Notes: generated by a model from the sequence alone, not told the origin. A stretch of DNA of 51,861 bases from an uncultured Victivallales bacterium (GCA_964544115.1 CAZJBP010000002.1:1-51861), one strand, 5' to 3'; shown: positions 1 through 51,861, counted from the first letter of the stretch. Numbers and translations are program-made.

Positions 1-1
1 G

Positions 2-439
2 CCGGCGGCCACGTTCGCCCACATCGACGCGACCACCGAGCTCTCGCGCCAGATTGCCGAGCTGGGCATCTACCCGGCCGTCGACCCACTGTCGTCCTCG
101 TCGAGCATGCTGGCGCCCGAGGTGGTGGGCGAGGAGCACTACCGGGTGGCCCGCGGCGTGCAGGAGATTCTGCAGCGCTACAAGGAGCTGCAGGACATCA
201 TTGCCATCCTGGGCATGGACGAGCTGTCGGCGGAGGACCGGCAGGTCGTCGAGCCATTCTTCGTCGCCGAGCAGTTCACGGGCATGACCGGCCGCTACGT
301 GGAGCTGGCGGACACCATCCGCTCGTTCAAGGACGTGCTCGAGGGGCGCTACGACCGCCTTCCCGAACAGGCGTTCTACATGGTCGGCGGCATCGAGGAT
401 GTTGTTGAGAAGGCGAAGAAGCTGGAGACGGCCCGATGA
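2..439 (+). CDS. atpD: F-type ATP synthase beta subunit, C-terminal part (5' truncated by window; apparent internal deletion)
   Basis: Frame from nt 2 reads [30 protein letters not shown]...[20 protein letters not shown]...[10 protein letters not shown]...[10 protein letters not shown], the conserved beta-subunit C-terminus. Confidence 0.95.
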
Positions 440-777
440 GCGACGGGCGCTATCGCCTGGCCGTCCGCACACCCGAAGGGACGGCTTTTGACGGGGAGGT
501 GGCCAGCGTGGTGGTGCCGGGCCTGCAGGGCCGCTATGGCATCTTCCCCGGGCACGCGCCGATGCTCGGATCGGTTGCGGCGGGCATTCTCGAGGTGCGC
601 GCGGCCGAAGGCCTCCGCTGGTTCGTGGTCGGCGGCGGCTTCACCGAGGTGGGACAGGGGCAGGTGGAACTCCTGGTCGATGCGGCCCTCGCCGTTTCCG
701 GGCCGGACGCCGCGGAAGAGCGGCTTGAGGCCTACCTGCGCGATGCGGCCCTGCCGCCCACCGCGGTCCTGTCTTAG
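436..777 (+). CDS. atpC: ATP synthase epsilon subunit
   Basis: TPEG...[20 protein letters not shown]...VGGGFTEV motifs; ATGA overlap with atpD. Confidence 0.92.
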
Positions 778-835
778 CTGCCTCTGAAATCGACATTGAC
801 CCCCGGCACTGTCGGTCCCAAAGTCCTTCACCGGC

Positions 836-2491
836 ATGAACGTTCTGGATTGCGACTACCTCGTGGTGGGCAGCGGCATCGGCGGGACGCTGTCCGCGCT
901 GAAGCTGGCCGAACTCGGGCGGGTGCTGGTCCTGACGAAGAAAGAGCGCGCCGAGAGCAACACCAACTACGCGCAGGGCGGCATCGCCTGCGTGGTGGCG
1001 GCTGACGATTCGCTGGAGCAGCACGTGGCCGACACGCTGCGCGCGGGCGATGGGGCGTGCGACGAGCGCGTGGTCCGCGACATTGTTGCCCGCGGGCCGG
1101 AGCGGATTGCCGAGCTGACGCGGCTGGGCATTGAGTTTGCCCACGGGGACGGCGCGGGCAGCGCGGGGTTTGACCTGGGCCAGGAGGGCGGGCATACGCG
1201 CCGGCGCGTGCTGCACGCCGGGGATATTACCGGCCGGCACATGGAGGCGGCCCTGCTGGCGCGGGCCGTCGCGCACCCGAACATCGTCATTCGCGAACAC
1301 ACGATGGTGATCGACCTGATCACCACCGGATGGCTGAACACCATGACGCCGAACGTGTCCCTGCTGGGCGCGGACGATCGCCGTGAGGACAACCGCGTCG
1401 CCGGCGTGTATGCGCTGGATCGGCTGACCGGCGAGATCTTCGCGGTGCGCACCCCGTACTGCGTTCTCGCCACCGGCGGGGGCGGCAAGGTGTACCTCTA
1501 CACCAGCAATCCCGACATCGCCACCGGCGATGGCGTGGCGATCGCGTGGCGGGCAGGGGTTCCGATCCGCAACATGGAGTTCATCCAGTTCCATCCCACA
1601 TGCCTGTACCACCCGCAGGCCAAGTCGTTCCTCATCAGCGAGGCCGTGCGCGGCGAAGGTGCCCAGCTGGTGGACTCGGAGGGCCGCCCGTTCATGGAGC
1701 GGTACGATGAGCGCGGTTCCCTGGCCTCGCGCGATGTCGTGGCGCGCGCCATCGACAGCGAGATGAAGCGCACCGGGGCTCCGTGCGTCTACCTCGACAT
1801 CCGGGACAAGTCGGTGCGCTTTCTTCGCAGCCGCTTCCCCACGATCTATGACACCTGCCGCCGGTTTGGAATCGACATGGCGAAAGACCTGGTTCCGGTC
1901 GTCCCCGCCGCTCACTACTTCTGCGGCGGCGTGGAGGCCCGGATCGACGGGACGACGGCCCTGCCCGGGCTGATGGCGGTCGGGGAGGTGTCCTGCACCG
2001 GCCTGCACGGGGCCAACCGTCTGGCCAGCAACAGCCTACTGGAAGCCGTCGTGTGCGCGCACGAAATGGCGCAAGCCATGCGGGGCCGCCGGCCGCCGGC
2101 GGACTTTCCGAAGGTGAAGATTCCCGACTGGCAAAGCGAGGCGGCGGTACCCAGCGACGAACTGGTGGTCGTCGAGCACAACTGGAACGAGGTCCGCACC
2201 TGCATGTGGGACTACGTCGGCATCGTGCGCACGGACAAGCGACTGGAGCGGGCGTCCAGGCGCATCCACAACCTGCGCAGCGAGATCCGAGAGTATTACC
2301 TGCGGTACCTGGTGACCGCCGACGTGCTGGAACTCCGCAACATCGCCACCGTCGGAGAATTGATCGTGCGCTCGGCGCGCCAGCGTCGCGAGAGTCGCGG
2401 GCTGCACTACACTCTTGACTGCCCAGGGAAGCTCGCCGGAACGCCCGTCGACACCGTCATTCACGACCCGGTCGGCGGCCACGAGAACTGA
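836..2491 (+). CDS. nadB: L-aspartate oxidase
   Basis: GSGIGG FAD motif, SNTNYAQGGIA, EGGHTRRRVLH, MEFIQFHPT, GLHGANRLASNSLLEA, ESRGLHY. Confidence 0.96.
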   Translation: MNVLDCDYLVVGSGIGGTLSALKLAELGRVLVLTKKERAESNTNYAQGGIACVVAADDSLEQHVADTLRAGDGACDERVVRDIVARGPERIAELTRLGIEFAHGDGAGSAGFDLGQEGGHTRRRVLHAGDITGRHMEAALLARAVAHPNIVIREHTMVIDLITTGWLNTMTPNVSLLGADDRREDNRVAGVYALDRLTGEIFAVRTPYCVLATGGGGKVYLYTSNPDIATGDGVAIAWRAGVPIRNMEFIQFHPTCLYHPQAKSFLISEAVRGEGAQLVDSEGRPFMERYDERGSLASRDVVARAIDSEMKRTGAPCVYLDIRDKSVRFLRSRFPTIYDTCRRFGIDMAKDLVPVVPAAHYFCGGVEARIDGTTALPGLMAVGEVSCTGLHGANRLASNSLLEAVVCAHEMAQAMRGRRPPADFPKVKIPDWQSEAAVPSDELVVVEHNWNEVRTCMWDYVGIVRTDKRLERASRRIHNLRSEIREYYLRYLVTADVLELRNIATVGELIVRSARQRRESRGLHYTLDCPGKLAGTPVDTVIHDPVGGHEN

Positions 2492-2899
2492 CGATTCTCC
2501 TCTCTCGTCCGTCAAAGTCTCCCCGCCGCTACGCGTCTCCTTGCCCAAGAGTTCCGTTTCCGCATTTCAACGATGTCCATTATGATCTGCATATGGATAC
2601 AGCGGCCGCGGTGTCTATATGTAGATATCATGGCGTGAGACGACGAGGGGTGCAGTGTCTCACGGTTGGCGGCGTGAGACGGTCGGATGGAGCATTCTGG
2701 GGGGGGTGTCAGGGCTTGTTGCGCGGCACCTGGGGTCCAAGCACTGAAATAGGCGCGGAAATGTATAGATTCGTAACAATCTTATGTTCAAGCACATGCG
2801 ATCTGTCGGTGATGGCGATCCATGCGATGGGCGGGGCTCACGCTCTCCGCCATCAGAAACGACGCATACATGGCACGCGGTCTGCGTCTGTGGGTGGGC

Positions 2900-3493
2900 A
2901 TGAACAAGCGCGCCGCATATTTCTATGCAGCGGCGGGGGTGCTGGCCGTCGTCTTGATGGGGTGTGTGGTCAAATCGGCTGTTTCCGGAGAGGGCGTGGG
3001 CGGAGGAGGTGTCATGACCGAGAAGGCGATGTTCGGGGCGGGCTGTTTCTGGGGGGTGGAGTCAACCTTTCAGGAGGTGTCCGGCGTGGTGACCACTGCG
3101 GTGGGATTCGCCGGTGGGCATGTTCCGGACCCATCGTACAAGCGGGTATGCCAGGGGGACACCGGGCACGCTGAGGTTATCCTGGTTGAGTTCGATCCGG
3201 CCAAGACCACCTACGAGAAGCTGCTGGACATCTTCTGGGAGAACCATGACCCCACTCAGGTCAATCGCCAGGGGCCGGACGTTGGAGACCAGTACCGTTC
3301 CGTTATCTTCACGTTCACGCCCGAGCAGAAACGCGCAGCCGAGGCGTCGCGGCAACGCCTGCAGGAGAAACTGGGCGCCCGCAAGAAGATCGCCACCCAG
3401 ATCGAGGACGCCGGTCCGTTCTATCAGGCCGAAGAGTATCACCAGCGCTACTTCTCCAAGCGCGGTATCGCCCCCACCTGCCATACGCGATAA
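2900..3493 (+). CDS. msrA: Peptide methionine sulfoxide reductase A, with possible lipoprotein signal (alternative start at 3014)
   Basis: GCFWGVE active site, [32 protein letters not shown]. Confidence 0.93.
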
Positions 3494-3667
3494 GCGTGGA
3501 TCCCTGTTAGCTAACACTTCTGCCTTTTCTGCTGAGGATTGTTATTGATGAACGTTTATTAATTGTCTATCCTTTTCCGCCCAAAGGGTTGGTCCACCCT
3601 TCATGGGGCTGTACGTTTTTTTTAGGACCGAATGCGGCCATAGCATCGGCGGGGGAGCGGTGCGTTC

Positions 3668-4183
3668 TTGCAGAGCGTCCTGAAATCAAAGTGCCATGCA
3701 GCAGGGCTGCGGCTGACGCATCAACGCACGGCTATCTACGGCGACTTGGCCTCGCGATTTGACCACCCCGATGTGGAGACCCTCTTCCATGCCGCGCGCG
3801 TGAAGGTGCCTTCCTTGTCCGTGTTCGGTGTGTATCGGACGATGAACGCTTTCGAGGCAGCGGGACTTATTCGGCGGGTGGCAACGTGGGAGGGGCACGC
3901 CCGGTACGACGCGAATGTTGCCGCCCATGCGCATTTCCTTTGCGAGTCGTGCGGGCGAATCGACGACGTGGCGGTCGGAGGCATCGAGGCTCTGCGCCGG
4001 GCCGGAGCGGTGGCAACACATAGCCAGGTGCAGGACGTTGACGTAACGTTTCGCGGAACTTGTGTAGCGTGTGCCCGGGCGAGAGCAGAGCCGCAGGAGC
4101 CGTCACGAAGCGATTCTCGCCGAAGAGGTTCGCTGCGGTCTGGCGGGTGCAGCAGTCGGAAACGGTCGCAGGTTCGTGCTTGA
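3668..4183 (+). CDS. Fur/PerR-family transcriptional regulator
   Basis: GLRLTHQR, HPDVETL, VYRTM, RYD...HAHFLCESCG, C-terminal CVAC; TTG start uncertain. Confidence 0.85.
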   Translation: MQSVLKSKCHAAGLRLTHQRTAIYGDLASRFDHPDVETLFHAARVKVPSLSVFGVYRTMNAFEAAGLIRRVATWEGHARYDANVAAHAHFLCESCGRIDDVAVGGIEALRRAGAVATHSQVQDVDVTFRGTCVACARARAEPQEPSRSDSRRRGSLRSGGCSSRKRSQVRA

Positions 4184-4244
4184 ATCGCAACTGTAAGTAA
4201 GGTGGAACCCGATGTTTCGAGTCACACTTAGAAGGGAGCATCCC

Positions 4245-7200
4245 ATGCTGAAGCGAACCTCTGCGCCAGGTTTCGCCGTCTTGAAGTGCCGCTTACTTGC
4301 CTTGAGTGCGGTGGTCGGTTTCGGTCTGCCCGCGGCCGCCGCCAATCCGGACGGTCCGCTGCGGGTAGAGGTGATCGCGGCCTATAACCTCGTGGTCGAT
4401 TCGAATGTCGAGTCGCCCTCGACCTATGCGCCCAGGGCGGCCTACCTGGGGGCGAAGATATGGAACGACGGAGGGAACACGCTAACGAACGTAGTCGCTT
4501 ACATCGGCAACTACATTAATGGGGTTAGCGACACGCCGGGCACCTATCCCACAAACCGGCATTTGGCCTATCCGTCGATCGTGGGCCCGCTCACGAACGG
4601 CACGTTCGCGCTCACCCATGAAGGCGGCGACGCCGGCCTGGCTGATGCGACCCGCCCCCTCGGGCCGATTGCTCCGGGACATTACACGACGGTCTACTGG
4701 CTGATCAGCTACCCCAACGTCGACAAGTTCGGCCACGCGGTCTGGGGGCCCAGCGTCAAGCCCGACGATGACCTGTGGCTGGAATACGACGTCTGGGCGA
4801 AGGCTGTCAGCGCCGGCACGCCGCGGGAGGTCGTCCAGACGCGTCGCGTCACGATGCGCAACGAAATCTCAGCGATGGCGAACAAGATCCAGCCCAACGC
4901 GGCCAACAAAGTGCCGCAGGAATACAAGGATCTCCTGAACCTGTACGTGCCGACCTGGACTAACTCGGCGGCCGATGGAACGCCGGGCAGCCGCGTGACG
5001 GCCGAAGGCGTCTGGTACGACCTCGGTAACATCGGGTAGGGCTTCGACAACGACGGCGACCTCGTGCCCGACAAGAACGCGTGGATGCAGCCGGTCGGTG
5101 ATGCAGGCGTGTTCGACTCCTCATGCTTCCGTCTGGTCCACACCTACGCGCTGGTGATCGTGAAACTCAAGACCGGTGGCGAGGACGTGCTGTACGCCGA
5201 GGACCAGCTCTACTTCCAGAACATTCCCGAGAACAACGGCGCCGTCGGCTGGGTGGGCTACGAGTTCGTGCCGCTGCGTGGCGGGTGCTCCAGCGGGCTG
5301 ACCCCGTACCAGGAAGTCGCCTCCGGGTTCGACAACGAGAAATTCAACGGCGACTACGGCGCGGTCCTCGGCGGAAACCTCAGCAGCGCGTCGTCTGCCG
5401 TGGAACTCGTGAAGAGCGCCGACGGCCTAACCGTCCGTCCCGGCGGCACGCTCTGGTACTCGCTGATGTACACGCCGACGCGCGCGACCTTCGCATCCGG
5501 CGTGCCGCTGATGCTGGGAGACCCCGCGGCGGGCGTGCCGGTGGTGATCCAGGATCGGATCCCCGACGGGACGGAGTACGTGGCCAACAGCGCCGCTGTC
5601 AGCAACGATCTGCCCCTTGGCGTCGGCGGTTACACCGTGCTCTACTCGACCAACAGCGCGGTCAGTTGGCAAAGCACCCAACCCTTGCCGGCTTCGGCGG
5701 TGACCGACCTGCAGTGGTGGCTAACCGACCAGTTGGCCGGCGGCACCACCGGTACCGTCCGCTTTGCCGTGACGGTCAACGCCCCCTTCAACGAGCCCGT
5801 TCCCGAAGTGTCCAACACCGGCTGCCTCAGCTTCGGCAACAACGAGTGCGACACGAACTCCATCGTCCGCACGCCGGTCCTGGGCACCAACGTGCTGGGC
5901 GACCTGGTGTTCAAGGACAACGGCGCAGGCAGCTTCTACGGTAACGGGACGAACAACGCCGGCGAGGCCGGGATCCCCAACATGACCGTCAGCGTCTACT
6001 ACGATGCCAACAGCAACGGCGTCGTCGACGCCGCCGATGTTCTGTTTGGCGTCACGAACACAGCGGCCAACGGCGGGTACCTGTTCGACGGCCTGCCCGA
6101 CGGCGCGTACGTCGTCGTGGTGGACACGGCCGATCCCGACCTGCCGTTCGGCTACTCGCCCACCACACCCATCACGCACGCCATCGCGCTCGACCCCCTT
6201 CACGCCACGACCGCCCCTGTCACCAACCTCGCCGCCGATTTCGGCTTCGCGCCGGCGCTGACGCTGGATAAGTCGCTGGTCGGTTCGGGGCCGGTCTACG
6301 AGGGCCGCCAGGCCACGTTCAGGCTGGCGGTCACCAACCAGTTCTTCGGTAACGGCAGCGGCTCGGGCAGTCCCATCACGGTCTTCGCGTGGCCGCGGGC
6401 ACTGGGACCCGACGACAACAAAAAGTGGACCAGTCGAGAGAACGCATACGGTGTCGAAGAGTTGGACAGTCTGTATGCGTCGACCGCGATCGCCGCCGCC
6501 GCCGACACACTGTCGGTGGCCAACTACCAGGTGGGTGTGCAGAGTGGATCGCCCACCCAGGTCGTGGTCGTGGTTCCCATCGACCTGACGTACACGGGGT
6601 ACGATACGAGTAAGACCCCGGGAAAATTCACCGTGGCGGTGGAGTACAGCGGCGTGGCGGTGACGTCCCGTGTCTACAACCTGCAGTTGCTGCCAAACGG
6701 GCCTTCCCAGTTGGAGATCGACATCACCAGTCGCAGAACGTGGCAGTGGTCGGACTTCAACTCGGCAACTTTACTGAACATCAATCTGATTGCCGATAAG
6801 GGATTGGACAAGCCGACCACTAGCCTGATGAAGCTCAACTCCGCCGGTTTCCGTATTAAGTCGTCGGTCCGCTACACATCGGCCACAGTCAGCAACACGC
6901 TCTATCCCGTCCCGCTGAATGACCGCTATGATGCAGACCTGTTGCGTTTCGTCTCCGCGACGCCGCCCGTGAACACGGCGACCACCGGCGGGGTGGCGCC
7001 GCTGGAGGGCGCGTTGTACTGGGACAACATCGGGCCGATCAAGCCGGGTGGAACGGGCGTGGTCTACGTCACGTTCGACGTGCTGCAGCCGCCGGGCAAC
7101 CTGTCCACGACGGTCACGAATGTGGCGATCGTCAACAGTGCGACCTTCAGCAATGGTATCCCGGCCAACGTGGCCACGGACCTGGTGTCGGTCGTTGTGC

Positions 7201-10200
7201 AGCCGACGGCGACCCTCGGCGACTACGTCTGGCGCGACGTTGACGCCGACGGCGCGCAGGACACCAACGAGGTCGGTATCGCCAATGTCAAGGTGGTGCT
7301 GACGCCGCCGGCCGGTTCGCCGGTCACCAACACGACCGACAGCGCCGGCCATTACCTCTTCACGGGCCTCACGGCCACAAACTACACCGTAACCGTCCTG
7401 ACCACCACGTTACCCTCGGCCACCTTCACGAACACGTATGACCGCGACGGCAACAAGAACAACCAGACGTCGGTCACGATCACCAACGTGCCCGGGTTGG
7501 GGCCTCGGGACGTGCTGACGGCCGATTTTGGGTACTCGCTCCCGTCGATCATCAGCGGGATCGTGTGGCACGACCTGGACCGCGATCACGCGACGGCGCC
7601 CGAGAGCGGCGAGGACCGGTTGTCCGGGGTCACGGTGGGGCTCTACACAACCGGTGGCGCGTTCATCGCGAACACCACCACCGACGTCAACGGTTACTTT
7701 AAGTTCACGGGCTCCTACGTCGGCCAGTACGAAGTCCGCGTCACGACCAACAGCGGGGCCATGGCGAGCAGCACGTGGACACGATCCTACGACACGGACG
7801 GCACCAACTCGGCCAACAAGGTCACTACGACCAGTATCGTGGCCGGCGGGTCGGCCACCGCCGACTTCAGCTACTACAAGACTGGCGCCTACACCATCGG
7901 CGACACCGTCTACTTCGATGTGGACGGCGATGGGACGCAGGACGCCGGTGAAGAGGGCATCCCCAACGTAACCGTTTACCTTTACGAGGACGCGAACGGC
8001 AACGGCGTGGTCGACGTCGGAACGGATGCCCTGCTGGGGGGCCAATCCACATCGGCAAACGGCACGTACCTCTACACGAGTTGGCCGACAGGCAACTACA
8101 TCGTGGTGGTTGACCGGACCGATCCCGACCTGCCCGCCGGCGCCGTCTGCACAGGCGACCCCGACGCCGTCAAGGACGGCCGCAGCAAGCTGACCCTGAC
8201 GGCGACCAACCTGGCCCAGGACTTCGGTTTCTACCTGCCCGCTGCCGGCCGCATCGGCGATACGGTCTGGCGTGACCTGAACGGCGACGGCGTGCAATCG
8301 GGTCCGAATGAGACCGGCATGGCCTCGGTGACCGTGTGGTTGTATGCGGACCTGAGCGGCGACGGAGTCTTCACGAACCTGTACGCGACGACTACCGATG
8401 CCTCGGGAAAGTACCTGTTCACCGGCCTGCCAGACGGCGACTACCGTGTGGTGGTGAACGCGGCCGACAGCGACATTCCCGAGGACTTCTTCGGTGTGAC
8501 CTACGTGCCCAGCACGCCGCCGACGCACCCGGTCACGCTCAGCGGGGGCAACACGTACCTGGCCGCCGACTTCGGGTTCTCGCCCCTGGGGGCGATTGGC
8601 GACACGATCTTCTGGGACCTCAACGGAAACGGCGATCAGGACTGGAACGAACCGGGCATCGCCAACCAGACCGTGGAGCTGTATGTCGACGCCAATGACA
8701 ACGGCAAGTACGACGCAGGCACCGACACCTACGTCATGAACACGGTCACCACCCCGAACGGCTACTACCGCTTCGACGGACTGACGGGCAACGTATACGT
8801 GGTGTGGGTGAAGCCCGAGGGCGCGATCACCAACGCCACGCTCACGGCCGACCCGGACACCGACGGGCTGCCCTGCACGCATCCGGACGTCCTGGCTGAC
8901 CCGGTGATCAGCAACAAGTGCGATGGAGCGTACGCGGTGTCGGTGACATGGGGCACCGCCTTCATGGGGGCAGACTTCGGCTACCAGCCCGCGGGCGTGC
9001 TGGGCGACACGGTGTGGTTCGATATCAACACCAACGGCGTGCGCGATGCGTCCGAGTACGGCATTCCCTACATCGACGTGGTGCTCTGGAGCAACGGCAC
9101 GGCGATCGCGACCAACGCGACCGACGCCGACGGTTACTACTACTTCTACGACCTCGTCGACGGCACGTACAAGGTGGTGGTGGCCACGAGCGGCATCAAC
9201 TGGCCGGCCGGCGCGGCGCAGGTCTACGACCCCGACGGCACGAATGACGACCAGGCCGTCGACATCGTGGTCAGCAACCTGCACGTGGTGTCGATTGGGC
9301 CCAACGCCGTGACGAACGATTTCGACGTGGACTTCGGGTACCGGTATGCGGGCTCGAACGTTCTCAGCGGCACGGTTGGCCTGGACGCCCAACCCTACGA
9401 CGGCCTGCTGAACGGCACGAACCCCTCGGGCGTGGGGTCGGGCGAGGCCGCATTCTCGAACGTGACAGTCTACGCGTGGCTGTGGCGTGACGACGGCGAC
9501 GGAATCCGCGAAGCGAACGAGCTGACCCTCGTCGCCAGCACGACCACGGCGATCAACGGAGACTACAGCTTCGTTGGACTGCCGTCGGGTGGAAGCAGCA
9601 ACTTCTACATCATCGCAGTGTCGGCCCCGCGCGACGAGCTGGCCCTGACGACGACGAACGGATCCACGGCGGCCGACAAGGTCGTGGTGACGTCGAACGC
9701 CCTCGGCTATGTCCAGTCGGCATTACAGGTGGTGGCGATCGCCACGGTCACGACGAATATCGACTTCGCCTTCGCCCTGTCGGCGGCGTACGACTTCGGC
9801 GATTTGCCCGACACGTACAGCACCACGCTGCAAGCCTCCCCGCAGGGCGCGCGGCACCGCATTCCGGGGACGCCCGCGCTCTACCTAGGTGCCGCCATCG
9901 ACGCGGAACCCAACGGCCAGCCAACGGTCACTGCGACCGGCGACGATCTCAACGGCTCCACTCCGGACGACGAAGACGGCGTGCTCCCGGTTGGCGTCTG
10001 GTCCAATGGCGCCAGCGGTGGCGTGGTGCGTGTGACGGTTGGCGCCGGCTCGGGCTGGCTGGTGGGGTGGATGGATTTTAACCAGGGCGGCACCTTCACC
10101 GGTTCCGGCGAGATGATCGTCAACCAGGCCGTCTCCAGCACCGGCGGCGTGAGTGGCGTCTACACGATCGTCTTCTCGATTCCAACCAACGGCATCTCGG

Positions 10201-11327
10201 CGGCCACCAACACGGTCCTGAACGCCCGCTTCCGCTTGTTCCCGTCGCAGCCGAGCATCCCCGCGATCGCCTACTCGGGGCTGTCGAACGACGGCGAGGT
10301 TGAGGACTACCAGTGGCGGTTCGCTGCCGTCGGTGACTACGTCTGGGATGATGCGAACGCCAACGGGGAGCCCGACGGCGGCGAGAGCCCCATTCCCGGC
10401 GTCACCGTGTTCGTGGACCTGAACACCAACGGGGTGCTCGATGCCGGCGAGCCGTCGACGGTGACGGCGGGCGACGGGTCCTACCACATCGGCGGATTCC
10501 AGGACGGCTTGCACCGCGTGGCGATCGACACGAACTCGCTGCCGGCGGGCAGCGTTCCGACCTATGACGTTGACGGCACGCCTGACTGGCGCGGAACCTT
10601 CACGATCAGCGGCACGACCTCCCGCAGCGACGTGGACTTCGGAATCAAACTGCCCCTTGAGACGCTGGCGGTGATTACCGACGTCCGGGCGGTCACCCGA
10701 GATGGGAAGACGTGGGTGCAGTGGCGCGCGGGAGCCGAGATCGGCACGCTGGGCTACTGGCTTGAGCGCAAAGCGGTCGACGGCTGGGTTGCGGTCAATG
10801 CGCGGATGTTGCCCGCGAAACTCATGCAGCCGCTGCCGCGAAGCTACGAGCTGACCGATGCGGCCGCGGTGGCTGGCGGCACGTACACCTACCGGCTGGT
10901 GGAGCTGGAGAGCACCGGGCGGCGCGTAGTGCACGGGCCGTACACGGTCACCGTCGACGGCGCGGGCTACGGCTTTGATGCCTGGGCGGCGGGGATCGCG
11001 TGGGGTGGGGCGGCCGCGGGGCGCGGCGACGACCCTGACGGCGACCGGCTGACCAACTTTGAGGAGTTCCTGGCGGGCACCGACCCGCTGGCGCAGAACT
11101 CGGTCCTTCGGATCACGCACATGCGCCTTCGCGACGGCCTGGTTGTCCTGAGCTGGCGCAGCGCCGACGGCCGCGTGTACGCGGTCGAGGTGGGCCGGCG
11201 TCCGAACGGCCCGTTCCTCCCGGTCGCGGGCGGTCTGCCGGCCACGCCGCCGGTCAACACCTTCGCCTGCCCGCTTGGGGCGGATGGCGAGCCGATGTAC
11301 TACCGCGTGATCGTGTCCGAGCCGTAG
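4245..11327 (+). pseudogene. Large secreted/surface protein (SdrD B-like repeats, DUF11-like, GEVED, C-terminal sorting-like domain) interrupted by one in-frame TAG at 5037-5039
   Basis: ORFs 4212-5039 and 5064-11327 are in the same frame, separated only by TAG (LGNIG*GFDNDGDLVPD); N-terminal signal peptide; repeated GDxVWxDxNGxG motifs; GEVEDY motif; DPDGD motif. Confidence 0.8.
11109..11327 (+). repeat. Copy 1 of 219-nt duplicated 3' gene end (copy 2 at 12490-12708)
   Basis: 11250-11326 and 12631-12707 differ at only 2 of 77 nt. Confidence 0.9.
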
Positions 11328-11478
11328 ATTGTTCACACGTTTGACTGGCACTTTGAACCTCGGGTGATGTCTGCTGACGGTGGGGCGCCGCAGGCGAGGT
11401 GGGTAGTGGGCGTCTTCTATTCCCGCCCCGGGCTTCTACGCATCGGCGACGTTCTTCGCCGGGCCGGAAAGGCTGAGT

Positions 11479-12708
11479 ATGCTGACCTTGCAGCAGCGGG
11501 TCCGTGCATTGGTCGCGGTGTTTCTGGCCGCCTTGGTTTCTCTGGCTGTCCTTCCTCTCGATGCTCGGGCCGTCGTCTGGCCCGGGCAGGGAGGGTACAC
11601 GGGAGGGGCCTACGCGCTTTGGATCTACGACGGCACGAATCTCGCAGTCACGGCGGAGAAAGACATCGTTCAGGTCGATCTGGCCCGAGATTCGACTCCC
11701 ACGAACAATTTCTTCTTCTTCAAGTTCCTATTGCGCGCCCAGCGGAATTCCCAGCTCACGTCGGTCGCCCACGTTGCCTACATCGATACCAACGGCGACG
11801 GGATCTATGACTACGCGCTCTACAACACGACCCAGGGCGATTCCGAATCGGAACTGACCCGCTGGGACACGAGCAGCACCCCGCATGCCTGGAGCGACAC
11901 GCCCTCGCCGCCGGCGCATGTCTACAGCGGGTATACGCGCGACGCCAGCAGCGCGGACAATTACATCGAGTTGGCCGTTCCGGCCTACGATCTCGGTAAT
12001 CCGACGGTGCTCCTGCAGGCCGCTGCCGCCGGACAGGGCGCCCTGAATCTGGACGGGAACACGTCCAACGTGCCCAGGCCGTCGGACTTTGGCGACATCA
12101 CCGAGCCGCGGGCCTCGGAGCCGATGGAGCACGCCAGCAACATCGTCTTCACGGCGATATCGACGGGGTCGGTCGCCCTCGCCTGGCAGAACGGCAGCGG
12201 CTCACGGCGGATCGTCGTGGCGGGAACCCGCGCGGTGTCGTGGTCGCCGTCTGACTTGGTGACATATCCGGCCAACGCGGACTTTGCCCTGGGAACGTTG
12301 GTCGGGAGCGGCTTCAAGGTTGTTTTCAACGGCAGTGGAACCAATCTGTCGGTCGTCGGGTTGACCCCGGCCACGGCATATCACTTCACGATTTTTGAAT
12401 ACAACGGTGTGGCGTCGGTAGAGAACTACTACACGGCGCCGACGCCGGCCTCGGCCAGCATCCAGACGCGTGCGCCTGAAGTGTTGCTTCGGATCACCGA
12501 CATGCGCCTTCGCGATGGAGTGATCGTCCTGAGCTGGAGCAGCGCGGAAGGAGGTGTTTACGCGATAGAGGAGGCAAGCCGTCTGAGCGGACCCTTCCTG
12601 TCGGTGTCGGCGGGGTTGGGGGCCACACCACCGGTCAACACCTTCGCCTGCCCGCTTGGGGCGGATGGCGAGCCGTCGTACTACCGCGTGATCGTGTCCG
12701 AGCCGTAA
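11479..12708 (+). CDS. Secreted protein with FN3-like segment and a C-terminal domain shared with the upstream giant protein
   Basis: Signal peptide (..LPLDARA); VVGLTPATAYHFTIFEYNG FN3-like motif; last 72 aa paralogous to the end of 4245-11327. Confidence 0.75.
   Translation: MLTLQQRVRALVAVFLAALVSLAVLPLDARAVVWPGQGGYTGGAYALWIYDGTNLAVTAEKDIVQVDLARDSTPTNNFFFFKFLLRAQRNSQLTSVAHVAYIDTNGDGIYDYALYNTTQGDSESELTRWDTSSTPHAWSDTPSPPAHVYSGYTRDASSADNYIELAVPAYDLGNPTVLLQAAAAGQGALNLDGNTSNVPRPSDFGDITEPRASEPMEHASNIVFTAISTGSVALAWQNGSGSRRIVVAGTRAVSWSPSDLVTYPANADFALGTLVGSGFKVVFNGSGTNLSVVGLTPATAYHFTIFEYNGVASVENYYTAPTPASASIQTRAPEVLLRITDMRLRDGVIVLSWSSAEGGVYAIEEASRLSGPFLSVSAGLGATPPVNTFACPLGADGEPSYYRVIVSEP
12490..12708 (+). 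repeat. Copy 2 of duplicated 3' gene end
   Basis: RITDMRLRDG...PPVNTFACPLGADGEPSYYRVIVSEP versus RITHMRLRDG...PPVNTFACPLGADGEPMYYRVIVSEP. Confidence 0.9.
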
Positions 12709-12814
12709 GCCGTGTGCATGGGGTGTGAAGGCCGTAAGGCTCTGCCACAAGGTTTGTCTGGCCTCCGCTCCAAGGGCGACGTAGGATTGACCTCGCCGGA
12801 GAGGGGGTGAGGCC

Positions 12815-13816
12815 ATGGAACCTGCGCGTTACTGGCACGAGGAGCCGGACGGGATCATCCGCTGTGATCTCTGCCCCCATCGCTGTCGGATCCCCGACGA
12901 GAGGGCCGGTTGCTGCCGGGTGCGCCGGGTCGCCGATCGCCACCTGTGGGCCTGGGGCTTCGGGCAACTGTCCTCAATCAACCTCGACCCGATTGAAAAG
13001 AAGCCGCTCTATCACTTCTACCCCGGAGCCCGGATCCTCAGCATCGGGGGGTGGGGATGCAACTTCAGCTGCCATTTCTGCCAGAACTGGAGCATCTCGC
13101 AAAAGACGATGGCCGGTGGACGGGTGGCCACGTGCGAGCACGTGGTGGAGGAGGCGCTCCGGTGCGGATCGATTGGCGTGGCCTACACGTACAACGAGCC
13201 GTGCATCAACATCGAGTACGTGATGGAGACGGCGCGTCGGGCGCGGGCTGCGGGGCTCGTAAACGTCCTCGTGACCAACGGATACATCAACCGCGAGCCC
13301 GCCATCGACCTGCTGGACGTGATCGACGCCGCGAACGTAGACCTGAAGAGCATGGACGAAGAGTTCTACCGCAAGCAGTGCGGCGGCAGCCTGGAGCCGG
13401 TGAAGGACTTCTGTCGTCTGGTGGCCGAAGCGGGCCGGCACCTGGAGATCACCAACCTCGTGATTCCGGGGCTGAACGACGCCGAGACCCAGCTGGTGTC
13501 TCTGGCTGAGTGGATCGCATCCTCGCTGGGCCACACCGTCCCGCTGCACCTGAGCGCCTATCGGCCGATGTACAAAATGCACGTGCCGCAGACGCCCACG
13601 GCCACCCTTGTCCGCGCCCACGCCCTCTGCCGGCGGTCACTCGACTACGTGTACTTGGGGAACGTGATGACGAGAGAGGGGCGCGATACGCTCTGCCCGG
13701 GGTGCGGGGCGGTGCAGATCGCCCGCATAGGCTATGGAACCCGCGTCGTCGGGCTGTCCGCCGGGGCCTGTTCGGCCTGCGGACGCCCGTTCGACGGGAT
13801 ACCCGGCGAGGCATAG
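12815..13816 (+). CDS. amrS: AmmeMemoRadiSam system radical SAM enzyme
   Basis: CDLCPHRC...GCCRVR, DPIEKKPLYHFYPG, CNFSCHFCQNW (CxxxCxxC), YTYNEP, YVYLGNV, C-terminal CPGCG/CSACG. Confidence 0.9.
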   Translation: MEPARYWHEEPDGIIRCDLCPHRCRIPDERAGCCRVRRVADRHLWAWGFGQLSSINLDPIEKKPLYHFYPGARILSIGGWGCNFSCHFCQNWSISQKTMAGGRVATCEHVVEEALRCGSIGVAYTYNEPCINIEYVMETARRARAAGLVNVLVTNGYINREPAIDLLDVIDAANVDLKSMDEEFYRKQCGGSLEPVKDFCRLVAEAGRHLEITNLVIPGLNDAETQLVSLAEWIASSLGHTVPLHLSAYRPMYKMHVPQTPTATLVRAHALCRRSLDYVYLGNVMTREGRDTLCPGCGAVQIARIGYGTRVVGLSAGACSACGRPFDGIPGEA

Positions 13817-13852
13817 CCCCGCTGGGCGTGCGCGCGGCGTCCGGCGCCCCCG

Positions 13853-15520
13853 TTACAGGTCCAATAGCCCGTCGGAACCGGGGCCCTCGTCCGGCTGCTC
13901 TTCCCTCTCGAGCCGATCGTTGAGCCCGGCATCCGCCAGCATCGCATCGGCCCACGTCCTGTAGACCATGCCGCCGAGATAGCGCGAGAGGGAGTTCTGC
14001 ATCTGCGCCGCGAGAAGTTCAACGGCCGCCGGTTCGGCAGGGATGCGGTCCACGACGTAGGCGATCAGCAGCCCCTCGGCGCAGGGCGTCGGATCGGACA
14101 GTTCGCCCTTGTCCAGCGGTGCGACGGCGCCGGGCAACGCATCGGCGTACGGTGCGCCCTCCGGCAGACCGACCTGGACGGCGAACGGCGCGGATGTGGA
14201 CACGTTCAGCGAGAATCCGGCGACGGCATCGCGGAACGACTTGCCCTCGAGCAGCGCTGCGGCAACCGACTGGCGCATGGACGCCACCTTCTCCCGGAAC
14301 GCATTCTCGGTCGCATTGCTCACCGCCATGGGCATGACGGTTGATGCGATGGTGTCGAAGGACGGCACAAACGCCGCGTTGCGCTCGAGAAGCGACAGAA
14401 CCGCCACCGTATTGCTGCCGGGCACCACGTCGCTGTACTTAAGGGACGGGTCGCTCAGATCCAGATCGAAGGCGGCTGGCGTGAAGGCCGGCACGTCAAT
14501 GTCCGGCACCTTGTCCGAGGCGGAAAAGAGACCTGACGTGTACACCTGCAGTCCGGCAACCGCAGCGGCCTTGTCGAAGGGGACACCCGATGTGCCGCGG
14601 CCCGGCAACAGTTCGATGGCAAAGCGGCCAGCCTCCTCGACCGCCTTCTCCTGCGCCAGCGAACGTCGCAGGCGCTGCTCCACGTCGCCCCGCACGTCGG
14701 CCAACGGCTTTGCCGTCGTCTCGCCGTTGGTTCCGGTGACGGAGTAAAGGTCGAGATGCTCGTCGTAATACGCGGCGACATTCGTGTCCGTCAACTCGAC
14801 GCGGCCGAGGTAGTTCGACACATCGAAGCGCACATACGCCACTCGGACCCTCTCGGGCACTGCGAACCGGTTGGTGTTGGCCTCGTAGAATGCGACGGCC
14901 TGTTCACGGCTGACCTCGGCTGTCGGGGCCACAGTCTTCCGGTCGAGCACGACGTAATCAACCTTGCGCTGGTCGGCCAGATCGGAGACCCGCTCACGAA
15001 CCTCCATGGGGGAGCTCCAGGCGAAGCCCGAGGCCATGTCGCGCAGCTTCTCGAGGGTCAGCTCCTGGCGCAGGTAGGACTCGAACATCGGAACGGTGAC
15101 CCCAACCTGCTGGCGCACGATGCTGCGATAGCGATCGGCGTTGAACTGCCCGTCAACCGCGAAATTCTTATCGCGCTGCAGGGCCGACGCGAGTTCGCCG
15201 TCCGTGGCCACGAGGCCGACCTTCTCCGCGGTCTTGAGGGCTGCCAGGCGGGTCCACACGCGCTTGCGGAAGCTCTTCTCGGCCTCGGGAGGAATGTTGA
15301 TGTTGCGGCGCAGGCCCAGCTCGTAGAGCCTTGCAGCGCTGAACTCCTCGGGGGGCACCGCCTTGCCGTACAGCTCTCCGACGGAGCTCGCGGATGCGCG
15401 CGTATCCCTGCACCCGCCCGAACGGCTGAAGGTGAAGACAAAGGACACGCTGATGATGACGGCAAACACAGCCCAAAGCACCCGGCTCCGGATCATCCGA
15501 TGGAATTTCGTGATAAACAC
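13853..15520 (-). CDS. SurA/PpiD-like membrane-anchored periplasmic chaperone
   Basis: N-terminal TM after MFITKFHRMIR; F..DGQFNADRY; FYEAN..RFAVPERVRVAYV; LDKGELSDP. Confidence 0.8.
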   Translation of the reverse strand: MFITKFHRMIRSRVLWAVFAVIISVSFVFTFSRSGGCRDTRASASSVGELYGKAVPPEEFSAARLYELGLRRNINIPPEAEKSFRKRVWTRLAALKTAEKVGLVATDGELASALQRDKNFAVDGQFNADRYRSIVRQQVGVTVPMFESYLRQELTLEKLRDMASGFAWSSPMEVRERVSDLADQRKVDYVVLDRKTVAPTAEVSREQAVAFYEANTNRFAVPERVRVAYVRFDVSNYLGRVELTDTNVAAYYDEHLDLYSVTGTNGETTAKPLADVRGDVEQRLRRSLAQEKAVEEAGRFAIELLPGRGTSGVPFDKAAAVAGLQVYTSGLFSASDKVPDIDVPAFTPAAFDLDLSDPSLKYSDVVPGSNTVAVLSLLERNAAFVPSFDTIASTVMPMAVSNATENAFREKVASMRQSVAAALLEGKSFRDAVAGFSLNVSTSAPFAVQVGLPEGAPYADALPGAVAPLDKGELSDPTPCAEGLLIAYVVDRIPAEPAAVELLAAQMQNSLSRYLGGMVYRTWADAMLADAGLNDRLEREEQPDEGPGSDGLLDL

Positions 15521-15540
15521 TGCGCGCTTCTCCTCTCGTT

Positions 15541-15579
15541 AAAAAAGGTGCATCCCAAACCAGACGGTTCGGGATGCAC
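15541..15579 (-). terminator. Rho-independent terminator
   Basis: Minus strand GTGCATCCCGAACC-GTCT-GGTTTGGGATGCAC followed by CTTTTTT, downstream of 15613-16215. Confidence 0.75.
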
Positions 15580-15612
15580 GCACAAAAGTCGGCAGATGAC
15601 CCCCGACACAGG

Positions 15613-16215
15613 TTATTGCTCGGCGGTTGGCGTGGCCGACGGTACCGTGGTCGTGGTCGTGGTCGTGGTCGTCGTTGTGGACTCACCGCCCTCTACGAAC
15701 CGGCGGGCCACGTTTTCCACGCGCCAGGTCAGTAAGCGCCCCAAGTACTTGGCCGGGTCGGACACCGCGTCTTGCGCCGTAGCCTTGTCGGCCTCCGCGG
15801 CCGCATCGACGGCGGCCTTGGTCACGTCCTCAACGTTCAGTCCCGCAGCCTTGGCGGCCACGGTGATGGCGGCCACCACCAGTCCGGTCCGCTCCGCTCC
15901 GCCGGCTTTGACCAGCGCAGCGGCCACCGCCGTCGCGTTGGTGCCCGACGAGGCGATGCAAGCTGCCGCAAGCTTTGCGATGCGATTGCGCAGCTCGACG
16001 TCCGACCCGCCCTTCGCGATCGCGGCCTCCATGAGTTTAGCCGCCATGGCGCCCGCTTCATCGGCGGTCTTTCCAGCCATCAAATCGCCGACTTTCCGGG
16101 AAGAGTCCACGGCGCCGGCCAGATCCGGTTGCGCCGCTTCCTGCGCCCTCAACCACCCAGTCATCATCAGCGACGCGCCGACCAGCACCACGATCATCCG
16201 CCTAGCATGTTTCAT
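15613..16215 (-). CDS. Secreted Ala-rich hypothetical protein with an 11-Thr tract near the C-terminus
   Basis: Signal peptide (..WLRA-QE); SD GGAGAGG; ACG/ACC run encoding T11. Confidence 0.75.
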   Translation of the reverse strand: MKHARRMIVVLVGASLMMTGWLRAQEAAQPDLAGAVDSSRKVGDLMAGKTADEAGAMAAKLMEAAIAKGGSDVELRNRIAKLAAACIASSGTNATAVAAALVKAGGAERTGLVVAAITVAAKAAGLNVEDVTKAAVDAAAEADKATAQDAVSDPAKYLGRLLTWRVENVARRFVEGGESTTTTTTTTTTTVPSATPTAEQ

Positions 16216-16276
16216 CGACCCTCTCCTCCAAGGGCGATACGCTGCGCGACTCGCCCTCGTTGTTCTGCGTGTCCAC

Positions 16277-17074
16277 TCACATCGGTTTGACGTTGTAACT
16301 CAGCGACTCGTCCAGCCCGCCCTTGGCGTTAATGAACAAGGTGGTCACCACCCATACACCTCCGACGTCGGACTGCTTGCGCCACATCTTCAACATCATG
16401 TCGGACTTCATCTCAAGGGTCTTCGGGGTTCCGTCGGCGTTCTGCACGTTCTTCAATTCGACGGGGAAGCTTCCCTTACGGTCGATCAGTCGCACAAATC
16501 CCTTGTCGGCGGAAATGCCCAGCGAAACGCGGTGATCGTGCCGGAGGGCCGGGATGGCGAACAGGGCGTTGTCGTAGAGCTTCATTTCTCCGCGGAGGGT
16601 GAGGTAGTCGGCTTCCCACAGGTCCGCCTCGGGAGCGACGGTCACGGAGTATTCGCCTCCGATGGCCGGCTCGCCGATTCCGCCCGGAGACTGCAGGGTC
16701 ACGCGCTTCGTGCCCTTCTTGTCGAAATCGTCTTCGAGCTGGGCCGTGACGGAGCCCTTCTCGACCTGAACCACACGGTGCGTCTCCGCCTCTTCCGCCG
16801 TTCCCTTCTGGAGGACCACGGTGGTGTCCGCGCCGAGGATCAGGAAGTTGCGCTCGGAGATGGCCACGCGAACCTCGGCGCCAGCCCCGGTCGCGATCTT
16901 GCTGCCATAGGGATAGGCGCGGGCTCCGGATAGGGGTTGTGCGGTCGTCGCACCGGGAGGCGTTATGCTGGACGCCCCTTTGATTTCCTTCACAAACAGA
17001 AGCGGCTCAAAGGCGTAAAGCGAGCCGCACAAACCCGCCGTCGCCACCGAAAGCAACACACGTTTACCCATCAT
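16277..17074 (-). CDS. Secreted FecR-like beta-strand domain protein
   Basis: Signal peptide; GSKIATGAGAEVRV...LGADTTV...VEKGSV pattern resembles FecR domain. Confidence 0.6.
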   Translation of the reverse strand: MMGKRVLLSVATAGLCGSLYAFEPLLFVKEIKGASSITPPGATTAQPLSGARAYPYGSKIATGAGAEVRVAISERNFLILGADTTVVLQKGTAEEAETHRVVQVEKGSVTAQLEDDFDKKGTKRVTLQSPGGIGEPAIGGEYSVTVAPEADLWEADYLTLRGEMKLYDNALFAIPALRHDHRVSLGISADKGFVRLIDRKGSFPVELKNVQNADGTPKTLEMKSDMMLKMWRKQSDVGGVWVVTTLFINAKGGLDESLSYNVKPM

Positions 17075-17256
17075 ATGTGCAGTCCATGTTCAAGATGTTG
17101 CAACGCGCCAAAAATCCACCCCCACCATACGGAGGAAGCCTATATCCGAACGCTCGGACCCGTCAAGCCCCAACTCGGCTTCCGGTCGCGGCTAAACGCC
17201 TCCGCGCCAAGCGGCGACGCGGACCGGACGCGATGGTCGTGGGCGGAGGGTCGGGT

Positions 17257-18354
17257 TCAGTACGTCATGTGCGTTCTGTATGTCTCAAGGGCGTAGTGAA
17301 AGTCCGCCAGTTTGACGTTGGGGGAGATCGAGTGATCGGATCCGAAGACGTAGCGGGCTCCGACCCCCTTGAGGGAGGTGCAGAGCCGAATCACCTCTGC
17401 CCGGATACGTTGCCGATTCCCCGATTCCAGCACCCGCGCGTCCAGCCCCCCGATAAAGGCCAGGCGATCGCCGTGCTTCTTTGCGAACTGGACGACGTCA
17501 CAGCCTGCTTTCACTTCCATGGGGTTCAGGGCGTCAAACCCGGCGCCCGCAATGAGGTAGAGCGCTTCAGTGATGCCGCCGCACGAATGCAGGACCACGG
17601 GAAGGTCATAGCCGTGAAGGAAGTCCACCATCTCCCTGTAATAGGGGAAGATCAGGGTTTCGAGGGTGGCGGGCGAGCAGAAGAGACCCTTGCTGAACCC
17701 CAGGTCCTCGTACAGCCAGATGCCGTCGGGCTTCCCGGCTTCCTCGATCAGGATCTTGTAGTGGGCCTTGAAGAAGTCCGTGTAGACACGGTTGTAGTCG
17801 TGAATCCAGCCAGGGTCGAGCAACAGGGATTCGAACATGCAGAGGTCACCCAGGCTGCAGCGCATCACTTCCCAGATGAACAGGCTTCCGTAATAAGTCC
17901 AGCGGCGCTCGGACCGCCGCTGCTGGAGCGCCTTCCTCGTGCCCTCGATGTCCAGTCGCACGCGATCGGGGGACAGCAGGTGCCTCCGGTAGTCCCGGTC
18001 CCACACCTCCCTCCGGGTCATGCGAAAGTCCACGTGTTCGGGCGTCCCGGATTTGTGCTTCCAGTTCTTCAACGCCGCGCCCGCGCCATTGCGCGTGAGA
18101 ATCCAGTCGCCGGTTTCCTCCAGCACCTCGCTGTGGCCTCGCAGCGGCATGGCATCGAACCAGCCTCCGCAACAGACCATGTCAAAACCGAACACGTCCG
18201 TGGGATCCGCGGGCCGCCCCTCTTCGTTCCTGGGGTAGCCTTCTTCGGCGGTCCACTTCGTGAGCGTGTCGCCCCACGGGCAGTCGAACAGGCCCAGGCG
18301 CTCCACGGGCTTACGCCTTAGTAATCCGTCGATGATGTCGAAAGAACTCTGCAC
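17257..18354 (-). CDS. Uroporphyrinogen decarboxylase (URO-D/MtaA-CmuA) family protein
   Basis: YEDLG, LHSCG, GFDALNPME, LAFIGGLD, YVFGSDHSI motifs; GTG start. Confidence 0.88.
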   Translation of the reverse strand: MQSSFDIIDGLLRRKPVERLGLFDCPWGDTLTKWTAEEGYPRNEEGRPADPTDVFGFDMVCCGGWFDAMPLRGHSEVLEETGDWILTRNGAGAALKNWKHKSGTPEHVDFRMTRREVWDRDYRRHLLSPDRVRLDIEGTRKALQQRRSERRWTYYGSLFIWEVMRCSLGDLCMFESLLLDPGWIHDYNRVYTDFFKAHYKILIEEAGKPDGIWLYEDLGFSKGLFCSPATLETLIFPYYREMVDFLHGYDLPVVLHSCGGITEALYLIAGAGFDALNPMEVKAGCDVVQFAKKHGDRLAFIGGLDARVLESGNRQRIRAEVIRLCTSLKGVGARYVFGSDHSISPNVKLADFHYALETYRTHMTY

Positions 18355-18390
18355 GGTAAGTCCCCGTGTGCCGCGGCGGAAGGCCCGCGT

Positions 18391-18476
18391 TCAGTAGGCC
18401 CCATATTCCCGGGCCGTTTCGTACATGGCAATGACGTTCTCGGTCGGCGAATTGTCCTGAAGGCAGTGGGCTGTCA
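18391..18476 (-). pseudogene. C-terminal remnant of a second URO-D-family gene
   Basis: TAHCLQDNSPTENVIAMYETAREYGAY* resembles the URO-D family C-terminus; abuts the GH38 stop codon. Confidence 0.65.
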
Positions 18477-20801
18477 TCATGAGATCCTCAGTGTCAATAT
18501 CCCGTGCTTGTGTAACTCGGTCTTGTAGCGCTGTGCGCTTTTGCAGGGCTCCAGGCCTCTTTCCAGGAGATCGCTCCGACAGATGCGGCGGGGGCAGTCG
18601 AATTCCAAGGCTACCGTTGTGCCCCGTCCGCCGGCCTCCTGGAGGCGGAGAATCCATCCTTCGCCGTCTTCAGCACGCTTCCACGCCGTCACCACGACAT
18701 CGCCGACGACGGCAAAAGGCGGCGCGATGAGCGCCGGCGCGTTGTAGGCGTATCCGATGCGGGTCAGATCGCCGTCGGACAGGCCGCCGTAGTAAGGCAT
18801 CAGCGAATATTCGAAGCGGTGCCGGCCCGCGTCGCGCTGGCCGTCGGTGTCCCAGAACTCGTAGGTGCCGGGCTCGGCCACGCAGAATTCCCATTCCGGC
18901 GAGCGGAGCAGCGACAGATCGAACCGGCCCGGCGTGTAGCGGTTGCACGGCAGGCCCTTGTTCAGAAGGGCCACGCCGCTTCGGGCGTCGACCGCTTTGC
19001 GGACCCAGTGCAGGGTCGGGAACTCCATCGAGTTCGCGTTCCACTGGCTGTAGTTCAGCTTGCCGGGGTCGTGCCGGCGGTCGATGAAGCCGAACGGCAC
19101 CTCGTATGTCGCCGTGTCGCCGTCGGACCGCACCGGCACCAGCACGCGGATCCGCCGGCTGGCGGCGTCCCAGTCGATCTCGGTCACGACATCGATGCGC
19201 CGGCCGTCCTGCGATGGCCGGGCCGTCACGGTCCACCTCAAACGTTTGACCTTGGGGTCGCGGCCGCGATAAGCGCCGCGCCAGCGGATCGCCTGCTTCG
19301 CCGTCTCGACGGCGGTGTGGTGATCGCCCAGCAGTACCGCGGTCATGTCGTGTTGAATGCTGACCAGCGGCTCGATCCGCTGCCCCCAGGCGTCGCCGAA
19401 GTCGTGCTCCAGCACCAACTCCGCAATCCGCGGGCTGCGGTTCACGCGGATGGGAGCCGGGACATGGCCGAAGACGTCCCTGCCCTCGCTCAGGATCGAC
19501 ACAATTCCCGCACGATCGAATTTCACCTTCAGGCCGCCGAGTGTTCTGACGCCCTTTCCCGACCGGACCGGAGTGAACGTCTCGCCGGCCGGGCGGGCGG
19601 CGGTGGGTGTCGGAGCAGGCGCGTGCCGGTTGGCCACCCGGGCGGCGGCATTCAGCAGGTCGGAGAGCTCGTCGAACGCCTGGTCGATGTGGGTGCCCGT
19701 GATCGCGTCGTGGAACTGGCAGAACGTCAGGTTCCGCCAGGCCTCGGCGAAGGCCGGCGGTGGAGCCGCCGGGGTGCCCGCCCGCCAGGATGCCGTCGCC
19801 AGCTGCGCCTCGGCGGCGAGCAGTTGGTACGTCACCTCCCGGACGCGCTGCTTCATCGCGATGCGCGAGACCATGCAGCCGGGCATGGCCGGGTTGAGAT
19901 CGACCGAGGGTTGGTTGTTTCGCTCGGCCAGAGCCCGCCGCATGACGGGGCCAAAGCGCTCGGCGATGTCCGTCTGGTTGGCGAAGCGGAATCGGGCCTT
20001 GCCGGCGTACTGCGTGTTGAAGTCGTCAATCAAGTCGGCGACCCGCGGGTCCGGAAGTATCTCCTCCGCCATGATGCCCAGCACGATGTAGGGCCCATCG
20101 GCGGCCGCGGCTTGCTCGAAAGCCTTGCGAAGCCCCTGTTCATCGAATCCGGGGACGAAGATCATCCCGCTCTGCCTGCACGCGCGGCAGCCTTTGCCTC
20201 TGCAGGCGGAGCAGGGCCGGTTCTTCTCGAATCCTCCGGCGCCGACGGCCGGCGCCCTGTCGAGACACGGGATCTTCGTGCCGTCGATCCCCACCCACAC
20301 GTCCTCGCCCAGCGTGCGGTAGGTCAGCTTGCAGGCCACCTCGGCGCCCACGCCGCGCAGCACCTGCGGATAGTTCGGGCCGTTGCCGAAGGCGTCCTCC
20401 AGCCATGCCAGTTTCAGTGCGGGATGATCCTCGCCCACCAGGTCGCGGTAGAACGGCCAGGCAACCAGGAAATTCCTCACCAGCCCCTCGGCTGTGGACA
20501 GGACCGTATCCTGCACGACCTCGCCGGCGAGCACAACGTTCAGCCGCCCGTCGAGCGCCATCTGGCGGAGCACGTCGCGCCGGTGCGGATTCCGCTCCAG
20601 ATACTTGCGCAGAACGCACGCCTGCCCTTCGCTGAATGTGTAGCCGCGGTGGGCCAACTCCAGCCAGCGTTCGAAGCAGCGTTCTTCGACCTCGGCGTAG
20701 CTCCGCACGGTCACGCCGTGCTTTCGGGCCGGCCTGTCAAAGCACCGCCGCCAAATGGGGTCGAAGTGCAGGTGCGGAACGACGAGGACTTCAGTGGCCA
20801 T
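18477..20801 (-). CDS. GH38-like alpha-mannosidase / glycoside hydrolase
   Basis: VVPHLHFDPIW, WLEDAFG, QFHDAITGT, ATYEVPFG, LSLLRSP, WKRAEDG...LRLQE. Confidence 0.88.
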   Translation of the reverse strand: MATEVLVVPHLHFDPIWRRCFDRPARKHGVTVRSYAEVEERCFERWLELAHRGYTFSEGQACVLRKYLERNPHRRDVLRQMALDGRLNVVLAGEVVQDTVLSTAEGLVRNFLVAWPFYRDLVGEDHPALKLAWLEDAFGNGPNYPQVLRGVGAEVACKLTYRTLGEDVWVGIDGTKIPCLDRAPAVGAGGFEKNRPCSACRGKGCRACRQSGMIFVPGFDEQGLRKAFEQAAAADGPYIVLGIMAEEILPDPRVADLIDDFNTQYAGKARFRFANQTDIAERFGPVMRRALAERNNQPSVDLNPAMPGCMVSRIAMKQRVREVTYQLLAAEAQLATASWRAGTPAAPPPAFAEAWRNLTFCQFHDAITGTHIDQAFDELSDLLNAAARVANRHAPAPTPTAARPAGETFTPVRSGKGVRTLGGLKVKFDRAGIVSILSEGRDVFGHVPAPIRVNRSPRIAELVLEHDFGDAWGQRIEPLVSIQHDMTAVLLGDHHTAVETAKQAIRWRGAYRGRDPKVKRLRWTVTARPSQDGRRIDVVTEIDWDAASRRIRVLVPVRSDGDTATYEVPFGFIDRRHDPGKLNYSQWNANSMEFPTLHWVRKAVDARSGVALLNKGLPCNRYTPGRFDLSLLRSPEWEFCVAEPGTYEFWDTDGQRDAGRHRFEYSLMPYYGGLSDGDLTRIGYAYNAPALIAPPFAVVGDVVVTAWKRAEDGEGWILRLQEAGGRGTTVALEFDCPRRICRSDLLERGLEPCKSAQRYKTELHKHGILTLRIS

Positions 20802-20820
20802 GCTGCGCGCCTACCATCAG

Positions 20821-23334
20821 TTATGCTTGGTGGAGCGAGGGGGATTCTACCCCCGGATTCCTGCTTTGCGAAGGAAGAATCTCGTACGTCTGTGCCTTCC
20901 AGGGATGGAGCAGCACCGGCGAGGCCACAGGCTTCCGTTCCGTCAGCGCCAGATTGACGGCCGCCAGGGCTCTGTCCATCGACACCGTCACGGGTTTCTC
21001 GCTCATGTCGCAGAGGCGAAGGAACAGCTTGCCGTCCTGCGGGAAGAGCGCCAGAACCGTGACGGCATCCTCGGTGGCAGGCAGGCCAACGGCCGATCCC
21101 TGAAGCGGCAGGTCTCCGCCCTGGCCCCTGAATTCGAGGACGTAGAGCGGACGGTCCCGCTCGACGGCGTGCCGATGGACCTTGCCGCGCTCCGCGATGC
21201 CGCCGTACTTGTGGTACATGCCGTACGACCAGAGCGAGTGGCCGCCGTAGGGGACGATGGAGAGGCGGTTAGTGTAGCAGTCCTTCTGGATGAATCGCAG
21301 GCAGCCCCACGAATACTTTCCGCTGTAGGCCAGCACCGGTTCCAGAGAGGACCCGACGGCGCGGTACCCCATCGTGCCGCAGTTGGTGATGGCCAGGCCG
21401 GTCCGGTCCGTCTCGACCGCCGCCCACAGGACGACCTCCAGGGTCTCGTCTCCGGCCGGCGCGGTCTGGATGATCATGGGCTGGTGGCGCACGCCGCGCG
21501 GCCCGGCGAAGCGTGTCGGCGGCGAGCCGGCCTGCACCGTGGTCCGCTCAAGCTCCGCCTGGAAGACGTAGCGCAGCTTTGCGCCGTTGTCGGCCTCGCC
21601 TCCCGGGCACGGCGCGCCCGGGACGTTCGGATCCGCGTTGCCGATGTAGGTCTCCGCGGGAATGTCCATGTGGATGTCGAGGTCGATGCGGGCGCTGTCG
21701 CCCACGAACGTGTAGGTCATTTCGTAGGCGATGGGTCCCACGCTTCCGGTCTCGACCACGCGCCAGAGCCCGGGGCCGGCGTACGTCTGGCGCACGCTGC
21801 CGCTCGAGGTTTCCATCCGGGACCCGATCATGCCCTCGAGGTAGCCGGTCCGGGCGCCTTCCTTCACGATGTGGCGCTCCTGAAGCTTGTCCCACAGCCG
21901 GACGATGCCGCCCTCGGGCGCGAACGCGACCTGATAGCGGTCGGTCTCGAGGGTCCGAGCGTCCGTCGGCTCGGGTGCCGCCGCGGCCGCTTTCCCGGGC
22001 TCGATCCGGTAGACCCGGTAGCCGAGGGCGGGAATGTCCCGGGCGATGAAGCAGGCGCCGTCCGGTCCCTGCTGCGCCTCCGTGGCGGATCCGTCCGGCG
22101 CCACTGCGCGCACCGGGCCGGGGGTTCTCAGGAAAACCGCCTCGGTGCGCGGATGACCGGTGGGGTTGAACACGAACACCGCATCGCCCTCGACCCGCGC
22201 CCGCAGCGCGAGGAACTCCGCCGCCTCCGTCGAGAGCTCGAGCGAGAGCTTGTGCGAGGGATCCGTGAAGTCCCGCGCCTCGTTGAAGAGGTCGGCGTCG
22301 TGGTGCTCGCCCATGAGCAGGTTCTTCCAGGCGTCGTCCAGTCGCGTCTGGTGGTCCGGGGTCCACGGGAGTCCGCGCTGGATCGCAGTGACAGCGAGCG
22401 CCTCGGCGGCGAGGGCGCGGCTGGCCGCGCTGCGCGTGTTGTTCCACACGCGGTTGGCGTTGAGGCCCCAGGGCCGGTCAGGGAAGAAGTCGTTCGGTCC
22501 GACCGGGAACAGCACCGGCTTGATTCCCGAACGCTCGATCATGTCGAAGTATTCCGGCGCGGTGACCCAGCGGGCGGTCTTCGCGTGCGCTTTCATGTCC
22601 CGCAGCAGTTCGGGCTTGGGGCGGGTGCCCCAGTCATCGCAACGCGAGATGAGCGGATGCTGCACACCCCGCGAGCGCATCTCGGTGTAGAACGCTTCCA
22701 TGTCGGGCCAGTGCACCCTTTCTCCATAGCCCGTCATGAGCCACATGTTGGCATCGCACTGCTCCTTCCCGCTGTAGGCCGGGATTGCCGGGATGGAAGA
22801 CCCGTCAGGGCCGGTCCACAGCACCCAGTCGGCATCCCGCGCCGGGCCGTCGCCGCCGTACTGCATGTGCGTGCGGAAGTAGGCGCCGCGATAGCCCATG
22901 CCCGTGAGAACCTGCGGCATCTGGGGCATGGTCTCGTGTTCGCTGTAGAGATAGAGGTCGTTGTCGAACCCGAGGTGTTCCTTGAGGGCGCGCGTGCCGT
23001 AGAACATCTGACGGATCGTGGATTCCTCCGATACGAACGTGAAGTGGGGCTGGCCGTACGAGCCTCCCGCCGGCAGCCACCGGCCCTTGAAGCGGGCCAT
23101 CCATTCCCGCATCTCCTGGAGGAACGCCGGGTCGTTCTTGGCCATCCAGTCCAGTGTCCAGCCTTCGATCTGCGCGCCGGTCTTCAACTCCGGATTCTGC
23201 TCCATCAGTTCGATGGTCTTGCGCGCCTCTCCCTGAATCCTGGGACAGCCGACGGCGTGGTCGTACGTCATCAGGTACAGTGGCAAGTCCTCCAGCCGGG
23301 CGCCGGACGCGATCGGGTTCTCTGAGGTCTTCAT
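20821..23334 (-). CDS. Divergent GH38-like glycoside hydrolase
   Basis: GGSYGQP...EESTIRQMFYG, PQMPQVL, WTGPDGS, WKNLLMGEHHD, VFNP, IPALGYRVY. Confidence 0.8.
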   Translation of the reverse strand: MKTSENPIASGARLEDLPLYLMTYDHAVGCPRIQGEARKTIELMEQNPELKTGAQIEGWTLDWMAKNDPAFLQEMREWMARFKGRWLPAGGSYGQPHFTFVSEESTIRQMFYGTRALKEHLGFDNDLYLYSEHETMPQMPQVLTGMGYRGAYFRTHMQYGGDGPARDADWVLWTGPDGSSIPAIPAYSGKEQCDANMWLMTGYGERVHWPDMEAFYTEMRSRGVQHPLISRCDDWGTRPKPELLRDMKAHAKTARWVTAPEYFDMIERSGIKPVLFPVGPNDFFPDRPWGLNANRVWNNTRSAASRALAAEALAVTAIQRGLPWTPDHQTRLDDAWKNLLMGEHHDADLFNEARDFTDPSHKLSLELSTEAAEFLALRARVEGDAVFVFNPTGHPRTEAVFLRTPGPVRAVAPDGSATEAQQGPDGACFIARDIPALGYRVYRIEPGKAAAAAPEPTDARTLETDRYQVAFAPEGGIVRLWDKLQERHIVKEGARTGYLEGMIGSRMETSSGSVRQTYAGPGLWRVVETGSVGPIAYEMTYTFVGDSARIDLDIHMDIPAETYIGNADPNVPGAPCPGGEADNGAKLRYVFQAELERTTVQAGSPPTRFAGPRGVRHQPMIIQTAPAGDETLEVVLWAAVETDRTGLAITNCGTMGYRAVGSSLEPVLAYSGKYSWGCLRFIQKDCYTNRLSIVPYGGHSLWSYGMYHKYGGIAERGKVHRHAVERDRPLYVLEFRGQGGDLPLQGSAVGLPATEDAVTVLALFPQDGKLFLRLCDMSEKPVTVSMDRALAAVNLALTERKPVASPVLLHPWKAQTYEILPSQSRNPGVESPSLHQA
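20828..20872 (-). repeat. Degenerate duplicate of the tRNA-Ala 3' half (att-like)
   Basis: 37/45 ungapped identity to 23604-23648 by manual alignment, including the CCA end and anticodon loop. Confidence 0.8.
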
Positions 23335-23603
23335 TCTTTTCAGTTCTCCGCAGAAGGACGTGAGTCACGCATCCCGACACAACACCCGACAGCGGGGTTG
23401 ACGGGTGAGCCAGGGATATCCCCGGCGAACACAGGGGGGAATCTTGTATCATCGCGGCCCTGCGCGTGCTACAGAAAACAAGCCGCCGATGGCGCCGTGC
23501 AGCCGAGAATGGTTCTCTTGCAGCGACCGCGGCCAAGATTCCCGCCCAGCAGGGGGCGGGAAATGATAAGCACGTAACTCGTGGAGTTACCGCCTGTTGT
23601 ATC

Positions 23604-23679
23604 TGGTGGAGCGACGGGGATTCGAACCCCGGACCCCCACGTTGCGAACGTGGTGCTCTACCAACTGAGCTACCGCCCC
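23604..23679 (-). tRNA. tRNA-Ala (anticodon CGC)
   Basis: GGGGCGGTAGCTCAGTTGGTAGAGCACCACGTTCGCAACGTGGGGGTCCGGGGTTCGAATCCCCGTCGCTCCACCA: cloverleaf, G3:U70 pair, encoded CCA. Confidence 0.96.
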
Positions 23680-23838
23680 GTCACCAGCCCTCGGGATGGC
23701 GAACGTGAATTCGCCGGCCCTCTTGGCACAACAGAGGCGCAAAAGCTAAGCCAGTTGCCCCGCAAGTTCAAGGACGAATTGCCGGGACGCACGCTCAACG
23801 CGTAACGTTCAACGCTCGGAGGAAGAGGAGAAAAGGGC

Positions 23839-24345
23839 TTAGCGGCTCTCTGGCGGAGACGGGGTGCCGGGCTGAACCGGCGGACCTCCATGGAGAAGGA
23901 CCTGAACGCCGGCGTCGGGAATGTCGGTGCGGCCGGTGTGCACCGTCCGGAGATACAGAACCAGCGCGGCGATGACGGCGGCGGCGATGAGCGCGGAAAC
24001 CAGGATGTGATGCCGGTATGCCCAGTCCAGAACCGGGTGCGTTACGGCGCGCAGCATGCGCCTTCGCCGGTCTTCGGAGAGGTGTTCTGGGAATCGAGGG
24101 GCCTCCTCGGCAGAGGTCCGCCGGATGAGGTCCAGCGTGCCCTGGATCTCGGCCGCCGCGCGCTGGCAGTCGGGGCACCTGCGCAAATGCTGGCGCACGA
24201 GGTCCGAGCGGGCGGGGCCCAGCTCGCGGGCCATGTAGTCGAATAGCACGTCCTGGATGTCGGTGCAGGGCGTGCGATGTTCCGGCGTGCTCGGAGCCGC
24301 CTCGCCGCCGTGTTCCTGGCCCCGGTCTGTAGGTAGATCTGTCAT
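23839..24345 (-). CDS. zf-HC2 anti-sigma factor
   Basis: HLRRCPDC (HxxxCxxC) followed by a TM helix; coupled to ECF sigma. Confidence 0.85.
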   Translation of the reverse strand: MTDLPTDRGQEHGGEAAPSTPEHRTPCTDIQDVLFDYMARELGPARSDLVRQHLRRCPDCQRAAAEIQGTLDLIRRTSAEEAPRFPEHLSEDRRRRMLRAVTHPVLDWAYRHHILVSALIAAAVIAALVLYLRTVHTGRTDIPDAGVQVLLHGGPPVQPGTPSPPESR

Positions 24346-24890
24346 AGTGCGCGGATCCGTTTGAGTTCGTCCGCGAGCCGCCGCATGGCGTGGTGAAGTA
24401 TATACCCCACGTTGCTGACCGACAGCCCCGTAATGTCGCTGATCTCCTTGTAGGACTTCTCTTCGTAGACCTTCAGGATGACCAGTTGCCGGTCGCGGAG
24501 GGGCAGCGACTGAAGGGCCGCCGCCACCTGTTCAGCCGCCTCGCTGAGATGAAACCCCTCGCCGCAGTTGGGGCCGACATGCTCGGGTTGTTCCACCGCG
24601 TGCCGCTGGTGCAATTCGCGGCGGCGAGTCTCGTTGCGGAGGTGGTCCACGGCGCAGTTGTGGGCCACGCGGTACAGCCAGGCTGAGATCTGCGGCGATG
24701 GCGACAGGGGGTCTGTCCATCGGCGGTAGAGGCGAATGAACGCGTTCTGGACCACGTCCTGGGCGAGGTCGTCGCTCGCAACCATGCGGCGCACATACCG
24801 CAACAGCGGCGCCTCGTACGTCTCGACGACGGCCGCGAAGTCCCGCAGGCGATCACCGTCGCCGGAATGAGTATTGGCGCGGTCCGTCAT
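24342..24890 (-). CDS. ECF RNA polymerase sigma-70 factor
   Basis: AQDVVQNAF, AWLYRVAHNCAVDHLR, SYKEIS region 4. Confidence 0.92.
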   Translation of the reverse strand: MTDRANTHSGDGDRLRDFAAVVETYEAPLLRYVRRMVASDDLAQDVVQNAFIRLYRRWTDPLSPSPQISAWLYRVAHNCAVDHLRNETRRRELHQRHAVEQPEHVGPNCGEGFHLSEAAEQVAAALQSLPLRDRQLVILKVYEEKSYKEISDITGLSVSNVGYILHHAMRRLADELKRIRAL

Positions 24891-25315
24891 CCGGTCGCAC
24901 TCTTAATCTCCACGCCGGCCTTCCCATCCCCGTAGGGAACCTCGCCCTCGTACACACGATCGGCGGAGTTGCTGCGGATCAGACCTACCAGCATGGAGAC
25001 AATCTGCACCAGCCGCTCCTTGCCGGGTATGGCCGCCGCGTTGGCCAAGTGCTTTCTGGCAACCAGCACATCCAAGCAGGCAGCACATTCCAGGGCTGAG
25101 CCACGGGCGATGTCGAAGAACCGACATCGATCCGGGGCGGTGTATTTGCCGTTACCCTCGGCGATATTCAGGGGAATCGAAGTGGATGCCCGGTCGAGTT
25201 GGTCGCGGACGGATATGGATTTCGGTATGGTTGGCAGGACTTCATCAACCCACGCAACGAACGTGACGGCCTGCTGGTACACCTTGAGCTTCTCGTGATC
25301 GAACATAACGCTCAT
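24887..25315 (-). CDS. Four-helix-bundle protein (23S rRNA IVP / bAvd-like family)
   Basis: FDHEKLKVYQ, DQLDRASTSIPLNIAEG, FFDIARGSALEC. Confidence 0.9.
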   Translation of the reverse strand: MSVMFDHEKLKVYQQAVTFVAWVDEVLPTIPKSISVRDQLDRASTSIPLNIAEGNGKYTAPDRCRFFDIARGSALECAACLDVLVARKHLANAAAIPGKERLVQIVSMLVGLIRSNSADRVYEGEVPYGDGKAGVEIKSATG

Positions 25316-25352
25316 GCGCTCAGGCTAGAGTTGGATGGAAGGTGGAGGGGAG

Positions 25353-25449
25353 GATTAGGATTAAGAGTAAGAGTAAGAGTAAGATTAGGAGTGGGAGAGG
25401 GGCAACATGACGCTCTCTCTTACTCCTAATCTTACTCGTAATCTTAATC
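25353..25449. repeat. Inverted arrays of a degenerate hexamer (GAKTAR) forming a hairpin
   Basis: Left arm GATTAG GATTAA GAGTAA GAGTAA GAGTAA GATTAG GAGTGG; the right arm is an approximate reverse complement. Confidence 0.85.
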
Positions 25450-25468
25450 ACCCACGCCCACGCCTTCC

Positions 25469-27934
25469 TCAATCCGCCAGCCACTTCATGTTGCGGACGA
25501 AGAACTTGCCGGTGTAGGAGTCGCGCACGACCGTGGCCACGGCCCGCTGTTCCCCCACCACCGTCTTGCCGTCGCGCCCGACGGCCTGGGATGCGATGAG
25601 GATGGTGAAGATGTTCTGGCGGAAGGAGAGCAGCTCGATGAGCCCCCGACCGACCGCCTCCTGCAGAATGTCGTTTGTCTTGTAGCCGCTTCCCATGATG
25701 CCGGTGATGCATTGCCGCATCGCCACGGCGACGGGTCCACCATTGTCCAGCGGTTCATCCGGTGCAGAGGTGGCCCCGGAATCGAACAAATCCTGCCACT
25801 GCTTACAGCCATTCAACGAGTCCGCACGCGCCTGAACCTTTGCGACCAAGTTGGTGATCCACGCATAACTGACGGGGTTGATGTTTCCCATGTAGGGGCC
25901 CCAGTCAATCGCGCCGTCCGCGTCCGTATCGGCGGGCCGGAGCCCGTTCACCAGCGTTTCGAGAGTCTTCTTCTGGCGCGTATTGATCGTGATGCGCCCG
26001 CGGCAGGAGCGGTTCACGGCGCGAACGGTCAGCATGTCAATGAGTTTGGCGCCTTCCTTCTTGTTCAGCAGGTCGATGTTCCTCCAGAAGGCCCAGTCGT
26101 AATAGAGAGCGGTGGAACTGTACGGGGCTTCATCGTCCATGTTCGTGCGGTAGATATGTCCAATTTCAGCAACGTTCCGCATGGGCTGGTTCGCAAACCA
26201 GATGGGGTATCCCTGGGACTTAGGCGTCTTGAAGAAGGTGCAGAAACTGGTGTCGTTGTAGTTGGTCAGCGTGTTGGAATACGGGGCGATGGACCCGGGT
26301 CCGCCGAACCGCCTGCCGCTAGGGTACGTGGTGGTAGGGTATCCCCCCACCGTGGGATCCCAATATCGACACTGTCCGTTCATGCGGGGGTCGTTGATCT
26401 GGTAGTCCACAGGCGCGAATTCGAACTTCTTCAGCGCGCGTTGCACGGGATTGCCGGGTTCGTCGCTCTGGCGATATCCCATCGATTCGTCAACCACATT
26501 GGTCACCGGCGACCCGCCTCCGCTGGGGGTGTCGACCTTCAGGACGCGAGCGAGGAACCATACGGCGTTGGAGGAAGAGATGGGCAGGGCAGCATTCTTT
26601 GGCGGCGGAAATGCTACGTAGGGTGAGGCCGATGTGTCGTACACGCGGAACTCCGTCGGGGTCCCGAACGTCATGCCGTCGATGTTGAACAGGTAGCGCC
26701 TCCAGGCGGAGTTCATAATGACGTTTTCCGCCGGTGCCGTTGCCGCGGTGAAGTTGTTGGAGAACACCCCAATCTGAAGCTTGAACCCATCCCCGCTGGC
26801 GACGTTCGTGGGGATGAACGGATACCAGAGTTCCACCCTGAACCTGTACTTGTACGTCGGGGCTCCGGAGACTTGATCAAAGACTATCTCGTTGATGAGC
26901 GGAACGCACTCCGTTCCCTCCGTGTGTCGGTAGGAGTAGGGGTTGCCGTTCTGCGGGATACGGTTGGGGTCCAGGTAATTCACCACGTTCCAGGCGACGT
27001 CGATCTTCTTACTGTCCGGCATCTCCGGAAGCGCCGCCCCGAGAATGTTTCCAAGGGGGGTGAGATAATTGGCCATGAACAGCGGGTCGGACAGGTAGGC
27101 GCCCGGCGTCGTCATGTTCCAGAAGCAGGCATAGTTCGTGATCGAGTTGATGTTGAACTTCGGGATCAGGACGGCGGAGGCGCTGCCGAGCTGGTTGGTG
27201 TTTTGCAGGTAGACGTCCGGGCCCGGGTCGTAGGAGGTCGGGAACAGCACCGGGGCCTCGGCCGGGTCGGCGACGGTGATGCCGTAGATTTCCTGCAGGG
27301 TTTCGTAGCGCTTGTGCCGTACCGTGCGGTTCGACACAAACGTGCTCGCGTCGGCGGTCGGGACGAAGAGATTCGAGGGGTCGATCTCGGCGGTTGTCGC
27401 GCTGTCGATACGAGGCTTGCCGCCGATGTAGCTGGCGTCGAGCAGGCCCGAGGTGTTGACGATCAGGTACGCCACGCGACCGTTGGTCTGCACGATGCCG
27501 CCGTCATTGGTGACAAGAACGTTCTTCCACTTTGGGGTGCGGGCGAACGCATTCGCGTACAGAGACGGGGGGATGGTGTTCGTGGCTTCGCCTACCATCA
27601 GGATGCAGACGTTCGTCGAAGTGTTCGTCGATGACAGCGCGTCTCGCGGGTAGGGGGCGGTAAGGCCCGGGCTGGAAAAGAGTTTCCAGTCCGGATATGT
27701 GCGGCCGACGCAGGTCCTGGTCACGTCATCCATGCCTTGCTGGAGCCCGGTGTAGATGAGCTGCTTGGAGCGGACGAGGTTCAGGTAATTGCGGGCGGCC
27801 ATGCTTTCCACGCGCATGGCGATCGCGAACGCGACGGCCAGCAGCGTCAGCACGGCCAGCAGGCCGATCGTGATGATCAGGGCCACGCCCTGCCGGCCCT
27901 TTCGGCGGTTTGCCGCTATGCGGGAAATGTGCAT
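25469..27934 (-). CDS. Large PilX/GspK-like minor pilin-type protein
   Basis: MHISRIAANRRKGRQG|VALIITIGLLAVLTLLAVAF; GRVAYLI, KFNIN, PLINE, GRITINT motifs; start follows the upstream stop. Confidence 0.75.
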   Translation of the reverse strand: MHISRIAANRRKGRQGVALIITIGLLAVLTLLAVAFAIAMRVESMAARNYLNLVRSKQLIYTGLQQGMDDVTRTCVGRTYPDWKLFSSPGLTAPYPRDALSSTNTSTNVCILMVGEATNTIPPSLYANAFARTPKWKNVLVTNDGGIVQTNGRVAYLIVNTSGLLDASYIGGKPRIDSATTAEIDPSNLFVPTADASTFVSNRTVRHKRYETLQEIYGITVADPAEAPVLFPTSYDPGPDVYLQNTNQLGSASAVLIPKFNINSITNYACFWNMTTPGAYLSDPLFMANYLTPLGNILGAALPEMPDSKKIDVAWNVVNYLDPNRIPQNGNPYSYRHTEGTECVPLINEIVFDQVSGAPTYKYRFRVELWYPFIPTNVASGDGFKLQIGVFSNNFTAATAPAENVIMNSAWRRYLFNIDGMTFGTPTEFRVYDTSASPYVAFPPPKNAALPISSSNAVWFLARVLKVDTPSGGGSPVTNVVDESMGYRQSDEPGNPVQRALKKFEFAPVDYQINDPRMNGQCRYWDPTVGGYPTTTYPSGRRFGGPGSIAPYSNTLTNYNDTSFCTFFKTPKSQGYPIWFANQPMRNVAEIGHIYRTNMDDEAPYSSTALYYDWAFWRNIDLLNKKEGAKLIDMLTVRAVNRSCRGRITINTRQKKTLETLVNGLRPADTDADGAIDWGPYMGNINPVSYAWITNLVAKVQARADSLNGCKQWQDLFDSGATSAPDEPLDNGGPVAVAMRQCITGIMGSGYKTNDILQEAVGRGLIELLSFRQNIFTILIASQAVGRDGKTVVGEQRAVATVVRDSYTGKFFVRNMKWLAD

Positions 27935-27935
27935 A

Positions 27936-28907
27936 TTATCGCTCCTTGTATCCGTCCCTGTTGGTGAAGTACACGCGCGCCACGTGGCGTACGACGCGGT
28001 CCGCGACAAAGTTGGTGTAAGACAACCCCCGCAGCTGCAGGTCGGCCGCCTGGCGCGCATCCCGGTCGTTGAGCAGCTCGATGCAGACGTCCACGTAGCC
28101 GGGAAGCCGGTTGGTGTAGGCGGGGGTGCCGCTGTAGTAATCCCGGATGAGTTGTCCGTTCGGCTTGCGGGCGAACACGGCGAAGCCGGCCACGTTCTTG
28201 GCGATGAAGCGGCTGGTGCCGGGACGGCCGACGCCGCCATCCGCCGTATTCTTGTACCAGTTCGGGTTGAAATAGCAGTGGCTTGACGCGCTGGCCGCGT
28301 CGCTGAGCGCGCTGGAGTAATACCCCCGCATCAGCTCGTAGCGCTTGCTCCCGGCCGGGTTCTCCCGGACATAGTAAAACACCTCCCGTGCCGCCCGGTT
28401 TCCGTCGCTCGAATCGTTCTCGATCGAGACGAAGCAGGTTTCGTCGTTCTCAAAGCCATAGGATGTGAGGCTGTAGCGGTCCTTCTGGGCGATGAACGTG
28501 AGCGTCTTGTCCGCCACCGCGTACTGCAGGTCGTGCGCGATCATGCTCAGCGCGGCACGGCCAGCCAGGTTGTTGTCCGACCGGTTGGTGCCCAGCGTCC
28601 AGGCGCGGTCGCTTTCGGTGAAGATGCGGCCCATGATGGTGACGATGATGACCAGGATCGTAACCGCGGCGAGCAGCTCGATGAGGGTGAACGCCGCGCG
28701 GCCGAGGGCGCGCAGCGAGATCCCTCGCTGCGCTCGGGATGACAAGCCAAGCGAATGAACGGCTGGACCTCGCTGCGCTCGGGATGACAAACCGGCCGCA
28801 TGGCCTTGCTGCGCTCGGGACACGTGCAGCAGGCTCGTAGCGCCTGCTGTACAGCGGGGGCTACGAACCCGCTGGGTTCTTGCCGATGGGCGATTGCCGA
28901 ATCTCAT
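27936..28907 (-). CDS. Prepilin-type (GspJ/PilW-like) protein with a REP-expanded 72-aa leader
   Basis: A|FTLIELLAAVTILVII; GGAGGA SD 7 nt before ATG 28907. Confidence 0.82.
   Translation of the reverse strand: MRFGNRPSARTQRVRSPRCTAGATSLLHVSRAQQGHAAGLSSRAQRGPAVHSLGLSSRAQRGISLRALGRAAFTLIELLAAVTILVIIVTIMGRIFTESDRAWTLGTNRSDNNLAGRAALSMIAHDLQYAVADKTLTFIAQKDRYSLTSYGFENDETCFVSIENDSSDGNRAAREVFYYVRENPAGSKRYELMRGYYSSALSDAASASSHCYFNPNWYKNTADGGVGRPGTSRFIAKNVAGFAVFARKPNGQLIRDYYSGTPAYTNRLPGYVDVCIELLNDRDARQAADLQLRGLSYTNFVADRVVRHVARVYFTNRDGYKER
28717..28823 (-). repeat. REP-like cluster: full copy 28717-28744, partial copies 28768-28789 and 28804-28823
   Basis: GAGATCCCTCGCTGCGCTCGGGATGACA and truncated tandem copies. 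Confidence 0.92.
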
Positions 28908-28941
28908 GTGCCGATCCTCCATGGGCCGGGTGGCGGCCGCC

Positions 28942-29700
28942 TCACAGTCCGCCGGACATCGGGTATTCCGTCGAGAACGTCAGCGCCTTATCGAGTGGTG
29001 TCACCCCGTACTGCCCTTCCCAGATGTTCATCCGCACCCGCATCTTGCGGTTGGTCCAGACGACCGTCGGCGACACCGGCGGATAAGAGACCACCATGAT
29101 GACCGGGTCGACCTTGATCTTGTAGCGGAGCGAGTGGTTGACCACGCCGGTCAGTGCCGACAGTCGCAGATCGAAATTGGTGAACACTGCGGTGTGCGGC
29201 CCACCGGCGCCCCACACGCGGACGTAGTTGGTGGAGGGCGGGGACCAGGGGCCGCCGGGATAACTCACCTCGTACTGCCAGAGCGGCCCGCCGGCCACCG
29301 GCAATTGGATGCCCCCGCTGCTGAAGCCCGTCCAGAAGGTCAGCCACGCCGCAGAACCCGCTTCAATGGCCTGCTCGTTGCGCGTGCGCAGGCTGTTGAA
29401 GACGTCGTCGGCAAAAATGGCGGCGCGGGTCTCGGACACGGCCTTGGCGCTGGAGTCAAGCCCCGTGCCGATCAGCGCGAACGCGGCGAGGACACCGACG
29501 GCCACGACGACCACCGACAGCGCGACCTCGACGAGCGTGAAGCCGCCGCGAGATCCCTCGCTGCGCTCGGGATGACAGGATGGCCCAACCGGTCGCTGGG
29601 CCTCGCTGCGCCCGGAGTAGCGCTGACCGCCGCCTTTGTCATCCCGAACGCAGTGAGGGATCTCCGTATTCCGCCTGAAAGTTGTGCGTGGCGTATGCAT
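28942..29700 (-). CDS. Prepilin-type (GspI/PilV-like) protein with a REP-expanded 53-aa leader
   Basis: G|FTLVEVALSVVVVAVG; leader contains EIPHCVRDD and CHPERSEGS. Confidence 0.82.
   Translation of the reverse strand: MHTPRTTFRRNTEIPHCVRDDKGGGQRYSGRSEAQRPVGPSCHPERSEGSRGGFTLVEVALSVVVVAVGVLAAFALIGTGLDSSAKAVSETRAAIFADDVFNSLRTRNEQAIEAGSAAWLTFWTGFSSGGIQLPVAGGPLWQYEVSYPGGPWSPPSTNYVRVWGAGGPHTAVFTNFDLRLSALTGVVNHSLRYKIKVDPVIMVVSYPPVSPTVVWTNRKMRVRMNIWEGQYGVTPLDKALTFSTEYPMSGGL
29550..29664. repeat. REP-like cluster: full 29550-29577, partial 29601-29620, inverted full 29637-29664
   Basis: Inverted pair of the 28-bp consensus with an internal partial copy. Confidence 0.92.
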
Positions 29701-29704
29701 GGCT

Positions 29705-30412
29705 TTACTCGCTCTTCTGAATCGTTCCGGTCAATCGAAAGACCTGGACCGTCGATGAGATGAAGTTGGCCGCGCGGCCCGCTTCGTAGAGGACGATCGT
29801 TCTCTGGTCTCCAGTCCAGTCGGCGGTTGAGGCAACGTCAATCGCGCTGCCGTCGAGTCTGAAGCCGATCGACCAGGGCCCGAACACCGGCGTGCCGTAG
29901 GCCGGGCTATTCGACAGGACAACCCCCTCGGCGAAGAAATTGGTGGTTCCCATGACGCCGTCGACGGCATTGCTCAGGTAGTAATAGCTTCGTTGGGGCG
30001 GGGATCCGGGCGCCGCGAGAGGGGCCGGCACGTTGCCGTAAACCATGTAGGTGCGCACACGGTGCGTGACGGTATGCTGGCGAGTCTGGTTGAACGCCGA
30101 GCGGAACACCAGGGTTGAGGCGCGCATTTTACTCCCGCGACCGAGGTCAACGAAGGCGAACAGGGCCATGCCCATGAGCAGCATCATGATCGCGAGGACC
30201 ATGAGGATTTCGATCAGGGTGAAGCCCTGGCGGAGATCCCTCGCTGCGCTCGGGATGACACGACTGGCGATGGAGCGGCTGGGCCTCGCTGCGCTCGGGA
30301 TGACACGACCGGCGAACGAGCGGCTGGGCCTCGCTGCGCTCGGGATGACACGCGGCCGCCCGCCTGTCATCCCGAACGAAGTGAGGGATCTCCTCGGTTG
30401 TGCGGTCCTCAT
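29705..30412 (-). CDS. Prepilin-type (GspH/FimT-like) protein with a REP-expanded ~63-aa leader
   Basis: G|FTLIEILMVLAIM; IGFRLDGS; leader has three VIPSAAR; TGATG overlap with the upstream gene (alternative start 30424). Confidence 0.82.
   Translation of the reverse strand: MRTAQPRRSLTSFGMTGGRPRVIPSAARPSRSFAGRVIPSAARPSRSIASRVIPSAARDLRQGFTLIEILMVLAIMMLLMGMALFAFVDLGRGSKMRASTLVFRSAFNQTRQHTVTHRVRTYMVYGNVPAPLAAPGSPPQRSYYYLSNAVDGVMGTTNFFAEGVVLSNSPAYGTPVFGPWSIGFRLDGSAIDVASTADWTGDQRTIVLYEAGRAANFISSTVQVFRLTGTIQKSE
30233..30392. repeat. REP-like cluster: full 30233-30260, partials 30284-30305 and 30329-30350, inverted full 30365-30392
   Basis: 45-bp periodic tandem plus an inverted partner. Confidence 0.93.
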
Positions 30413-31068
30413 CACGGTTTCCATGAATAGACCCTCGTTTCTTCGCTGGCGGGGTCGCTACCCCAGGACATGACGCACACGTTCTCCCGGACAACGTTGG
30501 TGTCTACGTTGTAGGTGCCCGAAGGGAGGGTGATCGAAGCGACCAGATGTGTCGTTCCGTCGCCATTCTCATCCATGGAGATCGCGAACGGGTTGCCCCA
30601 GGGATCGAGAAGGACGCCATCGGCGTCAAGTTCCATATCCTTGAGTTCAAAGAAGACCGTGTGGCGCGGGTTGTTGGTCAGTTTGCTGATCACGGTTTCC
30701 GGGGCAACAATCTGGTCGTTGAGTCCCTGGGTCTGTCCGGGCAGTTTGCCGTAGGTTCCGCGGTAGTTCTTTGCGGCTTCCACCACGGCCAGGGCCGTGG
30801 ACCTTGCCTGCTTGCGCTTGGCCGCCTGGCGCACCGCGTGGGCGGCGGGCAGGAGCATGGCCGCGAGGATCGCGATGATGGCGACGACGATGAGGAGCTC
30901 CAGGAGCGTGAAACCGCGCCGCGCCGCGAGATCCCTCGCTGCGCTCGGGATGACATGACGGCCTGACCGTCCGCTGGGCCTCACGTGGCGGGGGGTGACC
31001 AGAAGACTGCGCGCGCTGCTGCTCCTGTCATCCCGAGCGTAGCGAGGGATCTCGTCATGCTCTATCAT
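30412..31068 (-). CDS. Prepilin-type protein with a REP-expanded 52-aa leader
   Basis: G|FTLLELLIVVAIIAIL; LDPWGNP; ATGA overlap; leader has EIPRYARDD and VIPSAARDL. Confidence 0.85.
   Translation of the reverse strand: MIEHDEIPRYARDDRSSSARSLLVTPRHVRPSGRSGRHVIPSAARDLAARRGFTLLELLIVVAIIAILAAMLLPAAHAVRQAAKRKQARSTALAVVEAAKNYRGTYGKLPGQTQGLNDQIVAPETVISKLTNNPRHTVFFELKDMELDADGVLLDPWGNPFAISMDENGDGTTHLVASITLPSGTYNVDTNVVRENVCVMSWGSDPASEETRVYSWKP
30928..31053. repeat. REP-like cluster: full 30928-30955, degenerate 30979-31000, inverted full 31026-31053
   Basis: Inverted pair of the 28-bp consensus. Confidence 0.92.
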
Positions 31069-31655
31069 TGCCAGCTCCCGATGATGTAGTTGGGGTCGTC
31101 GGGCTCCAGGTCGGGGTTGACCGTCCAGACCACCACCGTGCGCTGGACGTTGTTCGTCAGCGGCGACTCCACCGACACGGGCGTCGATGGGGATCCGGGG
31201 ATGATATTGTTGTAGTCCATGTCGAACATGGAGTAGTAGAAGCGATCCCTGCCGGCCGCGTCGTCCATCTCGGCATCCGTCAGGTCGGTGTCCGCCCAGG
31301 GCGTCACCGGCGAGCCGCTGGCGTTAAGCCGCTTGAACTCAAGGAAGCGCAGGCGGCGCGGGTTGTTCGCCGCGTCGGCTTCGCCGCGCGTCAGCAGGGC
31401 GCCCACGGCGCCCTGGATGCGCACGAAGTCCGAGGTGTAAGTCAGCATCGGCGGCCATTTCTCGTACTCGGAGTAGTACTGTCGCCACGCCGCCTCGATC
31501 TGCTTGACCTCGGTGCGGGCTGCCGCGACCTTCGCGTGTTTGCGGACCATGGCCACGGCGGGTAGCAGCAGGGCCGCCAGCATCAGCACGATCGCGATGA
31601 CGATGAGCATCTCAATCAGAGTGAAGCCAGTGTGGCGTGTCGCTCGCATAGTCAT
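31065..31655 (-). CDS. Prepilin-type protein (short leader)
   Basis: MTMRATRHTG|FTLIEMLIVIAI; paralog of 31652-32212. Confidence 0.85.
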   Translation of the reverse strand: MTMRATRHTGFTLIEMLIVIAIVLMLAALLLPAVAMVRKHAKVAAARTEVKQIEAAWRQYYSEYEKWPPMLTYTSDFVRIQGAVGALLTRGEADAANNPRRLRFLEFKRLNASGSPVTPWADTDLTDAEMDDAAGRDRFYYSMFDMDYNNIIPGSPSTPVSVESPLTNNVQRTVVVWTVNPDLEPDDPNYIIGSWQ

Positions 31656-32212
31656 TCCTGCCAGTTTCCGATGATCCATCTGTCACTGCCCTCGTCGGCG
31701 TCGTCATTGACCGTCCACACGATCACGCTCTGGTGCACTGCGCCCGTGGTCGGCATGTCCCACGCGGGTGCGCCGGTGGTGGTGGCCGGAATCGTGTTGT
31801 CGAAGTTCGCGTCGAATATGGCGTAGTAGTAATGCTTCTCCGGCGTGGCGGCGTCGTCGACCTCGGGGTTGCCCCAGGGGCTGATGGGGTTCGTGCTGGT
31901 GTTGAAGCGCTTGAAATTCATGAACCGCATCCGGCGCGGATTGTCTGCGGTGAGGGCACCCGCCGTGAGGGCCTGGGCAACGGCGCCGGAGATGCGCACC
32001 GGCGCCTCGGTGGTCACAAAGGAGGGCCAGCGCTGGTACTCGGCGTAGTAGTGCTTCCAGGCGGCGGTAATGTTCTCGATTTCGGACTTGGCGCTCACTT
32101 TGCGGGCGTATGCGCGGGCCATTCCGACGGCCGGAATCAGCATCCCTGCCAGCACCATGATGATGCTGATCACGATCAGCATCTCGATCAGCGTAAAGCC
32201 TCGTCGGTTCAT
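31652..32212 (-). CDS. Prepilin-type protein (short leader)
   Basis: MNRRG|FTLIEMLIVISII. Confidence 0.88.
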   Translation of the reverse strand: MNRRGFTLIEMLIVISIIMVLAGMLIPAVGMARAYARKVSAKSEIENITAAWKHYYAEYQRWPSFVTTEAPVRISGAVAQALTAGALTADNPRRMRFMNFKRFNTSTNPISPWGNPEVDDAATPEKHYYYAIFDANFDNTIPATTTGAPAWDMPTTGAVHQSVIVWTVNDDADEGSDRWIIGNWQE

Positions 32213-32631
32213 CAGAACTTCCCTGCGATGATGTTGTCCGCGTCCGCCTCAGGCGGCGGCGACTCCGCCCGGTCGGTGCCCTTCGAGTAGAGTTTGTAGG
32301 ACTTGCGATTGGCGGAGGGGATGTAGCGATAGGCTTGACCCCACGGGTCGAGGAAGGTGAAGCCGTCGCGGATGTAGGTCACCAGGTTGTTCGTCCAGGT
32401 GGGCCCGGGGGGAAGGGTGCCGACATCCATCTGGTAGTTGACCAGCGCCGTGCGGATCGTCTCGATGTCCGCCTTGGTCTTGGCCTCCAGGTTGGCCCGG
32501 TGCGCGTAGGCCACCACGCCCAGAATCATGGCCATCAGGATGCCAATGATGAGGATCACGGCCAGCAATTCAATGAGCGTGAAGCCCGACGCTGACCGAT
32601 TCACGCCCCGCACTGAACCTCGCGCTGCCAT
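32212..32631 (-). CDS. GspG-like major pseudopilin
   Basis: G|FTLIELLAVILIIGIL; ALVNYQMDVGTLP; LDPWGQAYRY; LYSKG. Confidence 0.85.
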   Translation of the reverse strand: MAARGSVRGVNRSASGFTLIELLAVILIIGILMAMILGVVAYAHRANLEAKTKADIETIRTALVNYQMDVGTLPPGPTWTNNLVTYIRDGFTFLDPWGQAYRYIPSANRKSYKLYSKGTDRAESPPPEADADNIIAGKF

Positions 32632-32716
32632 GCCACACCCCTTCCTTGACGCCCCCACTATAGGATAGGCCGGCGAGCGGAGTCAACGCGGCCACCGTAA
32701 AGATTCAGTAAAGGGT

Positions 32717-32860
32717 GAGATTCCTCACTGCGCTCGGGATGACACGTTCCCGAATGGGGCTTCGCGACGACCATGAGATCCCTCACTGCGTTCGGGATGA
32801 CCAAATCGCCCTTTGGCCGCTCGATCCAGCCGTGTCATCCCGAACGCAGTGAGGGATCTC
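32717..32860. repeat. REP-like triplet downstream of the GIY-YIG gene (32717, 32775, inverted 32833)
   Basis: Three 28-bp copies starting 58 nt apart; the last supplies the GIY-YIG TGA stop. Confidence 0.93.
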
Positions 32861-33200
32861 CCTTGTTCCAGCCCTCGGCCTTGTGCCACCCCTGGGCTGG
32901 CGCCGGGCCCAAGCCAAGGATGGTTTCGCCCAGGTCCGCCCACGCCGGGTTGTCCCGCTCGATCAAGGCCACCTTCTTCTCCCTCCGCCAGCCCTTCAGT
33001 TGCTTCTCCCGCGCGATGGCGTCCCGGATGTCATTAAAACGCCCGAAATACACAAGCCGGCTCAGGTTGTATCGGCAGGTAAATCCGTCGACTTCGGCCG
33101 CACGGTGCTGGGAGACGCGCCGCACAAGGCTGTTGGTCACCCCGACATACAGCGTCGAATGACCTTTGTTGGTCATGATGTAGACGTAGTACTCGGACAT
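32835..33200 (-). CDS. GIY-YIG nuclease family protein (small, stand-alone)
   Basis: YYVYIM...LYVGVT..L.RRVSQH...GFT.RY...LVYF...AIAREKQLKGWRREKKVALIE..NP.W.DL. Confidence 0.93.
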   Translation of the reverse strand: MSEYYVYIMTNKGHSTLYVGVTNSLVRRVSQHRAAEVDGFTCRYNLSRLVYFGRFNDIRDAIAREKQLKGWRREKKVALIERDNPAWADLGETILGLGPAPAQGWHKAEGWNKGDPSLRSG

Positions 33201-33225
33201 GCGACCCCCTTGCGTCCCTGTCGCG

Positions 33226-33376
33226 GAGATCCCTCGCTACGCTCGGGATGACACGCTGCTTGGTCTATGGCGGCGCCCTCTTCCAGATCCCTCGCTGCGC
33301 TCGGGATGACCCTTGCGCCTGTCGCCGTCCGGGGGCCGTTCACGGCCGCCGTCATCCCGAGCGCAGCGAGGGATCT

Positions 33377-33377
<1 letters not shown>
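33226..33377. repeat. REP-like triplet upstream of the GIY-YIG gene (33226, 33284, inverted 33350)
   Basis: Same direct-direct-inverted architecture as the downstream triplet. Confidence 0.93.
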
Positions 33378-35787
<2,410 letters not shown>

Positions 35788-35845
35788 GACGGTGGATGCG
35801 TTCATGCCCCGCGGGAGCAGGGGCGGGACGCTCAGAGGACAAGCC

Positions 35846-38362
35846 ATGGACAGGAATACGCTGATCAAGTGGTTGCTTACGGCAGGTCTGCTGGCGGGGT
35901 CGCTGGCACTGGTGACGCCGCCGAGTGAGAAGATCCGGCTGGGGCTGGACCTGAAGGGCGGCACGAGCTTCGTCGTCAAGATCGACGACGAGGGCGTTCG
36001 CCGCGACATCCTTGCCCAGCGGCCCGAGGCCACCGAGGAAGAGGTGACCGCGGCCGCCGCGGAGGCGCTGAAGGGGGCGCAGGAGCGCGCCCTGGAGGTG
36101 CTCCGCAACCGCATCGACAACCTCGGCATTGCCGAGCCGGTGATCTACCCGTCGTCGGATAACCGCATCACCATCCAGCTGCCCGGCGTGGACGAGAAGA
36201 AGCGCAAGGAGGCCGAGGACAGCATCCACCGGGTGGCCTTCCTCGAGTTCCGCATGGTCCACGAGAACAACGACGCCCTGACCTCGGCCCTGTTCGAGAA
36301 AGGGCTCGTGCCGGAAGGCTACCGCATCGAGCAGGTCGGCGGTCAGTCGGTTTACGTCGAGGACAAGGCGTTCCCCGACAGCCAGCGCGATGAAGTGTGG
36401 AAGGCCAAGGTCGGCCGCTTCCACACGCCGGACGCCAACTACGAACTGCTGGTTGAGAAGCAGCAGCGCGAAGGGCGCACCGCGTACCTCCCGCGCTTCG
36501 TCAAGCGCCGCCACGAGCTGTCGGGCGAATACCTGAAGAACGCGAAGGTGGATTACCAGCAGATGGGCCAGCCGGTTGTCCTGCTGGAGTTCGACGCCAA
36601 GGGCGCCAAGATGTTCTACCGCGTGACCTCGGCCTACGCCCCCGGCGGCAGCAGCAACACGGACCCGAACCGCTCCCGTCAGCTGGCCATCGTGCTGGAC
36701 GGCACGCTCTACTCGGCGCCGGCCATTCGCGAGGCGATCGCCGGCGGCAAGGCCGAGATCAGCGGAAGCTTCACCGTTCCCGAAGCCACGCTGCTGAGCA
36801 ACATCCTGCGCGCCGGCTCGCTGCCCGCGCCGGTGAAGGTGATCGAGCGGCGCGTCGTCGACCCGACCCTGGGCGCCGACTCGATCAAGAGCGGCATCAG
36901 CGCCGGCCTCTACGGCTGCGGCGCGATCGTGGTGCTCATGGCCGGCTACTATCTTCTGCCCGGCCTGCTGGCCAGTCTGGCGCTCCTGCTCAACGTGCTG
37001 TTACTCCCGATCGGCATGATCGCCGTGGCCGGCATCCTGGACGTGTTCTCCGGCGGGGGCGGCGCCGCGTCGGGCATCGCCCTGCCGGTGCTCACGCTGC
37101 CGGGCATCGCGGGCATCGCGCTCAGCATCGGCATGGCCGTGGACGCCAACGTGCTGATCTTCGAGCGCATCCGCGAGGAGTTGCGCGCGGGCAAGACCTT
37201 CGGAGGGGCGATCCAGGCGGGCTACCAGCGCGCCTTCACCGCGATCTTCGACTCCAACGTGACGACGATCATCACCGCGGCCATTCTCTTCGTTCTCGGC
37301 TCCGGGCCCGTGCGCGGGTACGCCGTGACCCTGGCCGCCGGCCTGCTGGTCAGCATGTTCACGGCCGTGGTGGTGACTCGCCTGTGCTTCGACGCGATCG
37401 GCAAGAAGTCCACGGACCTGAAGCTCCTGCGGATGATGCAGCTCTTCAGCGAGTCGAAGATCGACTTCATGAAGTGGTGGAAGCCCGCGCTGACGGTCTC
37501 CCTGGTGATCATCATCGGGGCGTGGGCCGTCATGACAACGCGCGGCATGCAGAACGTTCGCAAGGTGTTCGGTGTGGACTTTACCGGCGGATCGGCCGTG
37601 AGCATGGGCTTCGAACAGCGCGTTGAGGTGGATGCCATGCGCGCCGCCCTGAGTGAAGCCGGCGTCAATGACGCCATGATCCAGTACCAGGGTGTCAAGG
37701 GAGGCGGGGATGAGGGGCTTCAGCTCAAGGTCGGCAGCGCCGAAGACGGCGCCCTGGCGGCCAAGACGCTGGCCGAGAAATTTCCCCAGGCCGGGTTCAA
37801 GGTTCTGCAGGAGGACGACGTGGGGCCCCAAGTGGGCGGCGAGCTGAAGCGCAAGGCCATGTGGGCGATGCTCTGGTCGCTGGTGGCGATGGTGATCTAC
37901 ATCTCCTGGCGGTTCGAATTCGGCTTTGCGCTCGGCGCCGTGGTCGCTCTGTTCCACGACGTGCTGATCACGGCCGGCATCATCCACCTGATGGGCTTCC
38001 AGATCAGCCTGACCGTTGTGGCGGCCCTGATGACCATCGTCGGTTACTCGGTCAACGACACGATCGTGATCTTTGACCGCATCCGCGAGGACCTGCGCCT
38101 GATCCGCAACAAGAGCTTCCTCGACATCTGCAACCTGAGCATGAACCAGACGCTCTCGCGCACGATCCTGACGAACTTCCTGACGTTCGTGTCGGTGCTG
38201 TGCCTGGTGGCGTTCGGCGGGAGCACGCTGAGGGACTTCTCGGTGACGATGTTCATCGGCATGATCGCGGGCACGTACTCGACGATGTATATCGCCACGC
38301 CCGTCGTCCTGCTCTGGTACCGCTTCAAGACGCCGGACCTGGGGTCGAAGAGCGCCGGCTGA
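35846..38362 (+). CDS. secDF: Fused protein translocase subunit SecDF
   Basis: LGLDLKGG, IGMAVDANVLIFERIREE, GVDFTGG, GYSVNDTIVIFDRIRE. Confidence 0.96.
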   Translation: MDRNTLIKWLLTAGLLAGSLALVTPPSEKIRLGLDLKGGTSFVVKIDDEGVRRDILAQRPEATEEEVTAAAAEALKGAQERALEVLRNRIDNLGIAEPVIYPSSDNRITIQLPGVDEKKRKEAEDSIHRVAFLEFRMVHENNDALTSALFEKGLVPEGYRIEQVGGQSVYVEDKAFPDSQRDEVWKAKVGRFHTPDANYELLVEKQQREGRTAYLPRFVKRRHELSGEYLKNAKVDYQQMGQPVVLLEFDAKGAKMFYRVTSAYAPGGSSNTDPNRSRQLAIVLDGTLYSAPAIREAIAGGKAEISGSFTVPEATLLSNILRAGSLPAPVKVIERRVVDPTLGADSIKSGISAGLYGCGAIVVLMAGYYLLPGLLASLALLLNVLLLPIGMIAVAGILDVFSGGGGAASGIALPVLTLPGIAGIALSIGMAVDANVLIFERIREELRAGKTFGGAIQAGYQRAFTAIFDSNVTTIITAAILFVLGSGPVRGYAVTLAAGLLVSMFTAVVVTRLCFDAIGKKSTDLKLLRMMQLFSESKIDFMKWWKPALTVSLVIIIGAWAVMTTRGMQNVRKVFGVDFTGGSAVSMGFEQRVEVDAMRAALSEAGVNDAMIQYQGVKGGGDEGLQLKVGSAEDGALAAKTLAEKFPQAGFKVLQEDDVGPQVGGELKRKAMWAMLWSLVAMVIYISWRFEFGFALGAVVALFHDVLITAGIIHLMGFQISLTVVAALMTIVGYSVNDTIVIFDRIREDLRLIRNKSFLDICNLSMNQTLSRTILTNFLTFVSVLCLVAFGGSTLRDFSVTMFIGMIAGTYSTMYIATPVVLLWYRFKTPDLGSKSAG

Positions 38363-38411
38363 GGCGGACGGCGACAAACCGGAGCGCCCGCGCTCCGATG
38401 CGGGGGCAAGC

Positions 38412-40160
38412 ATGCCGCTGGGGCTGCAGCCTGGGTGGCGCACCGTGGCGGCCGATGCCGCGCAGTCCGAGACGCTGGCGCGGGCTCTTGGCGTGCCGCG
38501 CCCTCTGGCGTCCGTTCTGGTGGCCCGCGGCTTCGGCGTTGAGTCTGCCGCCCGCGACTTTCTTTCGCCCCGCCTGAGCCGCCTGACGGACCCGTTCCTG
38601 ATCGCCGGCATGGAGCCGGCCGCCGAGCGCCTCGCGCGGGCCGTGCGGGAGCGCGAGCCGGTCACCGTGTTCGGCGACTACGACGTGGACGGCGTGACCG
38701 GAACGGCCCTGCTGGTGGGCGTCCTGTCGCGCCTCGGCGTGCCGGTGACCCCCTTCCTGCCCGAGCGCGCCCTCGAGGGCTACGGGTTCACCCCGGCTGC
38801 GCTGAGCCGTTGCCTGGCCGTGCGGCGCGCGTCGCTGCTGGTGACGGTCGACTGCGGCATGAACGCCGTGGAGACCGCTGCCGCGGCCCGCGCCCTCGGC
38901 GTCGACGTGATCGTGACCGACCACCATGAGCCGGAGCCGTCCTCCGAGGGCGCGGCGTTCGTCCGGGTCAACCCCAAGCTCGGCTGCCCGACCGGATGCG
39001 AGGCCCTGTCCGGCGTGGGGGTGGCGTTCAAGCTGTGTCACGCCCTGCTCAAGCGCCTGCGGGCCGATCCCTCCGGCCCGGTGCGCGAGGCGCTGGAAGC
39101 GATCGACCTGCGCGAGGTGCTGGGCCTAGTGGCCCTCGGCACGGTGTGCGATATCGTGCCGCTGACCGGCGAGAACCGCACGCTCGTGCGGCACGGGCTG
39201 GACCGGATCAACGCGGGCGGCCATCCGGGCGTGGCGGCGCTGTGCCGTACGGCCGGCATCGGCGGGCGCGTGTTCGGCTACCACCTGGGGTTCCAGCTGG
39301 GCCCGCGCCTGAATGCGGCCGGCCGCCTCGGCAGCGCCGACCCGGCGCTGGAACTGCTGCTCACCTCCGACGCGGCCCGCGCGACCGAACTGTCGGAGGA
39401 CCTCGACGCGGCCAACCGCGAGCGCCAGCAGATCGAACATGCCATCTTGGAGGAAGCGCTGTCCGAGACGGAGCGCGCCTTCGCGGAGGATCCGCCGTTC
39501 GGCCTGGTGGTCGGGCGGGAAGGGTGGGACGTCGGCGTGGTCGGCATCGTGGCGGCGCGCCTGTGCCGCCGCTATCACCGGCCGGCGGTCGTCGTGGCGT
39601 TCGGCCCGGATGGCACCGGGCGCGGGTCGTGCCGCAGCATTCCGGGCGTGGACATCGTATCGCTGCTGGGCGAGTGCGCGGAACACCTGGCGAGCTATGG
39701 CGGCCACAAGATGGCGGCGGGGGTGTCTCTTCCGCGCCAGGCGTTCGACCGCTTTCGCGACGCGTTCGCCGCGGCGTGCCGGCAGCGCCTGGGGCAGGCC
39801 GACCTGCGCCCGGTGCAGGACGTGGACGCGTGGCTGAGCCACCTTGGCGAGGCTGACGAGCGGCTGATGGCCGGGGTGGAGCAGCTGGAGCCGGTCGGAG
39901 CCGGCAACCCATCGCCGGTGTGGGGCGTGAGGGGCGTTCGGCCCGTCGGCCCCGTGCGCCGGGTCGGGCGCGACGGGGCGCACGTGAAGCTGGTGCTTGC
40001 CGGAGGGGCGACGCAGATGGACGGCATCGCCTTCAACGCCGGGTCGAAGGAGCTTCCCGAGGGCCCGCTGGACGTGCTGTTTGAGCTGGATCGCAATGAC
40101 TTCAACGGGCGTCGAGCCCTGCAGCTGCGCGTGAAGGACTGGCGCCCCTCCGCCGGCTGA
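38412..40160 (+). CDS. recJ: ssDNA-specific exonuclease RecJ
   Basis: GDYDVDG, TVDCG, TDHH, PRLNAAGR, GGHKMAAG. Confidence 0.96.
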   Translation: MPLGLQPGWRTVAADAAQSETLARALGVPRPLASVLVARGFGVESAARDFLSPRLSRLTDPFLIAGMEPAAERLARAVREREPVTVFGDYDVDGVTGTALLVGVLSRLGVPVTPFLPERALEGYGFTPAALSRCLAVRRASLLVTVDCGMNAVETAAAARALGVDVIVTDHHEPEPSSEGAAFVRVNPKLGCPTGCEALSGVGVAFKLCHALLKRLRADPSGPVREALEAIDLREVLGLVALGTVCDIVPLTGENRTLVRHGLDRINAGGHPGVAALCRTAGIGGRVFGYHLGFQLGPRLNAAGRLGSADPALELLLTSDAARATELSEDLDAANRERQQIEHAILEEALSETERAFAEDPPFGLVVGREGWDVGVVGIVAARLCRRYHRPAVVVAFGPDGTGRGSCRSIPGVDIVSLLGECAEHLASYGGHKMAAGVSLPRQAFDRFRDAFAAACRQRLGQADLRPVQDVDAWLSHLGEADERLMAGVEQLEPVGAGNPSPVWGVRGVRPVGPVRRVGRDGAHVKLVLAGGATQMDGIAFNAGSKELPEGPLDVLFELDRNDFNGRRALQLRVKDWRPSAG

Positions 40161-40459
40161 CGGCCTTGATGCGCGCAAGCGCAAGGGCTCGGGGCGCGAC
40201 GAGGTCTACGGGCCCGTTCAGAATGAATGGCCGGCGGCATCCGCTCACCCAACGGCCTTGCGCACGTCAGCCATGTCCTGCCTCTGTAATCGTTCTCGTC
40301 GTCGTCCCCGTCCTCGAATCATGTGTATCGAGGAAGAGGACGAAGCCGCCGGCGGCAACGCCAACGGCTTCGCTAAGGATTCGGCGTCTTTTAGGGTGCC
40401 GTCTTTTCTGCTTGAAAGGCTCAGCCCTGCGCGTCTACTATGCGCGCTCATTTCGATGC

Positions 40460-40536
40460 GGGGGCGTGGCGCAATTGGTTAGCGCACCGGACTGTCGATC
40501 CGGAAGTTGCGGGTTCGAACCCCGTCGCTCCCGCCA
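40460..40536 (+). tRNA. tRNA-Asp (anticodon GTC)
   Basis: GGGGGCGTGGCGCAATTGGTTAGCGCACCGGACTGTCGATCCGGAAGTTGCGGGTTCGAACCCCGTCGCTCCCGCCA cloverleaf. Confidence 0.96.
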
Positions 40537-40657
40537 TTTCTTTCTTGAAGCAGTTAACCTCGCTGATGCGCAGGACCACCCTCGTGCAGTTGCAGCGTGT
40601 GCCCGCGCCGGACGTGCGAGCAGGGCAGCGCGGCGCCGCGCGATAGGAGAGCCGTCG

Positions 40658-41155
40658 ATGCCTGGAAGGGTGAGGCGATGCTACGACCGAGTGCGGGTTC
40701 GTCTGTCGCGAGGCATGCTATGGACCGCGACGGTAGGGTTGGGGGTGTGCGTCGGGGCGGGTGGGTACACCTTCTTCTACGCGAAGGGACTGTCGTACAT
40801 CTCAAATGACCCCGAGGTCTGCGCCAACTGCCATGTGATGCAGTCGTACTATGACGGGTGGGTCAAGTCCAGTCATCACACCGTCGCGGTCTGCAACGAC
40901 TGCCACACGCCTCATCACTTCATCGGCAAGTACATGACCAAGGCGGAAAACGGCCTGCATCATTCCACGGCGTTCACGCTGCAGAACTATCCGGATTCGA
41001 TCCGCATACGTCCAAAGAATGCCAGGATCGTCGGGCGGAATTGCGTTCGCTGCCACGAAGACATGGTGTCAGGCATCCTTGGCCACGGCGGTCGGGAAGG
41101 CGAAGATCCGGACTGCGTGCGATGCCACGCGGGCGTTGGGCATGAACTTGAGTAG
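40658..41155 (+). CDS. nrfH: Cytochrome c nitrite reductase small subunit (start uncertain)
   Basis: TM anchor; four CxxCH (CANCH, CNDCH, CVRCH, CVRCH); KAENGLHHS; directly upstream of nrfA. Confidence 0.92.
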   Translation: MPGRVRRCYDRVRVRLSRGMLWTATVGLGVCVGAGGYTFFYAKGLSYISNDPEVCANCHVMQSYYDGWVKSSHHTVAVCNDCHTPHHFIGKYMTKAENGLHHSTAFTLQNYPDSIRIRPKNARIVGRNCVRCHEDMVSGILGHGGREGEDPDCVRCHAGVGHELE

Positions 41156-41185
41156 TCGTCCGTGCGAGCAGGAAGGAGAACCGTC

Positions 41186-42628
41186 ATGAAGGTCTCGGTG
41201 TCGGGTCGGAAGACCGGTGTTGTCGCCCTCTATATCGTGGCATTCCTGTTGATAGCGTCCGTTGCTGCCGCAGTGATGCTCCTGCTGCAGAACATCGCCC
41301 TGCGCAAGTATGAGGCGAAGAATCCCTACGTCCGCCTGGCGGAGGTGACGGAGGATGATACCGACCCGGCCCAGTGGGGGCTGAACTGGCCGAAGGAGTA
41401 CGATGCCTACAAGCGTACGACACAGTCGACCCACACGCGGTTCGGCGGGCACGGGGGCAGTGAGGCGATGCCGCCGGAAAAGATCGACCGTGACCCGTGG
41501 CTGAAGAGAATGTTCCTTGGGTACGCCTTCTCCATCGACTACCGCGACCGGCGCGGCCACGCCTACATGCTTCAGGATCAGGCAGCCACCGGGCGGCTCA
41601 CGAAACCCCAATCCGGGTCCTGTCTGCACTGCCACGCCTCCATCATGCCACTGTATCGCGACCTGGGCAAAGGGGACGTGATGAAGGGGTTGGAGATGAC
41701 CCAGACGATGAGCTATCAGGAGACGAGCGCGAAGCTGCACGAAATGGGGCACGCGCATCCTGTGTCGTGCGTGGATTGCCACGACCCGAAGAGCATGCGG
41801 CTACGCGTCACCCGCCCGGGCTTCATCAAGGGGATTCAAGTGCTTGCGGCGTCAACGTCCGACGTTCCGCATTTGCCCTCGGTGGAGCTGTGGAGGCAAG
41901 GACCTCGCAAGGAACCCTATGACCCTAACCAGGACTCCACCCGGAACGAAATGCGCTCCTTTGTCTGCGGCCAGTGCCACGTGGAGTACTATTGCGGCGC
42001 CAAGATGCCCCTCACGTTCCCCTGGGGGCAGGGGTTGACCGTTGAGCAGGTGGAGTCCTTCTGGGATGGAACCCGGTTCGAAGACGGGCATCGCTTCTAT
42101 GATTTCAAGCACGCGGAAAGCGGTGCGGAAATCCTGAAGGCCCAGCATCCGGAGTTCGAGATGTGGAGCCAGGGCGTTCACGCCCGCAGCGGGGTCTCTT
42201 GCGCCGATTGTCACATGCCGTACATGCGGGACGGGGCCGCGAAGATTGCTGATCACTGGGTCCGCAGTCCTCTGTTGAATGTCAACCGCGCCTGCCAGCC
42301 CTGCCACAAGTTCCCAGAGGATGAAATCAAGGCGAGGGTCGACATCATACAGGGGCGGAACCATAAGCTCATGCAGCGGGCCGCTGCCGCCCTGATGGCC
42401 GAGATTGACGCCATTCAGGCGGCCAAAGCAGCCGGCATCTCCGAGGATCAGTTGAAGGCGTCTCTGGACATGCAGCGGAAGGCCCAGTGGCGACTGGATT
42501 TTGTTGCGGCGGAGAACTCGATGGGATTCCATGCCCCTCAGGAGGCCGCGCGCATCCTCGGCGAGGCCATCGATTACGCGAGACAGGGCGAAGTGATGGC
42601 GTCGAAGGCCGCCCAGACCAGCCCGTGA
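41186..42628 (+). CDS. nrfA: Pentaheme cytochrome c552 nitrite reductase (CXXCH first-heme variant)
   Basis: RGHAYML.DQ; five CxxCH; CGQCHVEYY; LKAQHPEFE; AENSMGFH. Confidence 0.94.
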
Positions 42629-42670
42629 CGCGGCCGCCACCTCGCAAGAGGGGCGCTGGCGTCGCGGTCA

Positions 42671-43888
42671 TCAGATCGCGTGCATGAGCAGGCCCGAGCG
42701 GAGCTTCGGTTCGAACCACGTGCTCTTCGGGGGCATGATGCCGCCGGCGTCGGCGATGGCCATCATCTGGTCCACGGTCACGGGGTGCATCGAGAAGGCC
42801 ACGGCCATGGCGCCGCCGTCCACGTGGCGGACGAGTTCGCCCGTCCCGCGGATGCCGCCGACGAAGTCGATGCGCTTGGACGTCCGCGGATCGTCAATGC
42901 CGAGGAGCGGCGCCAGCACGCGGTCCTGGAGCACGCTGACGTCGAGCGAGGCCATGGGGTCGGATCCCGGGGGGAGATCCCAGGCCAGCCCGTACCAGCG
43001 TCCGGCCAGGTACATGCTGCAGGTGCGGGGGCGGTTGGGCGACGGGGCTGGGTCCGGAGTCACGCGGAAGATCCGCGCCACTTCGGCGAGGAACGCTTCC
43101 GGCGTGCGCCCGTTGAGGTCCTTTACGCAGCGGTTGTAGGGCATGATCCTCAGCTGGCTGGATGGAAAGAGCACCGTCAGGAACCACTGCGACGAGGCGT
43201 CGGGGATTTGCGTTGATGCGCGGGCCGCCAGCTCCCGCGCGGCGCGGACCGCTGCGGCGCAGCGGTGGTGGCCGTCGGCGATGTAGGCGGTGGGGATGTC
43301 GTGGAAGGCGGTGACAAACGCCGCCGGGTCGGGCACGCGCCAGATGGTGTGCGTGACCCCGTCGGGGGAACTCACCTCCATCATTGGCGCCGCCTTCTCG
43401 GTTTCGGCGGTGAGCTGGTCCACCCGCGTGTTGTCGCGATGCGTCAGCAGTGCGGGGCCGACCTGGGCGCGCAGCGCGAGAATGTGGCGCGTGCGGTCCT
43501 CCTCCTTGTCCGCGCGCGTCTTCTCGTGAACCCGGACCACGCCGGTCGCGTAGTCGCGGACGTGGCAGCAGGCGACGACGCCGTGCTGCACGTGATCGCC
43601 CATCCGCTGCCGGTAGACGTAGATGCGCTCGCCGGAGTCGCGCTCGATCACCCCGGCATCGAGAAAGCGACGGAAGGTGGCGGCGGCGTGGGCGTAGGCC
43701 TCATCGGCGTGGGGGTCGGCCCCGTCCGGCATATCGATCTCAGGCCGGGAGACGTGGAGCAGGCTCCAGGGCTCGCCCTGCGCCAGTTGCCGCGCTTCGG
43801 CGGTATTCACGGTGTCGTAGGGGGGGGCGGCCACGCGCTGGGCGAGGTCGGGGCGCGGGTGCAAGGCGGTGAACGGACTGATGCGCAA
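42671..43888 (-). CDS. DUF1015 family protein
   Basis: PPYD, HEKT, YIADGHHR, MPPKSTWFEPKLRSGL; TTG start with GAGGAG SD. Confidence 0.9.
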   Translation of the reverse strand: MRISPFTALHPRPDLAQRVAAPPYDTVNTAEARQLAQGEPWSLLHVSRPEIDMPDGADPHADEAYAHAAATFRRFLDAGVIERDSGERIYVYRQRMGDHVQHGVVACCHVRDYATGVVRVHEKTRADKEEDRTRHILALRAQVGPALLTHRDNTRVDQLTAETEKAAPMMEVSSPDGVTHTIWRVPDPAAFVTAFHDIPTAYIADGHHRCAAAVRAARELAARASTQIPDASSQWFLTVLFPSSQLRIMPYNRCVKDLNGRTPEAFLAEVARIFRVTPDPAPSPNRPRTCSMYLAGRWYGLAWDLPPGSDPMASLDVSVLQDRVLAPLLGIDDPRTSKRIDFVGGIRGTGELVRHVDGGAMAVAFSMHPVTVDQMMAIADAGGIMPPKSTWFEPKLRSGLLMHAI

Positions 43889-44068
43889 GGCTGACTCCTC
43901 CAGTTGAGGAGGCGATTCAAGCCGAAGCCCGCACGGCCTGTCAATCGCCGAAAGGGCCGCAACGTTTGGATTGTTCCGGCGGCGGAATTCCGGTATCGAT
44001 AGGTTGGCGGCCGCGAGCGATGGTTTTATCTCTTCAGCGTCTGTCCGCAGAAGGGCGGTGACGGTAGA

Positions 44069-45310
44069 ATGATAGCGATTCCCCTCCTGGTTCAGGCGTT
44101 GATGAACCGCGGCGTGCGGGTGCACGCCCCCACCTCGGTTCACATTGACCCCGGCGTCGACGTCTCGCGCATCGAGCAGGGGGTGGCGATTCACGCCGGC
44201 TGCCGGCTCTTCGGGGCGCAGCTGTCCATCGGCCCGGGGTGCGAGATCGGCCGCGAGGCGCCGGCGACGCTCACGGACTGCCGCCTGGGTTCCCGTGTGG
44301 TCTTTGCAGGCGGGTGCGCGACGGATGCCGTGTTTCTCGACGGCGTCTCGGTGGGGTCGGGGGCGCACGTGCGCGCCGGCACGTTGCTGGAGGAGCAGTC
44401 CATCGCCGCCCACACGGTGGGGCTGAAGCAGACGGTGCTGATGCCGTTCGTCACGCTGGGCAGCCTGATCAACTTCTGCGATTGCCTGATGGCCGGCGGC
44501 ACCGACCGCGGCAACCACTCCGAGGTCGGCTCGTCCTATGTCCACTTCAACTTCACGCCGCACCATGACAAGGCCACCCCGTCGCTGATCGGCGACGTGC
44601 CGCGCGGGGTCATGCTCGACCAGCCCCCGATCTTCCTCGGCGGCCAGGGCGGGCTGGTGGGGCCCTGCCGGGTTGAATACGGCACGGTCATCGCGGCCGG
44701 GACGGTTTACCGGCACGACGTCGCGGAGAAGGGGTCGCTGGTGTTCGGGCAGTTCTCCCGGCCGGCCGGCCAGGCCGGCTACGTGGCCGGCCTGTACGGC
44801 GACATCCGCCGCCAGGTGACGAACAACCTGATCTACATCGGCAACCTGGCGGCGCTGACGGCGTGGTACCGGCACGCCCGCGAGCCGTTCCTCTCTCGCA
44901 CCCCTTCCGGCGCGCGCTGCCTCGGAGGCGCCTTGGCGGGGCTGGAGGCGATGGTGAACGAGCGCCTGGCCCGCATGCGCGAACTGGCCGGGAAGATGCC
45001 GGCCTCGATCGATCTTGCGCGCCATCGCAATGCCGCGGCGCTCAACGACCGCGCGCACCGCGATCAGGCCTGTCTGGCCGATCGGTGGGCGAAGGCCGAG
45101 GCGCGCCTGCGCGTTGCGGCGGCCGCGGGTGTCGCCGAGGCGGATCGCGACACCGTCCTCGCCGGGCTGAAACGGGCGGGCGACAAGGGCGACTACGTCG
45201 CCGCGGTGAAGGCGCTCTCATCCGAATCGCGGGCCGCAGGCACGCGGTGGCTGCAGGCGATCGTCGACGCCGTGGTCGCCGCCGCGCAGGTGCTGGACGC
45301 CAAGGACTGA
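44069..45310 (+). CDS. GlmU-like hexapeptide-repeat (left-handed beta-helix) protein
   Basis: Hexapeptide repeats; AHVRAGTLLEE, LGSLINFCDCL, NFTP; upstream of glmM. Confidence 0.7.
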   Translation: MIAIPLLVQALMNRGVRVHAPTSVHIDPGVDVSRIEQGVAIHAGCRLFGAQLSIGPGCEIGREAPATLTDCRLGSRVVFAGGCATDAVFLDGVSVGSGAHVRAGTLLEEQSIAAHTVGLKQTVLMPFVTLGSLINFCDCLMAGGTDRGNHSEVGSSYVHFNFTPHHDKATPSLIGDVPRGVMLDQPPIFLGGQGGLVGPCRVEYGTVIAAGTVYRHDVAEKGSLVFGQFSRPAGQAGYVAGLYGDIRRQVTNNLIYIGNLAALTAWYRHAREPFLSRTPSGARCLGGALAGLEAMVNERLARMRELAGKMPASIDLARHRNAAALNDRAHRDQACLADRWAKAEARLRVAAAAGVAEADRDTVLAGLKRAGDKGDYVAAVKALSSESRAAGTRWLQAIVDAVVAAAQVLDAKD

Positions 45311-45389
45311 GGCCCTGAGGGTGGGGCGGCGGCGCGTCCACCCCGGGTGAACACCGGGCAACGAACCAACAAACGCAGGAGGCTCCATC

Positions 45390-46739
45390 GTGGGCGATCT
45401 CTTCGGTACGGACGGCGTGCGGGGCGTGGCAAATGTGCACCCGATGACCGCCGAAACGGCGATGGCCATCGGGCGTGCCGCGGCCCGGGTCTGCCGCCGC
45501 GGCGAGCACCGGCATCGCATCGTCATCGGCAAGGATACCCGCCTGAGCGGCTACATGATCGAGACCGCGCTGACCTCGGGCATCTGTTCCATGGGCGTGG
45601 ATGTCCTGCTGGTCGGCCCGGTGCCGACGCCGGGCATCGCGTTCATCACGCGCAGCATGCGGGCCGATGCGGGCATCGTCATCTCGGCCTCGCACAACCC
45701 GTACCAGGACAACGGCATCAAGATCTTCTCCCGCGAGGGATTCAAGATCTCCGACGAGCAGGAGCAGCGCATCGAGAGCCTCGTCCTCACCGGCGAAGCC
45801 ACCCGGCTCAGCGCCGCGCCGGAGGACATCGGCAAGGCCCAGCGCATCGACGACGCCATCGGCCGCTACATCGAGTTCTGCAAGCAGACCTTCCCCAACG
45901 AGCTGACCCTGGACGGGCTGAAGCTGGTCGTGGACTGCGCCAACGGCGCCACGTACCGGGTGGCGCCGATCATCTTCTCCGAGCTCGGAGCGGAGGTCAT
46001 CGCCATCCACAACCATCCCGATGGGCGCAACATCAACGCGGGCTGCGGCTCGCAGCACACCGCGGACCTCGCCGCCGCGGTGCGCGAGGCCGGGGCTCAC
46101 GCCGGGCTGGCCTTCGACGGCGACGGGGACCGGCTCATCGCCGTGGATGAAGCCGGCGTCGAGCTGACCGGCGACCACCTCATTGCGATTGCGGCCCGCG
46201 ACATGCAGGCGCGCGGCGTGCTGCGCGGCGGCCGGGTGGTGGTGACGCCGATGAGCAACCTGGGCTTGCGGCTGGCGCTGGACGCCATGGGGGTGAGCCA
46301 TGAGGATGCCCCGGTCGGCGACCGCAACGTGCTGGAACTCATGCGCGCCCGCGGCGCCGTGCTGGGGGGCGAGCAGTCGGGCCACGTGATCTACCTGGAC
46401 CGCCACACGACCGGGGACGGGATCGTCTCCGCGCTGCAGCTGCTCGCGGTCATGTGCCGGTCGGGGGCGCGGCTGTCGGAGCTGCGCGGCGTCTTTACGC
46501 CGGCTCCCCAGACGCTGATCAACGTGGAGGTGCGCGCCAAGCCGGACCTGTCGAAGGTGCCCGAACTGCAGGCCGCGATCGCCGACGCGGAGCGGCGCCT
46601 TGATGGGAAGGGGCGTGTGCTGGTACGTTACTCCGGCACGCAGTTGCTGTGCCGCGTCATGGTTGAGGCCTCGGCGGAGACGTTGACGCAGTCCATCGCA
46701 TCGGAACTGGAGGCGAAGGTTCGTGAACTGTTGGGGTGA
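45390..46739 (+). CDS. glmM: Phosphoglucosamine mutase
   Basis: LFGTDGVRG, GKDTRLSGY, SASHNP, DGDGDR, GGEQSGH, RYSGT. Confidence 0.96.
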   Translation: MGDLFGTDGVRGVANVHPMTAETAMAIGRAAARVCRRGEHRHRIVIGKDTRLSGYMIETALTSGICSMGVDVLLVGPVPTPGIAFITRSMRADAGIVISASHNPYQDNGIKIFSREGFKISDEQEQRIESLVLTGEATRLSAAPEDIGKAQRIDDAIGRYIEFCKQTFPNELTLDGLKLVVDCANGATYRVAPIIFSELGAEVIAIHNHPDGRNINAGCGSQHTADLAAAVREAGAHAGLAFDGDGDRLIAVDEAGVELTGDHLIAIAARDMQARGVLRGGRVVVTPMSNLGLRLALDAMGVSHEDAPVGDRNVLELMRARGAVLGGEQSGHVIYLDRHTTGDGIVSALQLLAVMCRSGARLSELRGVFTPAPQTLINVEVRAKPDLSKVPELQAAIADAERRLDGKGRVLVRYSGTQLLCRVMVEASAETLTQSIASELEAKVRELLG

Positions 46740-46748
46740 AGAGGGCAG

Positions 46749-47919
46749 TGTGGCCGGCGCGCGTCGGCGCGGTGGGTGTCTGTTGAGCGGCTGGTGGCGG
46801 GCGGCTCTGGCCTTTGCGCTGGTGGGCGTTTCGGCGTCCGCCGCCCAGAAGAACGATCTAGTCGTCCTGCGCGCGTCGTTCGAGGATTCGCTGACGAAGA
46901 TCGTTGCCGAACACAAGGCCCGGGTACAGGCCGTGCCGGAGACCTATGTCGCCGGGCTCAAGGCGCTGATGGAGTCGAGGCAGAAGGCTGGCGATCTGGA
47001 CAGCCTGCTCCGTGTTCGCTCGGAGTTCGAGCGCTTCGAGCGCGAGCAGTCCGTGCCCGAGGCGTCGCGGGCGGATGCGTCCCCCGAGGTCAAGGCCCTG
47101 CAGGAACAGTACCTCAAGGGCGGCGTCGCGGCGGGGGCTGAGAAGAGGGGGCTGATTCTCGCGCTGGCCGACCGGTATGTGGCGCAACTGAATGAGCGGG
47201 TGCGTTCGTCGACACAGGCTGGCGACATCGACGGGGCTCTCGCATATCGCGGCGAGATTGAACGCGCCCAAGCGCTGCCCGAGGTTGCGGCCGCAGAATT
47301 CGATCGTGCGGCCGAAGTTCCCTCCGGCGTCGGCGTGGCCGCGCCGGCGCCGCCGCCCGGGGCGGGCGACAAGTGTCCGGCCTGCGCCGGCGGCGGCAAG
47401 GGGCGTGTCGTGTGTGCGGCCTGCGGCGGGGTGGGAGAGTGCAGCGCGTGCGGCGGCCACGGCAAGCGTGCGGGGCTGGGCTCCAGTATGCTCATGTGCA
47501 CGGCGTGCCGCGGGTCCGGCAAGTGCAGAACCTGCGGAGGGTCGGGACAGACGGACACCTCCGCCGCCTGCGAACTGTGCCAGGGAAGCGGGCGTGTCAA
47601 GATGGTCGAACTGAAGGGGGTGCTGGACGCCCCTGGCAGCTATGAAGGCAAGACGGTGTGTGTGCGCGTCCGCGTGACGCGCGCCAACCTGTGGGGCGAT
47701 CCAACGTCGTGGAACGTCGGCACGGTGGGCGTGGCGCTCAGGGATCCGTCGCCGGAGGATGAGGGGGCGTGGATTCCGTCGAGAGAAATCCCCGTGGCCT
47801 CGAGGGCTGTGGCTGGAAAGCTGGCCCGGCTCGTCGGCAAGGGAGGCGGGCCCCTGGTGGCGACGTTGAAGGTCGGGACATCCCAGAGCCCTGTCATACA
47901 AGATGTCTATGGCCCCTGA
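46749..47919 (+). CDS. Secreted hypothetical protein with a helical region and six CxxCxGxG (DnaJ-type) repeats (start uncertain)
   Basis: Signal peptide-like segment; CPACAGGG, CAACGGVG, CSACGGHG, CTACRGSG, CRTCGGSG, CELCQGSG. Confidence 0.7.
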
Positions 47920-47970
47920 TGGCAGGCACGTTCCGCAGGCCTTTCAAGGCCGATGGGTGAGAAAGTACTT

Positions 47971-49164
47971 ATGAGTGAGATTGTCATTACGCTCAAGCCC
48001 CAGTCCGATGAGTTCGCCCACCGGCATCACCCGTGGGTCTTTTCCGGCGCCATCGGGGCGGTGGCAGGTGATCCGGTGGCGGGCGACACCGTGCTGGTGC
48101 GCTCGGTCGACGGGACAGTCTGGGGGCGCGGCGCCTGGTCGCCCCGCTCGCAGATGATGGTGCGCCTGTGGACGTTTGAACCGGAAGAGGCCATCGATGA
48201 GGCGTTCTTCCGACGGCGGATCGAGCAGGCCGCCGCACTGCGCTCCAGCCTGGCGGCGCAGATCGATTCCGACGCGTACCGCGTGGTGAATGCCGAGGCC
48301 GACGGCCTGCCGGGCATCATCGTCGACCGCTATGGCGACGCGCTGGTGTGCCAGTTTCTATCGACCGGCGCAGAGCGATGGAAGAGCGTCGTTGTGCGGG
48401 AGCTGGGCGCGGTGTTCTCCCCGGCCTCGATTTACGAGCGGTCGGACACGGACTCGCGCGCCCGCGAGGGCCTGGACCCGGCAGAGGGCCTCCTTGCGGG
48501 GCGTGAGCCGCCCGAGAGAATTGTGATCCGCGAGGGAACCGTCCGGTACGAGGTGGACGTTCGCCACGGCCACAAGACCGGCTTCTACCTCGACCAGCGG
48601 GAAAACCGCCGCCATGTCGCCGCCGCGGCCGCCGGCCGCGATGTGCTGAACGTGTTTGCCTACACCGGGGCCTTCGGCGTGGCCGCGCTGGCGGCGGGCG
48701 CCCATCACGTGACGAACGTGGAATCATCCGCAGCGGCGCTGGAGGGGGCCCGGGCCCACGTCGCGTTGAACGCGCTTCCCGAAGAGAAGGTGGAGTACAT
48801 CGAAGGCGACGCCTTCAACGTCCTGCGCCAGTTTCGCGACAGCCGGAGGCAGTTCGACCTCATCGTGCTCGACCCTCCGCGGTTTGCGGCTTCGCGGCGC
48901 CAGCTGGAGGGCGCGTGCCGGGGCTACAAGGACATCAACCTGCTGGCGTTCAAGCTGCTGCGCAAGGGCGGGCTGCTGGCGACGTTCTCATGCTCCGAGC
49001 ACATGGAGTCGGATCTCTTCCAGAAGGTGGTGGCCGACGCCGCCCTGGACGCGCACCGCCCGGCCCGCATCCTGCGCTGGTTCTCCCAGGCCTCCGATCA
49101 CCCCGTGGCTCTCAATGTGCCCGAAGGCCGCTATCTCAAGGGCCTGCTGTGCCGCGTGGAGTGA
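47971..49164 (+). CDS. rlmI: RlmI-like 23S rRNA m5C methyltransferase
   Basis: HPWVFSG PUA domain, EADGLPG, GHKTGFYLDQR, FAYTG, LDPP, FSCS, YLKG. Confidence 0.9.
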   Translation: MSEIVITLKPQSDEFAHRHHPWVFSGAIGAVAGDPVAGDTVLVRSVDGTVWGRGAWSPRSQMMVRLWTFEPEEAIDEAFFRRRIEQAAALRSSLAAQIDSDAYRVVNAEADGLPGIIVDRYGDALVCQFLSTGAERWKSVVVRELGAVFSPASIYERSDTDSRAREGLDPAEGLLAGREPPERIVIREGTVRYEVDVRHGHKTGFYLDQRENRRHVAAAAAGRDVLNVFAYTGAFGVAALAAGAHHVTNVESSAAALEGARAHVALNALPEEKVEYIEGDAFNVLRQFRDSRRQFDLIVLDPPRFAASRRQLEGACRGYKDINLLAFKLLRKGGLLATFSCSEHMESDLFQKVVADAALDAHRPARILRWFSQASDHPVALNVPEGRYLKGLLCRVE

Positions 49165-49224
49165 GCCCCATTTTCCCGCGGCAACGGCTCGACTCCGTCC
49201 GTCGGGTTCACTATCGTGCCGCCC

Positions 49225-49845
49225 ATGTCCCGAGACCTGAAAGCCGCCGTCGTGCCGCGCGCCCCCGCCCGGGCGGCCTCGCTCGTGCTGGCCTCGGCCT
49301 CGCCGCGCCGGAGGAAGGTCCTCTCCGAGGCGGGGGTGCGGTTCGAGGTGGTCGTGCCCGAGGTGGAGGAGCTCGGAGCCGGGCCTGACCCGGCTGCGCT
49401 GGCGCTCGAGAACGCGCGCCGCAAGAACGCCTGGTGCCGCAGCCGCCATCCCGGCCGCCACGTGCTCTCGGCCGATACGGTCGTGGTGCTGGACAACGCG
49501 TGCCTTGGCAAACCCGTTGACCTCGCCCAGGCGGTGGAGTTTCTCCAGCGCCTGTCCGACCGCGACCACCGCGTCCTGACCGCCAGCGTGTTCACGGCCC
49601 CCGGAGAGGCTGACGATGAAGCGGTGACCGCGTCGATCGTCCACTTCCGTCCGCTGTCGGATGCCGTCATCCGCGAGTATCTCGGGCGCGTCGAGCCTCT
49701 GGACAAGGCCGGCGCGTACGACATCGACCAGCACGGCAGCCTCCTGATCGAGTCCTGGGCGGGTTCCTGGACCAACATCATGGGCCTTGCGCGCGAGCGC
49801 GTGGACGCCTGGCTGGTGCGCCATCCGGAGTTTCTCGCGCCATGA
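49225..49845 (+). CDS. maf: Maf-family nucleotide pyrophosphatase
   Basis: LASASPRRR, SADTVV, LGKP, DKAGAY, NIMGL. Confidence 0.92.
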   Translation: MSRDLKAAVVPRAPARAASLVLASASPRRRKVLSEAGVRFEVVVPEVEELGAGPDPAALALENARRKNAWCRSRHPGRHVLSADTVVVLDNACLGKPVDLAQAVEFLQRLSDRDHRVLTASVFTAPGEADDEAVTASIVHFRPLSDAVIREYLGRVEPLDKAGAYDIDQHGSLLIESWAGSWTNIMGLARERVDAWLVRHPEFLAP

Positions 49846-50864
49846 TCGCCCCCCTCCAGCTCGGAGGCCTGCGGATCGACGTGCCGCTGTTCCTCGCGCC
49901 CATGGCCGGGCTGACCGACGCGGCCTTCCGCAGCACCTGCCGGATGGGAGGGGCCAGCATGGCCTTCACCGAGGTGGCCTGCGCCACGGGGCTCACGCAC
50001 AATTCGGGCCGCACGCTGTTCTTGCTGGAATCGTTCGACGGCGAGCGGCCGACCGCCGCGCACCTCTTCGGGTCTGATCCGGCGGATATGGCCGAAGCCG
50101 CCCGGCGGGCCGAGGCGCTGGGCCGGTTCGACCTCATCGACATCAACTGCGGCTGCCCGGTCCGCCGCGTGATGGCCCGGGGAGCCGGCGCCGCGCTCAT
50201 GCACAAGCCTGAGCGCGTACGCGACATCGTTCGCGCGGTCACGTCGGCCGTATCGCTGCCGGTCACGGTCAAGACACGCCTCGGCCCGAAGCCCGGCACG
50301 GTCTCGGCGCTCGACATTGCCCGGGCGACCGCCGATGGCGGCGGGGTGGCTCTGTTCGTCCACGCGCGCTACACCACGCAGGTGCACCAGGGCCCGACCG
50401 ACCTGGCGACGCTGGCGTCCATCGTGCGCTCCAGCCCCGTGCCCGTGGTGGCGAACGGGAGCATCGGGGATGCGGCGAGCTCGCTCCGCGTGCTGAGCGA
50501 GACCGGGGCCGCCGGGCTGATGATCGGCCGCGCCGCCGTGGGCCGGCCGTGGATGTTCGGCGAGATACGGGCGGCGCTGACGGGCGAGGCGCCGCCTCCC
50601 GAGCCGACCGACACGTGCATACGGGCGGTCATCCGCGGGCACATCGACCGGGAGTACGAACTGCGGCTGCGGGAGGTGCGGTTCCGGTACACCCGACGGC
50701 GCGAGCCCGAGGCCGCCGCCGCAGTGTCGTTCCGCGCGCACCTGCTGCGCTACCTGGCCGGCCGCCGCGGCTCGGTCGAAGTCCGCCGCCACCTCAACGA
50801 GGTGCTGCGCCTGGAGGATGTGTGGCGTCTGGCGGACATGGTGCTGGAGCCGGAGCCGACGTGA
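49842..50864 (+). CDS. tRNA-dihydrouridine synthase (DusB-like)
   Basis: LAPMAGLTD, DINCGCPV, PVTVKTRLG, VANG.I, MIGRAAVG.PW. Confidence 0.92.
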   Translation: MIAPLQLGGLRIDVPLFLAPMAGLTDAAFRSTCRMGGASMAFTEVACATGLTHNSGRTLFLLESFDGERPTAAHLFGSDPADMAEAARRAEALGRFDLIDINCGCPVRRVMARGAGAALMHKPERVRDIVRAVTSAVSLPVTVKTRLGPKPGTVSALDIARATADGGGVALFVHARYTTQVHQGPTDLATLASIVRSSPVPVVANGSIGDAASSLRVLSETGAAGLMIGRAAVGRPWMFGEIRAALTGEAPPPEPTDTCIRAVIRGHIDREYELRLREVRFRYTRRREPEAAAAVSFRAHLLRYLAGRRGSVEVRRHLNEVLRLEDVWRLADMVLEPEPT

Positions 50865-50969
50865 GTGCCGCCGCTGCGGCCGGCCCCGTTGACTTGACAG
50901 CCACGGGAATGAGGGCGTACGGTCCGCCCGAACCAGCGACGTGCGAAATGGCAGACGGGATCCTTGGGT

Positions 50970-51779
50970 ATGAAAATCATTCGTTTTGTTGATGAGAAAG
51001 CCATCGTCCGCTACGGCCGTCCGCTGGACGACGGTTTCACGAAGGCGGTCCTGCTGAAGGGCGACCCGTACGACGGGTTCAAGGAAACGCGCACGAAGGT
51101 CGCCGTCCACAAGTTGCTGGCACCGGTGGATCCGGCGGCCATTCTGTGCGTCGGGCTGAACTACCGTCAGCACGCCGTCGAGACCCACGCGCCGATTCCC
51201 GACGAGCCGGTGCTGTTCATGAAGAACCCGGCCGCGTTGAACCACCCGGGCGACCCGATCATCATTCCGGCCTCGTGCAGCCATCCGCCGGAGGTGGATT
51301 ACGAAGTCGAACTGGCCGTGGTCATCAAGCAGACCGCCCGCGATGTGAAGGCGGACGAGGCGCTGGCCTACGTGGCCGGGTACACGATCGGCAACGATGT
51401 GTCCGCGCGCACCTGGCAGAAGCGCCGCAGCGGCGGGCAATGGGTCCGGGGCAAGAGCTTTGACACGTTCTGCCCCCTGGGGCCGGTGTTGGTGACGCCC
51501 GATGAGATCGACGATCCGCAGTCGCTGGGCCTTTCCTGCCGGCTCAATGGCAAGCCCCTGCAGGAGGCCAACACCTCCGACATGATCTTCACGGTTGCCC
51601 AGCTGATCGAGCACCTCTCGGCCGGCATGACACTTGTAATGGGCACCGTGATCCTCACCGGAACGCCCAGCGGAGTGGGGGTGGCCCGTTCACCGCAGGT
51701 GTTTCTCAAGCCGGGTGACCGCCTGGAGCTGAGCATCGACCGCATCGGCACCCTCGTGTGTCCCGTCGAAGGGGCGTAG
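50970..51779 (+). CDS. Fumarylacetoacetate hydrolase family protein
   Basis: CVGLNY, DYEVELAVVI, NDVSAR, GKSFDTFCPLGP, TGTPSGVG. Confidence 0.94.
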   Translation: MKIIRFVDEKAIVRYGRPLDDGFTKAVLLKGDPYDGFKETRTKVAVHKLLAPVDPAAILCVGLNYRQHAVETHAPIPDEPVLFMKNPAALNHPGDPIIIPASCSHPPEVDYEVELAVVIKQTARDVKADEALAYVAGYTIGNDVSARTWQKRRSGGQWVRGKSFDTFCPLGPVLVTPDEIDDPQSLGLSCRLNGKPLQEANTSDMIFTVAQLIEHLSAGMTLVMGTVILTGTPSGVGVARSPQVFLKPGDRLELSIDRIGTLVCPVEGA

Positions 51780-51784
51780 GGGGG

Positions 51785-51861
51785 CAGTGTTCAGTGTTCG
51801 GTGGCCAGTGCCTGCGCATCCATCGGAATGTCACTGAACCCCGAACCCCGAGCCCTGACAC
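51785..51861. repeat. Inverted degenerate heptamer arrays (truncated by window end)
   Basis: CAGTGTT CAGTGTT CGGTGGC CAGTG ... CACTGAA CCCCGAA CCCCGAG CCCTGA. Confidence 0.65.

Follow-up and report, generated by a model that had tools for sequence, protein, structure and literature searches.

Hairpin repeats lie in frame within the leader-coding DNA of four consecutive prepilin-like genes of an uncultured Victivallales bacterium

The pseudopilin operon and its long leaders

The window, by which we mean the whole stretch of DNA analysed, is 51,861 nt long and belongs to an uncultured freshwater Victivallales bacterium (GCA_964544115.1 CAZJBP010000002.1:1-51861) whose genome is a 321-contig assembly of 66% GC. 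It contains a pseudopilin operon on the (-) strand, in which three repeat-free G-type genes come first and are followed by the four repeat-bearing genes, in the order 4, 3, 2 and 1. The operon is packed with almost no intergenic DNA, the starts overlapping or abutting the preceding stops, and a small GIY-YIG nuclease gene lies approximately 2 kb upstream of the leader arrays. The features are listed below in the direction of transcription.

33226..33377, (-) strand: array upstream of the GIY-YIG gene, 58-nt period
32835..33200, (-) strand: small GIY-YIG nuclease gene between inverted repeat copies (PF01541, 53.8 bits)
32717..32860, (-) strand: array between the GIY-YIG gene and the promoter-like site of the operon, 58-nt period (family D1, spacing 58)
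32657..32686, (-) strand: promoter-like site just upstream of the operon (10/12 consensus positions; a consensus match only)
32212..32631, (-) strand: first G-type pseudopilin gene, without repeat (PF08334 and PF07963 matches; leader ~16 residues)
31652..32212, (-) strand: second G-type pseudopilin gene, without repeat (PF07963, 34.0 bits; 5-residue leader)
31065..31655, (-) strand: third G-type pseudopilin gene, without repeat (PF07963, 28.0 bits; 10-residue leader)
30412..31068, (-) strand: gene 4, GspG-like prepilin with a 52-codon leader (PF07963, 32.1 bits; TIGR01710, 52.4 bits, below its cut-off)
30928..31053, (-) strand: gene 4 leader array of an inverted arm, a degenerate unit and an exact proximal 28-mer (pair I4, 32 nt, 94% complementary)
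29705..30424, (-) strand: gene 3, GspH-like prepilin with a 67-codon leader (PF07963, 30.6 bits; TIGR01708, 30.4 bits, below its cut-off)
30233..30392, (-) strand: gene 3 leader array of an inverted arm and three direct 45-nt units (family D1, spacing 45, 45)
28942..29700, (-) strand: gene 2, PilV/GspI-like prepilin with a 53-codon leader (PF07963, 19.3 bits, below cut-off; TIGR02532, 16.5 against a cut-off of 16.3)
29550..29664, (-) strand: gene 2 leader array of an inverted arm, a degenerate unit and an exact proximal 28-mer (pair I24, 28 nt, 93%, 59 nt apart)
27936..28922, (-) strand: gene 1, GspJ-like prepilin with a 77-codon leader and Ala at -1 (PF07963, 17.7 bits, below cut-off; TIGR02532, 18.5 bits)
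28826..28876, (-) strand: doublet of a second, unrelated hairpin-repeat family in the gene 1 leader (from blastn and pattern counts)
28717..28826, (-) strand: gene 1 leader array of three direct repeat units, one exact, one with 5 mismatches and one degenerate (families D1 and D5; upper bound approximate, from alignment)
25469..27934, (-) strand: large last gene of the operon, in a GspK-like position, without repeat (ORF)

The promoter-like site was the sole such site on its strand within 25000-33600, and its flanks resemble the G003 locus of a sister genus. Two starts were set by hand, that of the first G-type gene as the first ATG past this site and that of the large last gene one base past the gene 1 stop; the start of the third G-type gene overlaps the stop of the gene upstream. 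The large last gene matched no Pfam family and resembled TIGR02600 weakly, in its N-terminal part (16.9 bits, far short of the cut-off). Matches to the Verru_Chthon cassette models as a whole (TIGR02596/98/99 and TIGR02600) reached 16.9-35.9 bits against cut-offs of 51-332, and covered N-terminal parts only.

The four repeat-bearing genes have the characteristics of prepilins. PF07963 matched all of them, two above its cut-off of 21.2 bits (30.6 and 32.1) and two below (17.7 and 19.3), and TIGR02532 exceeded its cut-off of 16.3 bits in every case (18.5 in gene 1, 16.5 in gene 2, and 19.0 and 33.6 in the other two). A motif scan also found all four, with Gly (three genes) or Ala (one gene) at -1, Phe+1, Glu+5 and approximately 20 hydrophobic residues. 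Many homologues in the family of gene 1 (879 matches) likewise carry Ala at -1, and their leaders have a median of 13 residues and a 95th percentile of ~41 (123/150 scored). The mature parts of the four genes are stop-free, with a strong coding signature and the lengths of their orthologues, and the genome contains a prepilin peptidase gene (PF01478, 71.9 bits, G000:C22:17658-18008). In the part of PMC4471445 that deals with prepilin leaders, the leader is described as lying in the cytoplasm and being cleaved on the cytoplasmic side, and those on record span 6-26 residues. At 52-77 codons, all four genes fall outside this short-leader range.

Counted from the first in-frame ATG, the leaders of genes 1-4 comprise 77, 53, 67 and 52 codons. 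The range of 52-72 residues given in the first-pass annotation thus applies if gene 1 is started at its second ATG (72 codons), not at its first, and the 5-16 residues given there for the repeat-free genes of the operon agree with our reading of ~5-16. All four leaders are stop-free and in frame from the upstream ATG, and it is the in-frame repeat DNA that makes them several times longer than usual. The Phe+1 codons begin at 28691, 29541, 30223 and 30912, and the earlier observation that the nearest copy always has the same orientation and ends 25, 8, 9 and 15 nt before Phe+1 is correct. The count of three to four copies per gene holds when truncated and degenerate units are included, but not otherwise. 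As had been noted, no repeat copy was found in the mature regions of the four genes.

We then considered where translation could begin. In agreement with the first-pass annotation, none of the four genes has an in-frame ATG, GTG or TTG between the last repeat and the cleavage site; an in-frame TTG at 28745 (gene 1) and GTG at 30984 (gene 4) lie upstream of that interval. No canonical start occurs past the beginning of the proximal copy in any of the genes, and the ATG at 29700 is the only canonical in-frame start of gene 2. The TTG directly abuts the proximal copy of gene 1 and could reduce its leader to only 18 residues, with the proximal copy still translated; the GTG would give gene 4 a leader of 24 residues. 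Each of the three reading frames of the proximal copy is used in at least one of the four genes. GC3 was 0.65-0.78 in the leaders against 0.80-0.88 in the mature parts (0.80 in gene 4), and the leaders lacked the GC3 periodicity of the mature parts. Together with the use of three frames, this indicates that there is no selection on the repeat peptide.

The repeat in the window and in the genome

The window contained 13 matches to the 28-mer at ≤3 mismatches compared with 0.00 in 100 shuffles, which bears out the report of repeats in the leaders of four adjacent prepilin genes; seven of the matches lay in 28717-31053 and six around 32717-33377. Genome-wide there were five exact copies, 47 at ≤3 mismatches and 76 at ≤5 mismatches. 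A search and classification of this kind had been proposed together with the view that the leader is a safe harbour for the repeat, and its outcome was divided: four of the five exact copies are the leader-proximal ones (28717, 29550, 30233 and 30928), but most of the 51 repeat clusters appear to fall in non-coding-like gaps, as judged by a crude scan of codon-position GC. At least two further ORFs hold an in-frame copy, a squalene-hopene cyclase ORF (C102) and a glycosyltransferase-like ORF (C190). Repeat-bearing genes make up four of the 23 prepilin-like genes in the genome, all in one operon, and the other 19 are repeat-free.

The repeat behaves as a hairpin. Among 45 distinct copies the stem cells were 91-100% paired, compared with 21-45% with a shifted partner, and double changes occurred at four stem pairs (pair 12-18 is A-T in 19 copies and G-C in 20). 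Non-coding-like DNA contains fourteen dispersed inverted doublets with spacers of ~21-23 nt. The period is 45 nt (15 codons) in the leader arrays and 58 nt in the arrays flanking the GIY-YIG gene. Three of the four leader arrays are bordered by inverted arms (28-32 nt, 93-94% complementary); that of gene 1 lacks the inverted arm. A derived unit with a 13-nt deletion is carried by all four leaders and is confined to them. The four identical 28-mers and this common unit indicate that sequence was copied between the leaders, and sequence comparison thus showed the four arrays to derive from one another. On inspection of the flanks of the leader arrays and doublets, neither a target-site duplication nor homology past the array borders was seen.

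Six of the seven arrays with the leader-type arm order lie within 4.7 kb of the GIY-YIG gene. We scanned ten GIY-YIG loci at ≤5 mismatches, nine close homologues at 59-100% identity and a distant one at 35%; six of the ten, the present locus included, showed the bracket, and a seventh had an upstream copy only. A gammaproteobacterial genome holds 22 copies of the repeat, and there another hairpin surrounds the nearest GIY-YIG homologue (48% identity). The sole Y1 (PF01797) match in the genome lies on contig C56, which holds no copy of the repeat. The GIY-YIG enzyme may be the mobiliser of the repeat, its link to the repeat being positional only. A GIY-YIG gene repeatedly bracketed by hairpins that are also dispersed as doublets hints at a nuclease-associated analogue of the REPIN/RAYT system, and no GIY-YIG/REPIN system was found in the literature searched.

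Empty and filled leaders in relatives

Empty short-leader alleles, which the first-pass annotation had suggested looking for, were found in sister genera and in database alleles, with leaders of 9-29 residues. In the syntenic G001 operon the orthologues of the four genes have leaders of 11, 11, 15 and 9 residues. In the allele set of gene 3 (P0001, P0002 and P0003), P0003 is empty with an 11-residue leader, and in that of gene 2 (P0125-P0128), P0126 and P0127 are empty with 20 and 11 residues respectively. The ATG of gene 4 (31068) overlaps the preceding stop exactly as in G003 and G001, and that of gene 3 (30424) occupies the same place in the last codons of the preceding gene in all three genera. 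Since relatives keep the same start codons, overlapping the upstream genes, the arrays sit between an ancestral start and the Gly/Ala(-1)-Phe(+1) site.

The filled leaders are not confined to one allele. P0001 has four 15-residue units compared with three here, a difference of exactly one 15-codon unit, and P0002, from another species (68% identity overall), shares the filled leader of gene 3. In this array the arms are conserved from one species to the other (9/9 and 8/9 residues) and the spacer has diverged, which, at the sequence level, suggests constraint or ongoing homogenization rather than neutrality. In the second species, the array is missing from gene 4 (P0005), and gene 2 (P0125) has one copy, read in the frame found here. 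The stretch is present in 20 runs from 14 lake or freshwater studies. DNA contigs bridge the gene 1 leader with 0 differences, a contig from another run spans 28600-29573, also with 0 differences, and identical full-length proteins are on record from three contigs for gene 4 and from seven for gene 2. The insertions have thus outlasted a species split and are maintained in lake populations. The sole hint of expression came from contigs of two RNA libraries, both prepared from a single sample and possibly carrying DNA.

Among the 64 genomes of the order that were searched, the leader-array arrangement was confined to this one. A single analogous case was found, a gammaproteobacterial MAG in which a GspH-like gene has one exact copy past the gspG stop and before its cleavage site, read in the frame seen in gene 1. 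With an exact pattern, it was the only further real case in ~185,000 species genomes, and a metagenome scan gave none.

Origin of the long leaders

The observations are best explained, and in our judgement probably so, by a REP/MITE-like element that multiplied locally and was retained only at sites where a cleaved leader can accommodate it. According to this explanation, a hairpin repeat that forms arrays bracketing the small GIY-YIG gene just upstream of the operon would have spread into the leader-coding DNA of the four consecutive prepilin genes. With almost no intergenic DNA in the operon, the hydrophilic leader, cytoplasmic and then removed by the prepilin peptidase, would be the only place for the ~110-160 extra bases to survive, and only frame-open insertions would be kept. 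Translation would begin at the old start codons and run through the repeats as a leader of 52-77 residues, and the peptidase would then cleave this long leader and release a normal mature pseudopilin. The insertions may be nearly neutral. The safe-harbour proposal is supported by the in-frame insertions between conserved starts and the cleavage site, the empty alleles, the persistence and the presence of a peptidase gene; as a general preference of the repeat for leaders it is opposed by the restriction to four of 23 genes in one operon, by the location of most of the 51 clusters in non-coding-like gaps, by the two other ORFs and by the lack of such arrays in any other of the 64 genomes. A passive filter alone fails to explain why four of the 51 clusters fall in ~0.2 kb of leader DNA, and a local copying mechanism must be added.

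The hairpins might instead have been co-opted as RNA regulators that set the ratio of the major G-type to the minor pseudopilins, which we consider unlikely. Stems starting 15-36 nt past each start would lower or couple translation, or shield the upstream mRNA, and cleavage of the leader would let RNA structure sit in coding sequence with the mature protein unaltered. REP hairpins in operons stabilize upstream mRNA, the arrays begin at the fourth gene, past the three repeat-free G-type genes, and the predicted folds of the gene 4 array (-90.2 kcal/mol, z -3.62) and the gene 3 array (-108.5 kcal/mol, z -4.76) were each better than all 200 shuffles. The covariation of stem pairs among genome copies and the conservation of the gene 3 arms beside a diverged spacer point the same way. 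However, the operon of sister genera is array-free, gene 4 of the second species (P0005) is without this array and gene 2 of that species (P0125) has one copy only, and copy number varies from allele to allele; gene 1 lacks the inverted arm and also houses a second repeat family, and no terminator-like site was found at the arrays. In a wider version, prepilin leaders would be a compartment for RNA regulation, the arrays having been recruited for minor-pseudopilin translation or mRNA stability from a GIY-YIG-associated REPIN-like element, itself a previously undescribed GIY-YIG counterpart of RAYT/REPIN, with the footprint erased by the peptidase; we regard this as distinctly unlikely.

Three other explanations appear far less probable. 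Site-specific insertion, in which a nuclease or transposase recognizes something near the conserved prepilin 5' end so that leaders are targets and not survivors, would fit the independent gammaproteobacterial case with the frame of gene 1 and the single copy of P0125 in the frame seen here. It is nevertheless improbable, given the varying distances to Phe+1 (8-25 nt), flanks without a common motif or duplication, the 19 of 23 prepilin-like genes without repeat, the one extra case found with an exact pattern among ~185,000 species genomes and none in the metagenome scan, and the position of most copies away from pilin genes. The repeats had also been proposed as recombination handles; on this reading, nuclease breaks at the hairpins would promote exchange or conversion of pilin cassettes. 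The order of direct copy, mature part and inverted copy recurs along the operon as in the GIY-YIG bracket, and the identical 28-mers and the common derived unit do reflect sequence copied among the four leaders; but the operons of G001 and G003 agree with this one in gene order and orthology, no silent or alternative pilin cassettes came to light, and every joint in the population contigs has a spacer that recurs unchanged in dispersed doublets at other places in the genome, which identifies the joints as mapping effects rather than rearrangements. With no sign of cassette swapping found, we consider this very improbable. Misassembly at repeats, or dead genes with leaders open by chance in a GC-rich genome, is scarcely credible. 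The assembly has 321 contigs, the exact 28-mers interrupt short-read contigs from other runs, and stops are rare at 66% GC; against this, identical full-length proteins come from three (gene 4) and seven (gene 2) contigs, the independent alleles P0001 and P0002 have leader and mature part joined in the same way, 28600-29573 is covered with 0 differences by a contig from another run, the mature parts keep their strong coding signature, and the frame is kept relative to starts fixed by synteny, not picked afterwards.

The locally spread, leader-tolerated element has parallels among known repeats. RPE, BRE, BOX and RUP are likewise short palindromic repeats in frame within genes that are not destroyed, and the part of the Delihas review concerned (section 15, PMC3184786) describes some repeats as lengthening the 5' ends of genes. 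Compared with RPE, by arrangement alone, the present case differs in that the segment would be proteolytically discarded, the hosts are four consecutive paralogues and the arrays are built of 15-codon units. The 28-nt hairpin with its covarying stem, the dispersed inverted doublets, the regular arrays and the repeat-flanked protein gene resemble REP/REPIN/BIME elements, although the flanked gene here encodes a GIY-YIG nuclease and there a Y1 (RAYT) transposase. MITEs such as the Neisseria Correia elements and dRS3 are similar in being small and non-coding with inverted-repeat ends, and the Neisseria elements often adjoin or sit inside surface-structure loci; here, by contrast, no target-site duplication was seen, no transposase partner is known and no evidence of pilin recombination was found. 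Type IVb/Flp prepilins likewise have class III signal peptides in which the hydrophilic leader is extended yet still removed at the cytoplasmic face by the prepilin peptidase (PMC4471445). Their leaders are native sequence and reach ~26-30 residues, whereas those described here have 52-77 residues and are built of repeat DNA, with 9-29 residues in orthologues.

Should the long leaders prove to be translated and cleaved, prepilin peptidases would accept leaders two to three times as long as the longest on record, and the class III signal peptide would offer mobile DNA a site at which to remain cheaply inside genes. Such genes would then be misjudged by gene callers and pilin predictors built on the assumption of short leaders, and the leaders would provide a natural test of the capacity of a pilin for cytoplasmic N-terminal cargo. 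The inverted arms, which place 28-bp stems inside the coding region, probably affect expression. The leader of gene 1 has more than one tenant, as the doublet of the second repeat family shares it with the array; the two hairpins of this family had 22 and 9 matches in the genome at ≤4 mismatches.

Repeat arrays lie within the leaders of four pseudopilin genes

The window is a contig (C2) of a 3.77 Mb assembly with 66% GC and 321 contigs. Its prepilin genes form a compact minus-strand operon of eight genes, all with prepilin-type N-termini, and a prepilin peptidase gene is encoded elsewhere in the genome. The start codons overlap or abut the stops of the preceding genes. A single promoter-like site (10/12 positions) was found immediately 5' of the first gene, and the promoter and terminator scan gave no promoter-like site within the operon and nothing at the arrays. 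The four adjacent genes carrying repeat arrays are numbered 1–4, with gene 4 the first in operon order:

32835–33200, small GIY-YIG nuclease gene (PF01541), bracketed by two repeat arrays (32717–33377)
32212–32631, minus strand, G-type pseudopilin gene
31652–32212, minus strand, G-type pseudopilin gene
31065–31655, minus strand, G-type pseudopilin gene
30412–31068, minus strand, gene 4, GspG-like
29705–30424, minus strand, gene 3, GspH-like
28942–29700, minus strand, gene 2, PilV/GspI-like
27936–28922, minus strand, gene 1, GspJ-like
25469–27934, minus strand, large last gene of the operon

The 28-mer hairpin repeat matched the window 13 times at ≤3 mismatches and none of 100 shuffles. Genome-wide, it had 76 matches at ≤5 mismatches and five exact copies, four of which are those nearest the four cleavage sites (the proximal copies). 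The first-pass annotation had stated that the proximal copies share one orientation, that they end 25, 8, 9 and 15 nt before the first mature residue (Phe+1), and that the mature regions are free of copies; a recount reproduced all three statements. Counted from the first ATG, the leaders of genes 1, 2, 3 and 4 are stop-free and comprise 77, 53, 67 and 52 codons respectively, in contrast with the 6–26 residues of documented prepilin leaders in excerpts of a published account (PMC4471445).

The same operon with the same gene order is present in the sister genera G003 and G001. The three genomes agree in how the gene 4 start overlaps the preceding gene's stop and in where the gene 3 start falls within the last codons of the gene before it; the arrays of this genome sit downstream of both conserved starts. 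Judged from this synteny, the repeats do lie within the leaders. The empty alleles (short leaders lacking an array) proposed as a check were found in relatives: the four orthologues in G001 have leaders of 11, 11, 15 and 9 residues, the comparable genes in G003 have 29 and 11, an empty gene 3 allele from the protein collection (P0003) has 11, and two empty gene 2 alleles (P0126 and P0127) have 20 and 11. As a separate observation, a doublet of the repeat with a variant loop separates the first G-type pseudopilin gene of G001 from the second (L015, ~870–960), and the doublet's inverted copy holds an in-frame ATG that could start a 22-residue leader.

The leader arrays share a derived unit

When the six arrays of the window were aligned, they showed a common plan of an inverted copy, a spacer, at least one direct unit and a final full direct copy, with gene 1 lacking the inverted arm. 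The two arrays flanking the GIY-YIG gene have a 58-nt period and the four leader arrays a 45-nt period, because the inner units of the latter share a 13-nt deletion. This derived unit occurs in the leader arrays only and is absent from the rest of the genome; therefore the four leader arrays were copied from one another and not assembled independently. Inspection of the flanks showed no target-site duplication or common flank motif. A second hairpin family, unrelated to the first, is also present in the gene 1 leader as a doublet (28826–28876); its two hairpins have 22 and 9 genome matches at ≤4 mismatches. A tie between this second family and the genome's Y1 transposase gene was rejected, as the contig of that gene has zero copies. 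The sole Rfam match in 28500–33600 was to a plant microRNA family and, at 28.5 bits where the gathering score is 268, was taken as chance.

The leaders are kept open and are probably translated

In each of the four genes, the sequence from the beginning of the proximal copy to the cleavage site is free of in-frame ATG, GTG and TTG codons, and the earlier claim that none lies between the last repeat and the cleavage site holds for all four. The upstream ATG is the sole canonical start of gene 2, an in-frame TTG abuts the proximal copy in gene 1, and gene 4 has an alternative in-frame GTG 24 codons before Phe+1. Thus translation would include at least the proximal copy, barring initiation at a non-canonical codon.

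Relative to the starts defined by synteny, none of the four arrays disrupts the reading frame. The repeat unit measures 15 codons in the leaders, compared with 58 nt in the non-coding arrays, and another gene 3 allele (P0001) has one additional 15-residue unit. Between them, the four genes use all three reading frames of the proximal copy. There are signs here of selection for an open frame and not for a peptide. The mature parts show a GC signature by codon position that the leaders lack: the leaders have a GC3 of 0.65–0.78 with flat GC1 and GC2, against a GC3 of 0.80–0.88 and a GC2 of 0.43–0.50 in the mature parts.

Filled leaders in a second species and in lakes

The gene 3 relative P0002, from another species and 68% identical overall, has a leader built likewise from an inverted arm, a spacer and a direct copy; the arms are conserved with gene 3 at 9/9 and 8/9 residues and the spacer has diverged. 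A gene 2 relative (P0125) has a 25-residue leader with one copy, read in the frame used in gene 2 here, and this repeat family is absent from a gene 4 relative (P0005). Other peptides, repeat-like or with internal duplications, occur in the predicted leaders of P0005 and of a further gene 2 relative (P0128), of 21 and 77 residues respectively. Several repeat families may be housed in the leaders of this clade.

Fourteen studies of lakes or other freshwater contributed 20 public runs in which the stretch was present, and DNA contigs of other runs span the gene 1 leader and the junctions with no differences. A candidate cassette deletion or rearrangement in such contigs was rejected, the letters between the joints being identical to spacers of doublets at other loci. 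In two RNA libraries from one sample, contigs cover leader repeats and the ends of the upstream genes, the uncovered parts being uninformative; this gives only a weak hint that the leader repeats are transcribed, because such libraries can contain DNA.

The repeat family and the GIY-YIG gene

Among 45 distinct copies of the repeat, the stem positions are 91–100% paired, compared with 21–45% when the partner is shifted. Double changes occur at four stem pairs (one pair, for example, is A-T in 19 copies and G-C in 20), and a tandem G-A/A-G in mid-stem is invariant. Fourteen inverted doublets are dispersed through the genome.

Homologues of the GIY-YIG protein with 59–68% identity were found at eight loci in seven other genomes of the order. 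The repeat core was used to scan these loci, the gene's own locus and one distant locus (35% identity), allowing ≤5 mismatches. At six of the ten, the gene was bracketed by a direct copy immediately upstream and an inverted one immediately downstream, and a seventh locus had the upstream copy only; the bracketing copies of the relatives carry a variant loop (L027–L032). In this genome one of six GIY-YIG matches is so flanked. A gammaproteobacterial MAG contains 22 exact-pattern copies of the repeat, and a pair of different hairpins flanks its nearest GIY-YIG homologue (48% identity). Because of these last two results, the association of the repeat with the GIY-YIG gene is suggestive and not proven. 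It may be an analogue of the REP/REPIN arrangement around a RAYT gene, which it resembles in having dispersed repeats and a flanked gene; however, the gene flanked here is a GIY-YIG gene and not a Y1 transposase. Searches of a limited literature collection gave no description of REPIN-like repeats bracketing GIY-YIG genes, nor of repeat arrays in cleavable prepilin leaders. In-frame palindromic repeats as such are known, some extending the 5' ends of genes (section 15 of PMC3184786, which cites RPE). On its upstream side, the outer repeat array directly adjoins a gene of the SdiA-regulated family (33377–34273; PF06977, 207 bits).

Distribution of the leader-housed pattern

The leader-housed pattern is not very general. 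Of the 23 prepilin-like genes that a motif scan gave for this genome, the four described here are the only ones with a repeat copy in the 30 nt upstream. Across 64 genomes of the order, the repeat followed by 3–45 nt and a prepilin motif matched this genome only, four times; the repeat itself is present in seven of the 64, with 50 exact-pattern copies here, 11 in one genome and one or two in each of five. A stricter pattern searched against ~185,000 species genomes gave three further stretches, one of them real and two (L024 and L025) not pilin genes. The real one, in the gammaproteobacterial MAG (L023, 3476–3528), concerns a GspH-like gene: between its cleavage site and the stop codon of gspG there is one exact 28-mer, which is read in the frame used in gene 1 and supplies part of a possible GTG start. 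The metagenome scan for the repeat-plus-prepilin pattern returned no stretches, and a protein-based search of the metagenome collection no relatives of gene 3. Of 150 gene 1 homologues, 27 were left out as the motif pattern found no cleavage site; the 123 scorable ones have a median leader of 13 residues and none carries this repeat. Among the 120 gene 4 relatives listed, 19 were examined and the repeat was seen in no leader.

That the repeat is specific to leaders, as first proposed, was not borne out: most of its 51 genome clusters lie in non-coding-like gaps (by a crude coding/non-coding scan without proper gene calls, for qualitative use only), and two other ORFs carry single in-frame copies, both apparently in linker regions. 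One is a squalene-hopene cyclase ORF with a Pfam match to the C-terminal domain (C102:705–732) and the other a glycosyltransferase-like ORF (C190:3615–3642).

Origin and possible role of the leader arrays

In our view, the arrays next to the GIY-YIG gene were the source from which the element spread locally. Within the operon, insertions would have survived in the leaders only, because the operon offers no other dispensable DNA and the leader stays cytoplasmic and is cut on the cytoplasmic side, as described in excerpts of PMC4471445. Given 51 clusters in 3.77 Mb, four leader hits in ~0.2 kb are more than such a passive filter can explain by itself; the derived unit that the leaders share shows local copying between them, which has to be part of the explanation as well. 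The main rival is that the strong leader hairpins may now regulate expression of the minor pseudopilins, given their predicted folds (−90.2 and −108.5 kcal/mol). Conservation of the arms in the second species speaks for this rival, and the variation of the arrays between genes, alleles and species speaks against it.

Other features of the operon and its flank

The last four operon genes (25469–30424) matched proteins D, B, C and A of the Verru_Chthon cassette, respectively; these N-terminal matches are weak and below the cut-offs. A gene for a 23S rRNA-intervening-sequence (four-helix-bundle) protein is located at 24887–25315 (PF05635, 80.6 bits), adjoined by a simple-sequence tract at ~25320–25430 in which several frames read as runs of one or two residues.

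Follow-up and report, generated by a model that had tools for sequence, protein, structure and literature searches.

The window, a stretch of 51,861 nucleotides from an uncultured Victivallales bacterium, carries on its minus strand a small gene for a single-domain GIY-YIG nuclease of 121 residues, enclosed on both sides by copies of a short hairpin repeat. The initial annotation had described a stand-alone gene of this length between two direct-direct-inverted repeat triplets, and the open reading frame, the Pfam match and the positions of a 27-mer (GAGATCCCTCGCTGCGCTCGGGATGAC) agree with that description; the spacings of the low coordinates within the triplets are 58/59 and 58/67, within one base of the 58/58 and 58/66 that it gave. 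The gene also adjoins, as described, a pilin-like operon that holds the other copies, where we found seven more matches to the 27-mer. The main features are listed below.

Upstream neighbour of the nuclease gene: SdiA-regulated-family gene (PF06977, E = 3.5e-61)
33226(+), 33284(+), 33351(-), low coordinates: triplet upstream of the nuclease gene (27-mer matches)
33284-33310 and 33351-33377: two outer upstream units, tags facing each other, forming a 26-bp hairpin
33226..33252, minus strand: unit nearest the start codon, GTCAT tag-first on the coding strand, tag end at 33252, one mismatch
32834..33252, minus strand: minimal tag-to-tag cassette of 419 bp (tag-first unit, 25 nt, gene, inverted unit)
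32835..33200, minus strand: ssn-like gene for the 121-residue single-domain GIY-YIG nuclease (open reading frame and Pfam)
32834..32860, plus strand: unit overlapping the 3' end of the nuclease gene, tag-first on the plus strand, tag end at 32834
32717(+), 32775(+), 32834(-), low coordinates: triplet downstream of the nuclease gene (27-mer matches)
32717-32743 and 32775-32801: two outer downstream units, both tag-first on the minus strand
Downstream neighbour of the nuclease gene, minus strand: T2SS-G/N-methyl pseudopilin gene of the pilin-like operon
30412-31068, 29705-30424, 28942-29700 and 27936-28922, minus strand: unit-bearing pilin-like ORFs, four of seven
31027-31053, 30928-30954: pilin-operon units or half-units, cluster 1
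30366-30392, 30323-30349, 30278-30304, 30233-30259: pilin-operon units or half-units, cluster 2
29638-29664, 29550-29576: pilin-operon units or half-units, cluster 3
28762-28788, 28717-28743: pilin-operon units or half-units, cluster 4

GIY-YIG is the sole Pfam domain of the nuclease (PF01541, E = 2.5e-14, residues 4-75 of 121). In an alignment of 27 homologues, a conserved core of about residues 1-92 is followed by a C-terminal tail of about 30 residues; Y18, R28, H32 and E65 do not vary, conservation of Y7 is at least 90%, and Y7, Y18 and E65 are spaced by 11 and 47 residues. The last residues of the tail (DPSLRSG) and the TGA stop codon are encoded by the 3' repeat unit. No NCBIfam model matched the protein, and its sole PDB match was weak (1zg2, a UPF0213 protein, E = 0.003). 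The genome has one intact copy of the gene. GIY-YIG domains also occur in four other small genes and in a longer open frame, and no repeat unit flanks any of these. RNA-library contigs cover 32894-33288 and 32834-33186, which is a weak hint of transcription only, because DNA can occur in such libraries.

The 27-mer matches the window 13 times at up to three mismatches, and 100 dinucleotide-preserving shuffles of the window gave no match. All 13 copies fall within 28717-33377, six around the nuclease gene and seven in the pilin-like operon. Read tag-first, the unit is (T/C)GTC-ATCCCGAGCGCAGCGAGGGAT-CTC, and GTC is preceded by T in 10 units (TGTC), by C in one (CGTC) and by G in two (GGTC). Its stem spans nine positions: a 5-bp base (ATCCC-N11-GGGAT) that starts with A-T and T-A pairs, G.A/A.G mismatches at positions 6 and 7, and two G-C pairs closed by a 3-nt loop, the whole being followed by the tail CTC. 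Tag and stem thus correspond to the T/CGTC tag and the ATCCC-N11-GGGAT pairing originally proposed. The 5-bp base can be considered real, because compensatory versions of it exist in the same genome and in relatives (ATCCT/AGGAT, ATTCC/GGAAT, ATCTC/GAGAT and ATGCC/GGCAT), one relative (G039) having ATCCT/AGGAT in all but four of its 40 copies. For a lone unit the fold is not better than for shuffled sequence (z = -1.6 and -1.2), and inverted pairs fold as stems of 26-27 bp with z about -9. The outer upstream pair (33284..33377) reaches -72.7 kcal/mol (z = -9.1), and the segment 32772-32863 has z = -9.4. An Rfam search of 28000-34000 at E up to 1 returned no family.

The two units nearest the gene both carry their GTC tags at the outer ends of the cassette, an arrangement that we call tag-outward. 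On the upstream side, the final base of the outer unit is shared with the stop codon (33377-33379) of the SdiA-regulated-family gene that precedes the nuclease gene.

Repeat copies in the genome and in prepilin leaders

The assembly (3.77 Mb, 321 contigs, 97.9% complete) holds 77 copies of the 24-nt core of the repeat at up to four mismatches, on 38 of the 321 contigs, and a reversed-pattern control gave none; the true number is probably higher, since several contigs end in a copy. The 4.7 kb around the nuclease gene contains sixteen of the 77, against an expectation of 0.1 (binomial P = 4e-31). The confinement of copies to 28.7-33.4 kb, as originally described, therefore holds within the window (13 of 13) and fails for the genome, which has 61 further copies on 37 other contigs. 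When copies at up to five mismatches are considered, they form 54 groups: 32 singles, 15 tag-outward dimers and seven tag-inward pairs or larger clusters, six of these seven being in the window. The 15 dimers contain no gene, have start spacings of 51-54 nt and share a conserved spacer of about 25 nt, which, compared by eye, does not resemble the inner ends of the cassette and hence gives no sign of descent by internal deletion.

The pilin-like operon carries ten units or half-units, grouped in four clusters where genes adjoin, and all of them fall within the leader-coding 5' parts of four ORFs. In each of these four, all in-frame start codons are found upstream of the units; the last unit ends 5-22 nt ahead of the G/A-F-T-L cleavage motif, with no in-frame ATG, GTG or TTG in between. 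The start of one of them (30412-31068) overlaps the previous stop codon as ATGA. The implied leaders measure 51-76 residues, and those of the three paralogues free of units 4-24. Expression of the unit-bearing genes would mean that the units are translated and then removed together with the leader, which would suggest a route by which repeats can invade operons without killing genes. The unit itself has a stop codon in only one of its six reading frames. High-GC DNA keeps frames open by chance, a caveat on this reading of the pilin leaders.

Homologues of the nuclease and their flanking units

Among 7813 candidates of similar length, 7801 are relatives of the nuclease at E up to 1e-3, the closest named ones belonging to Kiritimatiellae, Lentisphaerae and 'PVC group' bacteria. 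We analysed the flanks of 82 homologue loci, 80 from named genomes of many phyla and two from relatives, excluding the locus of the window, and counted as a unit any GTCAT that precedes a hairpin whose basal 5 bp pair perfectly. At least one such unit stands beside the gene in 62 of the 82 loci (76%), so homologues do not generally lack repeats, one of the points on which the initial annotation had made its proposal depend. A tag-first unit lies within 160 nt upstream in 42 loci, 48 have an inverted unit at the 3' end or beyond it, and 33 (40%) have both, which form the tag-outward bracket. The opposite orientations are rarer (19 and 20 of 82), and control windows 500 nt further out contained units in 1-2 of 72 and 1-4 of 75 cases. 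The two arms of one gene also match each other: the inverted-repeat score reached 20 or more in 24 of 83 rows, one of which is invalid (the window's own locus, in the wrong orientation), versus none of 83 mismatched pairs (maximum 16). Stems vary widely from locus to locus, with GTCAT and ATC constant. Four alphaproteobacterial/Rickettsiales homologues (L051, L048, L071 and L075), 53-57% identical to the nuclease, are likewise flanked by canonical tagged repeats. The association of nuclease and repeat is thus real and general.

The overlap between gene and repeat is also shared. Of the best 120 homologues, 39 end in a tail encoded by the unit and use the unit's TGA (..PSLRSG, ..PSTSSG, ..PSASSG and similar), and 8 more read through the unit in another frame. 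Residues of the tail that are encoded by the loop cluster on the tree of the domain (9 changes versus a mean of 16.6; none of 1000 shuffles gave 9 or fewer; 35 rows). This clustering indicates joint inheritance rather than co-evolution, since the gene physically includes the terminal unit and related sequences carry the same labels.

A partnership of this kind has been described. Ssn proteins are single-domain GIY-YIG proteins of the cd10448 clade, of about 94 residues and with no added DNA-binding domain, and 71% of their homologues have at least one 'Ssn-related motif' (SRM) nearby, 42% on both sides (Chenal et al., 2025, Nat Commun, PMC11893778). SsnA of N. meningitidis and three other enzymes bind the CGTCAT-hairpin-ATC motif as single-stranded DNA only, and place their cut 5' of the tagged hairpin, a few nucleotides away, with no action on duplex, RNA, the reverse strand or the hairpin itself; mutation of Y6, Y17 or E64 abolishes cleavage by SsnA (PMC11893778). 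The window nuclease resembles them in its single GIY-YIG domain and in the spacing of the catalytic Tyr-Tyr-Glu (Y7/Y18/E65 here, Y6/Y17/E64 there), and its repeat in the succession of (C/T)GTCAT, hairpin and ATC and in bracketing the gene on both sides. A patchy spread across phyla and tens to hundreds of copies clustered near surface-protein genes are common to both as well. The window case differs in its stem, where a tandem G.A/A.G mismatch (CCCGAGC/GCGAGGG) is excluded by the published search string, in the tail of about 30 residues whose last seven codons and stop lie inside the repeat, and in its host, a freshwater PVC-group bacterium.

Our flank counts of 76% and 40% reproduce the published 71% and 42% by a different rule. 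The published degenerate SRM string itself matches none of the 13 window units and 2 of the 143 units beside homologues, and in the whole genome it finds 31 sites versus 29-53 in five simulated genomes, that is, the level of chance. It misses the window units at a single stem position: they have A there, in the G.A mismatch, and the string accepts only C, G or T. In head, hairpin and tail the units otherwise fit. Most units beside homologues begin with ATYCYGAG or a near variant. Since the string misses the commonest repeat type of this branch of the nuclease, published censuses probably undercount the association.

The repeat also belongs with the CGTC/TGTC-tagged palindromes, to which its resemblance had been noted at first; these have been catalogued with A-T and T-A as first stem pairs and were concluded to lack a dedicated transposase, in an article that makes no mention of GIY-YIG (Di Nocera, De Gregorio and Rocco, 2013, BMC Genomics, PMC3733652). 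Similarities include the terminal tag, the A-T and T-A first pairs, frequent inverted dimers, occasional large clusters, intergenic and some intragenic copies, and no tyrosine transposase alongside. The described families have perfect stems of 8-9 bp, loops of 4-5 nt and a CCA tail, whereas the window unit has nine stem positions with two mismatches, a 3-nt loop and CTC.

Taken together, the sequence features indicate that the locus is very probably an Ssn-type nuclease gene with its cognate hairpin repeats ('Ssn-related motifs', CGTC/TGTC-tagged REPs). The initial interpretation finds partial support; in its essentials this nuclease-repeat partnership is already published, and the window adds a further example, whose particulars are the variant repeat, the empty site in relatives described below and the units within pilin leaders; the repeat type or the taxa may already stand in the supplementary catalogues of both papers. 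Our literature searches found no report of a GIY-YIG enzyme as a bacterial transposase, nothing relevant joining GIY-YIG with REP, MITE, inverted, selfish or palindromic repeats in bacteria, nothing relevant on COG2827/YhbQ/UPF0213, and no follow-up work on Ssn beyond Chenal et al. (2025). Prokaryotic stand-alone Slx1-like domains have been treated as mostly vertically inherited, in a study that leaves repeats unmentioned (Dunin-Horkawicz et al., 2006, PMC1564403).

By analogy with the enzymes that have been characterised, the minimal GIY-YIG enzyme of the window would most likely bind the GTCAT-tagged hairpin only when the DNA is single-stranded, and would then cut the hairpin-bearing strand a few nucleotides 5' of the tag; we regard such cleavage of single-stranded DNA by the window protein as likely. 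Because the tags point outward, the minus-strand cut is predicted immediately beyond 33252 and the plus-strand cut immediately beyond 32834. The original idea that the nuclease nicks or cuts the hairpins finds support in that homologues cut beside such hairpins, and needs correction as to the substrate, which for the published enzymes is single-stranded DNA 5' of the tag and not the hairpin or the duplex (PMC11893778). Every distinct pair of nuclease and repeat could also serve as a reagent that cuts single-stranded DNA sequence-specifically.

Possible mobility of the cassette and rival explanations

Gene and repeat are both patchily distributed among relatives. Within 41 genomes (40 relatives and the genome of the window), a close homologue (E up to 1e-10) occurs in three (G000, G025 and G035), and the repeat reaches 10 or more copies in G000 (73), G039 (40) and G035 (15), with 1-2 copies in five genomes and none in 33. 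The genes of G035 and G025 are 60-62% identical to that of the window and stand in a tag-outward bracket, in cassettes of about the same length, each with its own loop variants and in unrelated gene neighbourhoods. G039 has a remnant of the nuclease gene only, its first 26 codons, broken off by another unit. In a sample of 151 high-quality genomes of the phylum, five have 10 or more copies, namely G000 (75), G088 (81), G183 (192), G152 (42) and G157 (27), and the rest have at most one; strong homologues (E of 1e-36 or better) are present in G000, G088 and G183 only, that is, in three of the five repeat-rich genomes versus none of the 146 with at most one copy. No homologue was detected even at E of 0.01 in the other two, G152 (98% complete) and G157 (100% complete). 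The link between gene and repeat is therefore strong and not obligatory: the lack of the gene in repeat-rich genomes, which the initial annotation had named as evidence against its proposal, is seen in two of five, the other three having a strong homologue. Nor is the link obligatory in the published survey, where 81% of repeat-rich genomes carry the gene (PMC11893778).

The cassette itself was checked for presence and absence, as had been suggested, and it is absent from two genomes of other families within the same taxonomic order, G006 and G039, in which the flanking genes are adjacent. There, an SdiA-family homologue is directly followed by a gspG-like pilin gene and further pilin genes (42-44% identity of the flanking proteins), and neither the nuclease gene nor a unit lies between them. 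Because this empty-site comparison spans different families, insertion and loss are indistinguishable at the nucleotide level. Two paralogous cassettes of G183 are about 80% identical from tag to tag, from the first base to the last, and unrelated outside. With a vacant syntenic site and paralogues that are alike only from tag to tag, the cassette comes out as a discrete, insertable unit. Neither the window cassette nor the two G183 paralogues had a detectable target-site duplication.

The vacant site and the paralogue homology are the type of evidence needed to decide on the mobility of Ssn cassettes, which the published work left open, with none shown (PMC11893778). No HUH transposase adjoins the nuclease and its repeats, in keeping with the RAYT-independent system of the initial annotation. 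The similarity to RAYT genes and their REPs that it noted is not new, since Chenal et al. (2025) had called the NTS-ssnA-NTS layout 'identical to' insertion sequences in their Discussion and drawn the RAYT/REP comparison (PMC11893778). As in the REP/REPIN and RAYT systems, a nuclease gene is flanked by short palindromic genome repeats that also form gene-less inverted doublets, and the enzyme class recognises single-strand hairpins; unlike them, the window has a GIY-YIG and not a HUH fold, a GTC and not a GTAG tag, and predicted cuts on opposite strands outside the inverted ends. Mobilisation of REPINs has population-level support (as cited in PMC3733652), whereas Ssn has none. Insertion sequences with MITEs offer another parallel, in the 27-bp terminal inverted repeats around one small gene, the gene-less short derivatives, the syntenic empty site and the paralogue homology ending at the repeats; the window differs from them in that no target-site duplication is seen, only one full copy exists and the dimer spacer is unrelated to the interior.

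On this evidence, we consider that the cassette, on balance, moves or has moved as a unit; it would have entered between the SdiA-regulated-family gene and the pilin-like operon in the lineage of the window, and the same repeat has spread through the genome, to at least 77 sites. It is doubtful that the gene-less units are spread by the nuclease itself, because there is a single gene copy, some repeat-rich genomes are free of the nuclease and no event has been observed. A tentative extension would make the 419-bp cassette an autonomous minimal transposon with a nuclease of 90-120 residues specific to single-stranded DNA, and the single units and 79-nt dimers its non-autonomous derivatives, able to settle even in coding sequence, as in the four prepilin leaders, because they are open in five of six frames. 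If true, Ssn elements would be a new class of bacterial transposon, and this reading would supply the long-missing mobilising enzyme of CGTC-tagged REPs.

Alternatively, the nuclease may belong to a domesticated host system that restricts or trims incoming or replicative single-stranded DNA at the repeats, in the way proposed for natural transformation in Neisseria, the repeats being marks that the host keeps around selected genes (here the pilin-like operon) and that the enzyme does not spread. We hold this to be possible rather than probable: the single gene copy and the ten units in the pilin-like operon beside it would fit, as would the increase of about 5-fold in transformation by repeat-bearing DNA upon knockout of ssnA in N. 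meningitidis and the clustering of repeats near surface-protein genes in that species (PMC11893778), but the gene is patchy (3 of 41 relatives, a strong match in 3 of 151 genomes of the phylum), its neighbourhood differs in each genome and paralogues share the tag-to-tag segment only. Patchiness, varied neighbourhoods and tag-to-tag paralogues are more in line with an element that moves than with a host gene maintained by vertical descent, and the two readings are not mutually exclusive. A homing-type element would turn the repeats into targets: the nuclease would cleave tag-outward dimers that lack a gene, and repair would copy the gene into them, as with free-standing homing endonucleases. 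Many GIY-YIG enzymes are indeed homing endonucleases (PMC1564403) and the 15 dimers have the geometry of the bracket; however, their conserved 25-nt spacer is unlike the inner ends of the cassette, the gene has one copy despite 15 potential targets, and the published enzymes cut outside the tag and not between units (PMC11893778), which together make homing improbable.

Less probable still is a reading in which another enzyme, or recombination, disperses the repeats as ordinary REP-like RNA or terminator elements, and the nuclease gene hitch-hikes between them. Such elements would account for the high stability of inverted pairs, for units at gene junctions of an operon and for the two repeat-rich genomes without the nuclease, and the genome does contain one clear Y1_Tnp (HUH transposase) gene (contig C56, E = 1.2e-21). 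That contig, however, holds no copy of the repeat, the oriented bracket recurs at 33 of 82 loci in many phyla versus 1-4 in control windows, and homologues bind and cut such units in vitro and are inactive on RNA (PMC11893778).

Joints skipping 361-484 nt in two DNA runs of other studies were considered as cassette-less alleles and rejected: their sides of 26-29 letters enclose 15-22 other letters, and they are gene-less dimers from elsewhere in the genome aligned to the flanking units, not excisions. The cassette is present in both of these runs, because one contig in each spans 32835-34400. The stretch is contained in lake and freshwater metagenomes of several studies, whose contigs break at units.

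Repeat units within the pilin-like genes

Copies of the 27-nt GTC-tagged repeat unit also lie inside pilin-like reading frames of the window, and some units depart from the standard form:

27936-31068, four pilin-like ORFs with internal repeat units
30278-30349 and 28762-28788, variant repeat units with a 45-nt period

The units fall in the leader-coding 5' parts of the four prepilin-like genes. In each of these genes, the stretch from the last unit to the G/A-F-T-L cleavage motif contains no start codon. Leaders of 51-76 residues are implied, in contrast to 4-24 residues in three unit-free paralogues. In the variant units, the first half of the stem has been swapped, with GCTGGGCC or GCTGGACC standing in place of GAGATCC, so that the 5-bp stem cannot form. 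These variants look like a tandem duplication of the unit together with its spacer.

Reduced and interrupted nuclease homologues

Three homologues of the 121-aa GIY-YIG nuclease gene in other repeat-rich genomes are incomplete or interrupted:

G039:C72:24490-24880, truncated nuclease gene (L107)
G088:C1:127678-127968, homologue with two in-frame TAG stops (L116)
G183:C20:20577-20858, homologue with one in-frame TAG stop (L114)

Only the first 26 codons of L107 remain, in a relative carrying 40 repeat copies, and a further unit connects this remnant with the beginning of the gene that follows. The TAG-interrupted L116 and L114 are likely decaying copies.

Gene-less dimers and further small GIY-YIG genes of the window's own genome

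Many 79-nt tag-outward dimers, gene-less inverted pairs of units with the GTC tags at their outer ends, are enclosed by simple repeats, which are of AGCGTT type at one end of the dimer and of GAGGAC type at the opposite end (G000 contigs C114, C127, C58, C59, C165, C203 and others). Contig C114 carries two dimer copies 249 nt apart, suggestive of a larger composite repeat.

Outside the window, the same assembly (G000) has further small GIY-YIG genes, among them:

C33 10119-10313, minus strand, second gene (region 9900-10440)
C123 63-275, plus strand, third gene (region 1-425)
C18, fourth gene (region 4876-5400)

The C33 gene has one copy of an 80-nt module on each side (4 mismatches between the two); this module consists of the 5' half of a tRNA-Leu whose anticodon loop bears a two-hairpin insert, and the true tRNA-Leu(UAA) gene directly adjoins the arrangement (C33:9900-10440). 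A perfect 55-nt direct repeat, with no further occurrence elsewhere in the assembly, flanks the C123 gene on both sides, its end overlapping the start codon. A tRNA-Asn(GTT) gene lies ~250 nt from the C18 gene.
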